Shown here: positions 1 through 64,000 of the stretch, in pieces
Position numbering within the stretch: the first letter of the stretch is position 1
How the letters are laid out: every line of letters starts with the position of its first letter
NCBI GenBank assembly: GCA_045643205.1
Contig: JAZUKI010000003.1
Span: forward strand, 160,001 to 224,000
DNA: 64,000 nt
From: Clostridia bacterium
GTDB lineage: Bacteria > Bacillota > Clostridia > TANB77 > CAG-508
Reading direction: 5' to 3'
The notes under the pieces: model-generated
Databases searched by the model: none
Seen by the model: only the letters and a program-made list of their open reading frames with translations
What the model was told of the DNA's origin: nothing
Position numbers and translations under genes: made by a program

Positions 1-1262
1 TATTACTAAATTATGATAAAGACGACAGAGCAGCAATAATTGCTAAAAAATATAAAGATGCAAATGAAAAAATTGAAGCCATATGCATTAACTATTGGGA
101 AAACCCAGTTGAACTTGCAGAGTATGGAATAACAGATGATACAACACAAGTTATTATCGTGTATAGCCCATTGAGACAAAAACAAATTTATGCTTCAGAT
201 TTAACAACATACAATGCAATTAATTCTCAAGAAATGGATGTTACAGAACAAAAATTAACAAACAGTATTATGGATGTTGTTAAAGAACAAGTTCAAGAAG
301 TTTATTTCGTAACAGGAAATGGTGAGTACGGAATAAAAACAGAACAAGAAGGTTTTCTAAAGTTAGCAAAGAATATAGAAAACGAAGCATACAAAGTTGA
401 TTCAATTAATCTGGAATATGAAAACATTCCAAATACATGTAAAGTTCTTGTTTTTGCAAACCCAACAGTAGATTTTTCAGATAAAGAAACAGAAAAAATA
501 CAAAAATATATTAACAATGGTGGAAACATTTTATGGATGCAAGATCCATACAAACAAGCAAATGAAGATTATTCACCAGAAAAAATGAAGAATGTAAAAA
601 AGATTTTAGCTAATTATGGAATAGATTTTTCTGAAGGAGTAGTCTTAGAAGAATCAGATGAATATATGTATTATGGAGACAGAAGATATATAGTTCCAAT
701 GCTTTCATACAATGATATAATTAATGAAATTTATTCTGATGGTGGAGTAGTAGCATACTTATCAGGAAGAATAGAAAATGTTTCAAACGAAAAAATGAAA
801 GAACTTGGCGTTACATATGAAGCATTTATGAAATCAAGCGAAGAAAGCTATTACAAGAGTAATTATAATGGACTAGACACAAAATTAAATGAAGATGAAA
901 CAGGATCATATAGAATTGGCGAAATTCTAACAAAGAAAATGGGAGAAAAGAAGTCTGTTATGATTGCATATTCTAGTGCATATTCATTCTCAAATTATTC
1001 AACAAAAATAGTTGTAAACGAAAATGAAAGAGCAGTAATGCCATTAGGATTAAAAAATAACAAAGAGTTAATTCTAAATTCAGTTGCATTTTTAACAGGA
1101 GAACAAGACGAAATCAGAACAAGAAAAGCAACAACAGGCATTATGTTTGATAAAGTACCAGATTCTTCTATAAATTTAGTATTTACTATATGTATGGGAG
1201 CTCCAGTTTTAATTGTTATAGCCGGAATAGTTGTAACAATAGTTAGAAAAAAGAGAAGATAA
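1..1262 (+). CDS. GldG/ABC-type uncharacterized transport auxiliary protein (5' partial)
   Basis: Frame is open from position 3, upstream of the GTG at 159; motifs VYFVTGNGE, P..DFS..E...I..YI.NGG; C-terminal TM ending RKKRR. Confidence 0.75.
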   Translation, partial: LLNYDKDDRAAIIAKKYKDANEKIEAICINYWENPVELAEYGITDDTTQVIIVYSPLRQKQIYASDLTTYNAINSQEMDVTEQKLTNSIMDVVKEQVQEVYFVTGNGEYGIKTEQEGFLKLAKNIENEAYKVDSINLEYENIPNTCKVLVFANPTVDFSDKETEKIQKYINNGGNILWMQDPYKQANEDYSPEKMKNVKKILANYGIDFSEGVVLEESDEYMYYGDRRYIVPMLSYNDIINEIYSDGGVVAYLSGRIENVSNEKMKELGVTYEAFMKSSEESYYKSNYNGLDTKLNEDETGSYRIGEILTKKMGEKKSVMIAYSSAYSFSNYSTKIVVNENERAVMPLGLKNNKELILNSVAFLTGEQDEIRTRKATTGIMFDKVPDSSINLVFTICMGAPVLIVIAGIVVTIVRKKRR

Positions 1263-1422
1263 CTAAGTGAAATAAGTGGATTAAGCACTGCTCATTTCAC
1301 AAAACACAGAAAAAATCATATTGAAAAGCAAATATATTTATACTAAAATATTAATGATGAAAATATTAATAATAAAAATATAAATACAAATAATGAAAAC
1401 GTAAAGATAATAAAGGATAATA

Positions 1423-2553
1423 ATGAAGGATTTTAAGCAATTTAAGAAAAATTTAATAATTGCCGTAATAATTGTAGTTGTAGCTGTTGTTTCAGGTATA
1501 TACATTGGAAACCAAGATTCTAGAAATGCTATAAATAAAGCAATTTTTAGAAATGAAACATCACAAGAAGAATGTCCTGAAATTGTTTTAGAAAATGCTA
1601 AAAACTCTGCTATTTATGCTTATGGAAACAAAATAGCTATAATAGAAGAAAACAATTTAAACATATACAATCAAGAAGGAAAAAAAGAAAAATCAATTGA
1701 AGTAGCATTAAATCAACCAAAAGCTTCAACTGCTGGAAACTATCTTCTTCTTGGAGATTCAAACGGATCAAATATTTATTTAATTCAAAATACAGATTTA
1801 AAATGGACAAAGACAATTGAAGGACATGTTTCTATTGCTTCAGTTAATTCATCTGGAATGGTAGGAATTTCAATGTCAGAGACAACTTACAAATCTGTAA
1901 TTATAATGTACGACAATAATGGAAAAGAATTGTTTAGAAACTTCTTATCTAAAACAACAGTAACAAGTTTAGACATTTCAAACGATGGAAAATATTTAAG
2001 TTTCATTGATGTTGAAACGCCAGGTATGTCTGTTGTTTCAAGAGTAAAAACAATCTCAGTAGATAAAGCAAAAAAAGAACCTGAAAATGCAATAATTCAT
2101 ACTTACGAAACAAAAGATAATGTTTTAGTTATTGAAATAAAGCATGATGAAGAAAAAGTAATTGTTTTCAAAGACAATGGAATATACATTTGCAAGAATG
2201 GTAACGAAGAAAAATTAACAGAGTTACCTGAAAATTCAGGATTTGCAGGAATTAATTTGAAAGATCACTGCTACAAGTTAGATGAAAATTCAAATGGAAG
2301 AAACAGCATTATAACAGTTTTCAATACTGATAATAAATCAGGTAGAACTTATGAAATCGAGGATGCTGTAATCAATATAGCTACTAGCAAAGATATGTTT
2401 GCGATAAACGTAGGTAGTAAAGTTTTATTTATAAACACAAGTACAAGACCAATAAAAAAATATATAACAAACAAAAACATTAGCAAAGTATTGTTAGGTG
2501 ACAACATTGCAGCGATAGTATACAAAGATACTATTTCAATAGTAAAAATATAG
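1423..2553 (+). CDS. Membrane-anchored beta-propeller protein (DUF5711-like)
   Basis: N-terminal TM, beta-rich repeats, located upstream of cvpA. Confidence 0.55.
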   Translation: MKDFKQFKKNLIIAVIIVVVAVVSGIYIGNQDSRNAINKAIFRNETSQEECPEIVLENAKNSAIYAYGNKIAIIEENNLNIYNQEGKKEKSIEVALNQPKASTAGNYLLLGDSNGSNIYLIQNTDLKWTKTIEGHVSIASVNSSGMVGISMSETTYKSVIIMYDNNGKELFRNFLSKTTVTSLDISNDGKYLSFIDVETPGMSVVSRVKTISVDKAKKEPENAIIHTYETKDNVLVIEIKHDEEKVIVFKDNGIYICKNGNEEKLTELPENSGFAGINLKDHCYKLDENSNGRNSIITVFNTDNKSGRTYEIEDAVINIATSKDMFAINVGSKVLFINTSTRPIKKYITNKNISKVLLGDNIAAIVYKDTISIVKI

Positions 2554-2563
2554 GGGATAAAGA

Positions 2564-3400
2564 ATGATAGTTGATCTTATAATTGGAATAATCGTAATAT
2601 TATTTTTAATTATCGGCTACAAAAAAGGTTTGATATATTGCTTGATAAATCTTGCAACATTCATTGTTGCGATTGTTCTAGCATTTGTGCTATGCACACC
2701 TACAGCCGAATTAGTAAAGAACACTACTGACATTGATGAAAATATGAAATCATTTATAGTTTCACATATGCCAGGCGGTGAAGAAATTGATTTAAAAGCT
2801 AATGATCAATTACCAGATCCAATTAAAAATACAATAGATAGTTCAGTTACATCAATTAATGAAGCAAAAGAAAAAGCAATTGATGCAACAGCAACAGAAA
2901 TTACAAACAATGTTATAAAAGCAATATGCTTTGTTATAATATTTATAGTAGTAAAACTTTTAATGTGGATTTTAAAATTAGTATCAAAGATTTTTACAAA
3001 GATTCCAGTAATAGGACAAATAAACAGCTTAGGTGGAATGATTGTAGGAACTCTAGAAGGTTTAATAATAGTATATGTTATATTTGGAGTTATCTCACTT
3101 ATTTCACCAATGTTAACAAACACAGCTATAGTTGATAATATAAATAGTTCATTTTTTGGAAAAATGATGTATAATAACAATGTTGTTGTAAAATATATAT
3201 ACAATGGAACAAAGTTAGAAGATTCTTCAGAAGATAAAACTAATGAAAACAAAACTGAAGAAAATAATACTAATGAAAATAATGCGGAACAAAATAACAT
3301 CGATGAAACTAATAAAGTTAATGAAACATTAAACAAAACAAACAACGAAGAAAATAAAACAAATGAAAACAACGAAACAGATAACACTACTAAAGAGTAG
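2564..3400 (+). CDS. cvpA: CvpA family membrane protein with N/E/T-rich C-terminal tail
   Basis: DLII...GYKKGLI start, IN.LGG.I.G..EG motif, four TM segments. Confidence 0.8.
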   Translation: MIVDLIIGIIVILFLIIGYKKGLIYCLINLATFIVAIVLAFVLCTPTAELVKNTTDIDENMKSFIVSHMPGGEEIDLKANDQLPDPIKNTIDSSVTSINEAKEKAIDATATEITNNVIKAICFVIIFIVVKLLMWILKLVSKIFTKIPVIGQINSLGGMIVGTLEGLIIVYVIFGVISLISPMLTNTAIVDNINSSFFGKMMYNNNVVVKYIYNGTKLEDSSEDKTNENKTEENNTNENNAEQNNIDETNKVNETLNKTNNEENKTNENNETDNTTKE

Positions 3401-3439
3401 TATTGAATCTGAAAAAATAAATAATAGTAGGAGAATACT

Positions 3440-5068
3440 TTGGAAAAACAAGATAACGATTATGAAGAACTTCTTCATAAAATGGAAAATAAAATAAATA
3501 GAAAATCTAAGGGAGCAAGAAGATTCAAAGAAGACGAAGCTCTTAGAGATGTGAACACAGAAGTAAGAACAAGCGAAGACTATGAAGAATATTCTACTAA
3601 TTCAACTACTGAAGATGAAAAAGGATATCATAAATCTAGTAAAAAAGAAAAAAAGAGAAAACAAAAAGAAGAGAAAAAACTAGAAAAAGCAGAAAGAAAA
3701 GGCAAGAAAAAGAAAAGACATATAATAAGAAAAATCTTTTTAACACTTTTTATATTATTACTAATAGCAATCATAGTATTTGTAATATTCATAATTAAAA
3801 ATGGTGGTGGATTAAAAGGAATTTTAACAACCATAGTTGGAAGTGATGCAGAACAAGTTAAAAATCTTGAAGACTTAACATTTTTGGCAGTAGGAAAAAG
3901 CCAAGAAATGACAGATACAATTATGATTATGAAATATAGTCCTAAGAAACAAACACTTTCTATGGTATCAGTACAAAGAGATACATATACAGGAAGTAAT
4001 GATGCAACAGCAACACCAAGTGACAAAATTAATGCAAAATATCCAATAGGTGGAATACAAGCATTAATTAGATCAGTTAATAGTTTAACAGGACTAAACT
4101 TAAAGAAATATGTAGTAGTTGATACAAAAGCTTTAAGAGACTTAGTTGATGCAATCGGTGGAGTTGATTTTGATGTACCAATTGATATGGACTATGATGA
4201 TTGCACACAAAATCTTGCAATACACGTAAAAGCAGGAATGCAACATTTAAATGGAGAACAAGCTGAAGGTGTAGTTAGATTTAGACATAATAATAACGGA
4301 ACATCTTATCCAATATCATATGGAGACAATGATTTTGGTAGAATGAAAACACAAAGAGCATTCATTATGGCAACAATTAAACAAACAGCAAATCTTAAAA
4401 ATGCATTTAAAATTGGTGACATTATGAAGATAATAGAAGAACAAGTTGAAACAAACATGGAATGGGATGAAATTAAAAATTATTTAGTTGCAGCTTTAGA
4501 CTTTAATACAGAAAATATTAGATCAACAACATTACCTGGTTCAACAGGTTCAAGAAATGGTTATTCATTCTTCTTTGCATACAAAAGTGAAGCAAAGAAA
4601 GTTATCCAAGAATATTTCTTAGAAAGCGTTGTAGTAAATGAAAAAACAGAAAACACTGATGGAAATAACGTAGATGAAAATACAATCAATGAAACTAATA
4701 CAACTAATGTAACAAACACAACTAGTAAAACAGGCAAAAATAACATAGTAGATGTTGAAAAAAATCAAACAGCAGTATCTACAATAGAAACATCAAAACC
4801 AAATTCTCAAGTTAAAATTAACTTAGTAAATGGAACAGGGGAAACAACAAGATTTAATGCTGCAGTTAATCAATTAGTTAATGCAGGATACAAAGTTACT
4901 AGAGGTGGAAAAACAAACTTCACAGAGAAGACAATAATAATAGATAGAAACAATAATGCAGATGACGTAGATAATCATTTAAGTTCAACTCTATGTACAG
5001 GAATAATTCAAAATTCACCAAAAGATAACGGATATGATTATACAATAATAATAGGAAATGATTATTAA
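3440..5068 (+). CDS. LCP (LytR-CpsA-Psr) family protein with LytR C-terminal domain
   Basis: TDTIM, S.QRDT, KINA, LNGEQA...VRFR, D.GR...QR motifs; C-terminal VNGTG...IIIGNDY. Confidence 0.9.
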   Translation: MEKQDNDYEELLHKMENKINRKSKGARRFKEDEALRDVNTEVRTSEDYEEYSTNSTTEDEKGYHKSSKKEKKRKQKEEKKLEKAERKGKKKKRHIIRKIFLTLFILLLIAIIVFVIFIIKNGGGLKGILTTIVGSDAEQVKNLEDLTFLAVGKSQEMTDTIMIMKYSPKKQTLSMVSVQRDTYTGSNDATATPSDKINAKYPIGGIQALIRSVNSLTGLNLKKYVVVDTKALRDLVDAIGGVDFDVPIDMDYDDCTQNLAIHVKAGMQHLNGEQAEGVVRFRHNNNGTSYPISYGDNDFGRMKTQRAFIMATIKQTANLKNAFKIGDIMKIIEEQVETNMEWDEIKNYLVAALDFNTENIRSTTLPGSTGSRNGYSFFFAYKSEAKKVIQEYFLESVVVNEKTENTDGNNVDENTINETNTTNVTNTTSKTGKNNIVDVEKNQTAVSTIETSKPNSQVKINLVNGTGETTRFNAAVNQLVNAGYKVTRGGKTNFTEKTIIIDRNNNADDVDNHLSSTLCTGIIQNSPKDNGYDYTIIIGNDY

Positions 5069-5071
5069 TAT

Positions 5072-5105
5072 AAAAAAGTGGGGAACAATCCCCACTTTTG
5101 TTTTT
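5072..5105. terminator. Bidirectional intrinsic terminator
   Basis: aaaaaaGTGGGGA-acaa-TCCCCACtttt between convergent genes. Confidence 0.8.
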
Positions 5106-5113
5106 ATATAAAT

Positions 5114-6517
5114 TTATTCTTTTTTAAACTTCTTTTTCTCATGATGCGTAAATAATGAAATCAATCCAATTAGCAAAACACCAAAAACAACTGCAATTAA
5201 AACTAAATTAGAATTATCAACTTCAGTCACATCTTGATCAGCAATTAAATCAACTTTATAGCTTTGCCCATCAATAGTATAAGTAGCGTAACCGCAAACC
5301 TCACCTTTTTTTATTGGAGCAAATGATTTGTTAATAGTAACGTTTGGAGTAACATCTAAAACTTGATTATCTTTTAACAAAACAGAAACAGTATACTTAG
5401 CAATTAAGTTTAATGAGTTTTTACCAGTAGGCGCATTCATGACAAACAAGTTTCTAACAAATCCACCTTCTTTTACAAGAGGCATTGAATTAAAATGAGA
5501 AAAGCCATATTCAAACAATTTTTTGCAATCAGCTTCTCTACAAATATCAGCATCTTTCTTACTATATTTTATTCCGTGTAAAATAACACAAATTAAATTT
5601 CTATCATCTTTTTGAGCAGTAGCAACAATACAATTTCCAGCTGCGTTTGTAAATCCTGTTTTCAAACCATTAGCATATTCATAATATGTAGGAAGATCAG
5701 GCATCATCAAAAGATTTGTTCTTTCCATGACTCTTTTACTTCCTTTATATAATGAAGAATTTTCAAGAGTATAAGACTCTTTTGCAGCAAGAGATCTAAT
5801 ATAACTATCTCTATAAGCTACTTGTCCGATTATAGCAAGGTCTAAAGCAGTAGAATAATGATTTTCATCGTGAATACCATTTGGATTTATAAAATGAGTT
5901 CCAGTACAACCTAATGACTTAGCACGTTCATTCATCAATTCTGAAAACTTAGCTATATTTAATTTAAATTCTATTTCTGCCTCAGAAGAACTATCTGTTT
6001 TAAAATCATTACCACCAGCACCAACATATTGCGCCAAAACAAAAGCAGCATCATTAGCTGAAGCGACCAACAACATATTCATAAGTTGTTCAACAGTAAA
6101 AACTTCACCGGGAACAATTTTAGCTACTTGATATGAATATGGAACTGATTTTACAGCAAAATGACTTACTGTAACTTCAGCAGACAAATCTTTGCAAGTT
6201 TCTAATACAACAATTGCTGTTAACAATTTAGTTGTACTTGCAGGAAACATTTTTTGTGTTGAATTCTTTTCATACAAAATCTTTGAAGCATCAGCATCAA
6301 TTAAAATTGCAGCATCAGAATTAATTTTCGGAACATCAACATTTTGCGTTACTTGCGCAACTGAAAAAGGATTAGAACTTTGCTCTAGTTTCGAATAACT
6401 AGAAACATCAACAACATTTGCTGTTTCTTCTGCATAAGAATTTATTGGAACTGCTAGGGAATAAATATTAAAAACAAAAACAAAAGACAGTAATAATGTA
6501 AATATTTTATTTTTCAA
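5114..6517 (-). CDS. D-alanyl-D-alanine carboxypeptidase (peptidase S11)
   Basis: PASTTK (SxxK), SAND (SxN) and KTG motifs; signal peptide and C-terminal TM. Confidence 0.92.
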   Translation of the reverse strand: MKNKIFTLLLSFVFVFNIYSLAVPINSYAEETANVVDVSSYSKLEQSSNPFSVAQVTQNVDVPKINSDAAILIDADASKILYEKNSTQKMFPASTTKLLTAIVVLETCKDLSAEVTVSHFAVKSVPYSYQVAKIVPGEVFTVEQLMNMLLVASANDAAFVLAQYVGAGGNDFKTDSSSEAEIEFKLNIAKFSELMNERAKSLGCTGTHFINPNGIHDENHYSTALDLAIIGQVAYRDSYIRSLAAKESYTLENSSLYKGSKRVMERTNLLMMPDLPTYYEYANGLKTGFTNAAGNCIVATAQKDDRNLICVILHGIKYSKKDADICREADCKKLFEYGFSHFNSMPLVKEGGFVRNLFVMNAPTGKNSLNLIAKYTVSVLLKDNQVLDVTPNVTINKSFAPIKKGEVCGYATYTIDGQSYKVDLIADQDVTEVDNSNLVLIAVVFGVLLIGLISLFTHHEKKKFKKE

Positions 6518-6595
6518 ATTTATCTCCTAAAATAGTCTGTTAACACAAACAATATTTTAACAAGGATGCATAAATAAATCAAGAAAGGACTTTAT

Positions 6596-7432
6596 ATGAT
6601 ACAAAAAATCAACTCATTTATAAAAAAACTAAATAAAACACAAAAGATAATTTTAATTATTATTGCAATAATAATTATTGGAGCGGCATTATTTTTATTT
6701 TACCAATATTTAAGCAACGAAGAAATAGAAAGTTCAAACCAAATTCAACAAAACAACAATTCAATTTCTAATAAGGAAAACAAACAAAACGATAAAGAAA
6801 ATTCAGAAATGACAGAAAGTTCAAACAATAAACAAAACTCAAATACAATAGAAAACAAAGAGACAAAAAATAAAGAAGCAGAAAATGAAATTGAAGACTA
6901 CAATACACAAGATGATTTTATAGATGAAAATTCGTCATCATTGTTTGGAACAAAACAATTAAGTAATATTGTTGTGCATGTAATAGGCGAAGTAAAGAAA
7001 CCTGGAGTTATTAAATTGAAAGAAGGATCAAGAATAATAGATGCAATTAATAAATGCGGAGGACAAACTGAAGATGCAGATTTATCAAAAATAAATTTAG
7101 CATATGTATTAGATGATGGTTCACAAATTTATATTCCATGCGTTAAAGATGATGTACAAAACACAACTATAATGAAAACAGAAGCAGGAAATAATATTGT
7201 GGTAAATAATGTAATACAAAGTGACGATGAAAAAAGTATTAAAGTAAATTTAAATACTGCAACATTAGAGAAACTTATAACACTTCCAGGAGTAGGAGAA
7301 TCAACAGCACAAAAAATAATTGAATATAGAAATAAAAATAAAAAATTTAAAACGATTGATGAATTAAAAAATATATCAGGCATAGGTGAAGAAAAATTTA
7401 ATTCATTGAAAGAGTATGTGTATATAAAATAA
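6596..7432 (+). CDS. comEA: ComEA competence DNA-binding protein
   Basis: N-terminal TM, SLBB domain (VHVIGEVKKPGV), HhH motifs LPGVGES and ISGIGE. Confidence 0.9.
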   Translation: MIQKINSFIKKLNKTQKIILIIIAIIIIGAALFLFYQYLSNEEIESSNQIQQNNNSISNKENKQNDKENSEMTESSNNKQNSNTIENKETKNKEAENEIEDYNTQDDFIDENSSSLFGTKQLSNIVVHVIGEVKKPGVIKLKEGSRIIDAINKCGGQTEDADLSKINLAYVLDDGSQIYIPCVKDDVQNTTIMKTEAGNNIVVNNVIQSDDEKSIKVNLNTATLEKLITLPGVGESTAQKIIEYRNKNKKFKTIDELKNISGIGEEKFNSLKEYVYIK

Positions 7433-7715
7433 AAAAGTATTGAAAAAATAATTTAATTAGATTATAATTTTATTATAGTTGAAAAGAACAAAAGAAAAAT
7501 TAAAAACACAAAAGAAGTCAAAAAATGAGAAATACTCGAAACGGCTGAAAATAGTACGTTAGAAGAAATCATATTTGATTAGTTAGTGGGCTAACTATTT
7601 TGTAAAAACTATTTTGTTCTTTACAAGATTTTAAATTTCAAATATGAATTTAAAAGCAAAAGATACAGCAGAGACTTACACCATGAAAAACTGTTCGGGA
7701 AAGGAGGATCTGAAA

Positions 7716-8006
7716 ATGGCAATCAAGAAAACTGTAAAGAAAGTAGCAGCTAAGAAACCAGCTGCAAAGAAAGTAGCAGCTAAGAAACCAGTTGCAAAGA
7801 AAGCAGTAGCTAAGAAACCAGCAGCTAAGAAAGTTGTTAAGAAAGCAGTAGCTAAGAAACCAGCTGCAAAGAAACCAGCAGCTAAGAAAGTTGTTAAAAA
7901 AGTAGCAGCTAAGAAACCAGTTGCAAAGAAAGTAGCAGCTAAGAAACCTGTTAAAAAGGTAGCAGCTAAGAAACCAGCAGCTAAAAAAGTAGCTAAAAAG
8001 AAATAA
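7716..8006 (+). CDS. Histone H1-like Lys/Ala/Pro/Val-repeat DNA-binding protein
   Basis: AAGGAGG RBS before ATG at 7716; repeated AAKKP/VAAKK pentapeptides. Confidence 0.8.
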   Translation: MAIKKTVKKVAAKKPAAKKVAAKKPVAKKAVAKKPAAKKVVKKAVAKKPAAKKPAAKKVVKKVAAKKPVAKKVAAKKPVKKVAAKKPAAKKVAKKK

Positions 8007-8035
8007 TTAATTTAATAAGTAAATTATTAATTAGA

Positions 8036-8093
8036 ATATAGTTAGTCGCTTGACTAACTATATTTTTTTGCGTATAATAGTTAGCATGCTAAC
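8036..8093 (+). promoter_or_regulatory. Terminator hairpin overlapping the marR promoter, plus a palindromic operator
   Basis: ATATAGTTAGTC-gctt-GACTAACTATAT with T-run; TTGACT(8050)-17-TATAAT(8073); GTTAGCATGCTAAC at 8080-8093. Confidence 0.7.
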
Positions 8094-8119
8094 AATACGG
8101 AAAGAGAGGAAAATAACAG

Positions 8120-8584
8120 ATGAAGAACAGTGAAAAATCTATATCAGTCGAAATTAAGAAATTTGATGTAGAAATAGGAAGATACCTATTTGAATTAAAC
8201 AAAGACAGTAAACAACCAAGTCCACTTCAAGGAAGAATAATTCAATATCTAAGCAAACATGATGGTGAAGATGTTTATCAAAAAGACTTGGAAGAACATT
8301 GTGAAGTAAGTAAAGCTACAATGTCACAAACTTTAGATGCTCTAGAGTATGAAAAAATGATTATTAGAAAAGCTGACAAGAATGACGCAAGAAGAAAAAG
8401 AATTGTTTTAACAAAGAAGAGCAAAGATAAAGTTAAAGAGATTAGCAAAGTATTTGCTTCATTAGATAAAAAAATCACAGAAGGAATTAGTGAAAAAGAA
8501 GCAACAGCATTTTTAAATACAATTGAAAAAATGAAAGCTAATCTTTCAAAAATTCCTAATAAAAAGAAAAACGGAGGTAAATAA
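8120..8584 (+). CDS. MarR family transcriptional regulator
   Basis: QKDLE...VSKATMS..L..LE...I.R.....DARRKRIVLT winged HTH. Confidence 0.92.
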   Translation: MKNSEKSISVEIKKFDVEIGRYLFELNKDSKQPSPLQGRIIQYLSKHDGEDVYQKDLEEHCEVSKATMSQTLDALEYEKMIIRKADKNDARRKRIVLTKKSKDKVKEISKVFASLDKKITEGISEKEATAFLNTIEKMKANLSKIPNKKKNGGK

Positions 8585-10329
8585 TGGGCTTAATTAGAAA
8601 GCTAGCAAAGTCAGTTAGAGAGTTCAAAAAATATGCTATTCTTTCGCCTATAGCAATTGCAGGAGAGTCTTTATTAGAAACAGCAATACCATACATAATA
8701 GCTATATTACTTAAAGGTGTCGAAGGCGGCAACATGGAAACAGTATGGAAAATTGCTTTAGTATTATTAGGACTTGCATTCCTATCATTAGCGTGTGCAT
8801 CTGTAGCAAGTATATCAGCTGCCAAAGCTTCTGCAGGTTTTGCAAAAAACTTAAGAAAAGACTTATATTATAAAATTCAATCATTTTCATTTGCAAACAT
8901 TGATAAATTTTCAACAAGTAGTTTAATAACAAGATTAACTACAGACGTTACATATATTCAATCAGCATTCCAAATGATAATTAGAGGTGCAGTAAGAGCA
9001 CCATTTATGTTTATATCAGCTCTTATATTTGCATTACAAATCAATGCAAAATTAGCATTAATATTTGTAGTAGTATTACCACTATTAGTACTTGCATTAC
9101 TTATAATGGCTAAATTTGCACTTCCAATAATACAAAGAGTATTTAAAAGATATGACAAATTAAACAATGTTGTTGAAGAAAATGTTTCATCAATTAGAGT
9201 TGTAAAATCATTTGCTTCTGAAGATCAAGAAAAAAAGAAATTTGCAGATGCATCTCAAGCCATCTTCAAAGATTTTTCAAAAGTAGAAAAAATCACAGCA
9301 GGATTATCACCAATTATGCAATCAGCAATTTATATTACTATGATATTAATTTGTTGGTTTGGTGCAAACATAATTGTTCAAACAAATGCAACAGAATTAG
9401 ATGCAACTCAATTAATGACAATGCTTACATACTCAATTCAAATCTTAACAAGTTTAATGATGTTCTCATTAATGTTTGTTATGATTATCATGTCAGAAGC
9501 ATCAGCAAAGAGAGTTGTTGAAATTTTAGATGAACAACCAGACATTACAGTTCCAGAAAATCCAGTTAAAGAAGTTTTAGATGGATCAATTGATTTTGAA
9601 AACGTTTCATTCAGTTACGTTAAAGATAAGAACAAAGAATGTTTAAAAGATATCGATTTACACATTAAGTCAGGCGAAACAATTGGTATCATTGGCGGCA
9701 CAGGTACAGGAAAATCAACATTAGTAAACTTAATTTCAAGACTATATGATATTACAGAAGGAAGTTTAAAGGTTGGTGGAGTAGAAGTTAAAAATTACAA
9801 CATAAAAGCATTAAGAGATGCTGTTTCAGTTGTTCTTCAAAAGAATGTTTTATTCACAGGAACAATCACTGAAAATATTAAATGGGGAGATAAAGATGCA
9901 ACTCAAGAAGAAGTTGAAAGAGTCTGTAAATTAGCTCAGGCTGATAGTTTCATCCAAAAATTCCCTGATCAATACAACACATTAATTGAAGAAGGCGGAA
10001 GCAATGTTAGTGGTGGTCAAAAGCAAAGACTATGTATTGCAAGAGCACTTTTAAAGAAACCTAAGATTCTTATTTTAGATGATTCAACAAGTGCAGTTGA
10101 TACAAAAACTGATAGATTGATTCAAGACGCTTTAAAAAATGAAATACCAGAAACAACAAAAATTATTATCGCTCAAAGAATTTCATCAGTTGAAGATTGC
10201 GACAGAATTATCGTAATGGATGATGGAAAAATTGACGGAATTGGTACTCACGACGAGCTTGTTAAGAACAACAAGATTTATCGTGAAGTATATGAATCTC
10301 AAATGAAGGGAAGTGATATCGATGAGTAA
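8584..10329 (+). CDS. ABC exporter fused permease/ATPase, degenerate-site subunit
   Basis: 6 TM, GGTGTGKS, SGGQKQR, ILDD (E to D) and AQR (H to Q). Confidence 0.93.
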   Translation: MGLIRKLAKSVREFKKYAILSPIAIAGESLLETAIPYIIAILLKGVEGGNMETVWKIALVLLGLAFLSLACASVASISAAKASAGFAKNLRKDLYYKIQSFSFANIDKFSTSSLITRLTTDVTYIQSAFQMIIRGAVRAPFMFISALIFALQINAKLALIFVVVLPLLVLALLIMAKFALPIIQRVFKRYDKLNNVVEENVSSIRVVKSFASEDQEKKKFADASQAIFKDFSKVEKITAGLSPIMQSAIYITMILICWFGANIIVQTNATELDATQLMTMLTYSIQILTSLMMFSLMFVMIIMSEASAKRVVEILDEQPDITVPENPVKEVLDGSIDFENVSFSYVKDKNKECLKDIDLHIKSGETIGIIGGTGTGKSTLVNLISRLYDITEGSLKVGGVEVKNYNIKALRDAVSVVLQKNVLFTGTITENIKWGDKDATQEEVERVCKLAQADSFIQKFPDQYNTLIEEGGSNVSGGQKQRLCIARALLKKPKILILDDSTSAVDTKTDRLIQDALKNEIPETTKIIIAQRISSVEDCDRIIVMDDGKIDGIGTHDELVKNNKIYREVYESQMKGSDIDE

Positions 10330-12229
10330 GAAACAAAACCCTTCAAACAAAGCAGGAAATCCAATGCAAGGTTCAATGAAAAAAGGAACTTTAAGTAGAC
10401 TAATAAAAATAATTTGGAAAGATTACAAAGTAAGATTAATAATTGTAATCGCATGTTTAATTATAAACAGTATAACAATGGCACTATTAACAACAGCATT
10501 AAAACCATTAATCGATGATTGTATCACACCATTTATAGGACAACAAAGTCCTGATTATGCAAAATTAGTTCAGTACATATTATATATAGGTGCAGTAGGA
10601 CTAGCAGGAATTATCGCATCATTCGTTTCAAACATAGTGTTAGTAACAGTTTCACAAGGTACACAAAGAAAAATAAGAAATACATTATTCAACAAAATGC
10701 AATCATTCCCAATTAAATTCTTCGACACACACAAACACGGAGACATCATGTCAGTTTATACAAACGACGTAGATACATTAGAAGAAATGATCGGAAGAAG
10801 TTTACCAGAAGCATTAACATCAATAATAAAAATAATTTCATATTTAATATCAATGATTTCATTAAGTCCACTATTAACATTATTTGTTGTAATATTCTCA
10901 ATACTAACAATATTAGTAACAAAAGGATTTGCACAACGTTCAGGAAAATATTTTGTTGGACAACAAAAATCAATCGGTAAAGTTAACGGATTCATTGAAG
11001 AAATGCTAAACGGCCAAAAGGTAGTAAAAGTTTTCACACACGAAGAAATTGCAAAGCAAGAATTCGACAAAGTTAATGAAGAATTATTCGAAAACATGAA
11101 TCAAGCAAACAAATATGCAAACTTAATGATGCCAGTTGCACACAACTTAGGAAATATACAATATGTAGCAATTGCAGCATTAGGAACATTATTAGCATTA
11201 GCAGGTCAACTTCCATTAACATTAGGAACATTAATTGCATTCCTTCAATTATCAAGACAATTCACACAACCAATTGACCAATCAATGATGCAAATCAACT
11301 CAATCATCCGTGCAATGGCCGGAACATCAAGAGTTTTCGAGATGATGGACATTGAAGAAGAACAAGACAACGGATATGTTACATTAGTAAATGTAAAAGA
11401 AGATAAAAACGGCAACCTAATAGAATGTGATAAAAAGACAGGAAGATGGGCATGGAAACATCCTCATCATGATGGAACAACAGAACTCATAGAGCTAAAA
11501 GGAAGAATAGATATAGAAGATATCAACTTCAGTTACGATGGTGAAAAAGAAGTTCTACATCACATTTCATTATACGCAAAGCCAGGACAAAAGATTGCAT
11601 TCGTTGGTGCAACAGGTGCTGGAAAAACAACAATCACAAACTTAATCAACAGATTTTACGAAGTAGATGAAGGAAAGATTAGATATGATGGAATTAACAT
11701 CACAAAAATAAAGAAAGCCGACCTAAGAAAATCATTAGGAATGGTTCTACAAGATGTTAATTTATTCACAGGAACAATCAAAGAAAATATTAAGTATGGT
11801 CGTCCAGATGCAACAGACGAAGAAGTTATCGAAGCGGCTAAATTAGCAAATGCCGATGGTTTCATCAGACACTTGCCAGAAGGTTACGACACAATGCTTA
11901 CAGAAAACGGTTCACAATTATCACAAGGCCAAAGACAATTGCTATCAATTGCAAGAGCTGCAATCGCAAATCCACCAGTAATGATTTTAGACGAAGCAAC
12001 ATCAAGCATTGACACAAGAACAGAAAAGATCATTCAAGACGGTATGGACAAATTAATGGAAGGTAGAACAGTACTAGTAATTGCACATAGACTTTCAACA
12101 GTTAAAAATGCAAAAGCCATAATGGTTATGTCTAACGGCGAAATAATTGAAAGAGGCGACCACGAGCAATTAATAGCTCAAAGAGGCGAGTACTATCAAT
12201 TATATACAGGAAACCTAGAACTTGAATAA
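10313..12229 (+). CDS. ABC exporter fused permease/ATPase, consensus-site subunit
   Basis: GATGAGKT, LSQGQRQ, ILDEATS, IAHRLST; ATG at 10322 is a likely start. Confidence 0.93.
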   Translation: MISMSKKQNPSNKAGNPMQGSMKKGTLSRLIKIIWKDYKVRLIIVIACLIINSITMALLTTALKPLIDDCITPFIGQQSPDYAKLVQYILYIGAVGLAGIIASFVSNIVLVTVSQGTQRKIRNTLFNKMQSFPIKFFDTHKHGDIMSVYTNDVDTLEEMIGRSLPEALTSIIKIISYLISMISLSPLLTLFVVIFSILTILVTKGFAQRSGKYFVGQQKSIGKVNGFIEEMLNGQKVVKVFTHEEIAKQEFDKVNEELFENMNQANKYANLMMPVAHNLGNIQYVAIAALGTLLALAGQLPLTLGTLIAFLQLSRQFTQPIDQSMMQINSIIRAMAGTSRVFEMMDIEEEQDNGYVTLVNVKEDKNGNLIECDKKTGRWAWKHPHHDGTTELIELKGRIDIEDINFSYDGEKEVLHHISLYAKPGQKIAFVGATGAGKTTITNLINRFYEVDEGKIRYDGINITKIKKADLRKSLGMVLQDVNLFTGTIKENIKYGRPDATDEEVIEAAKLANADGFIRHLPEGYDTMLTENGSQLSQGQRQLLSIARAAIANPPVMILDEATSSIDTRTEKIIQDGMDKLMEGRTVLVIAHRLSTVKNAKAIMVMSNGEIIERGDHEQLIAQRGEYYQLYTGNLELE

Positions 12230-12429
12230 AAACAATGGGGAGAAGAAATTCTCCTCATTTTTTATGTGGATTTTGTGGAACAAGTCAACACAAAGCCTAA
12301 TTTTTTGTGAAATTAGAACTATTACAAAGATTACAAAACTATAAAATCGATACCCAAAATATTGAAAAATATATGTATTTTATGATAATATAAACATTGT
12401 AAATAAAATAATCAATATTTAAGAAAGAG

Positions 12430-13650
12430 GTGTTAATTATGGGATTATTACAAGCATTTACAGGAGCAATTGGTGGAACATTTGCTGATCAATGGAAAGA
12501 TTATTTAGTTCCAGAAGCAGGTATTCCAGGAACAGCAGGTATTTTCCACGCTGTTAAGGTTGGAACAAATAATGGAAGAGGATCAAATACAAAAGGATCT
12601 GAATGCATTATTTCAGATGGAAGTAAAATCGTAGTTCCAGAAGGAACAGCACTTATCACAATGCAAGATGGTGCAATCACTGGAGTTATTACACAACCAG
12701 GTGGATATATTTGGGCATCAAATGATCCAAACGCAAAATCAATTTTTGCAGGAGATGGAATCATTGATTCATTAGTAAAACAATCTTGGGAAAGATTTAA
12801 ATTTGGTGGAATGCCAGGTTCTCAACAAGTTGCTTTATATGTAAACTTAAAAGAAATACCAAACAATAGATTCGGTACACAATCTGAAATTTATTGGGAT
12901 GATGCATATTTAAATGCACAAGTAGGAGCAGTTACAAGAGGAACATATACTCTTCAAATCTGTGACCCAATTCTATTCATCAAGAACTTTGTACCACAAC
13001 AATACTTATTACCAGACGGACCAGTATTTGACTTTGCAGATATGGACAACGATGCTGGAGCACAATTATTCAATGAAGTAGTTGGAAGCTTATCAGCAGG
13101 TTTCTCAAACTATACAAACGATCCAAGCAAAGGAAATAGAATCACAAAGATTCAAGGTGATCAAATTGGATTCGCACAAAGCTTATCACAAGCTGTAGAA
13201 GACGGATATCAATGGAAAACAAATCGTGGATTACAAATTATCAAAGTTGCAATCCAAGCTATCGAATACGACGCAGATACTAAAGCATTATTATCTGATG
13301 TTAAGAAAGCTGACGCATTATCTGGAGCTAGAGGAAATTCATTCATGCAACAAGCTGCTGCAAGAGGAATTCAAGGCGCTGGAGAAAACGGACAAGGTGG
13401 AATGGGAATGGCATTCATGGGAATGGGTGCAAATGCTGCAGGCTCAATGATGAGTGGTTTACAACAACAACCTGGAGTTCAAACAAACAACTTATTCCAA
13501 CAACCAGCACAACAAGCTGCACCAGTAGAACCAGCTGCACCAGCTGAAGATCCATTAGAGAAAATTGGCAAACTTAAACAACTATTAGATATGGGTGCTA
13601 TTACTCAAGAAGAATTTGATGCACAAAAAGCTAAATTATTAGGATTATAA
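12430..13650 (+). CDS. SPFH-domain (virion-core-like) protein with C-terminal SHOCT domain
   Basis: ADQWKDY...GS.I.VPEG N-terminus; LKQLLDMGAITQEEFDAQKAKLL SHOCT. Confidence 0.85.
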   Translation: MLIMGLLQAFTGAIGGTFADQWKDYLVPEAGIPGTAGIFHAVKVGTNNGRGSNTKGSECIISDGSKIVVPEGTALITMQDGAITGVITQPGGYIWASNDPNAKSIFAGDGIIDSLVKQSWERFKFGGMPGSQQVALYVNLKEIPNNRFGTQSEIYWDDAYLNAQVGAVTRGTYTLQICDPILFIKNFVPQQYLLPDGPVFDFADMDNDAGAQLFNEVVGSLSAGFSNYTNDPSKGNRITKIQGDQIGFAQSLSQAVEDGYQWKTNRGLQIIKVAIQAIEYDADTKALLSDVKKADALSGARGNSFMQQAAARGIQGAGENGQGGMGMAFMGMGANAAGSMMSGLQQQPGVQTNNLFQQPAQQAAPVEPAAPAEDPLEKIGKLKQLLDMGAITQEEFDAQKAKLLGL

Positions 13651-13748
13651 TTTAATTTTATAAATCAAGATTAGACTTAAGAGTAATCCGCTAAGGATAA
13701 AATTAAGTCTAATTTATTGTAAAAAATAAAAAACGAAAGGAAAAAACT

Positions 13749-15320
13749 ATGGCAGACAATATACAAGGTCAACCAGTTCAAGGTCAACCAGTTCAAAATC
13801 AACCAGTTCAAAATCAACCAATTCAAGGTCAACCTATCCAAAGTCAACCAATCCAACCATCATTCGATAATTCAGTTACAACAAAAGAAGATGGACAAAC
13901 AAAATGTCCTCAATGTGGATCAACTGATATTTCAGTTAACGCAAAAAAAGGTGTTTTAAGATGTAACTATTGTAGACATGAGTTTCAACCAGAAGTAGCT
14001 GCTGGAATGAATGGAGATATTACAAAATTACAAGGAATCTGGGTTGGAAAAGGCGCATGTGATATTAAAAAAGGTGAACAATCAAAAGAAATGTTAACAT
14101 TAAAATGTACAAGCTGTGGAGCAGAAGTTGTTATCGATACAAAAGAATCAACACAAGCAAGATGCCACTGGTGCAGAAACATGTTATCAATTCAAAACCA
14201 AATTCCAAATGGCGCAGTACCAGACGCTGTTTTGCCATTTAAACTTACAAAGCAACAAGCTCAACAAAAAATTGAAGAATTTGTTGGAAAGAGAAAATTC
14301 TTTGCACATCCTAAATTCAAGGAAGAATTCACAACAGAAAATATTATGGGTGTTTACATGCCTTACATGAGCATTAACGCAAATACACACGTAAGACTTG
14401 AAGGTTTAGGAGAAATAAAAACAAGACAATACACAGTTAAAAGAGGAGATTCATATCATACTTATTATGATGCAGATGAATATCGTGTTGGAAGAGAATA
14501 CGACGCTGCAATCAAAGGTTTGACAATCGAATCAAACTCACAAAGAATGTCAAATGACAAAGGCGAAACAAACAACATCATCAATGCAATCATGCCATTT
14601 GATATGGAGAACTGCGTAACATGGGACGCAAACTATTTACATGGATATACATCAGAAAGACGTGATACAAACGTTAATCAACTTAAAGAATATGGCGATG
14701 AAAAAATTAGAGGTGTTGCTAGATATACAATAAATGACACATTAGCAAAATATGATAGAGGTGTTTCTTGGAAGAGCCAAAACATTGATATTATTGGAGA
14801 ACAATGGAGTGCAGTATATCTACCAGTATGGTTATATAGTTACTATGAGAACAAAGGAAATGGTCAAGGAACAAAGCACTACGTTGCAGTAAACGCACGT
14901 ACACAAGAAACAATGGGATCAGTTCCAGTTTATATGCCATTATTATTAGGAATCTCAGCAATTATTGAGATTATAGGTATCATTCTATTCGCTATATTAT
15001 TAGGAGTAAAGAACGGATACAAATTCAGCTGGTTATTCTTATTACCAGGAATTATTTATGGACTATCTATCTATGGAAAATACAGAAACAAGAATGCAAA
15101 ACACGTTTATGAATTAGAAACATTACAACAAAAGAATAACATTAAAGGATACGATACATTTAATAGACATCGCAAAGGCCTAAGCAATTCAATGATAGAA
15201 GGTTATAACAACAAAGCAATAAGCACATCAACATCAGAAAAAGTATTAAACTCAGTAACTGGAGGAAATGTACTAGGAACAGTTGCAAACATTGGATTAA
15301 ACAATATATTACATAGATAA
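13749..15320 (+). CDS. Multi-zinc-ribbon membrane protein
   Basis: CPQC, CNYC, CTSC, CHWC motifs; YLPVW; two TM; N-terminal QP(V/I)Q(G/N) repeats. Confidence 0.75.
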   Translation: MADNIQGQPVQGQPVQNQPVQNQPIQGQPIQSQPIQPSFDNSVTTKEDGQTKCPQCGSTDISVNAKKGVLRCNYCRHEFQPEVAAGMNGDITKLQGIWVGKGACDIKKGEQSKEMLTLKCTSCGAEVVIDTKESTQARCHWCRNMLSIQNQIPNGAVPDAVLPFKLTKQQAQQKIEEFVGKRKFFAHPKFKEEFTTENIMGVYMPYMSINANTHVRLEGLGEIKTRQYTVKRGDSYHTYYDADEYRVGREYDAAIKGLTIESNSQRMSNDKGETNNIINAIMPFDMENCVTWDANYLHGYTSERRDTNVNQLKEYGDEKIRGVARYTINDTLAKYDRGVSWKSQNIDIIGEQWSAVYLPVWLYSYYENKGNGQGTKHYVAVNARTQETMGSVPVYMPLLLGISAIIEIIGIILFAILLGVKNGYKFSWLFLLPGIIYGLSIYGKYRNKNAKHVYELETLQQKNNIKGYDTFNRHRKGLSNSMIEGYNNKAISTSTSEKVLNSVTGGNVLGTVANIGLNNILHR

Positions 15321-15388
15321 ACTATAATAAATAATAAAATAAAAGAAATAAAAATAAAAATAATCTAAAATAAATATAGAGATAAAAC

Positions 15389-15420
15389 AAAAGGTGAGTA
15401 TTGGAATACTCACCTTTTTT
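15389..15420. terminator. Bidirectional intrinsic terminator
   Basis: aaaaGGTGAGTATT-gg-AATACTCACCtttttt between convergent genes. Confidence 0.8.
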
Positions 15421-15454
15421 ATATTTATAAACTTTCAGCTAAACCAGCTAACAT

Positions 15455-16174
15455 TTATTCATTCGAACTCTTATTTGAATTTTCGTTTGAAGCCTCGTTT
15501 GCAGTTTCATTTGAATTTTCTTCAACAACCTCATTTACAACTTCATTAGAAACCTCATTAGTTGTATTAGTTGTATTTTTCAAAGAAAGAATATGATTAA
15601 CAATTTCATTTTGATCATCACTTTGCAAATAAGAATAGTGAGATTGGATTTGATTCTCAAAAGTTTTATCATCAGTACCAAAGAAGCCTTCTTTTTTAGC
15701 TTTATCATACAATTCGCCAGGCAATAATTCTTTAGTATCAGAATCTGTAATAGCTTCAGTAGAATCTACAACAGAACCATTCTCAAAAGAAACCATAAAA
15801 GCATCTGAAAAACTTGAACTTGAATTTAACTTGAAATCGTTTACATAAAAGCTTTGAACTGTAGCCCAAAGATAAACATTATAATAGTCGCCTTTCTTGT
15901 ATATCCCTAAGGGTCTGAAGTTTGAAAAGACTTTAAAATCAACTAAATTTTTGCTTTCCTCAGGAGTAATATCTTTAGCATTAAAAGACATAGGAGTAAC
16001 TTTAGATAAAATATATTTTTCAGCTTTTGCATAAAGTTCATCATCGTCATCAACCTTAGAACCTTTGCCATTAGCTAGATTGTAGAAAATTAACCCTAAA
16101 ACAGCACAAACAATAAGAACAATTATTGCAAGTTTGTAATGATCAAAAAACTTAATAAGACCAGATTTTTTCAT
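15455..16174 (-). CDS. Hypothetical membrane-anchored protein with N/E/S/T-rich tail
   Basis: AGGAG RBS, N-terminal TM, 239 aa ORF. Confidence 0.7.
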   Translation of the reverse strand: MKKSGLIKFFDHYKLAIIVLIVCAVLGLIFYNLANGKGSKVDDDDELYAKAEKYILSKVTPMSFNAKDITPEESKNLVDFKVFSNFRPLGIYKKGDYYNVYLWATVQSFYVNDFKLNSSSSFSDAFMVSFENGSVVDSTEAITDSDTKELLPGELYDKAKKEGFFGTDDKTFENQIQSHYSYLQSDDQNEIVNHILSLKNTTNTTNEVSNEVVNEVVEENSNETANEASNENSNKSSNE

Positions 16175-16198
16175 AAAATACTCCTTGAAAAATCAATT

Positions 16199-16272
16199 TT
16201 TTACAAAAAACACTAGATTTTTATAAAACCAACATTAGATTTTCACAAAATCAACACTGCATTTTTGCAAAA
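16199..16272. repeat. Degenerate ~22-bp tandem repeat, about 3.5 copies
   Basis: ttttacaaaaaacactagat / ttttataaaaccaacattagat / tttcacaaaatcaacactgcat / ttttgcaaaa. Confidence 0.55.
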
Positions 16273-16413
16273 ATTTTATTGAAACAAGTATAACATTAAA
16301 TATAATATAAATGCAATAAAATAAAATTTCCGTAACATTTTATTGATTTTCTTAATCATTATTTATATAATAAAAATCGATAAAATAAAAAATAAAAAAG
16401 GGGTTTTAAGAAG

Positions 16414-17667
16414 ATGCGAACAAAATCTAATAAACCTACTAAAAGAGAACTTCAAAAGATACAAAAAGAGGCAGAAGAGAAGCTTTTAGCAGAACTTAAA
16501 ATTGAATATAATAAGTCATATGATAGCATTCTAGAAGAACTTAAGACTCAAAAATCTGGCATGGATACAGCCTATCGTGCGATAGTTACAAAAGAAAGAT
16601 ATTTTGCTACGGATGCGAGCAGTTTAGGAGTTAAATTTGATGCAGATTTAACTGAAGAGTCAATTGAAGGTAAAGTTTTAAATATATATGATAAATATGA
16701 TGCATTGTTAGAGCAAATGTATGATGAAAAAATATCTGAAGGTGCTGAACTTAGTGAATATCAAAGCAACATGAACCAATTTGACAGATATAAGATTCCA
16801 GCAAAAATTTTAAAATTAGCTAACAGATGCACAGAATTATTAGTTGAAAACTTACAAAATCAATGCGAAGAAGAAATTAAGAAGCAAATATATTATAAAG
16901 CAGAAACAATCATGAAAGCAGGCAGAATCGAGCAATACGAGAAAGCTGCAAAATACTATGGCGGACAAAAAGGAAGTATTCTTAAAGCAATAAATGGAAC
17001 AACTTCATACAATGAAGCTTTAAGAAACAAATACATCATAATGAAAGCAAGAGAAGAACTTCCAGTAAGCGAACCAAGCAAAGATGAATATGATGAACAT
17101 GCTATATTAGCTTCAGTAAGCATATATGCAAACAGCGTAAAAGACTTAGATTCTGAATTACAAGAAATAGTAAACAAGATTTATGCTACATACAAAATAG
17201 ATCAAGACAGAGTAAAATCTTTCATAAATCTAAAATGCAAACAAGATGCAGAAGCACTAAAAACTCAAAGCTTAATGCCTGCAGAAGAAAAAGGAGCATT
17301 CTGGAGAAAAAGAGTAGCAAAAATAATGAGAGCAGACAACGAAAGAGCAGTAGAAGAACTATCAAAAGTAAAAGAATCATTAGTAGAATTCAAACAAACA
17401 TATCACGAAAATGCATTAGAAAAATATTTTAACTTATTAGGATATATGGATGCATCAATTGAATATATTTTAAACACAACAGATAAAAAACAAAGAGCAG
17501 TAGATAGACAAAAAATTGAAAGCGTTTTCAAAAATTTAGCTAGCAAAACTGTTAAAAAAATTGAAAATTCAGAAATTTCACAAGAAGTAGATGATTCAGT
17601 AATCGAACCATCAATTCAAAATTCAGATGTACAAATCTCTGAAGATATGGCATTAGACACATTATAA
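16414..17667 (+). CDS. Hypothetical helical protein
   Basis: 417 aa ORF with RBS and downstream hairpin (17691-17728); no recognised motif. Confidence 0.7.
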   Translation: MRTKSNKPTKRELQKIQKEAEEKLLAELKIEYNKSYDSILEELKTQKSGMDTAYRAIVTKERYFATDASSLGVKFDADLTEESIEGKVLNIYDKYDALLEQMYDEKISEGAELSEYQSNMNQFDRYKIPAKILKLANRCTELLVENLQNQCEEEIKKQIYYKAETIMKAGRIEQYEKAAKYYGGQKGSILKAINGTTSYNEALRNKYIIMKAREELPVSEPSKDEYDEHAILASVSIYANSVKDLDSELQEIVNKIYATYKIDQDRVKSFINLKCKQDAEALKTQSLMPAEEKGAFWRKRVAKIMRADNERAVEELSKVKESLVEFKQTYHENALEKYFNLLGYMDASIEYILNTTDKKQRAVDRQKIESVFKNLASKTVKKIENSEISQEVDDSVIEPSIQNSDVQISEDMALDTL

Positions 17668-17739
17668 GTTATTCTTATTTGTTATAAAACAGACCTAGAG
17701 AATCCATCTTCTCTAGGTCACTTTTTTTAAGGAGTATAC

Positions 17740-19173
17740 ATGGAAACACAAAAAACTAATTGGATTGAAAAACTTTTATGTTTAATCATAATACTATGTC
17801 CAATTCTAGATTGTGCAAGTTTCATTTTTAGAAACTTTTTTCAAACAACAATCTCAGTTTCAACAATAATAAGACCAATAATTCCACTTTGCTTATTACT
17901 ATACATTTTTATCAAAGGAAACAAAAAAGAAAAAATAATACTAGCACTAATTGCTTTAGCATACATAGGCTACGCAGTTGTGCATTTATTAATATACAAT
18001 AGTTTTCACACAGGTTGTTCATTTGGCGACATCAAACTTGAAATGCAATATGTTTTCAATTTCTCATTCATAATGATTTACTTCATCGTATTTGCATTCT
18101 TGTTTTTGAAAAAAGATTTAGCAACAGACAAGCTCTACAACTCAATTACAATCATGGCAACAATCTATATTGTATCAATTGTTCTTGCAATCATAATGGG
18201 ACAATCATCACACACATATATAGAAACATCAACAGGCTACAAAGGTTGGATAGAATCAGGCAACAGTCTAAGTGCAATTTTAATCACTTCACTATTTATG
18301 ATGTTACAACGTGCACGAGAAAACAAAATCACAATAGTTGTTATCTTAGCAGTAGGAACATATTTAATAACAACTATCGGAACAAGAACAGGACTATTAG
18401 GAACTTTTATTGCAGTAGGCTTATACATATTACTTGAAATGTTCTTCAGCAGAAACAAAAAAATAATCATCTCAGGACTAACATTAATGTGTGTTGCAAT
18501 TTTAGTAGTTGTTTTTGCAGGATCAAAAACAATTCAAAGAAGACAACAAATGGCAGAATCGCAATACACAATAATTGATGAAGCAACAGGCGAAGTAGGA
18601 AACATGACAGGAGACATGTTAAGAATCAAAAATAAAATTCTTAATAACGAACTTGAAGAAGACTTTATGTCAGAAGCACAAAAGCAGTCAGTACTTGACC
18701 TACACGAATACACTAAATCAATAAAATTAGCAGGAAATGATACACGAACACAACAATTAATGTACAACATTTACTTAATGAAAAATCAACATAGTTTTAC
18801 AGGAATAGTATTTGGAAACGGATACAACAACAACGTTAGAGAAATGAGAATGGAAAACGAATTAGCATCATTGTTCTTAAACTTTGGATTATGTGGATTC
18901 ATACTATATGCAGGACCATTATTAGCAGTTCTTGTTTATGCAATTATTTTTGGAATAAAACGAAGAAAAGAAATTTCATTAAACTATGTAATGAATGTTT
19001 GTGCATTAATTTTAGCAATCAGTTTATCATGGTTATCAGGCTATGTACTATTTGCAACATCAAGCATGACAGTCATAGTTGTAGTTGCAACATTGTTATT
19101 GAAAGAAATAAAAAGAATTAAAGATAATGAAAATAAAGACAAGAAAATTAAAGACAATAAAAGCCTAGATTAG
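17740..19173 (+). CDS. O-antigen ligase/Wzy-like polytopic membrane protein
   Basis: About 11 TM; GYKGW..SGN, IGTRTG, FGNGY, MEN...LF.NFG..G motifs. Confidence 0.75.
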   Translation: METQKTNWIEKLLCLIIILCPILDCASFIFRNFFQTTISVSTIIRPIIPLCLLLYIFIKGNKKEKIILALIALAYIGYAVVHLLIYNSFHTGCSFGDIKLEMQYVFNFSFIMIYFIVFAFLFLKKDLATDKLYNSITIMATIYIVSIVLAIIMGQSSHTYIETSTGYKGWIESGNSLSAILITSLFMMLQRARENKITIVVILAVGTYLITTIGTRTGLLGTFIAVGLYILLEMFFSRNKKIIISGLTLMCVAILVVVFAGSKTIQRRQQMAESQYTIIDEATGEVGNMTGDMLRIKNKILNNELEEDFMSEAQKQSVLDLHEYTKSIKLAGNDTRTQQLMYNIYLMKNQHSFTGIVFGNGYNNNVREMRMENELASLFLNFGLCGFILYAGPLLAVLVYAIIFGIKRRKEISLNYVMNVCALILAISLSWLSGYVLFATSSMTVIVVVATLLLKEIKRIKDNENKDKKIKDNKSLD

Positions 19174-19231
19174 GTAGCACATCAAATTTAACTATTCATA
19201 AGATATAATTTATTAAAAGGAATGTGGTTAT

Positions 19232-20515
19232 ATGATTACTGTAATAAAAAATGGAACTGTTATTTCAATGGATGAAAAAAGAAATGAAAAATATGAAGTA
19301 TTAGATATCGTTTTTAAAGATGATATCATAATTTCAATGTGCTCAAATTACGACGGACCATATGATAAATTAATTGATGCTAAAAATAAAATTGTAATGC
19401 CTGGGCTAGTTAATACACATGCACACTTGGGAATGGCAATGTTTAGAGGCATTAATGACTACGAAGACTTCAATGGTTGGTGGGGCAACATGATTTTACC
19501 TTATGAAAAGAAATTCACCGATAAAGAAGTTTATTTAAACACTTTATATTCATGTATAGAGATGATAAAAACCGGAACAACTACTGTATGTGATATGTAC
19601 TTTAATAAAGATGGCATAATGAAAGCTGTAAAAGAAGCAAAGGTTAGAACAATGTTCCCATTATATTTCATTGGTGACTATGATAAAGAAACTTTTGATG
19701 ATGCAGAAAATTATTATTTAAATAATAGAGATAATGATTTAATAAAATTCTATGTTTCTATGCATAGTTTGTATACATGTTCTGAAAGATTAGTTGCTGA
19801 ATGCAAAAATTTTGCAGATAAGTACAATCTATTATTTGGAACTCATTTTTGCGAACATGATAGCGAATTAAATACAATAGCTGATAAATATAATATGAAA
19901 CCAGTTAAAGTTTTAGATAAATACAAATTATTAGATAATAAACTTAGTTTAGCACATTGCACTCATATAAGCGATGAAGAACTTGAAATGTTTAAGGGGA
20001 AAGATGTTTCATTTAATCATTGTCCAATTTCAAATTTAAATCTTGGTTGCGGAATTGCTGATATTCCAAAGTATATGAAACATGGAATAAATATATCTTT
20101 AGGAACTGATGGACAAGGTTCTGGTAATAATATGAATATGTTCTATACAATGTCACTTGTAGACTATATTCAAAAAGGAATATATAAAGACACAAACATA
20201 TTAAAAAGTTATGACGTTCTTAAAATGGCAACAATAAATGGTGCTAAAGCTTTAGGAATGGAGCAAGAGATTGGATCATTAGAAGTTGGTAAAAAGGCAG
20301 ATATTATTATTGTTGATTTAAACAAATTTGAAACATATCCTTATAGAGATTTGTTAGTAAGTATTGTTCATAATGTATTACCACAAAACATAGATACAAC
20401 AATTATTAATGGAGAAACATTAATGCAAAATCATGAATTACTGCTTAATGTAGATGAAAATAAATTGATGGACAGAATGGATGAGATGGATAAGGAATTG
20501 AAGGAAGGAAAGTAG
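19232..20515 (+). CDS. Amidohydrolase, MTA/SAH deaminase-like
   Basis: PGLVNTHAH, H.CE, AHC, HCP.SN, LGTDG, GSLEVGKKAD. Confidence 0.88.
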   Translation: MITVIKNGTVISMDEKRNEKYEVLDIVFKDDIIISMCSNYDGPYDKLIDAKNKIVMPGLVNTHAHLGMAMFRGINDYEDFNGWWGNMILPYEKKFTDKEVYLNTLYSCIEMIKTGTTTVCDMYFNKDGIMKAVKEAKVRTMFPLYFIGDYDKETFDDAENYYLNNRDNDLIKFYVSMHSLYTCSERLVAECKNFADKYNLLFGTHFCEHDSELNTIADKYNMKPVKVLDKYKLLDNKLSLAHCTHISDEELEMFKGKDVSFNHCPISNLNLGCGIADIPKYMKHGINISLGTDGQGSGNNMNMFYTMSLVDYIQKGIYKDTNILKSYDVLKMATINGAKALGMEQEIGSLEVGKKADIIIVDLNKFETYPYRDLLVSIVHNVLPQNIDTTIINGETLMQNHELLLNVDENKLMDRMDEMDKELKEGK

Positions 20516-20820
20516 AAAGAAAATTAAAACATTTTATTTTGAGCAATGTAATTTTAATTCAAACATAGTAGATACTATAATGCATATAAAGTTTTGTTAA
20601 AATATATTTTATTCATAATGTGATGGTATAATAAACAATAGAATGCTGTACAGCAAGATTTATCAAGGACTTTCGGGTTCTTGATTTTTTTATGAATTAA
20701 AAAAACGGCGAAAAAACGGCGGAAGTTTTTTAGATTGAAAAATTGGTAAAAATTACAGTGTAAATTTCGTGCTGTATTTGTAGTAATGGGAGATTTGTTT
20801 TTTGAGAAAAAAGTAGTAAA

Positions 20821-21399
20821 ATGTCCATAGAAAGGACAATTGGGATGCAGAAAAATTTTAAAAATAATTTAGAAACAAAATATAATGATATATTTAAGAA
20901 CTTATATGCACAATGGAAGTTACAAAGTAAAAAGAAATATGAAGAATTACAGTCAAATGGATTAGCTAATAGTGGAGTAGGTTCAAAAGCTATGTACATA
21001 TTAATGGAAGAATTAATAAATAAAGCGATATTTGATTTGCAACAGCTATTTAATAAGCTGCCAACAGAATATAATAGAAAGATATCATTTAAAGATTTAG
21101 ACGAATATAAAAGAAAAACAATAACTAATGTTGTTGGACATATTAATAATATGGAAAAAGAACTTAAACGTGAGTACAAGGAAAAGTTACTATTTATATC
21201 TGAATCAAATGAAATATCTTTAAACAATCTAAGTGAAAATTCTAAAGATAAAATTGAAAAGTTATTTGCTGAAATAGCTAATTTGAGAAAAGGTAAAAAA
21301 ATAGAAGGGTTAGTAATATTTAATATAGTATTTACAATATTAAGTTTTTTGATAGGAATTGCAAGCTTGATCGTAGGAATAATTGGAATTGTACAATAA
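20821..21399 (+). CDS. Hypothetical protein with C-terminal TM helix
   Basis: 192 aa ORF, helical, hydrophobic C-terminus. Confidence 0.6.
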   Translation: MSIERTIGMQKNFKNNLETKYNDIFKNLYAQWKLQSKKKYEELQSNGLANSGVGSKAMYILMEELINKAIFDLQQLFNKLPTEYNRKISFKDLDEYKRKTITNVVGHINNMEKELKREYKEKLLFISESNEISLNNLSENSKDKIEKLFAEIANLRKGKKIEGLVIFNIVFTILSFLIGIASLIVGIIGIVQ

Positions 21400-21559
21400 T
21401 TACCAATATTTAAAATGCAGAATATTAAACAGGTATGAATATGTAGAAAATAATTAAAAAGAATTGGTCAGTAGAAAATACTGGCTTTTTTGTTGTAAAA
21501 AAATAAAGAAATTTATTTTGAAGTGTTGTAAAAAGTTAAACAAATTGTTAAAATATAAA

Positions 21560-21585
21560 TGTAATATGTAATATTACAAATTACA
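21560..21585. promoter_or_regulatory. Near-palindromic operator upstream of the HTH-hsd operon
   Basis: TGTAATA-TGTAATATTACA-AATTACA. Confidence 0.55.
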
Positions 21586-21604
21586 AAAAAGAAAGGGATT
21601 ATGA

Positions 21605-21925
21605 ATGAGTGAATTTAGTAAATTTCTGTCTCAGAAAATAGATGAGCATAATTCAATAAGGAAAAGAAGCATACGAGAATTTTCCAGAGAAATTGGAATA
21701 TCACATGATTATTTGAGAAGAATAATTAGCGGAAAAGTTATAGCACCAGAACAGGAAATTCAAGAGAAAATAGCAAGTAAAATTCTTAAAGAAAATGAAT
21801 ATCAAACATTTTTTGATTTAGCGGCAAAGGATAGAGGAGAAATTCCTGTAGACATACAGAAAGAATTATCAAAAGAAAGCAATAAATGGAATGAAATAAG
21901 AAATATGTTGGAGGTAGAAAAATGA
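21605..21925 (+). CDS. XRE-family HTH regulator
   Basis: SIREFSREIGISHDYLRRIISGK; ATGA overlap with hsdM. Confidence 0.85.
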   Translation: MSEFSKFLSQKIDEHNSIRKRSIREFSREIGISHDYLRRIISGKVIAPEQEIQEKIASKILKENEYQTFFDLAAKDRGEIPVDIQKELSKESNKWNEIRNMLEVEK

Positions 21926-23667
21926 GTACAAATATAAATGCAAAGGCAAATTTAATATGGGAAGTGGCAACAAAATTAGTTGGGGTATATAAACCACATG
22001 AATATGGTAAAGTAATTTTACCTATGACAGTCTTGAAAAGATTTGATGATATATTAAAACCAACTAAACAAGCAGTATTAGATAAATATGAAGAAGTAAA
22101 AAATTTTGAAGTAAAAGAAGCTTTTCTAACTGAAGCTTCAGGTTATAGTTTTTATAATACAAGTAAATACGATTTTGAAAAAATATTATCTGATCCAGAT
22201 AATATTGAAAGTAATTTTAAAAATTATTTAAATGGATTTTCAGATAATGTAATAGATATTTTAAGTAATTTTAAATTCAATAATGAAGTAAAAACAATGG
22301 CTGATAATAGACTTTTATATGTTGTTATAGAAGAATTTAATTCTAAAAAAGCATATATGGGATTAGATGAAATTAAAACAGAAGATATGGGTTACATATT
22401 TGAAGAATTAGTTAGAAAATTTTCAGAAAGTTATGATGAAGAAGCAGGAGCTCACTTTACTGCAAGAGATATTATTTATTTAATGACTGATCTACTAGTT
22501 GCAGAAGAACAAGATATTTTAACTAATGATAATAAGGTAAAAACAATATATGATATGGCAATGGGAACATCTCAAATGCTTGCATGTATGACTGATAGAT
22601 TACATCAATTAAATAAAAATGTTAAGGTAGATTGTTATGGACAAGAATTAAATCCAGAAACATATGCTATAGCAAAAGCAGATATGCTTATAAAAGGTGG
22701 AGATGCAGATAACTTTAAACAAGGCGATACATTAGATGATGATCAATTTAAAGGATATAAATTCGATTATATAATTTCAAATCCTCCTTTTGGTATCGAT
22801 TGGAAAAAACAAAAGAAAGCAGTAGAAGATGAAGTATCAAAAGGAGAACACGGAAGATTTCCAGTAGGAACTCCTAAAATATCAGATGGGCAAATGTTAT
22901 TTACTTTAAATGGAATTGCAAAATTAAAAGATGACGGAAAGATGGCAATAATCCAAAACGGTTCTCCATTATTTTCAGGTAGTGCTGGTTCAGGAGAATC
23001 AGAAATTAGAAGATATATTATAGAAAATGATTGGTTAGAAGCAATAGTTCAATTACCAACGGATCTATTTTACAACACAGGAATTTCAACATATATTTGG
23101 ATAATTAATAAAGGTAAAGAAGGAACGATTAGAGAAGGAAAGGTTCAATTAATAGATGCGTCAAATTGTTACATAAATAGAAGAAAAAATATTGGTAATA
23201 AAAGAAAAGATTTAGATGAAGAATCAAGAAAGCTAATTTTACAAGCATATTCAGAATTTACAAACAAAGAATATAGTGAAAATGATAAAAAAGTAGAAAG
23301 TAAAATTTTTAATAATAACGATTTTGGATTTAATAGAATTACTATTGAATCACCAGAAGTTGATGAAAATCAAGTTGCTATATTAGATAAAAAAGGAAAT
23401 GTAAAAGCTGATTCAAGTAAAAGAGATTATGAAAATGTACCTTTAAAAGAAGATATAGAAGAATATTTCGAAAAAGAAGTATTACCATATAATGAAAAGG
23501 CTTGGATAGATAAAAAGAAAACACAAGTAGGGTATGAAATACCATTTACAAGATATTTTTATAAATATGTGGCTCCAGAAAATTCAGATGATATATTAGC
23601 AAGAATTAGGCAAAATGAATCAGATATTATGGATTCTCTAAAAAAAATATTTGAGGAGGATAAATAA
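21922..23667 (+). CDS. hsdM: Type I R-M methyltransferase
   Basis: YG.VILPMTVL.R, GAHFTAR, YDMAMGT, NPPF m6A motif. Confidence 0.95.
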   Translation: MSTNINAKANLIWEVATKLVGVYKPHEYGKVILPMTVLKRFDDILKPTKQAVLDKYEEVKNFEVKEAFLTEASGYSFYNTSKYDFEKILSDPDNIESNFKNYLNGFSDNVIDILSNFKFNNEVKTMADNRLLYVVIEEFNSKKAYMGLDEIKTEDMGYIFEELVRKFSESYDEEAGAHFTARDIIYLMTDLLVAEEQDILTNDNKVKTIYDMAMGTSQMLACMTDRLHQLNKNVKVDCYGQELNPETYAIAKADMLIKGGDADNFKQGDTLDDDQFKGYKFDYIISNPPFGIDWKKQKKAVEDEVSKGEHGRFPVGTPKISDGQMLFTLNGIAKLKDDGKMAIIQNGSPLFSGSAGSGESEIRRYIIENDWLEAIVQLPTDLFYNTGISTYIWIINKGKEGTIREGKVQLIDASNCYINRRKNIGNKRKDLDEESRKLILQAYSEFTNKEYSENDKKVESKIFNNNDFGFNRITIESPEVDENQVAILDKKGNVKADSSKRDYENVPLKEDIEEYFEKEVLPYNEKAWIDKKKTQVGYEIPFTRYFYKYVAPENSDDILARIRQNESDIMDSLKKIFEEDK

Positions 23668-24973
23668 TATGAGAGAAATGAAAAAAACTAATTCTATGTG
23701 GGTTGGAAATATTCCTAAAGAGTGGAACTTAATAAAGACAAAAAAAATTATAAATTTTATTAATGGTTATGCTTTTGATAGTAATAGTTTTAGTGATAAT
23801 GGAATATATCCAGTAATAAGAATAGGAGATTTAAGTAATGGAAGGATTAATTATGAAAATGCATGTAAAGTAAATGATAATGAAAATTTAAACAATTATA
23901 AAATAATAAAAAATGATTTATTAATTGCAATGAGTGGAGCTACAGTTGGAAAATTAGCTATAGAAAATGAAGCAAATATTGAAGCATATATAAATCAGCG
24001 TGTAGGAATTTTAAGATGTAAATCTAAAATAAATAATAAGTTTCTATATTATTCATTAAATACAGATGAATTTATAAAATATATATTATTTCAGTCAATG
24101 GGTTCGGCTCAACCAAATGTATCTTCAGAAAATATAGGAAATTATTATATTTCTTGCCCGACAATAGAAGAACAAGAAAAAATAGTAAATTTTCTTGATA
24201 ATAAAATAAAAGAAATTGATAATGTAATAGAAAAAACAAAAGAAACAATTGATGATTATAAGAAATACAGACAAACAATTATAACCGAAGCAGTAACTAA
24301 AGGGTTAAATAAAAATGTTAAATTTAAGGAAACTTTTAATAAAGTAATTGGAATGATACCAGAAAGTTGGAATGTTCAAAAATTAAAAACATTTATCAGT
24401 ATGCCTGTAATAGATGGACCGCATGAAAGTCCTATATTATTAGATGATGGAATTCCATATATATCTGCGACAGCTATAGAAAATGGAAAAATTAATTTTG
24501 ATTTAATGAGAGGATATATTTCAGAAGAATACTGTGAACAATGTGAGGTTCGATATAAACCTAAAATTAATGATATTCTTGTAATAAAATTAGGAGCGAC
24601 TACAGGTCAAGTAGCCATAGTTGATACTGATAAAAGATTTAATATTTGGGTTCCATTAGCTGCGATCAGATGTAATGAAATAGTTAATTCTAAATATATT
24701 TATTATAGTTTTCAGTCACAAAGTCTAATTAAGCAGATGGAGTTAATGTGGACTTTTGGAACACAGCAAACGTTAGGAGTGAAAAATATAGAACAATTAT
24801 ATTTTTCTTTACCAGATAAAGAAGAGCAGAATACTATTGTTCAATATTTGGAAAAAAAGTGTTTAGATGTGGACAATTTAATTTCTAACAAAGAAAAAAT
24901 TGTAGAGAAATTGGAACAATACAAAAAATCGCTTATATATGAATATGTAACAGGAAAAAAAGAAGTAATTTAG
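23651..24973 (+). CDS. hsdS: Type I R-M specificity subunit
   Basis: Two TRDs, IP..W repeats, P..EEQ..IV.FL, SLIYEYVTGK; ATG at 23669 is a likely start. Confidence 0.95.
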   Translation: MRRINNMREMKKTNSMWVGNIPKEWNLIKTKKIINFINGYAFDSNSFSDNGIYPVIRIGDLSNGRINYENACKVNDNENLNNYKIIKNDLLIAMSGATVGKLAIENEANIEAYINQRVGILRCKSKINNKFLYYSLNTDEFIKYILFQSMGSAQPNVSSENIGNYYISCPTIEEQEKIVNFLDNKIKEIDNVIEKTKETIDDYKKYRQTIITEAVTKGLNKNVKFKETFNKVIGMIPESWNVQKLKTFISMPVIDGPHESPILLDDGIPYISATAIENGKINFDLMRGYISEEYCEQCEVRYKPKINDILVIKLGATTGQVAIVDTDKRFNIWVPLAAIRCNEIVNSKYIYYSFQSQSLIKQMELMWTFGTQQTLGVKNIEQLYFSLPDKEEQNTIVQYLEKKCLDVDNLISNKEKIVEKLEQYKKSLIYEYVTGKKEVI

Positions 24974-24985
24974 GGGGCAAATTAC

Positions 24986-27900
24986 ATGGAAGAAAACGAA
25001 AAAAGATTTGAACAAGATATAGAAACATATCTTTTATCAGAAGATGGTGGATATACTAAAGGAAAGCCAGAAGATTTTGATAGAGAATCTGCATTAAATA
25101 AAAAAGATTTATTTAAATTTATAGAAGATACACAAAATAAAGAATGGAACAGATATAAAACTGCTTTTCCAGATGATTATGAATTAAGATTTATAAAAAG
25201 ATTTAATGAAGAAGTTGTAACTCGCGGAATAATTGATGTAATAAGAAATGGAATTACAGATAGAGGGTTTAAATTTAAACTTGCATATTTTATGCCAGAA
25301 ACAAATTTAGCGCCTGAAACATGGGATTTATACAATAAGAATATTTTAAATGAAACAAGACAATTAAAATATTCTACACAAAATGAAAACTCTGTGGACA
25401 TAGTTTTACTATTAAATGGAATTCCGGTAGTGGCTCTTGAATTGAAAAATCAAATAACTGGGCAAAATAGTGAAAATGCACAAAAGCAATTTATGTATGA
25501 TAGAGATCCTAGAGAAGCCATTTTTAGATTTAATAGCAGAATAATAGCCTATTTTGCAGTAGATCATTATGATGTTAAATATACTACAAAACTTGCAGGA
25601 AAAGATACATATTACTTACCATTTAATCAAGGTTCAAATGGAGCGGGAAATGTAGGAGGAGCAGGAAATCCGACTAATGAGAATGGATATACAACAGATT
25701 ATTTATGGAAAAATGTTTTAAAGAAAGATTCTTTAATGGAAATATTACATAAATTTGTTCATTTACAAGTTAAAGAAGAAGTTTCACATCGTGGTGAAAA
25801 AGAAATAATAAAGAAAAAAGAAAATATTATATTTCCAAGATTTCACCAATTAGATGTTGTAAGAAAGTTAATATGGAATGTAAGAGATTGTGGAGTTGGA
25901 CAAAAATATTTAATACAACATAGTGCGGGATCAGGAAAATCGAATAGTATAGCTTGGCTTGCACATAGACTATCAGGATTACACGATAAAGATAATAACG
26001 CGGTATTTAATTCAATTATAGTTGTTACAGATAGAAAAGTATTAGATAAACAATTACAAGAAACAATCTATCAATTTGAACATCAAAAAGGTGTAGTTGT
26101 AAAAATTGATGATGAAAAAACATCAAAAGATTTAAAAGATGCTATTAACGATGGAAAAAGAATTATTATAACAACATTGCAAAAGTTCCCTGTAATATAT
26201 AAAGATGTAGATGATATGGGACATAAAAGATTTGCTGTAATAGTTGATGAAGCTCATTCAAGTCAAACAGGAAATTCTGCAAAAAAATTAAAAATTGCAT
26301 TAGCAGATAAAGAAGAAGCATTAAAGAAATATGCGGAAATGGAAGCTCTTGCAGAAGAAAATGAAAAAGATTATGAGGATAAAATAGTAGAAGAATTAGC
26401 AACACATGGACCACAAAATAATATTTCATTCTTTGCTTTTACTGCAACACCTAAATCTAAAACCTTAGAATTATTTGGTACAAAACAATATGATGGAACA
26501 TTTAGACCATATCATGTTTATAGTATGAGACAAGCTATAGAAGAAGGATTTATCTTAGATGTATTAGCAAATTATATGACATATAAATCAATTTACCAAA
26601 TAGCTAAAAATACACCAGATAATCCAGAAGTACCAGAAAATTATGCTACAAAAGCAATAAAGAAATTTGAAAGTTTACATGAGATAAATATAACTCAAAA
26701 AACACAAATAATAGTGGAACAATTTAGAAATGTTACTAAAAATAAAATTGGTGGAAGAGGAAAAGCAATGTTAGTAACAGCATCTAGATTACATGCTGTT
26801 AGATATTTCTTTGAAATTAAAAGATATATAGAAGAAAAAGGATATGATGATTTAGATGTTTTAGTAGCGTTTTCAGGAGAAGTTCATGATGGTGGACAAT
26901 CTTTTACAGAAAGTGGAATGAATAAAACAAAAGATGGAAAGAAAATATCTGAATCACAAACAAAAGAATATTTTAATTCGGATGAATTTAGTATTTTAGT
27001 AGTTGCAGAAAAATATCAAACAGGATTTGATGAACCACTATTACATACAATGTTTGTAGATAAAAAATTAAAAGGAATAAAAGCAGTACAAACATTATCA
27101 AGATTAAATAGAACATGTAATGGAAAAGATGATACTTTAGTAATAGATTTTGTTAATGAAGCTCAAGATATACAAGAAGCATTTAAACCATTTTATGATG
27201 TTACAGTATTAGAAGAAGAAACTAATCCAAATGCAATATATGATAAACTAAATATGATAAAAAGTTTTGGATTAATTTATGATGAAAATATAGAAAAATT
27301 CTGTAAGATTTATTTAAAGAATGGAAAACAAAATGAAAATGACTTTGGAAGACTAACAAGTTGCGTTAAAGAAACAGTTGATTTGTATAATAAGCTTGAA
27401 ATAGAAGATAGAGAAAGTTTTAGAAAACAAGTAATTAGTTTTAATAAATTCTATTCATATATAACACAAATTACATTTATGGGAGATGAAGAACTTCATA
27501 AAACTTATATGTATTTAAGATATGTTGAAAAATTGTTACCTAAAAATAAAGTAGATACAATAGATTTGGAAGGATCATTAAAATTAACATTTTATAATTT
27601 AAAACAAACATTCCAAGGTAGTGTTTCATTAAGAAAAACGGATGAAGGTGAAGGATTAGTAAAACCTCAAGGATCAGCAATACCAATAGCAGTATTACCA
27701 GAGCAAAGATATTTAGAAGAAGTAATAAGAAAGGTAAATGATTTATATGCTGGACAATTTACAGAATCAGATAATATGCTAGTTAAAAATATTATGGATA
27801 TAATAATGAAAGATGATGATGTAAGACAGAAGGCAAAAGCTAATAGTGAGGATATGTTTGTTCAGTCAGTATTTCCTAAAGTGTTTAGTGAAAAAACAAG

Positions 27901-28120
27901 TAAAGCATATAAAGAAAGTGCAACATCTTATAAAAAATTATTTGAGAGCAAAGAGTTTTATAATGCTATAATGAAGTCATTGGGAAATGTTGTTTATAGA
28001 TTAATGAAAAGTGATGAGACAATTAAGTATAATATTTCAAATGAAGAAGAGGAAAAACTAAAGGTAGCAGAAGATAGTGAAAAATATAATATAAATAACA
28101 AGGAGGAGAAAAAAGGCTAA
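24986..28120 (+). CDS. hsdR: Type I R-M restriction subunit
   Basis: D.V..LNG.P....ELK nuclease motif, HSAGSGKS, DEAHSS, FTATPK, QTGFD.P. Confidence 0.95.
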   Translation: MEENEKRFEQDIETYLLSEDGGYTKGKPEDFDRESALNKKDLFKFIEDTQNKEWNRYKTAFPDDYELRFIKRFNEEVVTRGIIDVIRNGITDRGFKFKLAYFMPETNLAPETWDLYNKNILNETRQLKYSTQNENSVDIVLLLNGIPVVALELKNQITGQNSENAQKQFMYDRDPREAIFRFNSRIIAYFAVDHYDVKYTTKLAGKDTYYLPFNQGSNGAGNVGGAGNPTNENGYTTDYLWKNVLKKDSLMEILHKFVHLQVKEEVSHRGEKEIIKKKENIIFPRFHQLDVVRKLIWNVRDCGVGQKYLIQHSAGSGKSNSIAWLAHRLSGLHDKDNNAVFNSIIVVTDRKVLDKQLQETIYQFEHQKGVVVKIDDEKTSKDLKDAINDGKRIIITTLQKFPVIYKDVDDMGHKRFAVIVDEAHSSQTGNSAKKLKIALADKEEALKKYAEMEALAEENEKDYEDKIVEELATHGPQNNISFFAFTATPKSKTLELFGTKQYDGTFRPYHVYSMRQAIEEGFILDVLANYMTYKSIYQIAKNTPDNPEVPENYATKAIKKFESLHEINITQKTQIIVEQFRNVTKNKIGGRGKAMLVTASRLHAVRYFFEIKRYIEEKGYDDLDVLVAFSGEVHDGGQSFTESGMNKTKDGKKISESQTKEYFNSDEFSILVVAEKYQTGFDEPLLHTMFVDKKLKGIKAVQTLSRLNRTCNGKDDTLVIDFVNEAQDIQEAFKPFYDVTVLEEETNPNAIYDKLNMIKSFGLIYDENIEKFCKIYLKNGKQNENDFGRLTSCVKETVDLYNKLEIEDRESFRKQVISFNKFYSYITQITFMGDEELHKTYMYLRYVEKLLPKNKVDTIDLEGSLKLTFYNLKQTFQGSVSLRKTDEGEGLVKPQGSAIPIAVLPEQRYLEEVIRKVNDLYAGQFTESDNMLVKNIMDIIMKDDDVRQKAKANSEDMFVQSVFPKVFSEKTSKAYKESATSYKKLFESKEFYNAIMKSLGNVVYRLMKSDETIKYNISNEEEEKLKVAEDSEKYNINNKEEKKG

Positions 28121-28780
28121 AGGAATTATTTATTGCATGACAACAATTGTACCAGGTTTAGTGAAGATAGGAAAAACTGGAAGTGATAATTTTGAACAAC
28201 GTATGTACAATTTAGAAAGAAATGGATATGTTAATGTAGTTGGCTTAAAAAGAAGATTTGCAATAGAAGTAGAAGATTATGATGAGAAAGAAGTACTTAT
28301 ACATGAATTATTTTGTAAAAGTAATGTACAAAACACAGAGTTGTTTGCTATAGATGTCAAACTTGTAGTACAATTATTATCTTCATTAGAAGGAAAGCAA
28401 ATTTTCCCTAAAACTATAACTAAAGAAGAAGTATTTGATATTGCTATAGATGAAAGACAAAAAGATTTTAATAAAAACAATAGAATGTTAATACCAGATG
28501 GAAATTATTATATATCTGAAAAAAATATTAAAGCTACTATGAAAGTAGAAAATGGCAAATTTATTGTATTAAAAGGAAGCACTTGCCTAGAATGTAATAA
28601 AGATTGGATTCCAGAAGCAAGAAGAATAGCAAAAATTGAAAATGGAATATTAATAGAGGATATAGAATGTAAATCTCCTAGTACAGCAGGTTGGATAGTT
28701 TTAGAAAATGCTAATAATGATGGTTAACATGGAAAACTAAAGATGGAAAGAGTATAGATATATTTAGAAATAATAAGTAG
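28113..28780 (+). pseudogene. GIY-YIG/T5orf172 plus DUF4357 gene, apparently with lost start codon and a frameshift
   Basis: AGGAGG followed by AAG-AKGIIYCMT...KIGKT; SPSTAG motif then a stop, while WLTWKTKDGKSID continues in another frame. Confidence 0.7.
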
Positions 28781-28800
28781 TTAAAATAAAGAGCATCATT

Positions 28801-29010
28801 ATGGAAAGAATAATATCAAATAAAATTCAATGTAAACATTGTGGTGATATAATTGAATCTAAAAGTATTCATAGTTTTGTAAAATGTAAACGTGGATGTT
28901 GTAGTGTTGATGGAGGACATTATCATTTAAGTCGTTCATATTTTCATAGCCCAGAAGAAGATTTTATAGATTTAAGTGAAGTAGCGGATGATGGTGTAGA
29001 AGAAGTTTAA
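28801..29010 (+). CDS. Small Cys-rich zinc-binding protein
   Basis: N.IQCKHCGDIIES...H.F..C..G...VDGG motif typical of phage/MGE small proteins. Confidence 0.7.
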   Translation: MERIISNKIQCKHCGDIIESKSIHSFVKCKRGCCSVDGGHYHLSRSYFHSPEEDFIDLSEVADDGVEEV

Positions 29011-29155
29011 GTGAATAAATTTAAGGTTAAAGATATATTATAATAATTAAAAAAATGTGAGATTTTAGTTATATAAAATCGTAATTGGTACCAAATGTTG
29101 TAAAAAACAATAAAATAATGTATAATATAATAGGTTTAGTGAAAGTAGGAATAAT

Positions 29156-29776
29156 ATGTTAGCTGAATTGGATATATTATTAGATTCTATAAGGGAACAA
29201 TATAATCAATTATATGCAGAATGGAAAAAAAGTAATTTATATGTTCCATTACACCAAAAAAAGAATCTAGTAAAAGATATAAAAAATAATAATGAAATTC
29301 TAAATGCTATATTAGACTATAGATTGTTTTTGAATGAAAATCACTTAGATTTAAAAATGACATTTGATAGTTTAAATTTAAAGAGTGAAGTAAATAGTAG
29401 AGTAAAAGCACAAAACTCAATTGAATTTAAAATAAACAATTATATGACTGCTAAACATGAATATGGTGAAGTTGCAATAAATAAATGTTTTAATGATTTA
29501 TATGGAATAAGAATAATTTTTGAAGATAATGTTGAATATAATGATATAAAGAATTTCATTGATGTAAAATACAAGGGAAAGCTAAAATGTTATGATGCAT
29601 CTAAAGGAGACTATGTAGCAACTCATATATATTTTAAAAAAGACAATTATAGTTTTCAGTGGGAACTACAAATATGGGATAAATCACATTATAAATCTAA
29701 TATTATTTCACATGAACAGTATAAACAAGGTTATACAAAATGGGAAGAAGAAAATAAAGGAGGTGAATCATTTTGA
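29156..29776 (+). CDS. Small alarmone synthetase, toxSAS-like
   Basis: RVKAQNS...K, NDLYGIRII, YVATHIY, WELQIW, SH..YK synthetase motifs. Confidence 0.85.
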   Translation: MLAELDILLDSIREQYNQLYAEWKKSNLYVPLHQKKNLVKDIKNNNEILNAILDYRLFLNENHLDLKMTFDSLNLKSEVNSRVKAQNSIEFKINNYMTAKHEYGEVAINKCFNDLYGIRIIFEDNVEYNDIKNFIDVKYKGKLKCYDASKGDYVATHIYFKKDNYSFQWELQIWDKSHYKSNIISHEQYKQGYTKWEEENKGGESF

Positions 29777-30525
29777 CAACACATTATATAATTATGAGTA
29801 GTAGTTATTCAAAAGGAAAGAGGATTGCTTTAAGTAATTTAGTAAAAGAAAAAGATTATCTTGAATTAAGAGAAATAGTCCAAGATATTACTAGTAAATG
29901 TGGTAAAGACGTATCATTATCTACGCATTTTGTTCAGACTGATTCAGAATCCTGGGAATCAGTTGTTGAAAAAGATCATTTTTTTAAAGGTGTAGAAGTA
30001 ATAGAAAGTAAAGAAAAATTTATTGAATTAATTCAAAAAGATAGAACTTTAAAAGGATTGGATGTTGCAAGGTATATACTTTCTAAAGTAAAATGTACAC
30101 ATCTAAAATTAGAAAAATTAGTATATTTATGTTTTGCAGATTACTTGTGCAAATATGATAAAGAATTATTCGAAGATGAAATTTATGCATATAAGTATGG
30201 GCCAGTTGTAGATAGTGTATATGAAAAATATAAAGGTTCTGGATATAAAGAAATTGAACAAGAAGAAATAGATATAGATATAGATAGTACAGGTATCATG
30301 GAAATGCCATCAAGAAGTAGAATTCTTTTTGTTGAAGATGGTATTGAAAAAATCAAGAGTATAGATGAAACTTTGGAAAAATATGGTGATTTTTCAGCAG
30401 GTGATCTTGTAGATTTAACACATAAGAAACATACTCCTTGGGATATGACAGGAAGAGGAAAAGAGCAATATGGTATTATTAAAAATGATATAATAAAAAA
30501 ATATCATTCTTATGAATGTATTTAA
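29773..30525 (+). CDS. Panacea (DUF4065) antitoxin with N-terminal extension
   Basis: THLKLEKLVY, AYKYGPVV, L...TH...PW motifs; 4-nt overlap with the SAS gene. Confidence 0.88.
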   Translation: MTTHYIIMSSSYSKGKRIALSNLVKEKDYLELREIVQDITSKCGKDVSLSTHFVQTDSESWESVVEKDHFFKGVEVIESKEKFIELIQKDRTLKGLDVARYILSKVKCTHLKLEKLVYLCFADYLCKYDKELFEDEIYAYKYGPVVDSVYEKYKGSGYKEIEQEEIDIDIDSTGIMEMPSRSRILFVEDGIEKIKSIDETLEKYGDFSAGDLVDLTHKKHTPWDMTGRGKEQYGIIKNDIIKKYHSYECI

Positions 30526-30548
30526 AGCCGAGAATTAACTCGGCTTTT
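30524..30548. terminator. Bidirectional intrinsic terminator
   Basis: aaaGCCGAG-aattaa-CTCGGCtttt. Confidence 0.75.
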
Positions 30549-30553
30549 ACTAT

Positions 30554-30856
30554 TTAATTCAAACTCTCAAAACACCCCATCGCAATTTGGCTTCCATCAA
30601 CAAACCCATTCCTATAATACTTTTCATTCCAATAAGTTATATAATCTAAAAAGTTATCATCAAGTTTATTAAGTTGCTTTTGAACATATTTTTTATTTTC
30701 ATTAGGTACATTTCTTAAAATATTTTTAGCTATTTCCTCAAAATAAATCCAATGTTTTTTATCTTCTTCACATGTAAGTGCAGATAAATCTTCCTCTCTA
30801 TAAGCTATCAATTGGGCTAATATATCGTTATCATTTACTTCTCTAAAATTACTCAT
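30554..30856 (-). CDS. Hypothetical transposon-associated protein
   Basis: GGAGG RBS before ATG at 30856; C-terminal YY..GF.DG motif; lies downstream of tnpV. Confidence 0.6.
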   Translation of the reverse strand: MSNFREVNDNDILAQLIAYREEDLSALTCEEDKKHWIYFEEIAKNILRNVPNENKKYVQKQLNKLDDNFLDYITYWNEKYYRNGFVDGSQIAMGCFESLN

Positions 30857-30870
30857 ATCTAAAATACCTC

Positions 30871-31227
30871 CTACCAATAAATTAATTCATTCAAAACAAT
30901 TTCTTCAGCAACATTTTTAAAGTTATTCATTAAGCCAACCCATTTTAATTGATTTTTTGCTTTTAGTTTTTCATCAACGTTATTTTCTTTAGCCATTTCT
31001 CTAATAGTTATTCTTACTATTTTGTTACATCTTTCATCTATACCATTTAAACAACTAATTAGTGAGCCATTCATCATTAATTCGTTATATAAGCCTCTTT
31101 TATTTTCTTTAACATAATTTAACCTAGCTCTACCATATTTGCCTAAAATAACATTCTCGCCATTTTCTATAGCTAAATTAGGAATTAAATAATCTCCTTT
31201 TTTACGATAAGTAATTTTATTATTCAT
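30871..31227 (-). CDS. tnpV: TnpV family protein
   Basis: GDYLIPNL, GKYGR.RL.Y.KE, W.G.MNN....AEEIV..ELIY; GGAGG before ATG at 31227. Confidence 0.88.
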   Translation of the reverse strand: MNNKITYRKKGDYLIPNLAIENGENVILGKYGRARLNYVKENKRGLYNELMMNGSLISCLNGIDERCNKIVRITIREMAKENNVDEKLKAKNQLKWVGLMNNFKNVAEEIVLNELIYW

Positions 31228-31425
31228 TTTTAAAACCTCCAAAATAAAATTTTAGGTTTCCCATTTTATAAAAATTGTTAAAAAATCATCAAAAATAATT
31301 GGGAAAAACTTCTCAAAAAAGTACCAAAAATTACACAAATGTTTGATTTTTTATTTCCAAAATTTTTATTGATAAATCAGCTAAAACCCGCAATTTCACT
31401 AAATTTCAAAAGCCTTTCAACCGGC

Positions 31426-31441
31426 CTCATAACCCGAAGGT
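31426..31441 (+). other. tRNA-Met(CAT) anticodon-arm fragment, possible att scar
   Basis: CTCATAACCCGAAGGT matches the initiator tRNA consensus. Confidence 0.5.
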
Positions 31442-31468
31442 TTAACTTAATCTACTACAAACATAAAC

Positions 31469-31501
31469 AAAAAGAGGATTGATTCATTCAATCCTCTTTT
31501 T
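31469..31501. terminator. Intrinsic terminator
   Basis: aaaaaGAGGATTGA-ttcat-TCAATCCTCttttt. Confidence 0.75.
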
Positions 31502-31561
31502 ACATATGTATTCAACCATAAAATATCCGATATACATATTAAACAGCAATGCTAAATTTTA

Positions 31562-33382
31562 TTATAAATCTCCGTGCCCATCATCATGAAAATTGTTTTG
31601 CTTTTTGTTATCTGAAACATTTGAAGTTTCAGATACTGAATTATTTTCAATTGAAGTATCTATATTAGAAACAGCTTGTTCTTTTTTATTTATCAATGCT
31701 TTGAATTCATCACTATTTAAGTAGTTTGTAATGTCAGTAAGTTGCAAACTTTCTGGAACATTTAATGGTTCTCTTAATAGTTGATAAGTTGCAAATAAAT
31801 ATTTATTAACAAATGTATATAGCGGACTTTCTTTTGAAACTTCGATAACTTTCTTTAATTCTAAGTGTCTACTATCGTAAGTTGTAATCATTGTAGTTTC
31901 ATCAATTGCACGAGAATCCTCTTCAATAGAGAATGCAAAAGGTGTAATAAAATCAACTGCATCAATGAAGTCATTCCACTTTTCTGTATTTCCTTTAGGT
32001 GGAAGTATTGGAAGTGGAGGAATTGCTTTGAATTGATCGTGTGCACTAAATCCAGAAATTCCATCTCTTAATTGATTTTCAGTTTGTAATTGAATTTCTA
32101 CTCTTCCAACAGGTGTTTCTAAAACTATAAATCTTGCTCTATAACCATTTTCATTGTCTTTGTTTTTTTCTTCAACAACTTTGAAATTAAATCTTTGTAA
32201 TACTTTAGAATCTGTAAAAATCTTACGAACTTGATTACAGAAAATTGGGTAATAAACTAAGTCGTCATTAAGTTCTTTATATCTTGCTAAAACAGCCTCA
32301 AAGTCTGATTTGTATTTTCTTTTTGGATCATAAAACATTTTGAAAGCGTGATCAATTTGTAATTCTGCTTTTGAAAGATTTGAATCACCTAATCCAAGTG
32401 CATTTATTTTGTCTAATTTTGATTGAAGTAAGTCTTTCTTTGAATCAATAAAAGACATATACGCAGTGGCTTCAGGAGATACAACCTTTTTGATTGAATC
32501 TAACATTTTTATAAATTGATTATAGTAATCAGATGTTTTTATGTTTAATGAAGAAACATCTGCAATATCAGTTAAAGATTCTTGTACTGTTTTTTGAAAT
32601 TCAGAAATTTGTTGATCATTTTCAAGTTTCTTCTGCATTAAAGGATCATCACTTGGAAGAACCTCATCAGTAGAGTGTAGTATAAGTTTCATACCAAATA
32701 AGTCATTAACAGGTTTATCATTTTTATATGCTGAACGGTAAAAAATTTTTCCTAAAAAGCTGAATTGAGATTTAATTCTTGCAGAAGCAGTAATATGTGA
32801 TTTTGTATTTCTACTAAGCTCAAACATAATAGCATTTGCAAATCTAGTGAAGAATTCTTCAACTTGAGGCATGTCATCTGTTGGATAAATCTTAACTAAT
32901 CGTTTAAATAACTTTCTATAATCTGTTTGCCATACAGTAACAGGTGTATTTTCTGAAAGTACATTTTTTGCTAAACCTTTTTCAATCCCATTTGCTACAG
33001 TTGTATTAATATGTTTAGAAATAGGATTGCTAGGACCACCTGAAAACTTGTCTACAACATCTTTACTATTAGCATTATAAAAAATATTTGCATCTGGATT
33101 TAAAATAAAGTTGTATTTTCTACCTCTATATACTTTAGGCTTATCACTAGTTGAAGTAGATTGTTCTTTAACAGCTTTTTTTAAATCAATGATAGAATCA
33201 AATAAAGATGTTGTTTCAGCAACATATTTTAAATCATCACGAACAAACTCATAAAGTCTATCGGCATTTAAATCACTTAAAGTTGCATCTACATCTTCAC
33301 TTAAATTTGTGTTTGAAGTTTCGTTTATATCTTCGCTTGAATATTCAATTTCATTTAAATTTTTATCTTGATTTTCAGCCAT
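31562..33382 (-). CDS. Divergent RelA/SpoT synthetase-domain protein with large insertion
   Basis: RIKS..S...K (aa 202), DLFGMK (227), NGYRA (412), VEIQLQT (428), SAH (446). Confidence 0.7.
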   Translation of the reverse strand: MAENQDKNLNEIEYSSEDINETSNTNLSEDVDATLSDLNADRLYEFVRDDLKYVAETTSLFDSIIDLKKAVKEQSTSTSDKPKVYRGRKYNFILNPDANIFYNANSKDVVDKFSGGPSNPISKHINTTVANGIEKGLAKNVLSENTPVTVWQTDYRKLFKRLVKIYPTDDMPQVEEFFTRFANAIMFELSRNTKSHITASARIKSQFSFLGKIFYRSAYKNDKPVNDLFGMKLILHSTDEVLPSDDPLMQKKLENDQQISEFQKTVQESLTDIADVSSLNIKTSDYYNQFIKMLDSIKKVVSPEATAYMSFIDSKKDLLQSKLDKINALGLGDSNLSKAELQIDHAFKMFYDPKRKYKSDFEAVLARYKELNDDLVYYPIFCNQVRKIFTDSKVLQRFNFKVVEEKNKDNENGYRARFIVLETPVGRVEIQLQTENQLRDGISGFSAHDQFKAIPPLPILPPKGNTEKWNDFIDAVDFITPFAFSIEEDSRAIDETTMITTYDSRHLELKKVIEVSKESPLYTFVNKYLFATYQLLREPLNVPESLQLTDITNYLNSDEFKALINKKEQAVSNIDTSIENNSVSETSNVSDNKKQNNFHDDGHGDL

Positions 33383-33442
33383 AATAATCTCCTAACAATA
33401 CAATTATAGCATATTATTTAATAAAAATGAAATATGTATAAT

Positions 33443-33471
33443 TTGATTTTTTAATAGAAACATGGTATAAT
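33443..33471 (+). promoter_or_regulatory. Sigma-A promoter for OLE RNA
   Basis: TTGATT-17-TATAAT with extended -10 TG. Confidence 0.7.
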
Positions 33472-33480
33472 ATATTCCAT

Positions 33481-34013
33481 ATGGTACATTATTCTAGTCA
33501 TACACATTTTATGAGGATGGGCCTAAAAATCCATTAAAGGGCATATCGATGAAGTTTCATATAGTATGCGCATTTCTGCCAAGTTTGCGTGTCTATGTGG
33601 AGTAAAGAATTTAGGAGAATATGTAATGGCATATATATGTAATCCTATTTTCGCGGAGGCTTACTTATTTAAGTTAAACCTATATGTTTCAATATAGTGT
33701 AGCCCGTCTTGAGTGAATATTTTGGGATTGAAGATATTTACTGCAAACAATTTGGCCAATGCGTTTGCATCATGAAATAATATTTGCAAAAAAGACTAAT
33801 AAAATATGTAGTATGTTAAGGAAAACTTCTAGAATGCTTGCTTTAATAGAGAAAGCATTGAAGTCTAGGGATTAAGGTACGGATTTGAGTGGCGATCTGG
33901 TGTCTATTTTTAGATACACTTTTTAAATGGAAACGGCTTAACAGTAATGTTAAGTAGAGTGCAGAGAAATTCAACCAGACCTAAACCGTAAAATTTACTT
34001 AGACTTTAACCAT
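33481..34013 (+). ncRNA. ole: OLE RNA
   Basis: Conserved blocks ACACATTT..GAGGATGGGCC.AAAAATCC.TTAAAGGGCA.ATCGATGAAGTT, GTAGCC.G.CTTGAGTG, GGAAAAC.TCTAG, GGGATTAA.GT; ends can pair; oapA lies directly downstream. Confidence 0.9.
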
Positions 34014-34040
34014 TTTATTTATTTTAACAAGTAAATATAT

Positions 34041-34077
34041 AAAAATGCGGTTGATTAAGTTACAGCCGCTATTTTTT
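34041..34077 (+). terminator. Terminator-like hairpin between ole and oapA
   Basis: GCGGTTG-attaagtta-CAGCCGC followed by a T-run. Confidence 0.55.
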
Positions 34078-34093
34078 ACTAGAAAGGGAAATT

Positions 34094-34693
34094 GTGAAAA
34101 ACAAAATTGAAAACAAAGACTCAGACAGTTATGAGCTGAGTAAGAAGAATACTGAAGAAAAGAAGAAGAACGAAAACTCAAAGTGGTTTATAAAAGCATT
34201 TATTATAACTTTTATATTGTCATTATTATTTACATATATATCAACAAATGGAGTTTCAAATCTTGATTTAGTACCAGCTATAATAATTTTAATATTAATA
34301 ATATTAGTTGGTATTTTATTTGATATAATTGGTGTTGCAGTGCAAGTAGCAGACGAAGATGAATTCCATGCAAAAGCATCAAAGAAAATAAAAGGTTCAA
34401 AAACATCAATTAGATTAATTAAAAATGCAAATGTAGTTTCAAATGTATGCGCCGATGTTATAGGTGACGTTTGCGGAGTACTTAGTGGTTCGCTAGGTGC
34501 TTTAATAGCAATAAGATTGACAGAGATGTTTGGATGGCCTTCAGATGTTCAAACAATAGTAGGAGCATTAGTTGCAGCGTTAACAGTTAGTGGAAAGGCT
34601 TTAGGAAAAGGATTTGCAAAGAAAAATTCTACAAAGATTGTTCATGCAGCAGGAAAGATAATAAATAAATTTTCTTTTAAAAAAGAAAAATAA
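34094..34693 (+). CDS. oapA: OLE-associated protein A
   Basis: GILFDIIGVAV..A.E..FHA.ASKK..G, VSNVC.DVIGD.CGV.SG, ALTV.GKA.GK motifs; 4 TM. Confidence 0.9.
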   Translation: MKNKIENKDSDSYELSKKNTEEKKKNENSKWFIKAFIITFILSLLFTYISTNGVSNLDLVPAIIILILIILVGILFDIIGVAVQVADEDEFHAKASKKIKGSKTSIRLIKNANVVSNVCADVIGDVCGVLSGSLGALIAIRLTEMFGWPSDVQTIVGALVAALTVSGKALGKGFAKKNSTKIVHAAGKIINKFSFKKEK

Positions 34694-34751
34694 TTAAAGC
34701 ATAAAGAAAATACAAAAAATAAATAAAGAAAAATAAAAAAAGAAAAACAGA

Positions 34752-34784
34752 AATGGCGGTAAAACATGGTTTTACCGCTATTTT
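34752..34784 (+). terminator. oapA terminator
   Basis: AATGGCGGTAAAAC-atg-GTTTTACCGCTATTtt. Confidence 0.75.
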
Positions 34785-34785
34785 G

Positions 34786-34814
34786 TTGACATAATCCGGC
34801 AAAGGTGATAGAAT
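34786..34814 (+). promoter_or_regulatory. Strong sigma-A promoter
   Basis: TTGACA-17-TAGAAT with extended -10 TG. Confidence 0.75.
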
Positions 34815-34819
34815 AAGGG

Positions 34820-35135
34820 CCTATCAACTTTGATAGGGTCTGCAACTAGGAACCTGCAAGACATAAATTTAATATATATAGTTTTTCATAAGTTTTTTAC
34901 CTCCAAGGATATTATTATTATTATTATTATTATTTTTTTTTCTGTGTCCGTTTGCAAGTTGTAGTAATAAATAGGTTCCTAGTTAAAATTAAGAAGAATG
35001 GCCTTTATTCTTTTTATGGTAGGCCGAACAGCCACAAGTCTATAAGACGCAGTCGGCGCACCTAATTTGTGGGATAACAGGTTAGGCAAGATGAGTGGGT
35101 AGGAGGGGTTGTGAATACAACCCCTCTTACTGGTT
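34820..35135 (+). ncRNA. Candidate structured ncRNA of unrecognised family
   Basis: No + strand ORF in the track; own promoter; several stems including a perfect 12-bp 34844-34855/34973-34984; terminal hairpin GAGGGGTTGT-gaat-ACAACCCCTC. Confidence 0.55.
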
Positions 35136-35230
35136 TTATTAGTAAAATTAAATATGCGAAATTTTTAAATATAGAATATTGAAATTCAGACAAAGCGAAT
35201 TATAGAAAATAAAATAGTATAGGATAAAAT

Positions 35231-36454
35231 ATGGATAAGGAAAAAGAAAAATTATCTAAAAGAATAAGAAAGAAAGCTGTAACTTTTTTAACAATTGCAG
35301 GCATATCAATTGGTGGATCAGAATGTGCAGGGGGAATACCCGAGTACAAAGTTGATGCTAAAAGTGGTGTGCCTTATACTGAATTTTATTACAATAAAAA
35401 AGAAAACAATCTAAACAAGAGATACAGAGATTATTATGAAATTCTTTCAACAGAAAACAATTTAACAACTTTTAAAGAAACATTCTTAAATGATGATGGT
35501 TCAGTAGACATTGCTGTACCACAAGGAATTTGCCATATTGATAAATATACAATTATTACTGCATATAATGGAAACAAAAAATACAAATTGCAAAACATTA
35601 TATTAGGAGATGGAAGTGAAGAAGAAGAAAAATTAGAAGATTCACTAAGCTCTGATGATAGCGCAATGTTAATTGTTCTAAACAATGAAAACAATGAAGA
35701 GAGAAGATTAAAATTACCAGATGCAAATCATGTTGGTGGTATTGCAACTGATGGAAAAAAATTATACATAGCTAAAAGCGATGACTATGAAGTTTCAGTA
35801 ATAGATTATGAAAATTTTAAAAAGTGTATTGAAGAAAACAAAAATGAAATTGATTATGATGGAGTTTTCAAATGCGAAAACTTAGCATCTTACATAACAT
35901 ATGATGATAATAAATTATGGATAGGAACTTGGAAAAATAGTAATGTATTGGACTATGTAACTAAGTTATGCGGTTATGAAATTAATGGTGACAAGCTAGA
36001 AAAAGTTAATGAATACACAATTCCACAAAATTCAAACGGAGCTTGTTTCATAAATAGATACAACCAAAAATTATTAATGTTATCAATTTCAAATGGAAGA
36101 TACATGGATTCAATTTTGGTTGCATATAGAATTAATCAGGATAAAAATATTTTAGAAAAACTAGGACAGATAGTAGCTCCATCTTTATCAGAAACAATGG
36201 ATGTTGTTGGAGATGAGATGAATCTTTTATTTGAATCAGGTTCACTACTTTACAAAAAAACAACGAAACATCCAATTGAAGGTTACACAAAACTTAATAT
36301 AGATAAGATGTTTGAAAAGATTCTTGAGCAAAAAGAATTGAATCATGGTCAATCAATGAAGCAAATATACAAAATAGATAAGTATATAGAAGATCCAAGA
36401 AAAGAAGAGTCTGATGAGGATGAAAAATCAGATGATGATGAAAAAGAAAAGTAA
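35231..36454 (+). CDS. Hypothetical beta-propeller-like protein with acidic tail
   Basis: VPQGIC, HVGGIATDG..LYIA and beta repeats; ends DDDEKEK. Confidence 0.65.
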   Translation: MDKEKEKLSKRIRKKAVTFLTIAGISIGGSECAGGIPEYKVDAKSGVPYTEFYYNKKENNLNKRYRDYYEILSTENNLTTFKETFLNDDGSVDIAVPQGICHIDKYTIITAYNGNKKYKLQNIILGDGSEEEEKLEDSLSSDDSAMLIVLNNENNEERRLKLPDANHVGGIATDGKKLYIAKSDDYEVSVIDYENFKKCIEENKNEIDYDGVFKCENLASYITYDDNKLWIGTWKNSNVLDYVTKLCGYEINGDKLEKVNEYTIPQNSNGACFINRYNQKLLMLSISNGRYMDSILVAYRINQDKNILEKLGQIVAPSLSETMDVVGDEMNLLFESGSLLYKKTTKHPIEGYTKLNIDKMFEKILEQKELNHGQSMKQIYKIDKYIEDPRKEESDEDEKSDDDEKEK

Positions 36455-36571
36455 AAATTTAACAAAATAAGGTAATTTGTGGTATAATAGAAGTGTAACA
36501 TTTTTTTGATTACTCCAATGCAACATCCGGAGGACATTATATTAGCCTGAATAGGCAAGGAGGACAAAACT

Positions 36572-36772
36572 ATGAAAGAGGAAAAAAATTATTACGAAGA
36601 AGTGTTTACCTCACAGGAACTCGATTCTTTTGGAGCTGCTGAACGCAAATTAGAGGCAGTTAGAGCCGAACACAGTGAAGAGGCAGGATGGGTTGAGCTT
36701 GAAACACGTATTACAGAGCTTCCTAATGGTAAGTTCATTATGGAAAGAAAACACCGTAAATACTATAATTAA
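36572..36772 (+). CDS. Small hypothetical protein
   Basis: AAGGAGG RBS, upstream TGgTATAAT, downstream terminator at 36784-36823. Confidence 0.65.
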   Translation: MKEEKNYYEEVFTSQELDSFGAAERKLEAVRAEHSEEAGWVELETRITELPNGKFIMERKHRKYYN

Positions 36773-36825
36773 TATTTTTCCTTAAAAAGGGGACTTCCAC
36801 TGAGGTGGAGGTTCTCTTTTTTTGC

Positions 36826-36903
36826 TTAAATTTTGGATTAAATTTTGGGTTAAATTCGGAGTCAAATTTGAGGTTAAATTTGGGGTTAAATTTGGGGTCA
36901 AAA
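36826..36903. repeat. 12-bp tandem repeat, about 6.5 copies
   Basis: ttaaattttgga ttaaattttggg ttaaattcggag tcaaatttgagg ttaaatttgggg ttaaatttgggg tcaaaa. Confidence 0.85.
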
Positions 36904-36932
36904 AATAGGAACTTAAAGAAAACACAGCCAAC

Positions 36933-36989
36933 TTGACATAATTTTAAAACCATAGTACAATAATACTTATTGGAAATCATTTTCATTAA
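36933..36989 (+). promoter_or_regulatory. Promoter with Fur-family 7-1-7 box
   Basis: TTGACA-17-TACAAT followed by TGGAAAT-C-ATTTTCA (36971-36985). Confidence 0.7.
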
Positions 36990-37076
36990 GAAAATAAAAA
37001 ATTTGTCAGAGAATTATTTGAAATTTATCTGAGACAATATAAAGCTTACAAAAATGAAATTCATTAAGGAAAGAAT

Positions 37077-37472
37077 ATGGAAAGAAATACAAAACAAAAA
37101 GAATTAGTAATTGAATATTTAAAAAAGCATAGTGATAAACATATGACTATAGTTGAAATTCAAAAAGGATTAAAAAATAAAGTTCCAATGACAACTCTAT
37201 ATAGAATTATAAATCACTTGATTCAAAAAGGATTTGTAATTAAAAAACCATTTGAAAACAAACAAGGTGCTTGCTACAAGTTTAATGATAAAGAAGAAAA
37301 GTGTGATAATCACTATCACTTGATTTGCGAAAAATGTAATAAATTATTGCACTATGAAAGCGAAGTTCTTGAAGAAGTTGAAAAGCAAATTAAAAAAGAT
37401 AAAAATTTTGATATTGATAATTCAAAAGTAGTTTTTTACGGAATTTGCAAAGAATGCAAGGGAGAGAATTAG
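37077..37472 (+). CDS. Fur-family regulator (Zur-like)
   Basis: TTLYR, HYHLICEKC, YGICKEC. Confidence 0.92.
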   Translation: MERNTKQKELVIEYLKKHSDKHMTIVEIQKGLKNKVPMTTLYRIINHLIQKGFVIKKPFENKQGACYKFNDKEEKCDNHYHLICEKCNKLLHYESEVLEEVEKQIKKDKNFDIDNSKVVFYGICKECKGEN

Positions 37473-38462
37473 ATGAAAAAAGTTGGGATTGGAATAATTA
37501 CAGTAATAATAGCAGCATACATAATTGTTGTGGTTATAATTAATATTAATAAAGGCCCGAAAGAAGAAAGTAACAAAACAAAAATAGTTACATCATTTTA
37601 TCCAGTATATGTAATGACTTTGAATATAACAAAAGGTGCAGAAAATGTGGAAGTTAGCAACATGGCTGAACATTTAACTGGTTGCATCCATGACTATACT
37701 TTAACAACAGAGGATTTGAAAAAGTTTGAAAAGGCTAGCATATTTATTCAAAATGGAGCGGGCTTAGAAAATTTCACCGACAAAATTTTAAATTCATATC
37801 AAAATATAAAGGTGATAAGTGCTGCGGAAAATGTGCAAAACTTTATTTGTGAAGGACACGACCATGATTCACACGACAACGAGGAACAACACGAACACAA
37901 TGCCGATGAAGAAAATGTTCATAATCATGAAGAATCACACGATCACGATGAAGAATGTAATTCACATATTTGGTTGAGTATTGAAAATTATATTTCAGAA
38001 GTTGAAAAGATTTATGAAAAATTAAGCGAATATGATAGCAAAAACAAAGAAACATATTTAAATAATAAAAATACATATATCGAGAAACTAAATGCTTTAA
38101 AAATAAAATATAAAGGATTGGAGAACATACAAAACAAAGGTGCAATTTGTTTAGATGAAGCATTAGTTTATTTACTTGATGAAGTTGGAATGAAATATGA
38201 AATAGTAGAAACAGATCATGAGCAATCTTCAATTTCAGCTAATCAAATAAAAGAATTAATAAATCAAATGAAGAAAGAAAACATTACAAGCATATTTATT
38301 GAAAAAGATGGAGACACAAAAGTGGCTGAAACTCTAGCAAAAGAAACAGGAGCAAAAATTTACAAATTAGATGCAGAAATGAATCCTAGCAAAAATTATG
38401 AAGACATTAATGCATATATTGAAGCAATGGAATTTAATTATAAAGTTTTAAGTGAGGTTTAA
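37473..38462 (+). CDS. znuA: Zn/Mn ABC transporter substrate-binding protein
   Basis: VTSFYP, HDY, NGAGLE, His/acidic loop, HIWLS. Confidence 0.88.
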   Translation: MKKVGIGIITVIIAAYIIVVVIININKGPKEESNKTKIVTSFYPVYVMTLNITKGAENVEVSNMAEHLTGCIHDYTLTTEDLKKFEKASIFIQNGAGLENFTDKILNSYQNIKVISAAENVQNFICEGHDHDSHDNEEQHEHNADEENVHNHEESHDHDEECNSHIWLSIENYISEVEKIYEKLSEYDSKNKETYLNNKNTYIEKLNALKIKYKGLENIQNKGAICLDEALVYLLDEVGMKYEIVETDHEQSSISANQIKELINQMKKENITSIFIEKDGDTKVAETLAKETGAKIYKLDAEMNPSKNYEDINAYIEAMEFNYKVLSEV

Positions 38463-38467
38463 TAAAA

Positions 38468-39196
38468 ATGAAAGAAGAAGCATGCGGTTTGCATTGCACA
38501 AAAATTAAAGACATGACAGTCGTTATAGAAGGAAAGAAAATAGTTGATGATGTTAGCTTACATATTCATTGTGGCCAATTAACAATGATCATTGGAAAAA
38601 ACGGAGCAGGAAAATCAACTTTATTAAAAGCAATTCTTAACGAAATTAAGCACACAGGAACTGTGGAATTTGTGGATTTAAAAGAGAAACAACAAAAAAA
38701 CATCAAGATTGGATATGTTCCACAACAACTAAATGTAGAACGCGACATGCCAACAACAGTTTATGATATGTTTGCATCATACATTTCAAACAGTCCAGTT
38801 TGTTTTAGAAAAAATAAAAAATTATATGAAAAGATAAAAGAAAACTTATCACACTTTGATGCTGATAAATTAATTGATAAAAGAGTTGGAAACTTATCTG
38901 GAGGAGAACTTCAAAGAGTTTTATTAGCAATTGCAACAACACCAATTCCTAACTTATTAATTTTAGATGAACCAGTTTCAGGAATAGATGTAAACGGAAT
39001 AAAAGATTTCTATGAAATTCTAGTTAAACTTAAGGATGAGTATGACATGTCGATTGTGCTTGTTTCACACGATTTGAATCTAGTTAGAAAGTTTGCTGAC
39101 AAAGTAATTTTGTTAGATAAAAAAGTTTTAAAAGAAGGAAAACCAGAAGAAGTTTTTGAAAGCGAAGAATTTAAAAATATTTTTGGAAACATGTAA
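38468..39196 (+). CDS. znuC: Metal ABC transporter ATPase
   Basis: GKNGAGKS, IGYVPQ, LSGGELQR, LDEP..G.D. Confidence 0.88.
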   Translation: MKEEACGLHCTKIKDMTVVIEGKKIVDDVSLHIHCGQLTMIIGKNGAGKSTLLKAILNEIKHTGTVEFVDLKEKQQKNIKIGYVPQQLNVERDMPTTVYDMFASYISNSPVCFRKNKKLYEKIKENLSHFDADKLIDKRVGNLSGGELQRVLLAIATTPIPNLLILDEPVSGIDVNGIKDFYEILVKLKDEYDMSIVLVSHDLNLVRKFADKVILLDKKVLKEGKPEEVFESEEFKNIFGNM

Positions 39197-39208
39197 AGGA
39201 GAGAAAAA

Positions 39209-40048
39209 ATGGATGTAATTTATAATGTTCTTGAAACAATAATGCCGTTTGAATTTATGACATTCACATTTATGAAAAACGCATTTCTAGCAATCATTTT
39301 AGTTTCTCCAATTTTCGCAATATTAGGAACAATGATTGTAAATAAAAAAATGGCTTTCTTTTCAGATGCACTAGGACATTCAGCATTGGCTGGAATTGCA
39401 ATTGGAATGCTATTAGGAATAACAAATATAAACATTTCAATGATAATTTTTGCAGTTGTTTTTGCACTATTATTAAATATTATAAAAAGCAAAACAACAT
39501 ATGGTGCTGATACAATTATTAGTGTGTTTTCATCAATTGCAATTGCTTTGGGATTAGCAATACTTGCACAAAGCGGAGATTTTAACAAATATTCAAGTTA
39601 TTTAATTGGCGATATTTTAAGTATCAATCAAAGTGAAATTTTATATTTAGTAATAGCATTTGTACTAGTACTAGTTTTCTGGATATTCATGTTCAACAAA
39701 ATAAATGCAGTTACAATTAATCCAGCACTAGCAAAAACAAAGGGAATAAAGACAAAGGTAGTAGATAATATATTTGCAGTTGTAATCGCAATCATGGTTA
39801 TGATTTCTATTAGATGGATTGGAATTTTATTAATTAATTCAATGATGATTCTTCCAGCTGCATCAAGTAGAAATGTTGCAAAGAATATGAGAAGTTACTA
39901 TGCTTATGCAATTATATTTGGTTTAGTATCAGGAATTGCAGGACTAATAATTTCATACTTTATAAATATACCAACAGGCCCAATGATAGTAATTATACTT
40001 GGAATAATTTATTTCATTACATTTATTATTAAGAAAGTAAGAAATTAA
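39209..40048 (+). CDS. znuB: Metal ABC transporter permease
   Basis: DALGHSALAG, YLIGDIL, PTGP motifs. Confidence 0.88.
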   Translation: MDVIYNVLETIMPFEFMTFTFMKNAFLAIILVSPIFAILGTMIVNKKMAFFSDALGHSALAGIAIGMLLGITNINISMIIFAVVFALLLNIIKSKTTYGADTIISVFSSIAIALGLAILAQSGDFNKYSSYLIGDILSINQSEILYLVIAFVLVLVFWIFMFNKINAVTINPALAKTKGIKTKVVDNIFAVVIAIMVMISIRWIGILLINSMMILPAASSRNVAKNMRSYYAYAIIFGLVSGIAGLIISYFINIPTGPMIVIILGIIYFITFIIKKVRN

Positions 40049-40162
40049 AAATTTGTTGTGATATAATCTTAACAAATAGTAAACTTGGGCAATTAGCTCA
40101 AATAATGTTAGTTTAGGCAAAATTTAAAAGAACAATATAAACAAAAGAAAATGGAGGCACAT

Positions 40163-40981
40163 ATGAAAAATGTTGTAATAACAGGTAGTGCAAGAGGTTT
40201 TGGTTACGCAATGTTAAAATTGTTTCATCAAGATGGTTACAATGTAGTTATGATTGATATGAACGAGGAGGCACTTGAAAAATCAAAGGCGAAAATTAAA
40301 TCAAGCGAAGGCGAAGGGAAAGTTTTAGCTTACAAGTGCGACATCACAAATGCTGATGAAGTAAAAGTTTTAATTGATAATGTTGTAGAAACATTAGGCA
40401 GCATCGACATTTGGATTAACAATGCAGGAGTAAATCAAGAAATGGTTTCAATATGGGAACTTGATGTTGCCGACATAAATAGATTGATAGATATCGATTT
40501 AAAAGGAACAATTAATTGCTCAAATTTAGTTATGAAACAAATGGAAAAGCAAAATGCAGGACAAATTTATAATGTTGAAGGATTTGGATCTGATGATGCA
40601 AAACAATTTGGACTTTCAATTTATGGAACTGCAAAACGTGCAGTAACATATTTTACGGAAGCACTTGCTTTTGAAGTTGATGAGAAAAAATTAAATATTC
40701 AAGTTGGAAAAATTACTCCGGGTATAATGATTACAAATTTTATTAATCATTCTTTAGGAGATAAGAAAGAGATTGAATTAAGTGAAAAAGTAAAAATGGT
40801 TTATAACATTCTAGGAGATAGACCAGAAACAATTGCAAAATTTATGGTTGAAAGGATAGAAAAAAATAAAAAGAACAATGCAAAGCTTACATGGCTAACA
40901 AAGGGAAGAGCATTTGGAAGATTTATGAAAGCTCCATTTAAGAAGAACAATTACTTTTTGGAAGCGGGCAAAGGCGAATAG
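40163..40981 (+). CDS. Short-chain dehydrogenase/reductase
   Basis: ITGSARGFG, NNAG, YGTAK; GGAGG before ATG at 40163. Confidence 0.9.
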   Translation: MKNVVITGSARGFGYAMLKLFHQDGYNVVMIDMNEEALEKSKAKIKSSEGEGKVLAYKCDITNADEVKVLIDNVVETLGSIDIWINNAGVNQEMVSIWELDVADINRLIDIDLKGTINCSNLVMKQMEKQNAGQIYNVEGFGSDDAKQFGLSIYGTAKRAVTYFTEALAFEVDEKKLNIQVGKITPGIMITNFINHSLGDKKEIELSEKVKMVYNILGDRPETIAKFMVERIEKNKKNNAKLTWLTKGRAFGRFMKAPFKKNNYFLEAGKGE

Positions 40982-41047
40982 AAATTTAAATATTGATAAA
41001 AGACAAATAGAATATAGCAAATCAAAAGTAAATAAAAATAGAAATTT

Positions 41048-41076
41048 AAAAGCGTGGATTAGCTCCACGCTTTTTT
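41048..41076. terminator. Bidirectional intrinsic terminator
   Basis: aaaaGCGTGGA-ttagc-TCCACGCtttttt. Confidence 0.8.
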
Positions 41077-41085
41077 GTATGATTG

Positions 41086-41838
41086 TTATTCAATCAATGA
41101 ATTTTCTCCAGTCTTATAATCTATTTTTACTCTAGGTTGCACATTGTAGCAGTATACATTAAAACAAATTGCCTTACCATTATCTTCAACAGACTTAGCC
41201 TCAATCTGCACCCCAGATGCTATGGGATTGTTTCCCTCATAATGAGGAGTAACACGATATAGCACATGATTATTACTTGATCTAACATAGTTGGCAACTT
41301 TGTTTTCAAAAGGCAACATTCCCTCTGTATTTAAGTAGCGAGTGCCAGTAATTAAATTTTTCTCATTTGCATTTTCACCAGTCAACTGATATCCAATTAA
41401 ATGACAACGATTAAACAAATACTTTCCATCAATAAAATCATACTTTGAAATTCTCCAACCAGAAGGCTTAATCATACCAATAGATTCACGTTCAGCAGTC
41501 GGCATTAAGTTCTTGCCAATATTAGCAAAAGCAACGCCACATCTTCCAAGAGAATCAAGTTCACTATATTTTTCAAAAGATTCAGTAGTCATCATCGAAG
41601 AATCAAAATTTGGAACATTATTATTTAATATAACATAAGGTTTATCAGTATATGCTGGTATTAATTTTAAATCAAGAGTTGTTGCATAGTTAACTTTAGT
41701 AGCTTCATCGAAAGCATTATCTGCTTCAGAAGTCATGGAAGATGGGAAAAATTTCAAACAAATAAACATTACTAAGATTGCAATAACACATTCAAAAAAT
41801 TGAGTTATTAAACTTCGTGTTGTACGCTTTCTAGCCAT
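41086..41838 (-). CDS. Membrane-anchored DNA/RNA non-specific endonuclease (EndA/DNA-entry type)
   Basis: LDSLGRC, PSGW, NRCHLIG, NLITGT..LN..GM..FE, YRVTP. Confidence 0.9.
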   Translation of the reverse strand: MARKRTTRSLITQFFECVIAILVMFICLKFFPSSMTSEADNAFDEATKVNYATTLDLKLIPAYTDKPYVILNNNVPNFDSSMMTTESFEKYSELDSLGRCGVAFANIGKNLMPTAERESIGMIKPSGWRISKYDFIDGKYLFNRCHLIGYQLTGENANEKNLITGTRYLNTEGMLPFENKVANYVRSSNNHVLYRVTPHYEGNNPIASGVQIEAKSVEDNGKAICFNVYCYNVQPRVKIDYKTGENSLIE

Positions 41839-42006
41839 AAAATCTCCTTTGTAAAATTAAAAATCAAAGGAATTATACAAAACGAATAATTAAAATTCAA
41901 CTAAAAACAAAATGTAGTAAAATTGTAGTGATTTTGTAGAAATGTATTGACATGAAAAAATAAGGGTGTTATTATGTTTTTGAAATAAAATTCGGAGGTA
42001 ATAAAA

Positions 42007-42333
42007 ATGGTAGATTTAAATGAATTACAAAAGCAAGTTTATCAAAACAAAGTAAACAAAGGATTTAATGTTACTGATTTAAAAGAAGAATTTTTATACT
42101 TATATGGAGAAGTTGGCGAAGCTTATGAAGCATGGTTAAAAGGTAAAGAAGACGTAGGAGAAGAACTAGCAGACGTAGCAATCTTCACACTAGGAATTTC
42201 AGAAATTTTAGGAATAGATTTAGAAAAAGAAATAATACACAAAATATATAAAAATGAAAAAAGAGAGTACAAAATAGTAAATGGAATTGGAATGAGAACA
42301 AAAGAATTTGAAGAAGAGGAAGAAAATAATTAG
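42007..42333 (+). CDS. MazG-like nucleotide pyrophosphohydrolase
   Basis: L.GEVGE and EELADV motifs. Confidence 0.85.
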   Translation: MVDLNELQKQVYQNKVNKGFNVTDLKEEFLYLYGEVGEAYEAWLKGKEDVGEELADVAIFTLGISEILGIDLEKEIIHKIYKNEKREYKIVNGIGMRTKEFEEEEENN

Positions 42334-42456
42334 TAAGAAAATAAAAAATGGGGCAGGAGATGTGAAAAAAATGAGATTCGCTTCTCTTGCTTTTTTGTTG
42401 AAAAATAGGATTGGCTGGCATATAATTATAAGCAATATTAAATAGGGTGAATCATT

Positions 42457-42675
42457 ATGAGAATAATTGAAGTTAATTGTAAAAACTGTGGTCAACCAAT
42501 ACAATTTAAAAATGGAGAAAAATTTTCAACATGTAAATATTGTCGTTCAAATTGGGCAATAGATGAATCAGATGAAATACACTCAGTTACAATAGACAAT
42601 GCTGAAGATGCTGGATATAAATTTGAAAAAGGAAGAATGAAAGCTCAAGAAGAGGCAGAAAAGGAAGCAAAATAA
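42457..42675 (+). CDS. Small zinc-ribbon protein, possibly truncated
   Basis: CKNC...CKYC; AGY.FEKGR. Confidence 0.55.
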   Translation: MRIIEVNCKNCGQPIQFKNGEKFSTCKYCRSNWAIDESDEIHSVTIDNAEDAGYKFEKGRMKAQEEAEKEAK

Positions 42676-42861
42676 ATTAAAGTAGTTGCTAATAGAATCA
42701 TTTTTTATATGAAATCAATCATAAAAAAAGAAACCCTTTCGGGAGAAGAAAGCGGTTAGCTTTTCTTTTTAAATATTGTCACTTTGTTAAATACTCAGCA
42801 ACAAAATGAAAACAAAAGAATTTGAAGATTAAAAGCTAAAACAATCAAAATTAAGAATTAA

Positions 42862-45303
42862 GTGAGGAATACAATGGATAATGATTCTGAATTAAAAGAA
42901 GATGAGATTGAATTTGATAAAAAAATTTCACGTTATACATTTAGTGAAGATAAAGATTTTAGAATTTATAAACAATTAAGAGTTGAAGCAGGAGACAATC
43001 CTAGATTAATAGAAATACTTTGGAAAAAAATTATTTTAAAATATTATTGTTCTCCTAGTTTTGTAATTGAAAATAGAGATGACGTTACTTTATTTAAAGA
43101 ATTTTCTGAATTAATTAATGATGTTAGTAAAGATGGCTTTATGTATGGATTAAGTAGCAAAATACCATTAGAGGAACTTTTTGAAAAAATATCAGACATA
43201 CCTGAAACAGCTGTAACAATATTTTCCTTGATTTCTCCCAATACTACTATTGTTGAAAAATACAAAGAGTTTCAAGATAAATATATAGATAAATTATTTG
43301 AATTAGCTAAAGATACAAAAAACTCTAAAGAAAATTTGTGTAGAATGTGGAAATCAATATGTAGTGATGAATTAAAATTAGACAAGTTAAATGAAGTTTT
43401 AGCATATACAGGTATAGCAAACAGTCCTGAGACAATGAGTAAAATACAACAAACAATACAGGTTAACAAAGATTTCTTATATATGATAACTCCTAAATTT
43501 TTAGATGCAAATTATATTAATAGCTTTTCTGTTGAACAATTAATATATATAGTTTCATTTCCTGAGTTCCAAAAAGACTTGGTAAAATTAGATAGTAATG
43601 AACTAGGAAATATGATGAAGTTAGTAAATGAAATATATCCCGAAAATGAAGAATGGAAGGAACCATTAAATAAAATATTACAAAATGTTAAAGATAAAAA
43701 GTTTGGAGATTTATTAAAAGGCAATGAATTAAGTTATGATAATGAATTAGTTAGTGTTTTATCAAATAAGAATTATTTTGAAATTTACAGAAAAGAAGAT
43801 TTAGATAGTATAGATAACAAAAAGAAAGAGGCAACTTTATTAATAAAAAATGGAAATCAAAAACTTCTTTTAGAAAAATACCCGGAAATTGCTAGATTAG
43901 AATTAATAGAACAAATGAAATTAATGGCTTGTGAAAATATTCTTGGATTATCATTAGATGAGGCTAAAAACCTAGTATTAAAATATGGAGAAGATATAGA
44001 TAATATTGGAAATGAATATAGCGAATTATTTTTAAAAAATTATGTTAATGCATTGAAAGCAATTATAAATGAAGATAAAAGTGAAAAATTAGCTAAATTA
44101 CTTGATTATGGAATTACACCAAAAGAAAAAATTAAAGATTCATATACGATTGAAAGCATGCTAAAATTTACATATGGGAAAAAATATGATGTGGCAAATG
44201 TAGATTTTAATTCCTTAAGGTCATGTAAAGTTAAAGGCTTAGAAGGAATTGAAGTACTTGATGCAGGAGTGGATTTTTCTATGATTATTTCTAGTGTTGG
44301 AGCATACAGAGTAAATGAAGATGAAAACTATTATGATAGTTGGAATAGGCCTTCTTTAAGTTCTGATATTATTAGTACATCATTTATTAGAAATGATATG
44401 ATGGGAAGAGCAAATTGCCCAAGACTATATTTTGGATTTAATAATATGAGTGCAAGTGCACTTGATTTATCTGGAAGTGCAGATTTGTTTTCAAAATCAG
44501 ATAGTATTCAATCTAAGGCGGTGAGGGCATTAGCATTCTATACTCCTGATACTCAAATTGGTCAAACAGGTAGAAAAAAGTATTCTAATGGTCAAATTAT
44601 CAGTGCTTATAACGAAATGGACTATAAGAGAATTCAAGATGGAGAGAGAAAGCAACCTGATTATATTGTTGTTTTTGGAAGCTATGGTAATATTGATGAG
44701 AATCAAAGTGGACAAATGCTTATGGATGGTAATAAATTACCTGATGTATCTGTTTCTAAAAAAGAAAGAGCTCAAAATATAAAAAAAGCAATATCTGATT
44801 TTGAAAGAGCAACAGGAAAAAAATTACCTGTTGTGTTCGTAGATTTAGGCAAAGTATATAGAAATGAAGAAAAGATAATAGGTCAATTAAGAGAAGAGTA
44901 TAAAATTAATCCAAGTGAAGAAAACAAAAGAAAATTAATAAAAAGAATTAAAAATTTTAATTCTTATAAGCATTATAAATTACCAATTGAATTTTCAGAA
45001 GAAGAAATTGGGAAATTTGATAAAATTGAAGATAATGTTTCTGACTTTGAATTGACTGATAAAACAATAGAAGATATTAAATTGTTTGATTTCGAAGAAT
45101 TCAGACAAGAAAAGAATAATTATAGGATTAAAAGACTAGAAAAAATAAATTCTCAAGAAAATATTTCTAACAAAAAAATTAGCCTTAGAAAACTTATTCC
45201 TATTGCATCATCAAGAGATAATGCATATAGAATAGGTAATAATCCATTTAAAGCAATTAGAGATTTTATAAAGCAAAGAAACTCAAATGATAAGGAAAGA
45301 TGA
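42862..45303 (+). CDS. Large hypothetical protein with possible C-terminal enzymatic (ART-like) domain
   Basis: 813 aa; helical N-terminal part; ISTSFI, YNE, QPDYIVVF motifs; ends DKER. Confidence 0.65.
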   Translation: MRNTMDNDSELKEDEIEFDKKISRYTFSEDKDFRIYKQLRVEAGDNPRLIEILWKKIILKYYCSPSFVIENRDDVTLFKEFSELINDVSKDGFMYGLSSKIPLEELFEKISDIPETAVTIFSLISPNTTIVEKYKEFQDKYIDKLFELAKDTKNSKENLCRMWKSICSDELKLDKLNEVLAYTGIANSPETMSKIQQTIQVNKDFLYMITPKFLDANYINSFSVEQLIYIVSFPEFQKDLVKLDSNELGNMMKLVNEIYPENEEWKEPLNKILQNVKDKKFGDLLKGNELSYDNELVSVLSNKNYFEIYRKEDLDSIDNKKKEATLLIKNGNQKLLLEKYPEIARLELIEQMKLMACENILGLSLDEAKNLVLKYGEDIDNIGNEYSELFLKNYVNALKAIINEDKSEKLAKLLDYGITPKEKIKDSYTIESMLKFTYGKKYDVANVDFNSLRSCKVKGLEGIEVLDAGVDFSMIISSVGAYRVNEDENYYDSWNRPSLSSDIISTSFIRNDMMGRANCPRLYFGFNNMSASALDLSGSADLFSKSDSIQSKAVRALAFYTPDTQIGQTGRKKYSNGQIISAYNEMDYKRIQDGERKQPDYIVVFGSYGNIDENQSGQMLMDGNKLPDVSVSKKERAQNIKKAISDFERATGKKLPVVFVDLGKVYRNEEKIIGQLREEYKINPSEENKRKLIKRIKNFNSYKHYKLPIEFSEEEIGKFDKIEDNVSDFELTDKTIEDIKLFDFEEFRQEKNNYRIKRLEKINSQENISNKKISLRKLIPIASSRDNAYRIGNNPFKAIRDFIKQRNSNDKER

Positions 45304-45767
45304 TAGAAATTATGACATTAAGTAATTATTATAGAAGGGCTATTACAGAAGTACTAGAAATTTTAAAAAATGTTGAAATTGATGAATATAATAAAATACC
45401 TCAAAAAATTATTACCTTTTTAGAAGAACAGAAAGATCCAAATTATATCTTTACTATAAAGCCGAATCAGAATTTTGAAGATCTTAAAATAATGGATGAA
45501 ACTAAAGGCTTTTTAAGTTTAATTTATTATAGCTACTTATGTAATTCCGATGAGGAAAGAAAGTTATATTTACTAACTTTAAACCATAATGAAAAGAAAT
45601 TCCAAGATGAATTAAGAAAACAATATGATTATAATAAGCTTTTTAAGGATAAAACCGAAAAAAAAGAGAATTTAATAGTTGATAATACTACACAATTGGT
45701 TAAAGATAAAGAAAATTTTTTTATAAAATTTATAAATTATATAAAAAAAATATTTAAAAGACACTAA
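45300..45767 (+). CDS. Hypothetical protein
   Basis: A.TEVLEIL...KIP motif; ATGA overlap with upstream gene; downstream terminator. Confidence 0.7.
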   Translation: MIEIMTLSNYYRRAITEVLEILKNVEIDEYNKIPQKIITFLEEQKDPNYIFTIKPNQNFEDLKIMDETKGFLSLIYYSYLCNSDEERKLYLLTLNHNEKKFQDELRKQYDYNKLFKDKTEKKENLIVDNTTQLVKDKENFFIKFINYIKKIFKRH

Positions 45768-45930
45768 GATATTTTAGTAATAAATGTAAATTAAAGTAAA
45801 GGGTAAGTAATATTTAATTTACTCACCCTTTTACTGACTAACAATAGCGTTCTTTTTTTCTAAAGGTTTGTAAAAATCGATTAATTGACATATAATTACA
45901 GCCAAATAGAGTGATAGTGAAAGGAGCCAT

Positions 45931-46836
45931 ATGGAAAAGTCTAAAGTATATTTTACAAAAATAATTAGCGATGATGCAATTGTAAGAATTTATGATGAGA
46001 TGATGAAAAATGAAAATATCCAATTAGAGGGAAATGTAGCAGTAAAGTTACACTCTGGAGAAAAAGGAAATCAAAATTATATTCATCCTGAGATGGTAAA
46101 GAAAATAGTTGAACATGTTAATGGTACAGTTGTTGAATGTAACACAGCATACGATGGAGCTAGAAATTCAACTAAAAAGCACAAAGAATTATTAGATGAA
46201 CATGGATGGACAAAATATTTTACGGTAGATTTGATGGATGAGAATCCAGAAGAGGATATTGAATTAGAAATACCAAATGGAAAAGTTATAAAAAAAGATA
46301 TAGTTGGAGCTCATTTATTAAATTATGATTCAATGCTTGTATTATCACATTTTAAAGGACATCCAATGGGTGGTTATGGTGGAGCATTAAAGCAATTATC
46401 AATTGGTTGTGCATCAACTGCTGGAAAAGCATATATACATTCAGCAGGGGTAACAGAAGATCAATTTGAAGTATGGAGTAATCTACCTGAGCAAGATTTG
46501 TTTCTAGAATCAATGGCTGACTCTGCATCATGTGTTACTAAACTTTTCAGAGAAAGAAAAGGAATAGTATTTATAAATATTATGATTAACATGAGTGTTG
46601 ATTGTGATTGTTGTGAAAATGCTGAAGATCCATGTATAAGAGATATTGGAATAATGGCATCAACTGATCCAGTGGCAATAGATCAAGCATGTATAGATAT
46701 GATAGAGAATTCAGATGATCTAGGCAAAGAGCATTTTATGGAGAGAGTAAATTCATTAAATGGTAAACATACTATAGATACAGCATATGAATTAGGCACT
46801 GGAAATAAAGAATACGAGTTAATTAAGATAGAATAA
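45931..46836 (+). CDS. DUF362 Fe-S protein
   Basis: VAVKLHSGE, SHFKGH..GG.GGALK, DCDC, STDPVAIDQA. Confidence 0.88.
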   Translation: MEKSKVYFTKIISDDAIVRIYDEMMKNENIQLEGNVAVKLHSGEKGNQNYIHPEMVKKIVEHVNGTVVECNTAYDGARNSTKKHKELLDEHGWTKYFTVDLMDENPEEDIELEIPNGKVIKKDIVGAHLLNYDSMLVLSHFKGHPMGGYGGALKQLSIGCASTAGKAYIHSAGVTEDQFEVWSNLPEQDLFLESMADSASCVTKLFRERKGIVFINIMINMSVDCDCCENAEDPCIRDIGIMASTDPVAIDQACIDMIENSDDLGKEHFMERVNSLNGKHTIDTAYELGTGNKEYELIKIE

Positions 46837-46873
46837 ACAAACATATTATTTAATTAATAGTTAGGAGTTTGCA

Positions 46874-47152
46874 ATGAGTACATTTGAATCTTTTATTTGG
46901 TGTATAATTATTATAGGATTTATGGCAAAATGGAATAAAGGAAATGATGAATCGAAATATGGATCAAAAAGAAAAAAATATAAATCAAAGGATAATAAGT
47001 CAGAATATTCAGATGAAGAAATAGAAAAATATAAAAAAATTTACGGTTTAGATGATGAAGAAGTAAGAGAGATAAAAAACGGAAATCATGATCCGTGGGA
47101 CTTTGAAGAAACAGATGCAACAGAAGAAAGTGATTATTATAACAAGGATTAA
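46874..47152 (+). CDS. Small hypothetical membrane protein
   Basis: AGGAG RBS, N-terminal hydrophobic segment, DPWDFEE tail. Confidence 0.6.
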   Translation: MSTFESFIWCIIIIGFMAKWNKGNDESKYGSKRKKYKSKDNKSEYSDEEIEKYKKIYGLDDEEVREIKNGNHDPWDFEETDATEESDYYNKD

Positions 47153-47242
47153 AATTGAAAAAATTACATAAATATAATATAATTAATTTATTCAAATGGC
47201 ATACATCATAGGAAAAATATTAATTTAGAGAGGTATAAATTT

Positions 47243-48670
47243 ATGAGTGGTGTTTATGAAAATAGAAAGACAATTCGAGATTTAAACAATTTAATTAGAA
47301 TGTATAAGCCATTAAAAGATGTTGAATATTATTTTGTTTTAGGATATCCAAGATCTGATATAGGAAAAGGAACTTTAGTAGCTCAATTATTAGCAAATGT
47401 AAAAGATTCAGATGCAATAAAATATGATGGGCTATTAAATACAAATGAAAATGGAAGACATACAGCAGTAGGACATGATGATTTCGGAGTATACGAAAAA
47501 TTTAATGAAGGAAAAAGATGGGGAAGAGAACATTATTTATTAGGGGGAGAACTTTATAGAGATTTTATTAATAGTTATGGAGAAAATGAAAATCTTCAAA
47601 TAAATCCTCATATGTCTTTATATGTTGAATATGTGATACATAAAATGTGGAATGATATAGGAAAGCCTAAGAAATTATTTATAGAAGTAGGAGGACTAAT
47701 TTCAGATCCTGAAGTTGATCCTATAATTACTCCAATAATACAAAGATTAACTTCTGAAGGTTTAGCAAAAGTAATATTACTTACTGAATCATCATATAAT
47801 GGAGAATATATTAAATCTAAAATAGTCCAAGAAGGGGTAAATAAATTCTTAGAAAGAAGAATTGAGCCTTGGATAGTATTTGTAAGAGATGCAAAAGATA
47901 TGGGAGAAATATCTACATCTCAAAGAATAGAGAATGAAAGAATTATAATGAACAAAATTATTGAAAACTTTAATTTTAATTTAAAATTATTAGTTTCAAT
48001 TCCATACTTTGATGAATTAAAACAATATACAGAGTATATTAGAAAAAGATTTTGTCCAATTATTAATGAAGTTGATAAAAAGGAAATAGTTCTTGCAACT
48101 AAAAATGAATCAAAAATTGCGGATTATAAATTATATCTAGGTGATGAATATAATATTAAAACAACAAAAGATTATGATTACGATATAGATATAGTAGAAG
48201 GAACAACTTCAGCAGAAGAAAATGCAATTGCAAAAGCAAGAGCATGGTGTAAAGTTACTGGAAAAATAACAATTGGAGATGATACAGGATTCTTTATACA
48301 TGAACTAAATGGAGAGCCAGGAGTTGCAACAAGAAGATGGGGAGGACAACTTCCAGAAAATGCAACAAATGAAGATTTTTGGCAATTCTTAAAAATAAAG
48401 ACAAAGAATTTAAAAGATTATACTTGTCATTTTGAACAAAATATAGCAATTGCTTATCCAAGTGGAAATGTTGAATTGATAAAATCAATTAATCAAGGTA
48501 TTTTAAATAAAGAGAATCTAAAAAAAGAATATAATGGAACAGGTTATCCACTAGGAGCAGTTTTTGAATCTTTAAATAGAAATAAAAATTGGGATGAAAT
48601 GACGGATGAAGAGAAAAAAGAATTTGATAAAAATTTAATTAAAGAATTAAAAGAAAAATTATCAAAATAA
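47243..48670 (+). CDS. Fusion of a CTP-synthase amidoligase-like domain with a HAM1/ITPase-like domain
   Basis: SDIGKG, KYDGLLN, DFGVYEKF, QINPH, IEVGG..SD.E (PyrG-N); ATKN..K, ENA..KA, DDTG, NGEPGV (HAM1). Confidence 0.8.
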   Translation: MSGVYENRKTIRDLNNLIRMYKPLKDVEYYFVLGYPRSDIGKGTLVAQLLANVKDSDAIKYDGLLNTNENGRHTAVGHDDFGVYEKFNEGKRWGREHYLLGGELYRDFINSYGENENLQINPHMSLYVEYVIHKMWNDIGKPKKLFIEVGGLISDPEVDPIITPIIQRLTSEGLAKVILLTESSYNGEYIKSKIVQEGVNKFLERRIEPWIVFVRDAKDMGEISTSQRIENERIIMNKIIENFNFNLKLLVSIPYFDELKQYTEYIRKRFCPIINEVDKKEIVLATKNESKIADYKLYLGDEYNIKTTKDYDYDIDIVEGTTSAEENAIAKARAWCKVTGKITIGDDTGFFIHELNGEPGVATRRWGGQLPENATNEDFWQFLKIKTKNLKDYTCHFEQNIAIAYPSGNVELIKSINQGILNKENLKKEYNGTGYPLGAVFESLNRNKNWDEMTDEEKKEFDKNLIKELKEKLSK

Positions 48671-48805
48671 TATGTGAAATATATTAATTATATTAATTAT
48701 ATATTTACTCAAAATTTATGACTATATTTTTGAGTTAGGCTGATTGAAGTATTAATGAGAATAATATGTTATACATTTAATAATCACAACAAAGGAGGAA
48801 ATATC

Positions 48806-49351
48806 ATGTTACAATCATTTATTGTTACTGGAGCATCAGCTTCAGGAAAATCAACTTTAATTAATGAAGCTAGAAAAAATTATATTTATCTTCCAACTCA
48901 CATGACTCGTGATTTAAGAAAAAATGAAGTAAATGGGATTGATGCAATTTTCATTAATGAGGAACAATTTATTAAAAACTTTAATGAAGGTATGTATTTA
49001 GAAGATTCTTTGGATTTTGCATTTGTTCATAGTTTAAGAAACTACTATGGTTCACCATCTATGTGGATTGAAAAACTTAAAGAAGATGGATATTGTGCTT
49101 CACCAGTTTCTATTGTCATTGCAGAGAAGATTGTTAGTCTTTGTACTAATTTATGTTGGGTACATTTATATTGTCCTAATGAAATCCGGTATGAAAGATT
49201 AATTAACAGAGGTATTTCTCAAGAAGAAGCTAGTAGAAGAATGAATACTGGTGATTCAAGAAACATACCTCAAAAAGCAAATTTAGTTTTAGATACTTCA
49301 AAAAACAGCCCGGTAGAGATTCTTTCTAAGATTAATAATTATAAAAAGTAA
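48806..49351 (+). CDS. Guanylate kinase-like NMP kinase
   Basis: GASASGKS, TR..R.NE.NG.D..F, YYG, RL..RG; AGGAGG before ATG at 48806. Confidence 0.8.
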   Translation: MLQSFIVTGASASGKSTLINEARKNYIYLPTHMTRDLRKNEVNGIDAIFINEEQFIKNFNEGMYLEDSLDFAFVHSLRNYYGSPSMWIEKLKEDGYCASPVSIVIAEKIVSLCTNLCWVHLYCPNEIRYERLINRGISQEEASRRMNTGDSRNIPQKANLVLDTSKNSPVEILSKINNYKK

Positions 49352-49365
49352 TCTCAAACCAAAAC

Positions 49366-49397
49366 AAAAAAGACTTTCATTTTTGAAAGTCTTTTTT
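49366..49397. terminator. Bidirectional terminator for the kinase gene and tRNA
   Basis: aaaaaaGACTTTCA-tttt-TGAAAGTCtttttt. Confidence 0.8.
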
Positions 49398-49403
49398 GTT
49401 GTT

Positions 49404-49479
49404 TGGTTGCGGGGGTAAGACTCGAACTTACGACCTCAGGGTTATGAGCCCTGCGAGCTGCCAACTGCTCCACCCCGCG
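49404..49479 (-). tRNA. tRNA-fMet (CAT), initiator
   Basis: CGCGGGGTGGAGCAGTTGGCAGCTCGCAGGGCTCATAACCCTGAGGTCGTAAGTTCGAGTCTTACCCCCGCAACCA; C1:A72 mismatch, three G-C anticodon-stem pairs, encoded CCA. Confidence 0.97.
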
Positions 49480-49521
49480 ATATATAAATGATTAAGTCAA
49501 TCTCTTCAATCGACAAGCACT

Positions 49522-49550
49522 AGTATACACTCATTCGTTGTATTTGTCAA
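49522..49550 (-). promoter_or_regulatory. tRNA promoter
   Basis: TTGACA-17-TATACT on the minus strand. Confidence 0.75.
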
Positions 49551-49651
49551 CACTATTTACGCACTAAATACTATGAAAAGAGCCTGCTTTTGAAGTGAAC
49601 TTCATTTAGTTCATTTAAAGCAGACTCTTTCTTTGTTTATATCATCAACAA

Positions 49652-50257
49652 TTATTGTTGTGGTGGTACGTTTCCTGGATTTTGTGGTTGTTGTGGTTGT
49701 GGTGCTTGATATTGTTGGAATGTACCTTGTGGGTTAACTGGTTGTGCAGGTTGTTGATAGTTTTGTTGTGGTTGGTATGGTGGTTGATATGGTGCTTGAT
49801 ATTGTGGTTGGTAAGAAATACCCCATGATTTTCCAACATATCTTGCATTTCCCCATGCTAACATTGGATAGAATATAAGTGGTAATAAGATTAAACCAAC
49901 TGCAAAACCACCTGATTTTCCATATGATCTAGCCATGTAAATTCCTAAGATGATAAGAAATACAATTACACCGAAAGGAATTAAGTTTATAAACCACATA
50001 GCTTTTGGAATACCGCAAATTTCTAGTAAACAAATTTCATTGTGTACAGGTATAAGTCCATCTATACCTTCTTTTCCAGCCTTTTTTAAAATTGACCAAT
50101 AAGAAGCGTATAAAAGTACGATTGAAATTAATGCAAAAATCATTATAAAAATAATTAGTCCCCAAAATGCTGCTAATATATTTCCTACAAAAGCAGATGA
50201 ATATGATGGAAATGATGAGTATGTTGAGTATGTTGAATATAAAGTTAATAAATCCAT
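49652..50257 (-). CDS. DUF5684-like membrane protein with P/Q-rich tail
   Basis: W.I.KKAG..G...LIP..N and GKSGGFAVGLILL..IF...LA motifs. Confidence 0.8.
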   Translation of the reverse strand: MDLLTLYSTYSTYSSFPSYSSAFVGNILAAFWGLIIFIMIFALISIVLLYASYWSILKKAGKEGIDGLIPVHNEICLLEICGIPKAMWFINLIPFGVIVFLIILGIYMARSYGKSGGFAVGLILLPLIFYPMLAWGNARYVGKSWGISYQPQYQAPYQPPYQPQQNYQQPAQPVNPQGTFQQYQAPQPQQPQNPGNVPPQQ

Positions 50258-50375
50258 TTGATTTTCCTCCCTTATTAATAATGATATAATTATAAGATAT
50301 TTAGGCTAAAAATTCAATAATTAATTTGGGAATTAGTTTGAAATTTAAACAACTCTGTGTTATAAACACATTACC

Positions 50376-52367
50376 ATGGGTAAGAAATTATTAATTACAG
50401 AAAAACCTTCAGTTGCAATGGAATTTTCGAAGGTCATAGGTGAAAACTTTAATAGAAGTAATGGATACTTAGAATCTCAAAACTGGATTATTACTTGGTG
50501 CGTAGGTCATTTGGTTACAATGAGTTACCCAGAAAAGTATGATGAAAAACTTAAGTTTTGGCGATTAGATACATTACCTTTTATTCCTACTGAGTGGAAA
50601 TATGAAGTTATTGAGAATGTTCAAAATCAATTTAATGTTGTTCAAAAACTTATGCAAAGAGAAGACCTTGATGTTATATATAATGCAGGGGACTCTGGAA
50701 GAGAAGGAGAATATATTCAACGTTTGGTTCAAATGATGGCAAAGCCAAATCCTAAGGCTGAACGTAAGAGAGTTTGGATTGATTCTCAAACTGAGGAAGA
50801 AATAAAGCGTGGAATCGCTGAGGCGAAAGATAATTCAGAATATGATAGTCTTGCCGACAGCGCTTATTTGCGTGCAAAAGAAGATTACTTAATTGGAATT
50901 AATTTTAGTAGAATGCTTTCTATCATTTATGGTAGAAAACTTGCTCAAGAAATAAATCAAGAGAAGGCATCTATTTCTGTAGGTCGTGTTATGACATGTG
51001 TTTTAGGAATGGTTGTTGAACGCGAAAGAGAAATAAGAAACTTTAAAAAGACTCCTTATTTCAAACTTGAGGCTTGTTTCGACGGATTTAAAGCAGAGTG
51101 GAGAGATAGCGAAAAATCACGTTTTCACGAATCACCAAAGTTATATAATGATAATGGATTCAAGTCTGAAGATGATGTGAAAGAATTTATTTTATCATTA
51201 AAAGGTAAAGAGGCAATTGTTGAAGAAATAAAGAAAAGCAGTCAAAAAGAGAAAGCGCCTTTATTGTTCAACTTGGCTGAAATTCAAAATGAGTGTTCTA
51301 GAAGGTTTAAGATTTCTCCAGATGAAACTCTTGAAGTTATTCAAAATTTATATGAGAAGAAACTTGTAACCTATCCAAGAACAGATGCTAGAGTTCTATC
51401 AACAGCTGTAGCTAAAGTAATTAAGAATAATTTGAATGGTATTGCTAAGGGATATAAAAATGAAGAAGTTCAGACTCTAATTAAGCATATGTCAGAAAGA
51501 AAATATTCTTTAGATATAGTTAAAACAAAGTATGTTGATGATAAGAAAATAACAGACCACTATGCAATTATTCCAACAGGACAAGGTTTTGAAAACTTTG
51601 AAAAGTTACCTCAACTTCACAAAGATGTGTATGATTTGATTGTTCATAGATTTTTAGCTATATTTTTCCCACCTGCAGCATTTAATAAACTTAATATTAC
51701 TATGGATATTGATGGGAAAAAGTTCTTTGCTAATGCAAGAGAATGCACAGATGAGGGTTACATGGAGGCTTGGAAAAAGTCTGCTAAGCCAAAAAAAGAT
51801 GAGTCAGAGGAAAAAAATGAGAAAACAGTGGATTCTGGAACTCAAAATCAAGATTCTGATGAACAAAATTCAAATTCTGAATATGATGAGGAAAATCAAA
51901 ATAATATTTTAAATATTAACTTGAAGAAGGGACAAAAGTACTCTGTGTGCAATTATGAAATAAAACAGTCTGAAACAACCCCTCCAAATCGATATAATTC
52001 AGGATCAATGATACTTGCTATGGAAAATGCGGGTAAATTAATAGAAGATGAGGAACTTAGGGAGCAAATTAAGTCTGCTGGTATTGGAACTAGTGCTACA
52101 AGAGGTGGAATTATAGCAAAATTGGATAAAATTCAATATATTGCGATAAATGGTAAGACTCAAATCATAACTCCTACACAAAAAGGTGAGTATATATATG
52201 ATATTGTTAAAATTGCTATGCCAGATCTTCTAAATCCAGAGTTGACAGCAAGCTGGGAAAAAGGCCTAGATATGGTTGCTAAAAAGGAGATTCAGCCTGA
52301 TGTTTTTATGAATAAATTGACCGATTATATCAACAAGAAATTTGACAAATTGGTGATAAAAAGGTAA
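50376..52367 (+). CDS. topB: DNA topoisomerase III (type IA)
   Basis: EKPSVA, GHL, D..REGE, SVGRV, LYE....TYPRTD, HYAIIPT, GIGT.ATR. Confidence 0.88.
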   Translation: MGKKLLITEKPSVAMEFSKVIGENFNRSNGYLESQNWIITWCVGHLVTMSYPEKYDEKLKFWRLDTLPFIPTEWKYEVIENVQNQFNVVQKLMQREDLDVIYNAGDSGREGEYIQRLVQMMAKPNPKAERKRVWIDSQTEEEIKRGIAEAKDNSEYDSLADSAYLRAKEDYLIGINFSRMLSIIYGRKLAQEINQEKASISVGRVMTCVLGMVVEREREIRNFKKTPYFKLEACFDGFKAEWRDSEKSRFHESPKLYNDNGFKSEDDVKEFILSLKGKEAIVEEIKKSSQKEKAPLLFNLAEIQNECSRRFKISPDETLEVIQNLYEKKLVTYPRTDARVLSTAVAKVIKNNLNGIAKGYKNEEVQTLIKHMSERKYSLDIVKTKYVDDKKITDHYAIIPTGQGFENFEKLPQLHKDVYDLIVHRFLAIFFPPAAFNKLNITMDIDGKKFFANARECTDEGYMEAWKKSAKPKKDESEEKNEKTVDSGTQNQDSDEQNSNSEYDEENQNNILNINLKKGQKYSVCNYEIKQSETTPPNRYNSGSMILAMENAGKLIEDEELREQIKSAGIGTSATRGGIIAKLDKIQYIAINGKTQIITPTQKGEYIYDIVKIAMPDLLNPELTASWEKGLDMVAKKEIQPDVFMNKLTDYINKKFDKLVIKR

Positions 52368-52532
52368 AATAGAAGGTGTTGTATTAATTTTATGAAACAC
52401 ACTAAAGTTTTACGCAAATAAGACTTTTGAATAAATGTAATATTACATTTGAGGGTTTCATCTTGAAAAGTTTATACATTTATTGATAAAATAAAAAAAG
52501 ATTGATATTTACTCTAATTTTAGGAGGAAAAA

Positions 52533-53621
52533 TTGGTTAATATTAAAAAGAAAGTAGCAGTTAAAGCGAGAAAGGGCATTAAGTTCTTAGGCGTAATAGC
52601 TGTAGCCGCTATATTAATATTAGGTTTAATTGAGATTTCATACCGTCAAACATATTCAGTTTCACTTGATGGAGAAATTATTGGTTATACAAACGATAGA
52701 GTTGCACTTCAAAAGAGAATCAATGATTATCTAAATTCAGGTAATGGAAAGGATATCGCTTTTGTTGAATTACCTACAATGCCTACTTATGAAGCGGTAT
52801 TACTTAAGAAAAACGTTGAAACTAATGATGACGAGATATTTAAAAAGATAGCTTCAAAGGGAACAGCATATTACAGATACTATGCAATTGTTGCTGATGG
52901 AACTGAGAAGGCTTATGTTTCAAGTTTTGATGAGGCTGAAGAAGTTGTAAAAAAATTGAAAGATAAGAATAGTTCTAACAAAGATAAGCTTGGAATTGTT
53001 GAAAAATATAATTCAAAGCCAGTTACAGAAACACGTATTGCTGTTAATGATGAAGGAAAAGTTAATGATGTAAATCAAGATGAGTTAACTGATGAGGACA
53101 AAACAGGTTCTACAGAAGTTAAACTTGCTACAGTTGATGAGGCTGTTGATAAAACATATGTAAAGAAAGTTACTCAAAATTACACATCTTATCAATATAT
53201 TGGAACTCAAATTTATGCTTCAACACAATATTCTACAAATTTAGGATTTTCTTTAATTCAACCAGTTAGTGGTGTTATCACATCAAGATTTGGATGGAGA
53301 TCAAGAGATAATCATAAAGGATTAGATATTGGTACACCTACAGGAACTGCAATTAAGGCAGCTCACTCAGGTACAGTTACTTTAGCTTCTTGGTATTATG
53401 GCTATGGTAATTGCGTTGATATTAAGAGTGATGTAAATTCAAGTGTTTCTACAAGATATGGTCACTGCAGTAAACTATATGTTAAACCAGGACAACATGT
53501 AGAACAAGGACAAGTTATTGCAGCAGTTGGTTCAACAGGTATTTCTACTGGACCACACTTACACTTTGAGGTTCAAATCAATGGAGCTCAAACAGATCCA
53601 CAAAATTACATATACAAGTAA
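52533..53621 (+). CDS. M23 family peptidase
   Basis: ITSRFG, HKGLD, YGH, STGPHLHFEV. Confidence 0.92.
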   Translation: MVNIKKKVAVKARKGIKFLGVIAVAAILILGLIEISYRQTYSVSLDGEIIGYTNDRVALQKRINDYLNSGNGKDIAFVELPTMPTYEAVLLKKNVETNDDEIFKKIASKGTAYYRYYAIVADGTEKAYVSSFDEAEEVVKKLKDKNSSNKDKLGIVEKYNSKPVTETRIAVNDEGKVNDVNQDELTDEDKTGSTEVKLATVDEAVDKTYVKKVTQNYTSYQYIGTQIYASTQYSTNLGFSLIQPVSGVITSRFGWRSRDNHKGLDIGTPTGTAIKAAHSGTVTLASWYYGYGNCVDIKSDVNSSVSTRYGHCSKLYVKPGQHVEQGQVIAAVGSTGISTGPHLHFEVQINGAQTDPQNYIYK

Positions 53622-53740
53622 TCTATTGACAAGAGAAACTTTAAGATGTTATAATGGCACAGTATTTGAAAGATTTTGACTAGTTAATAGCTCGAAAATC
53701 CCATACAATAGTTTGTAACTGTGGAAGGAGGGGATAAAAG

Positions 53741-53911
53741 ATGCCAGAAATAAAAGTAGTTAATGGAAATATAGAAGATGCTTTAAGAAAACTTAAAAGA
53801 GAAAACGCTAGAAATAACTTATTACAAGAGGTTAGAAAAAGAGAATGCTATGAAAAACCTAGCGTAAAAAGAAAGAAAAAATCAGAGGCTGCAAGAAAAA
53901 GAAAGTTCTAA
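53741..53911 (+). CDS. rpsU: 30S ribosomal protein S21 (absent from the ORF track)
   Basis: [20 protein letters not shown]...[27 protein letters not shown]; AGGAGG RBS; promoter at 53626-53655. Confidence 0.95.
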
Positions 53912-54107
53912 GCCCTTGAAAGCTTTTAAGTAAATCGAATAACGAATAGTTATTGACAAGTTAAAAATACTAGAGGGTGCTATCTCAGCACTCTCTTTTT
54001 TATTTTAATTTTTACTGTTATTTCAATTTACTTTTAATCTATTTTTCATGTTAATATTAATATTATTTTTATAACAATAATTATATACTCAAGCGAAAGG
54101 AAAACGT

Positions 54108-55331
54108 ATGAATATAAATAGAATTGAATCAAAAAAATATGTTACTAATGCAATTGCTATTTATTTAACAACTGCACTTGATAAAGAAACAATGACAATG
54201 AATTCTTTAATTCCAGAAATTTTAATAAGGGGTTCAGAAAATTGTAAGACACAATTAGATATTGCTAAAAAATTAGAAGATATGTATGGTGCTACTTTGA
54301 ATTTTTCAAGAGAAAAAGTTGGAAACTTCTATGTTATGAAGTTCTTTATAAATACTCTTGAAAATAAGTATTTGCCTGAAAAAATAAATTTAGCACAAGA
54401 AGGAATTAATTTATTAGCTGATATTATTTTTAATCCATTGAAAGAGAATGGAGCTTTTAATGCGACTTACGTAGAGCAAGAAAAAGAAAATATGAAGAAA
54501 GAAATTGAGTCAAGAAAAGATGATAAGGATGCATATGCATATTCTAGAGCTTTGGAGGAACTATTAGAGGACGATCCTTATGGTGCTTTTATTTATGGCG
54601 ATTTGGAACATCTAGAAAAAATTGATAGCAAAAATTTATATGAATATTATCAAAAATTATTGAGTGAATGTAAAATAGATATTTTTGTAAATGGCTTTGA
54701 TGCGAACGATATTACTTTACCTGAAGACATTGAAAAATATGGAAATGCCGAATTTGCAAAATTAAGTGATGAAGTTAAAAATAAACTTTTAAAACAATAT
54801 GAAGAACCTAAAAAGGTTGTAGATATACTAGATGTAACACAAGGAAAATTAGACATTGGGTTAAGAGTTCCTGCAGAAGATAAGTATGCAATTTTAGTAT
54901 ACAATGAAGTGCTAGGCGGAGATGCAAATTCAAAATTATTTCAAAATGTAAGAGAAAAAAATGGCTTAGCATATACTGTAAAATCAACGTATGCAAAAAA
55001 CAATAACTACATTATGATTAGAACAGGAATTCAGTTGGAAAACTATGATAAGTGTTTGAAAGTAATTGAAGAGCAACTTGATGATATGAAGAATGGAAAG
55101 ATTACTGATAAGGAATTAACTGATGCGAAAGAGTGCTTATATGCGGCGCTTAGAGCTATTGATGAGAGCCAACTTTCGACAATTAATTATGAGTATGCGA
55201 GAGAAACTTTAGCAGATGATGATTCGGTTGATGAGAAGAAAAAGAAAATCGAAAACGTAACAATTGATGATGTTGTTAGAGTTGCAAATGGTGTTTCGAT
55301 GAATCTTATTTATTACTTAAAAAATGCTTAA
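54108..55331 (+). CDS. M16 peptidase, inactive subunit (YmfF-like)
   Basis: LGG...SKLFQNVREK..LAY; lacks HxxEH. Confidence 0.88.
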   Translation: MNINRIESKKYVTNAIAIYLTTALDKETMTMNSLIPEILIRGSENCKTQLDIAKKLEDMYGATLNFSREKVGNFYVMKFFINTLENKYLPEKINLAQEGINLLADIIFNPLKENGAFNATYVEQEKENMKKEIESRKDDKDAYAYSRALEELLEDDPYGAFIYGDLEHLEKIDSKNLYEYYQKLLSECKIDIFVNGFDANDITLPEDIEKYGNAEFAKLSDEVKNKLLKQYEEPKKVVDILDVTQGKLDIGLRVPAEDKYAILVYNEVLGGDANSKLFQNVREKNGLAYTVKSTYAKNNNYIMIRTGIQLENYDKCLKVIEEQLDDMKNGKITDKELTDAKECLYAALRAIDESQLSTINYEYARETLADDDSVDEKKKKIENVTIDDVVRVANGVSMNLIYYLKNA

Positions 55332-55427
55332 TAAAATTGAGTGTTACATTTATTAGCTAAAATTAATTAATAAAATTGAGCGTTATATTTATTAGCTAAA
55401 ATTAATTAATAAAATTAAGCGTTATAT
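55328..55427. repeat. 39-bp tandem repeat, about 2.5 copies
   Basis: ttaataaaattgag(t/c)gtta(c/t)atttattagctaaaattaa. Confidence 0.85.
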
Positions 55428-55468
55428 AAAATAGATTATTGCATAGAGATACTAAATAAGGAGAAAAG

Positions 55469-56749
55469 ATGGAAGTAATTGAGAATAAAAAACTTGATGT
55501 TAAAGTTTATAAAGAAACATTAGATAATGGTTGCCAAGTTATTATTATTCCAAGAAAAGACAGAAAAAAGAAATATATTATTTGGGCAACAAAGTATGGA
55601 TCAATTGATAGCAATTTTATTGATCCTGTTACAAACCAAGAAATACATGTTCCAGATGGCGTTGCACATTATCTTGAGCATAAAATGTTTGAACAAGAGA
55701 ATGGCGTTGATAGTTTGTATAAAATGATGAGTTTAGGATTAAATGCAAATGCTTATACAACAACTGATCACACAGCATATTTGTTTTCTTGTTCTGAAAA
55801 TTTTTATGAAGGATTGGATGAATTGATGGATTATTTTCAACATCCTTATTTTACAGATGAGAATGTTGAAAAAGAGAGAGGAATTATTGGACAAGAAATT
55901 CAAATGTATGATGATGATCCTGAATGGAGTTTATATATTAATACATTGAGATGCTTGTATAAAAACAATCCTGTAAGACTTGATACTGCAGGAACTATAG
56001 AAACAATTAGTCATATAACAAAAGAAACTTTATATAGTTGTTACAATACTTTTTATCATCCATCAAACACTATAATGTGTGTATGCGGAGACTTTGAACC
56101 TGAAAATTTACTAGAAGAAATTAAGAAAAGAATGATTCCTCGCGAAAAACAAAATGAGATAAAAAGAATTTATCCTGAATATGAAAATAACATTTATCAA
56201 AAACATATTGAAGCTAAAAAAGATGTTAATATGCCAATTTTTATGGCAGGATACAGAGATTTTTCAAAGACTGAGATAAATGGGAATAGTTTCGAAAAAG
56301 CTAAAAGAGACATTGCTATAAAAATGATTTTAGATATGCTTGTTGGTGAATGTTCTGACGTTTATCAAAAATTGTACAATGAAGGTTTGGTAAAAACTGC
56401 GTTTCAATATGCTAATGAAACATCAAATGAATTTGCTCATATCATTATAGAAGGAGAATCAAAGGAACCTGAAAATGTTTACGAACAACTTGTAACTGCA
56501 TTGCAAGATAATCAATTTACAGAAGCGGACTTTGAGCGAACAAAAAAGAAAGCTTATGGTGAAAATATATATGATTATGATGATGTTGTTGCAATTGGCA
56601 GAACATATATAAACACATCAATTCAAGGAATTGATGCATTAGATTATATAGAAGCATTAAATAAAATTGATTTTAAATATGTTCAAGCAGTAAGAAAAGA
56701 AGTGTTTGTAAAAGAAAAAGCTGTTTTATCAGTAGTAAAACCAAGCTAA
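55469..56749 (+). CDS. M16 peptidase, active subunit (YmfH-like)
   Basis: GVAHYLEHKMF, NAYT, KERGIIGQEI. Confidence 0.92.
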   Translation: MEVIENKKLDVKVYKETLDNGCQVIIIPRKDRKKKYIIWATKYGSIDSNFIDPVTNQEIHVPDGVAHYLEHKMFEQENGVDSLYKMMSLGLNANAYTTTDHTAYLFSCSENFYEGLDELMDYFQHPYFTDENVEKERGIIGQEIQMYDDDPEWSLYINTLRCLYKNNPVRLDTAGTIETISHITKETLYSCYNTFYHPSNTIMCVCGDFEPENLLEEIKKRMIPREKQNEIKRIYPEYENNIYQKHIEAKKDVNMPIFMAGYRDFSKTEINGNSFEKAKRDIAIKMILDMLVGECSDVYQKLYNEGLVKTAFQYANETSNEFAHIIIEGESKEPENVYEQLVTALQDNQFTEADFERTKKKAYGENIYDYDDVVAIGRTYINTSIQGIDALDYIEALNKIDFKYVQAVRKEVFVKEKAVLSVVKPS

Positions 56750-57036
56750 AAACTATCTTATTAGGTCAAAAATAGCTTGTTAATATATATTGATAGAAGC
56801 TAAAATGGGCTAAGAAACTGAAAAAACAAGAGTTGAAGAAAAAAGACTTATAGGAAAAAACAGATAAAAATTGATTTTTTACCCAAAATGTGGTAAAATA
56901 AAAGTGCGATGATTAATTAGAAAGGCTTTATATTTCAAAATTGTAATTTTAAATGTATTGCAAATTGAAAAAAAACTTTCTATAATCAAAGATGTAAATA
57001 TTTTATAATAAATTTATTATTAAAAGGAGAATAATT

Positions 57037-57396
57037 ATGAAAACAAAAACAATCATGAAAATATTAACAGTTGTTATGATGATAGCTATGATTGCTACAA
57101 TGAGCACAGTAGTATTTGCTGACATGAATATTCCAACAGCATCAGGAGATGTTCCTTCAGGATTAAGTAATGCAGCAGGAGTAGTTATTACTGTAGTACA
57201 ATTTATATGCTATGCAGCAGCAGTAGTAATGCTTATGATATTAGGTGTTAAATTTATTTCTGCATCTCCAGATGGAAAAGCTGAAATTAAAAAATCTGCA
57301 GTTATCTATGTAATAGGTGCATTATTAGTATTCTTTGCAGGATTAATCTTAGGCTGGATTAAAGATATAAACTTTACTTCAGCTTCAGGTAAATAA
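57037..57396 (+). CDS. VirB2/TrbC-like pilin 1
   Basis: Signal peptide ending VFA; two hydrophobic helices around GVKFISASPDGKAEIKK; own terminator at 57427-57465. Confidence 0.75.
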   Translation: MKTKTIMKILTVVMMIAMIATMSTVVFADMNIPTASGDVPSGLSNAAGVVITVVQFICYAAAVVMLMILGVKFISASPDGKAEIKKSAVIYVIGALLVFFAGLILGWIKDINFTSASGK

Positions 57397-57588
57397 TAAG
57401 AAAAAATTTGAAAATGTAAATTAATTAAAAAATCTTAATGTTAGAGATAGCATTAAGATTTTTTTACTTTTTATATTTCAAAAAGATTACAAATAAACTA
57501 CATTTAAGTAATAAAATTGAATAGCAAATTACTGTTATAGTATATTTATATATGTAATTAATTAGATTATTTTAAGGAGAAAAAATTA

Positions 57589-58398
57589 ATGGAAGGAATG
57601 CAAAATAATAATCAACAATTTGGAAACAAATCAACTCCAGAACAATATATGATGGCTCAAAAACAAGCATATATGCAAAGAATGAGACAACAATATTTAT
57701 ATCAACAAAAGATGATGCAACAAAGAATGGCTACACCATCTCAACAAGGTTTTATTAAACAAACAATGCAAAGCCCACAACAAGTTGCAAATCAAATGAG
57801 TAATAAAAGTGTAAATCCTATGCAAAATAGAAACATAGGACCTGTTAATCAACCAATTAATAATTCTCCAGAATATAATTTTTATAAATTTAATCAAAAT
57901 CAACAACCAATAAAACAAGATGATTTTGCAAACAAAAGTCAAGTAAAGATTCAATGGAAATTTGATGAAGGTACAAAAGTAGAACCACAACAATCAGCAC
58001 AACAACATATGCAACAAATGGCTCAACCAATGCAACAACCTGTACAACAAATGGCTCAACCAGTGCAACAACCTGTACAACAAGTAGCTCAAACAGTACA
58101 ACCAATACCACAACAGCAAGTACAACAAAATCAACAACCAATACAAGAAAATGCACAAAATCAAATTGAAGAAGATGAATTAAAAGATTTAAAAATAGAA
58201 TATGAAGGTCAAATAGTTGATTTAGAATCAATGTCAATTGAAGAAACAAAAAAATTCAGAGACAAACTAGAAAAAGATAGAGAAGAAGTAATTGCAAAGT
58301 TAAACATGATTTTAGCTAGAGATCCAAATCTAAACCCAGTTAGACTTGAAGATTTTCCATATTATGCAATGCTCAAAAAAATTCAAAAAGGAGTGTAA
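57589..58398 (+). CDS. Gln/Pro/Met-rich low-complexity protein
   Basis: QQMAQPVQQP repeats; short folded C-terminus. Confidence 0.7.
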   Translation: MEGMQNNNQQFGNKSTPEQYMMAQKQAYMQRMRQQYLYQQKMMQQRMATPSQQGFIKQTMQSPQQVANQMSNKSVNPMQNRNIGPVNQPINNSPEYNFYKFNQNQQPIKQDDFANKSQVKIQWKFDEGTKVEPQQSAQQHMQQMAQPMQQPVQQMAQPVQQPVQQVAQTVQPIPQQQVQQNQQPIQENAQNQIEEDELKDLKIEYEGQIVDLESMSIEETKKFRDKLEKDREEVIAKLNMILARDPNLNPVRLEDFPYYAMLKKIQKGV

Positions 58399-58401
58399 AA
58401 G

Positions 58402-59583
58402 ATGGCTGAAATACAAGATAATAAAGAACAAGAAAATGAAGAAAAAGTTCAACATAGTCTTGGTGAAGTAATTAAATTATTAAATCAACTTTCAAGTATT
58501 AATTTAACATATAAAACAACATCAATAGCACTTCATACTAAACAAAAAATACAAGCAAAAAAAGAATTGCATGAGCAAGCAAAAGCTGATGCAGTTGTTA
58601 TTTGTGCAAAATATAAACTTGGAAAAGAAGCAGAAGCAGAAGCAATAAAAGCAGTTACTGAAAAATATGATGAAGAACTTAAAAAAATTCAAGAAGAATA
58701 TGATCAAGTAGCAACATCAAAGTCAGAAGAACGTAGTAAAAATGAAAATGAATATGAAGATTTAGTAGTTAAAGAAGCAGAAACTAGAAAAGCATATAAA
58801 GAAACAAAGAAATCAAAAGAATATAAAGAATATTTAGAATTAAATAAAAAAATTGAAAAAGACGAAGAATTCTACAAAAACAACAAGTTTATTAAACCTG
58901 AAGTTGCTAGTGAAATGTTAAAAAAATTAGAGGAAATAAAAAATCAAAATCCTTTAAATGTTCATGTTGAAGAATTAAAGAAAATTGAAGAACGTAAAAA
59001 ACAAATCAACAAAGAAAATAAAGAAATAGATAGCGAATTAAAGGCTTTAGAAACAAATTTTGAAAAGGTTTGGGATGAATTAGATATTAATAAAAAACAA
59101 GCCTTAATAGAAACAAAAAATAAAGATTTAGTAAAACCAACATTAGCACAAAGATTATCAAATTTCTTTACAGGCCAAGGTAAAAGGATGGAAAAGGCTA
59201 AAACCGAGATAAAGGCAAAGACAGAAGAAAGAATTGAAGATTTCAAGGCATTTAGCAAAAATGTTGGAATGGGCATTGTTTTTAGAGCTAATAATGCTAA
59301 AGAAAAAGTTAAAGACGCGTATATACGTAACAAAATCAATAGACGTGAAAGAATAAATGCATTATATGCAAAATTAACAGATAGTTATCAAACAAAGACT
59401 CAACAAATGGCAGAACTAAGAAGTTCAGAAAAGGAAAATGAAGTTCAAGATCAAGAAACAGAAAATGCTGTTGCTGGAGGAGTTCCGGTTCCAGAAGCAA
59501 AGGATCCTATTGCTGGAAATGATGCAAATACCAAAGTTGAAACACCAAACAAACAAGATAAAAAAGATTTGGGAGATAGATAA
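58402..59583 (+). CDS. Coiled-coil hypothetical protein
   Basis: E/K-rich heptads; ends DKKDLGDR. Confidence 0.7.
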   Translation: MAEIQDNKEQENEEKVQHSLGEVIKLLNQLSSINLTYKTTSIALHTKQKIQAKKELHEQAKADAVVICAKYKLGKEAEAEAIKAVTEKYDEELKKIQEEYDQVATSKSEERSKNENEYEDLVVKEAETRKAYKETKKSKEYKEYLELNKKIEKDEEFYKNNKFIKPEVASEMLKKLEEIKNQNPLNVHVEELKKIEERKKQINKENKEIDSELKALETNFEKVWDELDINKKQALIETKNKDLVKPTLAQRLSNFFTGQGKRMEKAKTEIKAKTEERIEDFKAFSKNVGMGIVFRANNAKEKVKDAYIRNKINRRERINALYAKLTDSYQTKTQQMAELRSSEKENEVQDQETENAVAGGVPVPEAKDPIAGNDANTKVETPNKQDKKDLGDR

Positions 59584-59877
59584 GAAGAAAATAGAAAATA
59601 AAAAATAAAAAACTTTTGCTACAGGCAAAAGTTTTTTTGTGCTTAAAATAATAAAAAACAAATGCAAAAATGAATTAAAATAATATAAAAAACGTATAAA
59701 AACAACATAAAAAAGATAAAAAAATAAGAAACTAAAAAAGCAATAAAAAGTAGTAAAAATATAGCCAAAAATCATATAAAAATGTAACAAAAATGACTTA
59801 TAAAAAAGGCTTAAAATTGTTGAAAGAATAGGGGTTTTATATTAAAATGGTAATGATAGAAAAATAGGAGAATTGTC

Positions 59878-60222
59878 ATGAAAAAAAGTAATAAAAAAAT
59901 AATAAAAATTTTAATAGCATTAGCATTAATGTTAATGCTTGTATTATGCGGTACTACAACATTTGCAAATACATACCATGTAGACAATATAGAACCAACA
60001 AGTGTACCTTTTGCAGGAATAGTAATAACAGTAGTTCAATTTTGCTGTTATACAGCAGCTGTAATTTGGATAATGATTATGGGAATAAGATACATGTCAG
60101 CAGCACCAGATGGAAAAGCTGAAGTAAAGAAACAAATGATGGCAGCTTTTATAGGAGGATGTATATTGTTTGGCGTAGGAACAATAATCAGAATTGTCGC
60201 AGATATAGCTACACAACTTTAA
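59878..60222 (+). CDS. VirB2/TrbC-like pilin 2
   Basis: Paralogue of pilin 1: VITVVQF, GIRYMSAAPDGKAEVKK. Confidence 0.75.
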   Translation: MKKSNKKIIKILIALALMLMLVLCGTTTFANTYHVDNIEPTSVPFAGIVITVVQFCCYTAAVIWIMIMGIRYMSAAPDGKAEVKKQMMAAFIGGCILFGVGTIIRIVADIATQL

Positions 60223-60349
60223 AGTATAGCAAATAGAGTAAAACAAAAAAGCAAAAAACAAAACAAATTAAATTAAAAATCAAGTAAAGCAAATAAATTT
60301 TAAATGCGAGCACAAAGAGGAATTGCGAGCACAAATATGGAGGAATAAA

Positions 60350-60748
60350 ATGAGTAAATCAATTAGTAAAAAAATATTAATAGTATTAGCGATTATAGGA
60401 ATCATAAGCGTTGTTTTTTCTACATCTATTTTTGCAACTGACCCTGTAGATACAGATATTTGGGGACAAGGCAGTAACTTTATAAAACAAGGAACGAGTG
60501 ATAGTAAAATAACCTTTCCAAAAGTATGGGAAGAATTAAAACCAATTGCAAGAATTCTTATGGGAATAGGACTTGTAGTTTTAGTTTCTGTAGGATCTAT
60601 ATTAGGCGTGAAATACATGATGGCTGGAGCTGACGATAAAGCAAAAGTAAAACAAAGATTAGTATGGTTTTGCGTAGCAGCTGCACTTATAGTTGGGGCA
60701 ACAGGAGTATTCAACATTGTAGTTAATGTAGCAAGCCAATTACAATAA
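60350..60748 (+). CDS. VirB2/TrbC-like pilin 3
   Basis: GGAGG before ATG at 60350; signal peptide ending IFA; GVKYMMAGADDKAKVKQ. Confidence 0.72.
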   Translation: MSKSISKKILIVLAIIGIISVVFSTSIFATDPVDTDIWGQGSNFIKQGTSDSKITFPKVWEELKPIARILMGIGLVVLVSVGSILGVKYMMAGADDKAKVKQRLVWFCVAAALIVGATGVFNIVVNVASQLQ

Positions 60749-60816
60749 TAAAACAATGATAAAAATAATTATAAAAACACAATAAGAAGAAGTTAATGGT
60801 TAACGAAGGAGGAAAT

Positions 60817-61245
60817 ATGGGAAGTTATTATATTCCTAGTAACAAGTTAAAAGGTGAATCAAGAATACTATATATCTTTACCGGAAAATCTTTAATATAT
60901 ACAGCAGCAGGCGGATTAATAGGCGGAATATTTTATCTAATATTTGGAGCAATCGGAATGTCAACTGTTGGAATCATTATTATGGCTCTTTTAGCTTTGA
61001 TAGGATTTTCAATTGCAACATTCAAAGTTCCAAACGTAGGAAATTCAAAAATCTCTAAGAATGTTGGTGGAGATAATATTGATGAAATAATAAAAAATTA
61101 TTTTCTTTTTAGCCAAAATAAAAAAGTTTATTCATACGCTATTCCAAGAAAAGAAAAGAAAGAAGAAGCAACACAAGAGAAAAAGATTGCAGGATTTAAT
61201 GTTAATTTGGGAATGGGAGAAAAGAACAAAGGAGGAATAAGATAA
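60817..61245 (+). CDS. PrgI/VirB3-like membrane protein
   Basis: Y.IP.....E.RI...FT.K.L N-terminus, two TM, located upstream of virB4. Confidence 0.65.
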   Translation: MGSYYIPSNKLKGESRILYIFTGKSLIYTAAGGLIGGIFYLIFGAIGMSTVGIIIMALLALIGFSIATFKVPNVGNSKISKNVGGDNIDEIIKNYFLFSQNKKVYSYAIPRKEKKEEATQEKKIAGFNVNLGMGEKNKGGIR

Positions 61246-61246
61246 A

Positions 61247-62449
61247 ATGGATAATATTCAACTATTAAACTTAATTTTAATCATTGTTATTGTCGTTTTA
61301 GTAGCACTAGGAGCAATAGCATTACTATTAATTTATAGAATGAAAAATAAAGAAAATGCTGAGAAAAAAGAACAAGAAGAACAAATATCAGCAAAAGATG
61401 GTGGTTCTAAAAAAATTCCTCCTACAGCAATGACAAGAAATGGAATAGGAATAAAATCTATTTATGATTTCATGGAATTTGATGAAGTTAAAGATGGAAT
61501 GATTGTTAGAAAAAATCATAAACAATACGTAATGGTAATTGATTGCAGAGGTATCAACTATGATTTACTTTCTGAAGTTGAAAAAGAAGGTGTTGAAGCA
61601 GCTTTCATTGAGATGCTTAACACATTAAGATTCCCAGTTCAATTATATGTTCAAACAAGAACATTAAATTTAAATAATATTTTAAATGAATATAAAAAGA
61701 AAACTGATGATTTATCAAATCAAATTACTAGATTAATTTCACAAGCAAGACAAGCAAGAGATCAAGGTAATGCGAAAGTTTATGACAGAATAACTTTTGA
61801 AATAAAGAGAAAACAAAATATTCTTGAATATGGTGAATCACTTGAAGATTACACAGCAAGAATTAATGAAAATAAAAATATTCTTCAACAAAAAACATAT
61901 TTAATTATTTCATATTATCCTTCTGAACAAGGTGATATTAGTAAATATTCAGCAGAAGAATTAGTGGATATTGCTTTTAATGAATTATATACAAGAGCTC
62001 AAACATTAATTGGAGCTTTATCATCAGCTGATGTTGTTGGAAAAGTTATGAGTTCTGAAGAGCTAGCTGAATTATTGTATGTTGCATATAACAGAGATGC
62101 TGCAGAAAGTTTCACATTAAGAGATGCAATCAATTCAGATTATACAAGATTATATTCTACAGCAAGAGATGTTTTAAAAGAGAAGAAGAAGAGAATAGAA
62201 GCTCAAGTTGAACAAGCTGCTGCACAACTTGCATCACAAAGTTTAATTAAAGCAGATAATGATATTAGAACTGAAAGAGCAAATAGAGTAAAACAAATTA
62301 AAGAAAAAGCAAAAGAAATGGTAGATGAATATAGAGATGATATTAGTAAGCCATTATATGAAAGAACACAAAAGGCAATAGATGATTCAGACGCAGAGAA
62401 AATTTTAAGAGAAACAGAAGAGATAGCTGAATCTCAAGGAAATAACTAA
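61247..62449 (+). CDS. Membrane-anchored T4SS-associated protein resembling a VirB4/TraC N-terminal region
   Basis: TM; INYDLLS..E.......F...LN.L.FP.Q...QTR..N motif. Confidence 0.6.
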   Translation: MDNIQLLNLILIIVIVVLVALGAIALLLIYRMKNKENAEKKEQEEQISAKDGGSKKIPPTAMTRNGIGIKSIYDFMEFDEVKDGMIVRKNHKQYVMVIDCRGINYDLLSEVEKEGVEAAFIEMLNTLRFPVQLYVQTRTLNLNNILNEYKKKTDDLSNQITRLISQARQARDQGNAKVYDRITFEIKRKQNILEYGESLEDYTARINENKNILQQKTYLIISYYPSEQGDISKYSAEELVDIAFNELYTRAQTLIGALSSADVVGKVMSSEELAELLYVAYNRDAAESFTLRDAINSDYTRLYSTARDVLKEKKKRIEAQVEQAAAQLASQSLIKADNDIRTERANRVKQIKEKAKEMVDEYRDDISKPLYERTQKAIDDSDAEKILRETEEIAESQGNN

Positions 62450-62467
62450 AGAGGAGGAATTAAGTAG

Positions 62468-64000
62468 ATGAAAAATAATAGCGTAACAAAAAACTCAGCA
62501 ACAACACAAATAAAAGCAAATACAGAAACTAACAAAATTAAAAGTAATCAAAAAGATTTAAAAGACTTAATTGCACCTTCAGGAATTGATGCCACAAGTA
62601 CAAATCACATAGAAATTTTTGCAAACACAAATAAGTATGCAAGAACAATGATGATTTCTACTTTACCAAGAATGTGTACATTCCCTCTTTTATTAAGATC
62701 AATGTATGACTTTGGTGATATCAATGTTTCAGTTTTTATTAATCCAGTAAGTGAATCAAAATCACAAAATGATTTAAATAAAACTATCAATGAACTTGAA
62801 TCTGAAAGAATTGTTGCAGCTGATAGAGGAAATATTAACAGAGAAAGTTTGTTAGCACAAAAGAGAGCAGAAGCAGAAGAATTAAGAGATGCTATTGCTA
62901 GTGGTCTTGATAAATTATTTGAAGCATCTGTTATGTGTACAATTTTTGCATATAACATGGATGAACTAGACAGACAATCAGAATTACTTTCTTCAGAAAT
63001 GGCAAAAACATTAACAGGAGTAAAAACAGCATGGGCATTACAAGAAGATGCATTTAAATCTAATTTACCATTCAATGAAGATAAGATTGGTAAAAAACAT
63101 TTATTTGATCGTAAATCTATGGGAACTGTTTTCCCATTCATTAATGCAGATGTAGGACATGAAAATGGTATTCCTTTAGGATTTAATAGACAAACAGGAT
63201 TACCAATTTTATATGATAACTTTAGTCCAACATTAAGTAATTATAACATGGTTGTATTCGGTAAGTCTGGTGCTGGTAAAGGTGTTACTATTAAAACATT
63301 AATTGCAAGAAGTGCAGTTTTAATGGGAATTGAAACATTAGCACTTGATGCTGAAGGCGAATATGGGGTTGTTGCTGATGCATTAGGAGGATTAAATGTT
63401 CAAATTTCACCATCTTCAAATACAATTATTAATCCATTTGATGTTGAACCAGAAATAACAAAGGATGAAATTACAGGTAGAGAATCTGCAACATTAAATG
63501 TTGAAAATAAAATCGAGGATGTTACTCAAGTATTGTTAACAATGGCTAGAGGATCAACAAGAACTGCAGATGTTAATGAAGTTACAAAACAAATTATTGC
63601 TGAAGCAGCAGCTGAAGAATATGCTTCATTAGGTATTACAAATGATGTAAATAGTTTGTACACTAACAATAAAACAAGAGAAGGAGCAGTAAATACAAAT
63701 TTAGGAAGAAAGAGAAAACCAATGCCTACAATTGGCTCTTGGTACAGAAGAATTCTTCTTAATGCAAATCAAAATCAAAACCCTGATTATAGAATTCATT
63801 ACAGTTACTTAACAAAAGTTATGAGACAGTATGTTAAGGAATATAATGGACAAATGGCATATTTTGATGGTCAATCAACTTTTGATTTATTAGAAGGAAC
63901 AACATTTATTAACTTAGATATTTCTCAACTAGAAGAAAGATTTGCAAGACCACTTGCACAACAAATTTTACTTTCTTGGATTTGGGAAAAATATGTTAAG
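62468..64000 (+). CDS. virB4: VirB4-family ATPase (3' partial; absent from the ORF track)
   Basis: GAGGAGG RBS; DLIAPSG, FPF, NYNMVVFGKSGAGKG Walker A, D.EGEY, INPFD; open to the window end. Confidence 0.88.
   Translation, partial: MKNNSVTKNSATTQIKANTETNKIKSNQKDLKDLIAPSGIDATSTNHIEIFANTNKYARTMMISTLPRMCTFPLLLRSMYDFGDINVSVFINPVSESKSQNDLNKTINELESERIVAADRGNINRESLLAQKRAEAEELRDAIASGLDKLFEASVMCTIFAYNMDELDRQSELLSSEMAKTLTGVKTAWALQEDAFKSNLPFNEDKIGKKHLFDRKSMGTVFPFINADVGHENGIPLGFNRQTGLPILYDNFSPTLSNYNMVVFGKSGAGKGVTIKTLIARSAVLMGIETLALDAEGEYGVVADALGGLNVQISPSSNTIINPFDVEPEITKDEITGRESATLNVENKIEDVTQVLLTMARGSTRTADVNEVTKQIIAEAAAEEYASLGITNDVNSLYTNNKTREGAVNTNLGRKRKPMPTIGSWYRRILLNANQNQNPDYRIHYSYLTKVMRQYVKEYNGQMAYFDGQSTFDLLEGTTFINLDISQLEERFARPLAQQILLSWIWEKYVK

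What the first reader, a model, noticed from the sequence alone, without database searches (positions are those of the whole stretch)
34786..35135. Unrecognised ~315-nt structured RNA downstream of ole-oapA displaying an anti-RBS and anti-start-codon sequence
Seen: a TTGACA-17-TAGAAT promoter (extended -10) and a terminal GC hairpin (35103-35126) enclose a region with no + strand ORF in the track. It has a 5' hairpin CCTATCA/TGATAGG, a perfect 12-bp long-range stem AACTAGGAACCT/AGGTTCCTAGTT, and an inner stem GCAA-GACATA/TGTGTC-TTGC. The enclosed AU-rich loop contains TTTTTCATAAGTTTTTTACCTCC, the exact complement of a generic initiation region GGAGGT-N9-ATG-AAA-AA, followed by an (ATT)~8 and T-run. 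The 3' domain has nested stems GCCGAAC/GTTAGGC and CCACAAG/TTTGTGG. Inference: a trans-acting sRNA that occludes ribosome-binding sites, possibly of many mRNAs; in-window genes at 8584 and 42007 have GGAGGTAA RBSs. Alternatively, the minus strand encodes an RBS-led minigene MKNYIY*. It lacks the tmRNA, RNase P and SRP signatures I know; a divergent 6S RNA is not excluded.
Basis: partly seen in the sequence, partly recalled or inferred. Interest (0 to 1): 0.75.

Follow-up and report, generated by a model that had tools for sequence, protein, structure and literature searches.

The report
Orphan structured RNA gene beside OLE
Just downstream of the OLE RNA and oapA genes lies a real-looking, separately transcribed gene for a roughly 320-base noncoding RNA that matches no known RNA family and is found only in a handful of closely related uncultured Clostridia, so it is a new but narrowly distributed small RNA whose function is still a guess.

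Summary
The described features are all in the sequence. A consensus promoter (TTGACA-17-TGnTAGAAT) and an intrinsic terminator enclose about 320 nt with no conserved ORF. The stretch folds better than all 100 shuffles (z -4.5).

It matches no Rfam family. The genome's 6S, RNase P, SRP and tmRNA genes lie elsewhere.

I found homologues at only three other loci: one genus relative and two metagenome contigs. All sit in the same place, after OLE-oapA. They share the promoter, a long-range helix whose sequence is wholly replaced but still pairs, a covarying hairpin, an invariant 3' core (AAGUCUAUAAGA ... CCUA) and the terminator.

In one metatranscriptome assembly, contigs identical to the window cover OLE and part of this RNA. 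None covers oapA.

The 23-nt anti-RBS stretch and the minus-strand minigene are specific to this window; only UACCUCC is shared. No gene start in the genome matches the 23-mer complement with up to 5 mismatches.

Verdict: a genuine, lineage-restricted, stand-alone ncRNA gene (about 0.8). The mechanism is unproven. My best guess is a trans-acting RNA that uses an exposed C-rich anti-SD motif (about 0.3). The main rival is a protein-binding RNA. Interest is moderate.

The parts
34756..34778 (+). oapA terminator hairpin. Its T-run abuts the -35 box of the RNA promoter. This is context, and marks the upstream limit of the unit.
   Evidence: The same arrangement is seen in L015, L036 and L037.
34786..34814 (+). 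Sigma-70-type promoter: TTGACA, 17-nt spacer, TG-extended TAGAAT.
   Evidence: 11 of 12 matches, TG present. TTGACA-17-TGnTA[AG]AAT is kept in all 4 loci.
34820..34837 (+). 5'-terminal hairpin CCUAUCA/UGAUAGG at the predicted transcript start (about 34821).
   Evidence: It is specific to the window; the relatives have only a 4-bp AUGU/ACAU hairpin there.
34844..34984 (+). 5' domain: a long hairpin closed by the 12-bp long-range helix (34844-34855 / 34973-34984) and the inner helix GCAA-GACAUA / UGUGUC-UUGC. The apical region is A/U-rich.
   Evidence: MFE; 5 of 300 shuffles. An equivalent long-range helix of different sequence exists in the three relatives, with 2 compensatory pairs among them.
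34882..34904 (+). Anti-RBS / anti-start stretch ending in CCUCC (34900-34904).
   Evidence: CCUCC is predicted unpaired with P 0.89-1.00. Only UACCUCC is shared with relatives.
34911..34941 (+). (ATT)8 microsatellite and T9 run inside the apical region.
   Evidence: The only blastn matches in relatives fall on this low-complexity part.
34991..35015 (+). Hairpin Ha (AAGAAGAAU / AUUCUUUUU).
   Evidence: In the relatives it reads GAAGAAA/UUUCUUC, with one pair going A-U, G-U, G-C.
35023..35087 (+). Conserved 3' core. It consists of an outer stem GCCGAAC/GUUAGGC (one mismatch), stem CCACAA/UUGUGG, the invariant AAGUCUAUAAGA, a small hairpin CGC-AGUCG-GCG, and CCUA.
   Evidence: A covariance model built from the three relatives alone finds 34990-35139 at 20-22.5 bits, E 0.003-0.0014 in the window.
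35098..35140 (+). Intrinsic terminator: 15-bp stem, loop GAAU, then GGUUUUAUU.
   Evidence: Relatives have terminators at the same place with compensatory changes (4 pairs in the terminator stem, columns 98-109/115-126, changed on both sides).
34869..34904 (-). Minus-strand RBS (GGAGGU), ATG and the 6-codon ORF MKNYIY-stop. I judge this incidental.
   Evidence: There is no start codon at a usable distance from the GGAGG on the minus strand of L015 or L037 (read).

Best explanation
Positions about 34821-35140 (+) are a stand-alone gene for a roughly 320-nt structured noncoding RNA. It belongs to a previously undescribed family with a very narrow distribution. It has its own consensus promoter, placed directly after the oapA terminator, and its own intrinsic terminator.

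Architecture, partly shown and partly inferred:
- A fast-evolving 5' hairpin domain, closed by a long-range helix and carrying an A/U-rich apical region.
- A short hairpin (Ha).
- A conserved 3' core with invariant unpaired nucleotides (AAGUCUAUAAGA ... CCUA) between small covarying stems.
- The terminator.

Most likely mode of action (inferred, not shown): a stable, abundant trans-acting RNA. Its exposed C-rich UACCUCC motif pairs with Shine-Dalgarno sequences and lowers translation of some mRNAs, as the C-rich-loop sRNAs of low-GC Gram-positive bacteria do. The conserved 3' core would then serve as a protein-binding or stability module.

My odds: real independent ncRNA gene about 0.8; anti-SD pairing as its mechanism about 0.3.
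For: Transcription signals:
- The promoter is the best in 3.3 kb (11 of 12, extended -10), and a terminator is present.
- All 4 known loci keep TTGACA-17-TGnTA[AG]AAT.

Fold:
- z -4.5, with 0 of 100 shuffles as stable.
- The 12-bp perfect long-range stem is reached in 5 of 300 shuffles.

Not a known RNA:
- No Rfam match at E<=10 in 34650-35300, nor in the homologous loci at E<=1 apart from OLE.
- 6S, RNase P, SRP and tmRNA are elsewhere.

Homologues:
- L015 (G018), L036 and L037 carry the unit in the same synteny, OLE / oapA / RNA.
- A model made from those three alone hits the window copy (20 and 22.5 bits, E 0.003 and 0.0014).

Structure is kept while sequence changes:
- The long-range helix is AACUAGGAACCU/AGGUUCCUAGUU here and CAUACUUUUGAG/CUCAAGAGUAUG in L015.
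- Within the three relatives, 3 of 36 predicted pairs in the 5' domain and 6 of 43 in the 3' domain change on both sides and stay paired.

Independence from neighbouring genes:
- In the relatives the next gene (HD-domain, 222 aa) has its own conserved TGnTATAAT box.
- G000 has lost that gene but kept the RNA.

No coding signal:
- The short + strand frames of the relatives differ by frameshifts.
- The hairpin inside them covaries (CAAGG/CCUUG, CAGGG/CCCUG, GC-GAAA-GC).

Expression hint:
- In metatranscriptome run X1 (contigs), a 487-nt contig identical to OLE (33500-33986, depth 10.9) and an 80-nt contig identical to 34973-35052 (depth 28.3) were laid.
- No contig was laid on oapA.
- Only one divergent low-depth contig lay on the downstream gene.

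Anti-SD reading:
- CCUCC is unpaired with P>=0.89 in the window RNA.
- UACCUCC or UCCUCC is present in all 4 RNAs, although the 5' domains are otherwise only 38-44% identical between the window and the relatives.
- It is unpaired in the consensus fold of the three relatives.
Against: - Only 4 loci are known, all from close relatives (oapA 89-91% identical), so the covariation statistics are thin.
- Between the window and the relatives the RNA is less conserved in sequence than 4-fold sites of oapA: 56-58% (3' domain) and 38-44% (5' domain) against 67-75%. Primary-sequence constraint is therefore weak outside the core.
- The 23-nt anti-RBS stretch is specific to the window.
- In single-sequence folds of the relatives, CCUCC is partly paired to an internal GGAGG/GGGG (L037: P unpaired 0.14-0.17 for three of its bases).
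- No translation start in G000 matches the 23-mer complement with up to 5 mismatches (3 trans hits, all at exactly 5 mismatches).
- The best trans duplex of the seed region lies inside an ORF, not at a start.
- The RNA-library evidence comes from contigs of one run. It shows neither strand nor transcript ends.
Confidence: 0.4

Rival explanations
1. It is a protein-binding or scaffold RNA. The conserved 3' core, with invariant unpaired bases framed by covarying stems, is the functional site and binds a protein or small ligand. The protein could be a component of the neighbouring OLE ribonucleoprotein system. The CCUCC motif is incidental.
For: - The most conserved part is the 3' core, not the C-rich motif.
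- The invariant 12-mer has no complementary site in the genome with up to one mismatch; the single reverse-complement hit is the same-sense motif on the other strand.
- The unit is linked to OLE-oapA in all 4 loci.
- Contigs of the RNA library cover both OLE and this RNA.
Against: - No partner has been identified.
- Linkage in four close relatives may simply be inherited gene order. In 13 of 18 other genus loci with oapA, a ymdB-like gene follows oapA directly and no such RNA is there.
- Pairing between this RNA and OLE is no better than with shuffled RNA: best -24 to -26 kcal/mol against -22 to -33 in 10 shuffles for each genome.
Confidence: 0.25
2. It is a cis-acting leader. The RNA and its terminator form an attenuator or riboswitch-like control element for the downstream genes: the HD-domain gene plus the 413-aa gene in relatives, and the 407-aa gene here.
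For: - The conserved core sits directly before the terminator.
- In G000 the 407-aa gene starts 91 nt after the predicted transcript end (about 35140), and no site better than 9 of 12 lies between them. Read-through may therefore feed that gene.
Against: - In the three relatives the downstream HD gene has its own conserved extended -10 box after a strong terminator with 6-7 U.
- The RNA was kept when the HD gene was lost.
- I found no convincing alternative antiterminator pairing; CCUCC against the terminator's GGAGG gives only 5-6 bp (read).
- No riboswitch family matches.
Confidence: 0.1
3. It is a transcribed but functionless remnant. A strong promoter and a terminator were left between oapA and the next gene after a rearrangement in this lineage, and the sequence is drifting.
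For: - The distribution is very narrow: 1 of 44 genus genomes with model R1, and no credible hit in 151 family genomes with R2.
- Sequence divergence is at or above that of 4-fold sites.
- A microsatellite sits inside the RNA.
Against: - Helices are kept through compensatory change or complete replacement.
- The promoter hexamers, the extended -10 and the terminator are intact in all 4 loci.
- The invariant core stands out in an otherwise diverged RNA.
- It is not a remnant of the ymdB gene that follows oapA in other relatives: tblastn E >= 0.64, and ymdB is intact on contig C8.
Confidence: 0.15
4. The minus strand encodes an RBS-led minigene (MKNYIY), and the + strand features are secondary.
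For: On the minus strand there is a perfect GGAGGU, a 9-nt spacer, ATG, 6 codons and a stop at 34869-34904. A 9-of-12 promoter-like site lies upstream at 34957-34929, and a terminator-like hairpin lies at 34837-34820.
Against: - It is not conserved: the homologues have GGAGG on the minus strand but no start codon at a usable distance.
- Promoter-like sites of 9 of 12 occur at chance level here (19 found, 20.4 expected).
- The + strand folds better than the minus strand.
Confidence: 0.03

Closest known systems
C-rich-seed trans-acting sRNAs of low-GC Gram-positive bacteria (RsaE/RoxS type; mode of action recalled from general knowledge, Rfam membership tested)
   Same: It is a stand-alone gene with its own promoter and intrinsic terminator. 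It shows a C-rich motif complementary to the Shine-Dalgarno sequence in a region predicted unpaired. The host is A/U-rich.
   Different: It is about three times longer. There is no Rfam match to any such family at E<=10. It has one CCUCC rather than several C-runs, and that motif is partly paired in relatives. No target has been identified.
6S RNA (RF00013)
   Same: It is a medium-sized, apparently abundant, highly structured RNA with a long irregular hairpin.
   Different: There is no match. The genome's 6S gene is at C10:104369-104551, with 80.6 bits. The 5' and 3' ends do not pair with each other, and the RNA ends in a terminator.
OLE RNA (RF01071), the neighbouring gene
   Same: It is found in the same locus in all four genomes. 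It is noncoding, and contigs of the same RNA library cover both.
   Different: It is not similar in sequence: the only matches are 9-10-nt words, E>=0.14. It is much smaller and far less conserved, and it is absent from the other OLE-bearing relatives examined.
Riboswitch or attenuator leaders with a terminator expression platform
   Same: A conserved core with invariant unpaired bases sits immediately before an intrinsic terminator.
   Different: The downstream gene has its own promoter in relatives, and it was lost here without loss of the RNA. No alternative pairing was found, and there is no Rfam match.

Membership tests
6S RNA (RF00013) | Match to the family covariance model | tested here: not met
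   No 6S match at E<=10 in 34650-35300. The genome's 6S is at C10:104369-104551, 80.6 bits.
6S RNA (RF00013) | 5' and 3' ends pair in a closing stem around a central bubble (feature recalled from general knowledge) | tested here: not met
   The MFE and centroid folds show a 5' hairpin, a separate long-range helix inside the 5' half, and a 3' terminator. There is no end-to-end stem.
RNase P RNA, SRP RNA, tmRNA | Match to the family models, and the only copy in the genome | tested here: not met
   RNase P type A is at C8:48717-49065, 279.6 bits. SRP is at C3:51303-51441. tmRNA is at C10:143407-143764. None lies at the candidate.
Riboswitch / cis-regulatory leader | Lies in the same transcription unit as, and is consistently followed by, the regulated gene | tested here: not met
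   In the relatives a strong terminator and then a conserved TGnTATAAT box precede the HD gene. That gene is missing in G000 while the RNA is kept.
Riboswitch / cis-regulatory leader | Mutually exclusive terminator and antiterminator pairing | tested here: inconclusive
   Only 5-6-bp alternatives were found by eye (CCUCC with the terminator's GGAGG). No systematic search was done.
C-rich-seed trans-acting sRNAs (RsaE/RoxS type) | Own promoter and Rho-independent terminator | tested here: met
   conserved in 4 of 4 loci.
C-rich-seed trans-acting sRNAs (RsaE/RoxS type) | C-rich motif exposed in an unpaired region | tested here: inconclusive
   Window: P unpaired 0.89-1.00. L015 and L036: the first CCU is mostly free and the last CC mostly paired. 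L037: three bases are paired with P about 0.8. The motif is unpaired in the consensus fold of the three relatives.
C-rich-seed trans-acting sRNAs (RsaE/RoxS type) | Match to a described family model | tested here: not met
   No such match at E<=10 or at E<=1 in the homologues.
C-rich-seed trans-acting sRNAs (RsaE/RoxS type) | Conserved mRNA targets with extended complementarity at the ribosome-binding site | tested here: not met
   With up to 5 mismatches allowed, the 23-mer complement gave 3 trans hits, all at exactly 5. The best trans duplex lies inside an ORF. Only G000 was scanned.
Type I toxin or other small-protein gene | A conserved short ORF with an RBS | tested here: not met
   The + strand 44-aa TTG ORF has no RBS and is window-only. 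The ATGAAGAAG-led frames of the relatives differ by frameshifts. The minus-strand MKNYIY is window-only.
Component of the OLE ribonucleoprotein complex | Physical association with OLE RNA or the Oap proteins | not testable with these tools
   Only gene linkage (4 of 4 loci) is available. Predicted RNA-RNA pairing with OLE is no better than with shuffles.

The most novel reading that the evidence does not exclude
The RNA is a dedicated partner of the OLE system. On this reading it is an abundant accessory RNA, encoded immediately after ole-oapA. Its invariant 3' core would bind an OLE-complex protein or a ligand. Its fast-evolving 5' arm would show an anti-Shine-Dalgarno sequence and link the membrane-bound OLE particle to translation control.
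Probability: 0.08. Interest if true: 0.75.

Novelty: new member of a known kind. Interest (0 to 1): 0.4.

Why it matters
If it is real, this adds an undescribed structured RNA family to an uncultured, small-genome (1.0 Mb) Clostridia lineage. In such a genome every retained highly expressed RNA gene is likely to matter. The gene also lies right beside OLE, one of the large bacterial RNAs whose biochemical function is still unknown.

Its practical reach is limited for now. Only four copies are known, all from close relatives, so neither the structure nor the function can yet be fixed by comparison.

Tried and rejected
Known RNA families. A whole-window Rfam scan found only OLE and one tRNA. The permissive scan of the region gave nothing under E 0.27, and those weak hits fall on the oapA terminator.

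DNA similarity in relatives. With blastn, 7 of 41 genomes matched, including G000 itself. All 6 non-self genomes matched only query positions 98-159, the ATT/T-run.

Paralogues. There is none in G000 by blastn. Model R2 over G000 gave only two weak places elsewhere (E 0.87 and 2.4), and its prefilter missed the true site.

Wider searches:
- The core pattern matched 1 of 401 order genomes, and that one was G000 itself.
- A core pattern over genome contigs gave 116 stretches, of which 80 were listed. Only 1 (L056, the same sequence as G018's over the part shown) is a relative. The other 79, judged by eye from the letters beside the match, have neither the core's flanks nor a terminator. The 36 unlisted stretches were not seen.
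- R1 over 44 genus genomes found G018 only.
- R2 over 151 family genomes gave 5 hits at E<=0.05. In all five alignments a large part of the core is not aligned to the model. In three, 53-63 model positions are replaced by 2-11 nt. In L171 and L173, 17-19 core positions are replaced by 70 and 9 nt. L171 and L173 also lie at the 3' ends of 400- and 387-aa open frames. I count none as a homologue.
- G013 has a distant homologue of the 407-aa protein, but both of its contigs end before the region of interest.

Pairing with OLE RNA is no better than with shuffled RNA. An earlier whole-length duplex fold was meaningless.

Targets:
- A duplex scan of the seed 34876-34912 over G000 had no shuffled control, for reasons of time, so I make no claim of significance from it.
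- Its best trans site, C4:39060, is inside a reading frame.

Remnant of ymdB: rejected.

3' core alignment. MAFFT and model-guided alignments of the window's 3' core to the relatives were poor. The core stems are therefore read by eye, and no pair-count statistic was made for the four sequences together.

Expression. Only one RNA run held the stretch. The parts of the stretch without contigs (oapA, and most of the RNA's 5' half, which holds skipped repeats) prove nothing by themselves.

Literature. A search for 'OLE RNA' plus 'oapA' found 10 papers and listed 9 (listing and abstract starts only). In PMC11332333 I read only the passages found for six terms. None mentions an RNA gene next to oapA. 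I made no other literature search, so I claim only that I did not find it described there.

Full report
WHAT IS THERE

The window is G000:C3:160001-224000 of a 1.0-Mb, 10-contig genome. OLE RNA lies at 33465-34029 (+), with 305.6 bits. oapA lies at 34094-34693 (+).

After the oapA terminator (34756-34778) comes the best promoter-like site of the 3.3 kb scanned. It reads TTGACA 34786-34791, a 17-nt spacer, TG, then TAGAAT 34809-34814, matching 11 of 12 positions.

A terminator-like hairpin follows at 35098-35131, then GGTTTTATTA.

The + strand folds at -97.9 kcal/mol, z -4.53, and 0 of 100 shuffles fold as well. The minus strand gives z -3.41. A perfect 12-bp stem is reached in 5 of 300 dinucleotide shuffles.

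The only + strand ORF is a 44-aa TTG frame that runs through the ATT repeat.

WHAT IT IS NOT

There is no Rfam family at gathering score. At E<=10 the only hits are noise on the oapA terminator and on hairpins. The homologous loci give only OLE, plus one chance snoRNA match at E 0.19 that lies far upstream of the RNA in L036.

The genome's housekeeping RNAs all have good matches elsewhere:
- 6S at C10 (80.6 bits)
- RNase P type A at C8 (279.6 bits)
- SRP at C3:51303-51441
- tmRNA at C10

The region is not a decayed ymdB gene.

RELATIVES

blastn of the 355 nt against 41 genomes gave only low-complexity matches on the ATT/T-run.

I therefore followed synteny. OLE is found in 20 of 44 genomes of the genus. 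oapA is found beside it in 19 of those 20 loci.

In 13 of the 18 relatives' loci a ymdB-like gene follows oapA directly. Two loci are cut short and two have other ORFs. Only L015 (G018, oapA 91% identical) has an ORF-less unit like the window's.

A scan of metagenome contigs with OapA added L036 and L037, both with oapA 89% identical.

All four loci share the following:
- The terminator-promoter junction and TTGACA-17-TGnTA[AG]AAT.
- The pieces CUGCAA..ACAUAA..AUAUAUAG, UACCUCC (UCCUCC in L037) and AAGUUG[CU]A.
- A hairpin Ha.
- A 3' core with invariant AAGUCUAUAAGA (one base different and one inserted among the relatives), a small hairpin, and CCUA.
- A terminator.

A covariance model built from the three relatives' 3' domains alone finds the window copy as the top hit:
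- Model R1: 20 bits, E 0.0031, over 34990-35135.
- Model R2: 22.5 bits, E 0.0014, over 34990-35139.

Beyond these four I found nothing credible. This covers 44 genus genomes, 151 family genomes, 401 order genomes by pattern and the species-representative collection by pattern.

IS STRUCTURE SELECTED?

Sequence identity between the window and the relatives is low. It is 38-44% in the 5' domain and 56-58% in the 3' domain, against 67-75% at 4-fold sites of oapA. In so A/T-rich a genome, 4-fold sites are a poor neutral yardstick.

Even so, the helices persist:
- The long-range helix closing the 5' domain has an entirely different sequence here and in L015, and pairs perfectly in both.
- Among the three relatives the long-range helix has two pairs changed on both sides, and the inner hairpin has one.
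- In the 3' domain, Ha has one such pair and the terminator region five, of which 4 are in the terminator stem proper.
- In the core, read by eye, stem CCAA/UUGG becomes CCAU/AUGG in L037 and CCACAA/UUGUGG here.
- Also by eye, the small hairpin CAC/GUG becomes CGC/GCG here.

With four sequences from close kin this is suggestive, not statistical. RNAalifold also offers a competing pairing for the core, AGGCUU/AAGUCU. I could not decide between the two.

INDEPENDENCE AND EXPRESSION

In L036 the gene order is: RelA/SpoT-like gene (-), OLE, oapA, the RNA, an HD-domain gene (222 aa), and a 413-aa gene. The 413-aa product is 56% identical to the window's 407-aa product.

The HD gene has its own conserved extended -10 box after the RNA's strong terminator.

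G000 has no HD gene (no tblastn hit at 1e-8), yet it keeps the RNA. The RNA is therefore not simply that gene's leader.

One metatranscriptome run, held as contigs, contains:
- a 487-nt contig identical to OLE 33500-33986 (depth 10.9);
- an 80-nt contig identical to 34973-35052 (depth 28.3);
- nothing on oapA;
- only a divergent low-depth contig on the 407-aa gene.

DNA carry-over would be expected to cover the genes in between as well. I therefore read this as a hint that the region is present as abundant RNA. The strand, the ends and the level are not shown.

THE ANTI-RBS IDEA

The 23-nt stretch at 34882-34904 is indeed the complement of GGAGGU-N9-AUG-AAAAA. Its CCUCC is predicted unpaired (P 0.89-1.00).

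But the stretch as a whole is not conserved. The relatives share only UACCUCC or UCCUCC, and they have it on the other side of the CUGCAA piece.

In the relatives' individual folds the motif is partly paired to an internal GGAGG/GGGG. In their consensus fold it is free.

No site in G000 matches the 23-mer complement closely: with up to 5 mismatches there were 3 trans hits, all at exactly 5.

The best trans duplex of the seed lies inside an ORF, and that scan had no shuffled control.

The minus-strand minigene is specific to the window.

The anti-SD mechanism therefore stays a reasonable guess by analogy with the C-rich-loop sRNAs of Gram-positive bacteria (recalled knowledge). It is not supported by targets.

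VERDICT

This is a real, independently transcribed, structured ncRNA gene of a new and narrowly distributed family (about 0.8). My odds for what it does are:
- trans-acting with an anti-SD seed: about 0.3
- protein-binding RNA, possibly linked to OLE: about 0.25
- drifting remnant: about 0.15
- cis-acting leader: about 0.1
- minigene: about 0.03

I did not find it described in the OLE literature I searched. In one search I saw only the listing and the starts of the abstracts. In one search I saw only the passages found for six terms in PMC11332333.

Noticed in passing
window 35141-35230, compared with L036 4006-4735: G000 lacks the 222-aa HD-domain gene that sits between the RNA and the 413-aa gene in L015, L036 and L037. 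There is no tblastn hit anywhere in G000 at 1e-8. The words GTAAAATTAAAT, from the HD gene's promoter region in L015, survive after the window's terminator. This suggests a deletion that removed that promoter's -10 box together with the gene.
   Followed up: partly
window 35231-36454 (+): This is a 407-aa protein with a basic N-terminus followed by a hydrophobic stretch. It has no Pfam family at E<=0.01. In the genus, homologues were found in 3 of 44 genomes including G000: G018 at 63% and G013 at 30% identity. It is a lineage-restricted, fast-evolving protein that looks like an envelope protein.
   Followed up: partly
window 31562-33382 (-): This 606-aa protein is transcribed divergently from OLE. 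It has only a sub-threshold RelA_SpoT match (26.4 bits against a cut-off of 27, residues 374-452). It is conserved in the same position in L036 (56% identity).
   Followed up: no
L017, L021, L022, L024-L033 (relatives) and G000:C8:39672-40427: In 13 of 18 genus loci a ymdB-like metallophosphoesterase gene follows oapA directly. In G000 that gene is on another contig (65% identity). The ole-oapA neighbourhood was therefore rearranged in the small clade that carries the RNA.
   Followed up: partly
window 34911-34941: An (ATT)8 microsatellite and a T9 run lie inside the RNA's apical region. The relatives have only a U-rich run there (GGUUUUUUUUCG or GGUUUUCUUUCG). The length of this part may vary between strains. 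The read-laying tool skipped it as a repeat.
   Followed up: no
window 37077-39196 (+): This looks like a metal-uptake operon: a Fur-family regulator, a ZnuA-like binding protein and an ABC ATPase. It looks ordinary.
   Followed up: no
L034 (G051:C25:7604-11147): This OLE locus (218 bits) gave no tblastn hit to OapA at 1e-5 within 1.5 kb on either side. Either oapA is elsewhere in that genome or it is too diverged.
   Followed up: no

Follow-up and report, generated by a model that had tools for sequence, protein, structure and literature searches.

The window analysed here, a whole stretch of 64,000 nucleotides of DNA from a Clostridia bacterium, contains a gene that joins a CTP-synthase-type amidoligase to a Ham1-type NTP pyrophosphatase, followed by a gene for a guanylate-kinase-like (Gmk-like) kinase. 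The fusion is a real, conserved gene architecture. As to its function, the evidence points first to what appears to be a CTP-synthase-like reaction on UTP, and the conserved residues are compatible with an ATP-dependent nucleotide amination accompanied by changes in phosphorylation state. Judged from sequence and structural model, the best explanation is that the N-terminal domain acts as an amidoligase that turns UTP into CTP with ammonia, as part of an accessory module for nucleotide salvage and pool cleaning, a reading that we consider evenly poised between right and wrong. The features of the locus are as follows.

47155-47183, forward strand: promoter-like site (TTGAAA, 17 nt spacer, TATAAT; 11 of 12 matches), some 60 nt upstream of the start of the fusion gene.
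47243-48670, forward strand: fusion gene, amidoligase and Ham1 domains, 475 aa (ORF, Pfam, AF2 model, structural superposition).
47243-47314, forward strand: N-terminal helical extension, aa 1-24, with no CTP synthase counterpart (model, structural alignments).
47315-48073, forward strand: amidoligase (ALase) domain of CTP-synthase type, aa 25-277, lacking a glutaminase partner (Z 24.7 to 1s1m_A, family profile).
48080-48667, forward strand: Ham1/RdgB-type NTP pyrophosphatase domain, aa 280-475 (Pfam, NCBIfam, alignment, superposition).
48806-49351, forward strand: Gmk-like NMP kinase gene, 181 aa (Pfam, NCBIfam, homologue starts, AGGAGG, alignments).
49363-49400, found on both strands: two-way terminator-like hairpin closing the pair, 17 pairs and a T-run.
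49404-49479, reverse strand: tRNA-Met(CAT), initiator type, a boundary and not part of the module (tRNA and Rfam searches).

The reading frame of the fusion is free of internal stops. Pfam assigns CTP_synth_N (PF06418; 38.8 bits, E 9e-10, cut-off 26.1) to residues 80-268 and Ham1p_like (PF01725; 92.1 bits, E 5e-26, cut-off 22.5) to residues 282-461; these are its only two matches, a glutaminase (class I glutamine amidotransferase) domain being absent. In the AF2 model (pLDDT 88.9, pTM 0.87), residues 25-276 superpose on residues 1-267 of E. coli CTP synthase (1s1m_A; Z 24.7, rmsd 2.3 Å, 233 aligned), bearing out the PyrG fold that the original prediction had proposed for this domain. Residues 281-474 superpose on RdgB-ITP (2q16_B; Z 20.6, rmsd 2.2 Å, 186 aligned). 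The claim that a HAM1 domain has replaced the glutaminase domain likewise stood, as residues 280-475 model as Ham1 and Pfam agrees. The extension at the N-terminus forms helices at residues 3-7 and 9-21 and is conserved within the family, with M1 and K9 nearly invariant; structural alignments to CTP synthases begin past it, at model residue 24-27. Both Pfam domains were present in 59 of the 66 related protein clusters and the full fusion was found at 15 genome loci, so that the gene is neither a singleton nor an assembly chimera.

With CTP synthase PyrG (structures 1s1m from E. coli and 7dpt from fly) the fusion shares the amidoligase fold and all of the catalytic residues and of those contacting UTP and the ATP phosphates, whereas the glutamine amidotransferase domain is missing, the Ham1 domain lies where the glutaminase would be, and a 24-residue N-terminal extension is added. 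The PyrG motifs listed in the original prediction align with those of E. coli in the same order. Each position listed in PMC8325340 for CTP synthase catalysis or UTP binding aligns with an invariant or nearly invariant residue of the family. The catalytic residues Lys18, Lys40, Asp72, Glu140 and Gly143 of E. coli, taken from the same source, correspond to K42, K60, D80, E148 and G151, none of which varies among 26 family members. Of the UTP contacts, for which the E. coli numbers are our own transfer from the fly numbering, the hydrogen bond to uracil (D62, E. coli D42), the ribose-binding pair (D155/E157, E. coli D147/E149) and the triphosphate contacts (K191-T192-K/R193, E. coli K187-T188-K189) are kept. 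Further conserved pairs are H73 with H57, G150/G151 with G142/G143 and R215 with R211. The core residues remain invariant across 16 sequences that include stand-alone relatives of 260-316 aa.

The segment corresponding to the ammonia tunnel (fly residues 50-58) is not intact. It is shortened by gaps, as had been claimed for the region of the PGTMSPxQHGEVFV motif, and relative to PyrG the tunnel region shows gaps of 4, 4, 5 and 3 residues. The gate His is kept. In place of the segment stands a shorter and strongly conserved motif, LNTNxNGRHT, with a nearly invariant Arg beside this His; the Arg-His pair is not kept in the wider family. Overall, the domain is 17-24% identical to solved CTP synthases and the family profile matches CTP synthase at E 5e-13 to 2e-12. 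No PyrG model of NCBIfam was reached by the fusion at E 0.1, only Ham1-type families being listed, and the ESM Atlas returned only generic clusters named 'CTP synthase N-terminus domain-containing protein'. This divergence would fit a new substrate as well as the loss of a glutaminase interface.

In the Ham1 domain the N-terminal catalytic motifs (T-x-N-x-x-K, E...N-A-x-x-K and D-D-T/S-G) align with S. aureus Ham1, and the catalytic residues N288, K291, E319 and D347 are at least 90% conserved in the family. Alignment to the S. aureus structure (4bnq) also confirmed that the C-terminal SHR signature is missing, with F-D-K in its place, and that GYPLGAVF stands for FGYDPIF. The Pfam match stops at position 173 of the 186 in the profile, leaving the SHR end unmatched. 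RdgB, Ham1 and ITPA (2q16, 4bnq, 2j4e) have the fold (Z 17-20.6) in common with this domain, along with the catalytic motifs of the N-terminus, and differ from it in the base pocket. The domain is one of several Ham1 paralogues in its genomes: three Ham1-family matches were found in the host genome, which has a canonical Ham1 on contig 1, and up to five in small Saccharibacteria genomes. It scores below every NCBIfam equivalog cut-off, including that of TIGR00042 (73.7 bits, cut-off 145.35). SHR has been described as the specificity-pocket motif that reads the 6-keto group (PMC5075207), and the domain therefore probably handles a nucleotide other than ITP or XTP. A role as stand-in for a dUTPase was rejected, as Dut is present in the host genome and in the Bacillota relatives.

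The second gene was correctly identified as a Gmk-like kinase by the original prediction, but its start had been placed at 48755, probably 51 nt too far upstream. Homologues begin at MxxSFIVTGASASGKS and an AGGAGG precedes the ATG at 48806, which make the latter the most likely start. Guanylate_kin (PF00625) matches with 36 bits (cut-off 25.2), and the score against TIGR03263 (55.6 bits) is below the equivalog cut-off of 160.45. The P-loop G-A-S-A-S-G-K-S/T is invariant. At the GMP-binding site of Gmk the picture is mixed: Thr or Ser, both Arg, the Glu and the Tyr-Gly remain in place, while a Tyr is exchanged, six residues are inserted and an acidic stretch is substituted. Against Gmk (2j41, 2an9, 1ex7), the P-loop, T-x-x-T-R-x-x-R-x-x-E, the Glu and YYG(T/S)P are common, whereas the kinase has a 6-residue insertion after the Glu, Ala, Gly or Ser for the Tyr of D-Y-x-F, and S-P-V for the acidic E-I-E stretch. 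An ordinary Gmk (113-166 bits) is also present in four of five fusion genomes tested.

A conserved link between the two genes had been set beforehand as a test, and the kinase family was found to adjoin the fusion on the same strand at 14 of 15 fusion loci, against none of 64 other loci. The two genes do not always come in the same order, and their reading frames overlap in Saccharibacteria. The kinase is fused to the Ham1 variant in a Nanoarchaeota MAG (L075), and in a Nanoarchaeia MAG (L067) the amidoligase and the Ham1 variant are separate genes in one row. In one Nanosynbacter the module lies between the 16S and 23S rRNA genes. One Nanosynbacter group has a frameshifted or truncated kinase, locus L022 a split one and L023 none; the kinase is hence dispensable. 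Two candidate roles were rejected: that of a missing UMP kinase, as PyrH is present, and, for Ham1 and kinase together, a CTP-to-CDP bypass for a missing Ndk, as the Saccharibacteria tested possess Ndk.

The centre of the family lies in Saccharibacteria and other ultra-small symbionts, and the module occurs mainly in symbiont genomes of 0.6-1.2 Mb. The Bacillota copies nest within the Saccharibacteria clade and the fusion was detected in none of 80 relatives of the host genome; lateral acquisition of the module from Saccharibacteria is therefore likely. Such a move into a reduced gut Bacillota would mark the module as portable and selectable. Canonical PyrG is missing from the 1.0-Mb host genome, whose sole PF06418 match is the fusion. 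Of 18 genomes with the amidoligase, seven lack canonical PyrG and 11 have both genes, the latter including a mixed 2.6-Mb MAG labelled Rothia (G098); as the genomes are related, these counts are not independent. PyrG is absent from five of the ten Saccharibacteria with the amidoligase, and a strong PyrG match is absent from 16 of 201 genomes (~8%) in an even, order-wide Saccharibacteria sample, a count that includes one unpublished genome (G154). The two closest Bacillota relatives have both genes. Simple replacement of PyrG was consequently rejected as the whole story, and other substrates are possible. Moreover, 12 of 43 congeners have neither PyrG nor the fusion, indicating that the lineage can live without any CTP synthase. 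The host genome has Cmk, and some of the seven PyrG-less genomes also lack a recognisable CMP kinase. The Nanosynbacter genomes G084 and G085 contain a UMP kinase, no Cmk match and a single ADK-family gene, and in these two the amidoligase is the only visible route to CTP.

The pair is best described as an accessory nucleotide-metabolism module that probably originated among Saccharibacteria and other ultra-small symbionts. What each enzyme acts on, that ammonia is the donor, and in which sequence the three reactions run are inferred. The N-terminal domain, a minimal CTP-synthase-type amidoligase, would bind ATP together with UTP or a closely similar analogue of it, phosphorylate the 4-oxygen and exchange it for free ammonia; in the PyrG-less host it would be the sole enzyme making CTP from UTP. 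The C-terminal domain, predicted to be a catalytically intact Ham1-type NTP pyrophosphatase, would clean up or process a nucleotide that is probably not ITP or XTP. The kinase, Gmk-derived with a remodelled NMP site, would act on one of this pathway's monophosphates. The analysis itself shows the folds, the conserved residues, the linkage of the genes and their distribution. None of the readings considered, including those weighed below, accounts for the joining of an NTP pyrophosphatase to a domain that makes NTPs.

A different oxo-nucleotide as substrate is possible, albeit rather unlikely. The amidoligase would then re-aminate ITP to ATP, XTP to GTP or dUTP to dCTP, the kinase would start 6-oxopurine (or deoxyuridine) monophosphates on the way to triphosphates and Ham1 would limit the non-canonical pool, the module standing in for missing PurA, PurB or GuaA or, as a minority reading, repairing deaminated purines. 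Hypoxanthine N1-H/O6 offers the same edge as uracil N3-H/O4. The Gmk and Ham1 ancestry means that two of the three parts come from enzymes reading 6-oxopurine nucleotides, and the Gmk positions named above are kept in the kinase. PurA and GuaA gave no match in the host genome, yet most relatives likewise lack them while not having the module (PurA is missing from 10 of 12, GuaA from 10 of 12). Nucleotide-cleaning genes recur beside the module elsewhere, namely NUDIX genes at loci L009, L010 and L011, NUDIX and a YjjX-like NTPase_I-T next to an amidoligase-only gene at L062, and a further Ham1 paralogue at L012. The coexistence with PyrG also suggests a role other than CTP synthesis. Conversely, all the UTP contacts of CTP synthase are kept in the amidoligase, its ribose-binding Asp/Glu pair argues against deoxy substrates, and no purine-specific feature was found. 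A Ham1 domain without the motif reading the 6-keto group (PMC5075207) would, moreover, be odd in an ITP/XTP-centred module. The corresponding route at the triphosphate level, in which the kinase lifts IMP, XMP or UMP, the amidoligase aminates with free ammonia and Ham1 polices or trims the pool, is judged unlikely. If true, ultra-reduced symbionts without PurA, PurB and GuaA, and often without PyrG and Cmk, would interconvert scavenged nucleotides by a pathway that no textbook describes.

Synthesis of a modified pyrimidine is very unlikely in our assessment. Here, an opened active site would accept an amine other than ammonia and yield an N4-substituted CTP, which the Ham1 variant would trim to the monophosphate for a dedicated kinase. 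An NTP pyrophosphatase, base modification and a dedicated NMP kinase are the logic of phage hypermodification. The LNTNxNGRHT motif in place of the tunnel segment, with its nearly invariant Arg, would suit such a change, as would the altered Ham1 pocket and NMP site, and a distant relative in Micromonospora lies in a biosynthetic-looking setting between an epimerase/dehydratase and an AsnB-type amidotransferase gene. However, the Arg-His pair is not a feature of the wider family, the module has no conserved neighbour encoding an amine donor, a carrier or a transferase, its surroundings are housekeeping genes (in one case rRNA genes), and phage relatives were found neither in IMG/VR (amidoligase alignment) nor among GenBank phages (tblastn). 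The last two observations bear equally on anti-phage defence, with the Ham1 domain as nucleotide sensor as in Kongming, a role that the original prediction had raised and that now appears highly improbable. The Ham1 domain does superpose on KomB (9v0g_A, Z 16.7), a Ham1-fold protein being common to both systems, and the gene is patchily distributed and was probably transferred laterally. Still, RdgB-type enzymes superpose better (Z 20.6), placing the domain closer to housekeeping enzymes, and unlike in KomA/KomB/KomC it is fused to an amidoligase. Pfam found no SIR2, deaminase or other effector family among the neighbours between 37.5 and 59.6 kb. PADLOC, in a 2023 copy that may miss newer systems, gave no match to the fusion and for the kinase only a P-loop match of 12 bits (E 0.024), which is not significant. 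The catalytic residues kept in both domains and the restriction mainly to small symbiont genomes also speak against defence.

De novo nucleotide synthesis is beyond Saccharibacteria and other ultra-small symbionts, whose means of balancing their nucleotide pools are little understood. The fusion with its dedicated kinase is a conserved, uncharacterised enzyme architecture. Acting as an ammonia-dependent CTP synthase, the fusion would fill a real gap, as no other UTP-to-CTP step is seen in this gut bacterium or in several Nanosynbacter genomes that are cultivated or near-complete; acting on another nucleotide, it would represent a new reaction for the enzyme class. Searches of freely accessible papers, without supplements, for this fusion and for CTP synthesis in Saccharibacteria turned up nothing on the architecture. 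Where public names are given, they read 'non-canonical purine NTP pyrophosphatase' or 'XTP/dITP diphosphohydrolase' and cover Ham1 only, so that the amidoligase half has been overlooked.

Concerning the borders of the locus, the promoter-like site is weak evidence, since such sites are no more common in this AT-rich stretch than in shuffles (21 found, 20.2 expected). Rfam searches of 11 related loci and of positions 45700-50400 (E up to 1) gave no riboswitch or leader, the matches being tRNAs, rRNAs and one leader match at chance level. On the far side of the tRNA no genes are shared with the relatives' loci compared, so that this comparison defined no island borders. The pair ends, as originally described, at a terminator abutting tRNA-fMet. 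Its C1/A72 mismatch and the three G-C pairs adjoining its anticodon loop are hallmarks of an initiator tRNA, and the tRNA-Met/topoisomerase arrangement recurs at four of six relatives' loci.

The window corresponds to bases 160001–224000 of contig 3 of its own genome, G000 (1.008 Mb, 10 contigs, rated 100% complete), with a GC content of about 28%. The module consists of a fusion protein, in which a CTP-synthase-type amidoligase domain precedes a Ham1/RdgB-type domain, and a Gmk-like kinase. Its elements are located as follows.

47155–47183, promoter-like site upstream of the fusion gene (pattern search)
47243–48670, plus strand, fusion gene, ORF of 475 aa
49363–49400, hairpin of 17 pairs with a T-run, closing the gene pair
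abutting the hairpin, minus strand, tRNA-Met(CAT)

The fusion ATG is directly preceded by GAGAGG. The kinase gene of the original prediction stands, but its start is probably not at 48755: family members begin with MxxSFIVTGASASGKS, and the ATG at 48806 follows an AGGAGG. The start is therefore placed at 48806, giving a predicted product of 181 aa and an intergenic gap of 135 nt. The terminator proposed to abut a tRNA gene is indeed found, in the form of the hairpin adjoining tRNA-Met(CAT). This tRNA carries a C1/A72 mismatch and three G–C pairs beside the anticodon loop, which we take to be initiator features. A DNA/RNA non-specific endonuclease gene (41086–41838, minus strand) is located 5 kb upstream of the module, and an 813-aa ORF between the two (42862–45303, plus strand) gave no significant family match.

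In Pfam, the fusion matches CTP_synth_N (38.8 bits) and Ham1p_like (92.1 bits, the match stopping at profile position 173 of 186); in NCBIfam, Ham1-type models alone were listed, all far under their cut-offs, and no PyrG (canonical CTP synthase) model was matched. An AF2 model based on 26 members of the family (pLDDT 88.9, pTM 0.87) retrieved CTP synthases and Ham1/RdgB proteins as top Foldseek matches. In a second structural alignment, model residues 25–276 superimpose on residues 1–267 of E. coli CTP synthase (CTPS; Z 24.7, rmsd 2.3 Å, 233 aligned), and residues 281–474 on RdgB with ITP (Z 20.6, rmsd 2.2 Å). Residues 1–24 form a conserved helical extension without CTPS counterpart. A profile of ten N-domains likewise aligns to E. 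coli CTPS residues 3–265 (E 2.4e-12). [quoted passage not shown] By alignment, the equivalents in the fusion are K42, K60, D80, E148 and G151 for catalysis, D62 for uracil, D155/E157 for ribose, K191-T192-K/R193 for the triphosphate and H73 for the tunnel exit. These positions show little or no variation across 26 full-length members and ten N-domains, and the catalytic core remains invariant when stand-alone relatives (260–316 aa) are added. Such conservation indicates that the amidoligase domain has preserved CTPS chemistry and very likely binds a ribonucleoside triphosphate presenting a uracil-like edge. The ammonia-tunnel stretch of CTPS is shortened by gaps (LNTNxNGRHT in the close family), and glutaminase coupling is absent.

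Alignment of the C-terminal domain to S. aureus Ham1 agrees with the first reading: the N-terminal motifs are kept, FGYDPIF is changed to GYPLGAVF, and SHR is replaced by F-D-K. SHR is the specificity-pocket signature, of which Arg178 reads the 6-keto group (PMC5075207); given its replacement, a changed base preference is a fair inference. This Ham1 variant also occurs alone in about 35 Saccharibacteria loci, with about 61% identity to the C-domain in the window. There, the protein opens with the residues that begin the kinase P-loop region and then continues into the Ham1 domain, which is read as a putative in-frame deletion of the entire amidoligase domain and the greater part of the kinase; thus, the Ham1 variant was kept by itself. 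Stand-alone variants (47–52% identity) were also observed in three gut Alphaproteobacteria MAGs (L066, L069, L070), in which no CTP synthase N-domain was matched. Saccharibacteria genomes of 0.7–1.0 Mb (G083–G085, G088) hold 3 to 5 Ham1-family matches each, so many copies of a house-cleaning enzyme being striking in genomes this small. G000 itself encodes a third, divergent Ham1 paralogue (L004; contig 4, 62688–63233, 55 bits), which may also lack SHR since its Pfam match likewise stops at profile position 173.

The kinase family retains the P-loop, a T-x-x-T-R-x-x-R-x-x-E stretch, a Glu, a YYG(T/S)P motif and the lid arginines. It differs from Gmk structures in that 6 residues are inserted, a Tyr is replaced and S-P-V stands where they have an acidic stretch. 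When ORFs of at least 60 aa were scanned at all 79 loci, the predicted co-occurrence was confirmed: the kinase family is present in 14/15 fusion loci, in each case as the neighbouring gene on the strand of the fusion, and in none of the 64 others. It lies downstream of the fusion in the window, L009, L010 and L022, and upstream with overlapping frames in L011–L013. With 42 clusters, this is a small family, and its members share contigs with those of the fusion family. As an ordinary Gmk (113–166 bits) is also present in four of five fusion genomes tested, the linked kinase is an extra, specialised paralogue. It is dispensable: frameshifts or truncations disrupt it in one Nanosynbacter group, in L022 it is split, and the L023 genome lacks it. 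Both guanylate-kinase-family matches of G000 are weak (37 and 36 bits). A different cassette was noted in a Saccharibacteria MAG (G088, L095, 780–3083), where overlapping frames on one strand encode products of 151 aa, 227 aa, 196 aa (a Gmk-like kinase) and 197 aa (Ham1-like); hence, Gmk-like kinases and Ham1 paralogues are paired again in Saccharibacteria, here with no amidoligase involved.

The fusion is neither a singleton nor a chimera, with both Pfam domains in 59 of 66 related protein clusters and the full fusion in 15 loci of species-representative genomes (L009–L023). These comprise three Bacillota MAGs, nine labelled Saccharibacteria, Nanosynbacter or TM7, and one each labelled Rothia, Nomurabacteria (cut by a contig end) and Paceibacterota. 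An exhaustive search gave seven 50%-identity representatives spanning both domains and about fifteen stand-alone N-domain proteins. Other arrangements include a fusion in which a P-loop kinase follows the Ham1 variant at the C-terminus (L075, Nanoarchaeota MAG), a row of amidoligase alone, unknown 301-aa ORF and Ham1 variant (L067, Nanoarchaeia MAG), and a lone amidoligase beside NUDIX, GreA, a YjjX-like NTPase_I-T and another NUDIX (L062, Saccharibacteria MAG). One or two NUDIX genes lie just downstream of the Bacillota fusions. The recurrent neighbours of the module parts are concerned with nucleotide-pool cleaning. A nucleotide-cleaning cluster was also seen in a soil Saccharimonadales MAG (L065, 1890–5597), in which Pfam confirmed a YjjX-like NTPase_I-T; three other ORFs, one NUDIX-like, a second Ham1-like one and that of the Ham1 variant, were judged from sequence starts only. 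In Micromonospora sp. NBC_01392 (L074, 3370–7414), a distant stand-alone amidoligase relative (391 aa, 30% identity) is flanked on one side by an epimerase/dehydratase-type protein and on the other by an AsnB-type glutamine amidotransferase, in what may be a biosynthetic gene cluster.

The fusion is the sole CTP synthase N-domain match in G000, a genome rated 100% complete, which has UMP kinase, Cmk and Dut but in which searches for PurA, GuaA, Ndk and canonical PyrG drew no match. Canonical PyrG (332–430 bits) is found in 11 of 18 amidoligase genomes, one of them a mixed MAG, and is absent from G000, G084, G085, G086, G091, G093 and G095. Five of ten Saccharibacteria with the amidoligase lack PyrG, whereas 19/20 with the Ham1 variant only possess it, as do 185/201 genomes (strong match) in an even sample of the order that includes one unpublished genome, G154. 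G084 and G085 have PyrH and a single ADK-family gene but no Cmk match, and the linked kinase is broken in G085; judged from gene content, the amidoligase would be the only visible CTP source in both. In a Nanosynbacter genome without PyrG, the module sits between a 16S rRNA–tRNA cluster and the 23S rRNA gene.

The PyrG distribution and the gene content of G084 and G085 favour a predicted genuine CTP synthase activity with free ammonia. A plain replacement of PyrG is counted against, as PyrG frequently coexists with the amidoligase, the latter is strongly divergent (17–24% identity to CTP synthase), and 12/43 congeners lack both PyrG and the fusion. As the genomes compared are related, none of these PyrG counts is independent. 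Possible alternatives are that 6-oxopurine triphosphates are re-aminated, or that an amine other than ammonia is used. Three further roles were rejected: dUTPase replacement (Dut is present), a bypass for missing Ndk (present in the Saccharibacteria tested) and, for the kinase, that of a missing UMP kinase (PyrH is present). The anti-phage role initially considered is unlikely. PADLOC gave no significant match for the module, no effector families were detected among the neighbours scanned (Zn/Mn-type ABC transporter, SDR, non-specific nuclease, DUF362, topoisomerase, M23 and M16 peptidases), no relatives were found in the phage collections searched, and the Ham1 domain fits housekeeping RdgB better than KomB of the Kongming system. 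Named public records describe the fusion as non-canonical purine NTP pyrophosphatase, XTP/dITP diphosphohydrolase, xanthosine triphosphate pyrophosphatase or hypothetical protein, and neither the fusion nor a glutaminase-less CTP synthase in these organisms was found in a full-text search of non-subscription articles (main text). The module represents known enzyme kinds in altered form, with a conserved partner and a plausible, testable role.

The fusion is absent from 80 relatives of the same genus, family or order, where the matches were ordinary Ham1 genes and one canonical PyrG. The tRNA-Met/topoisomerase arrangement recurs in 4/6 relatives' loci, and the genes on the module's side of tRNA-Met are not shared by the six compared. 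In a quick maximum-likelihood tree (SH-aLRT support, midpoint root), seven Bacillota rows form one clade (support 100) nested in a 25-row clade (support 99), whose other named rows carry the labels Saccharibacteria, Nanosynbacter or TM7, with the Rothia-labelled MAG as the one exception. The simplest interpretation is that the module was acquired laterally from a Saccharibacteria-like source, the direction resting on this quick tree. In Nanosynbacter sp. TM7-053 (L016, 1986–11261), the region bounded by the 16S rRNA gene and three tRNAs on one side and the 23S rRNA gene on the other contains a remnant of the kinase, the fusion and a gene resembling dihydroorotate dehydrogenase.
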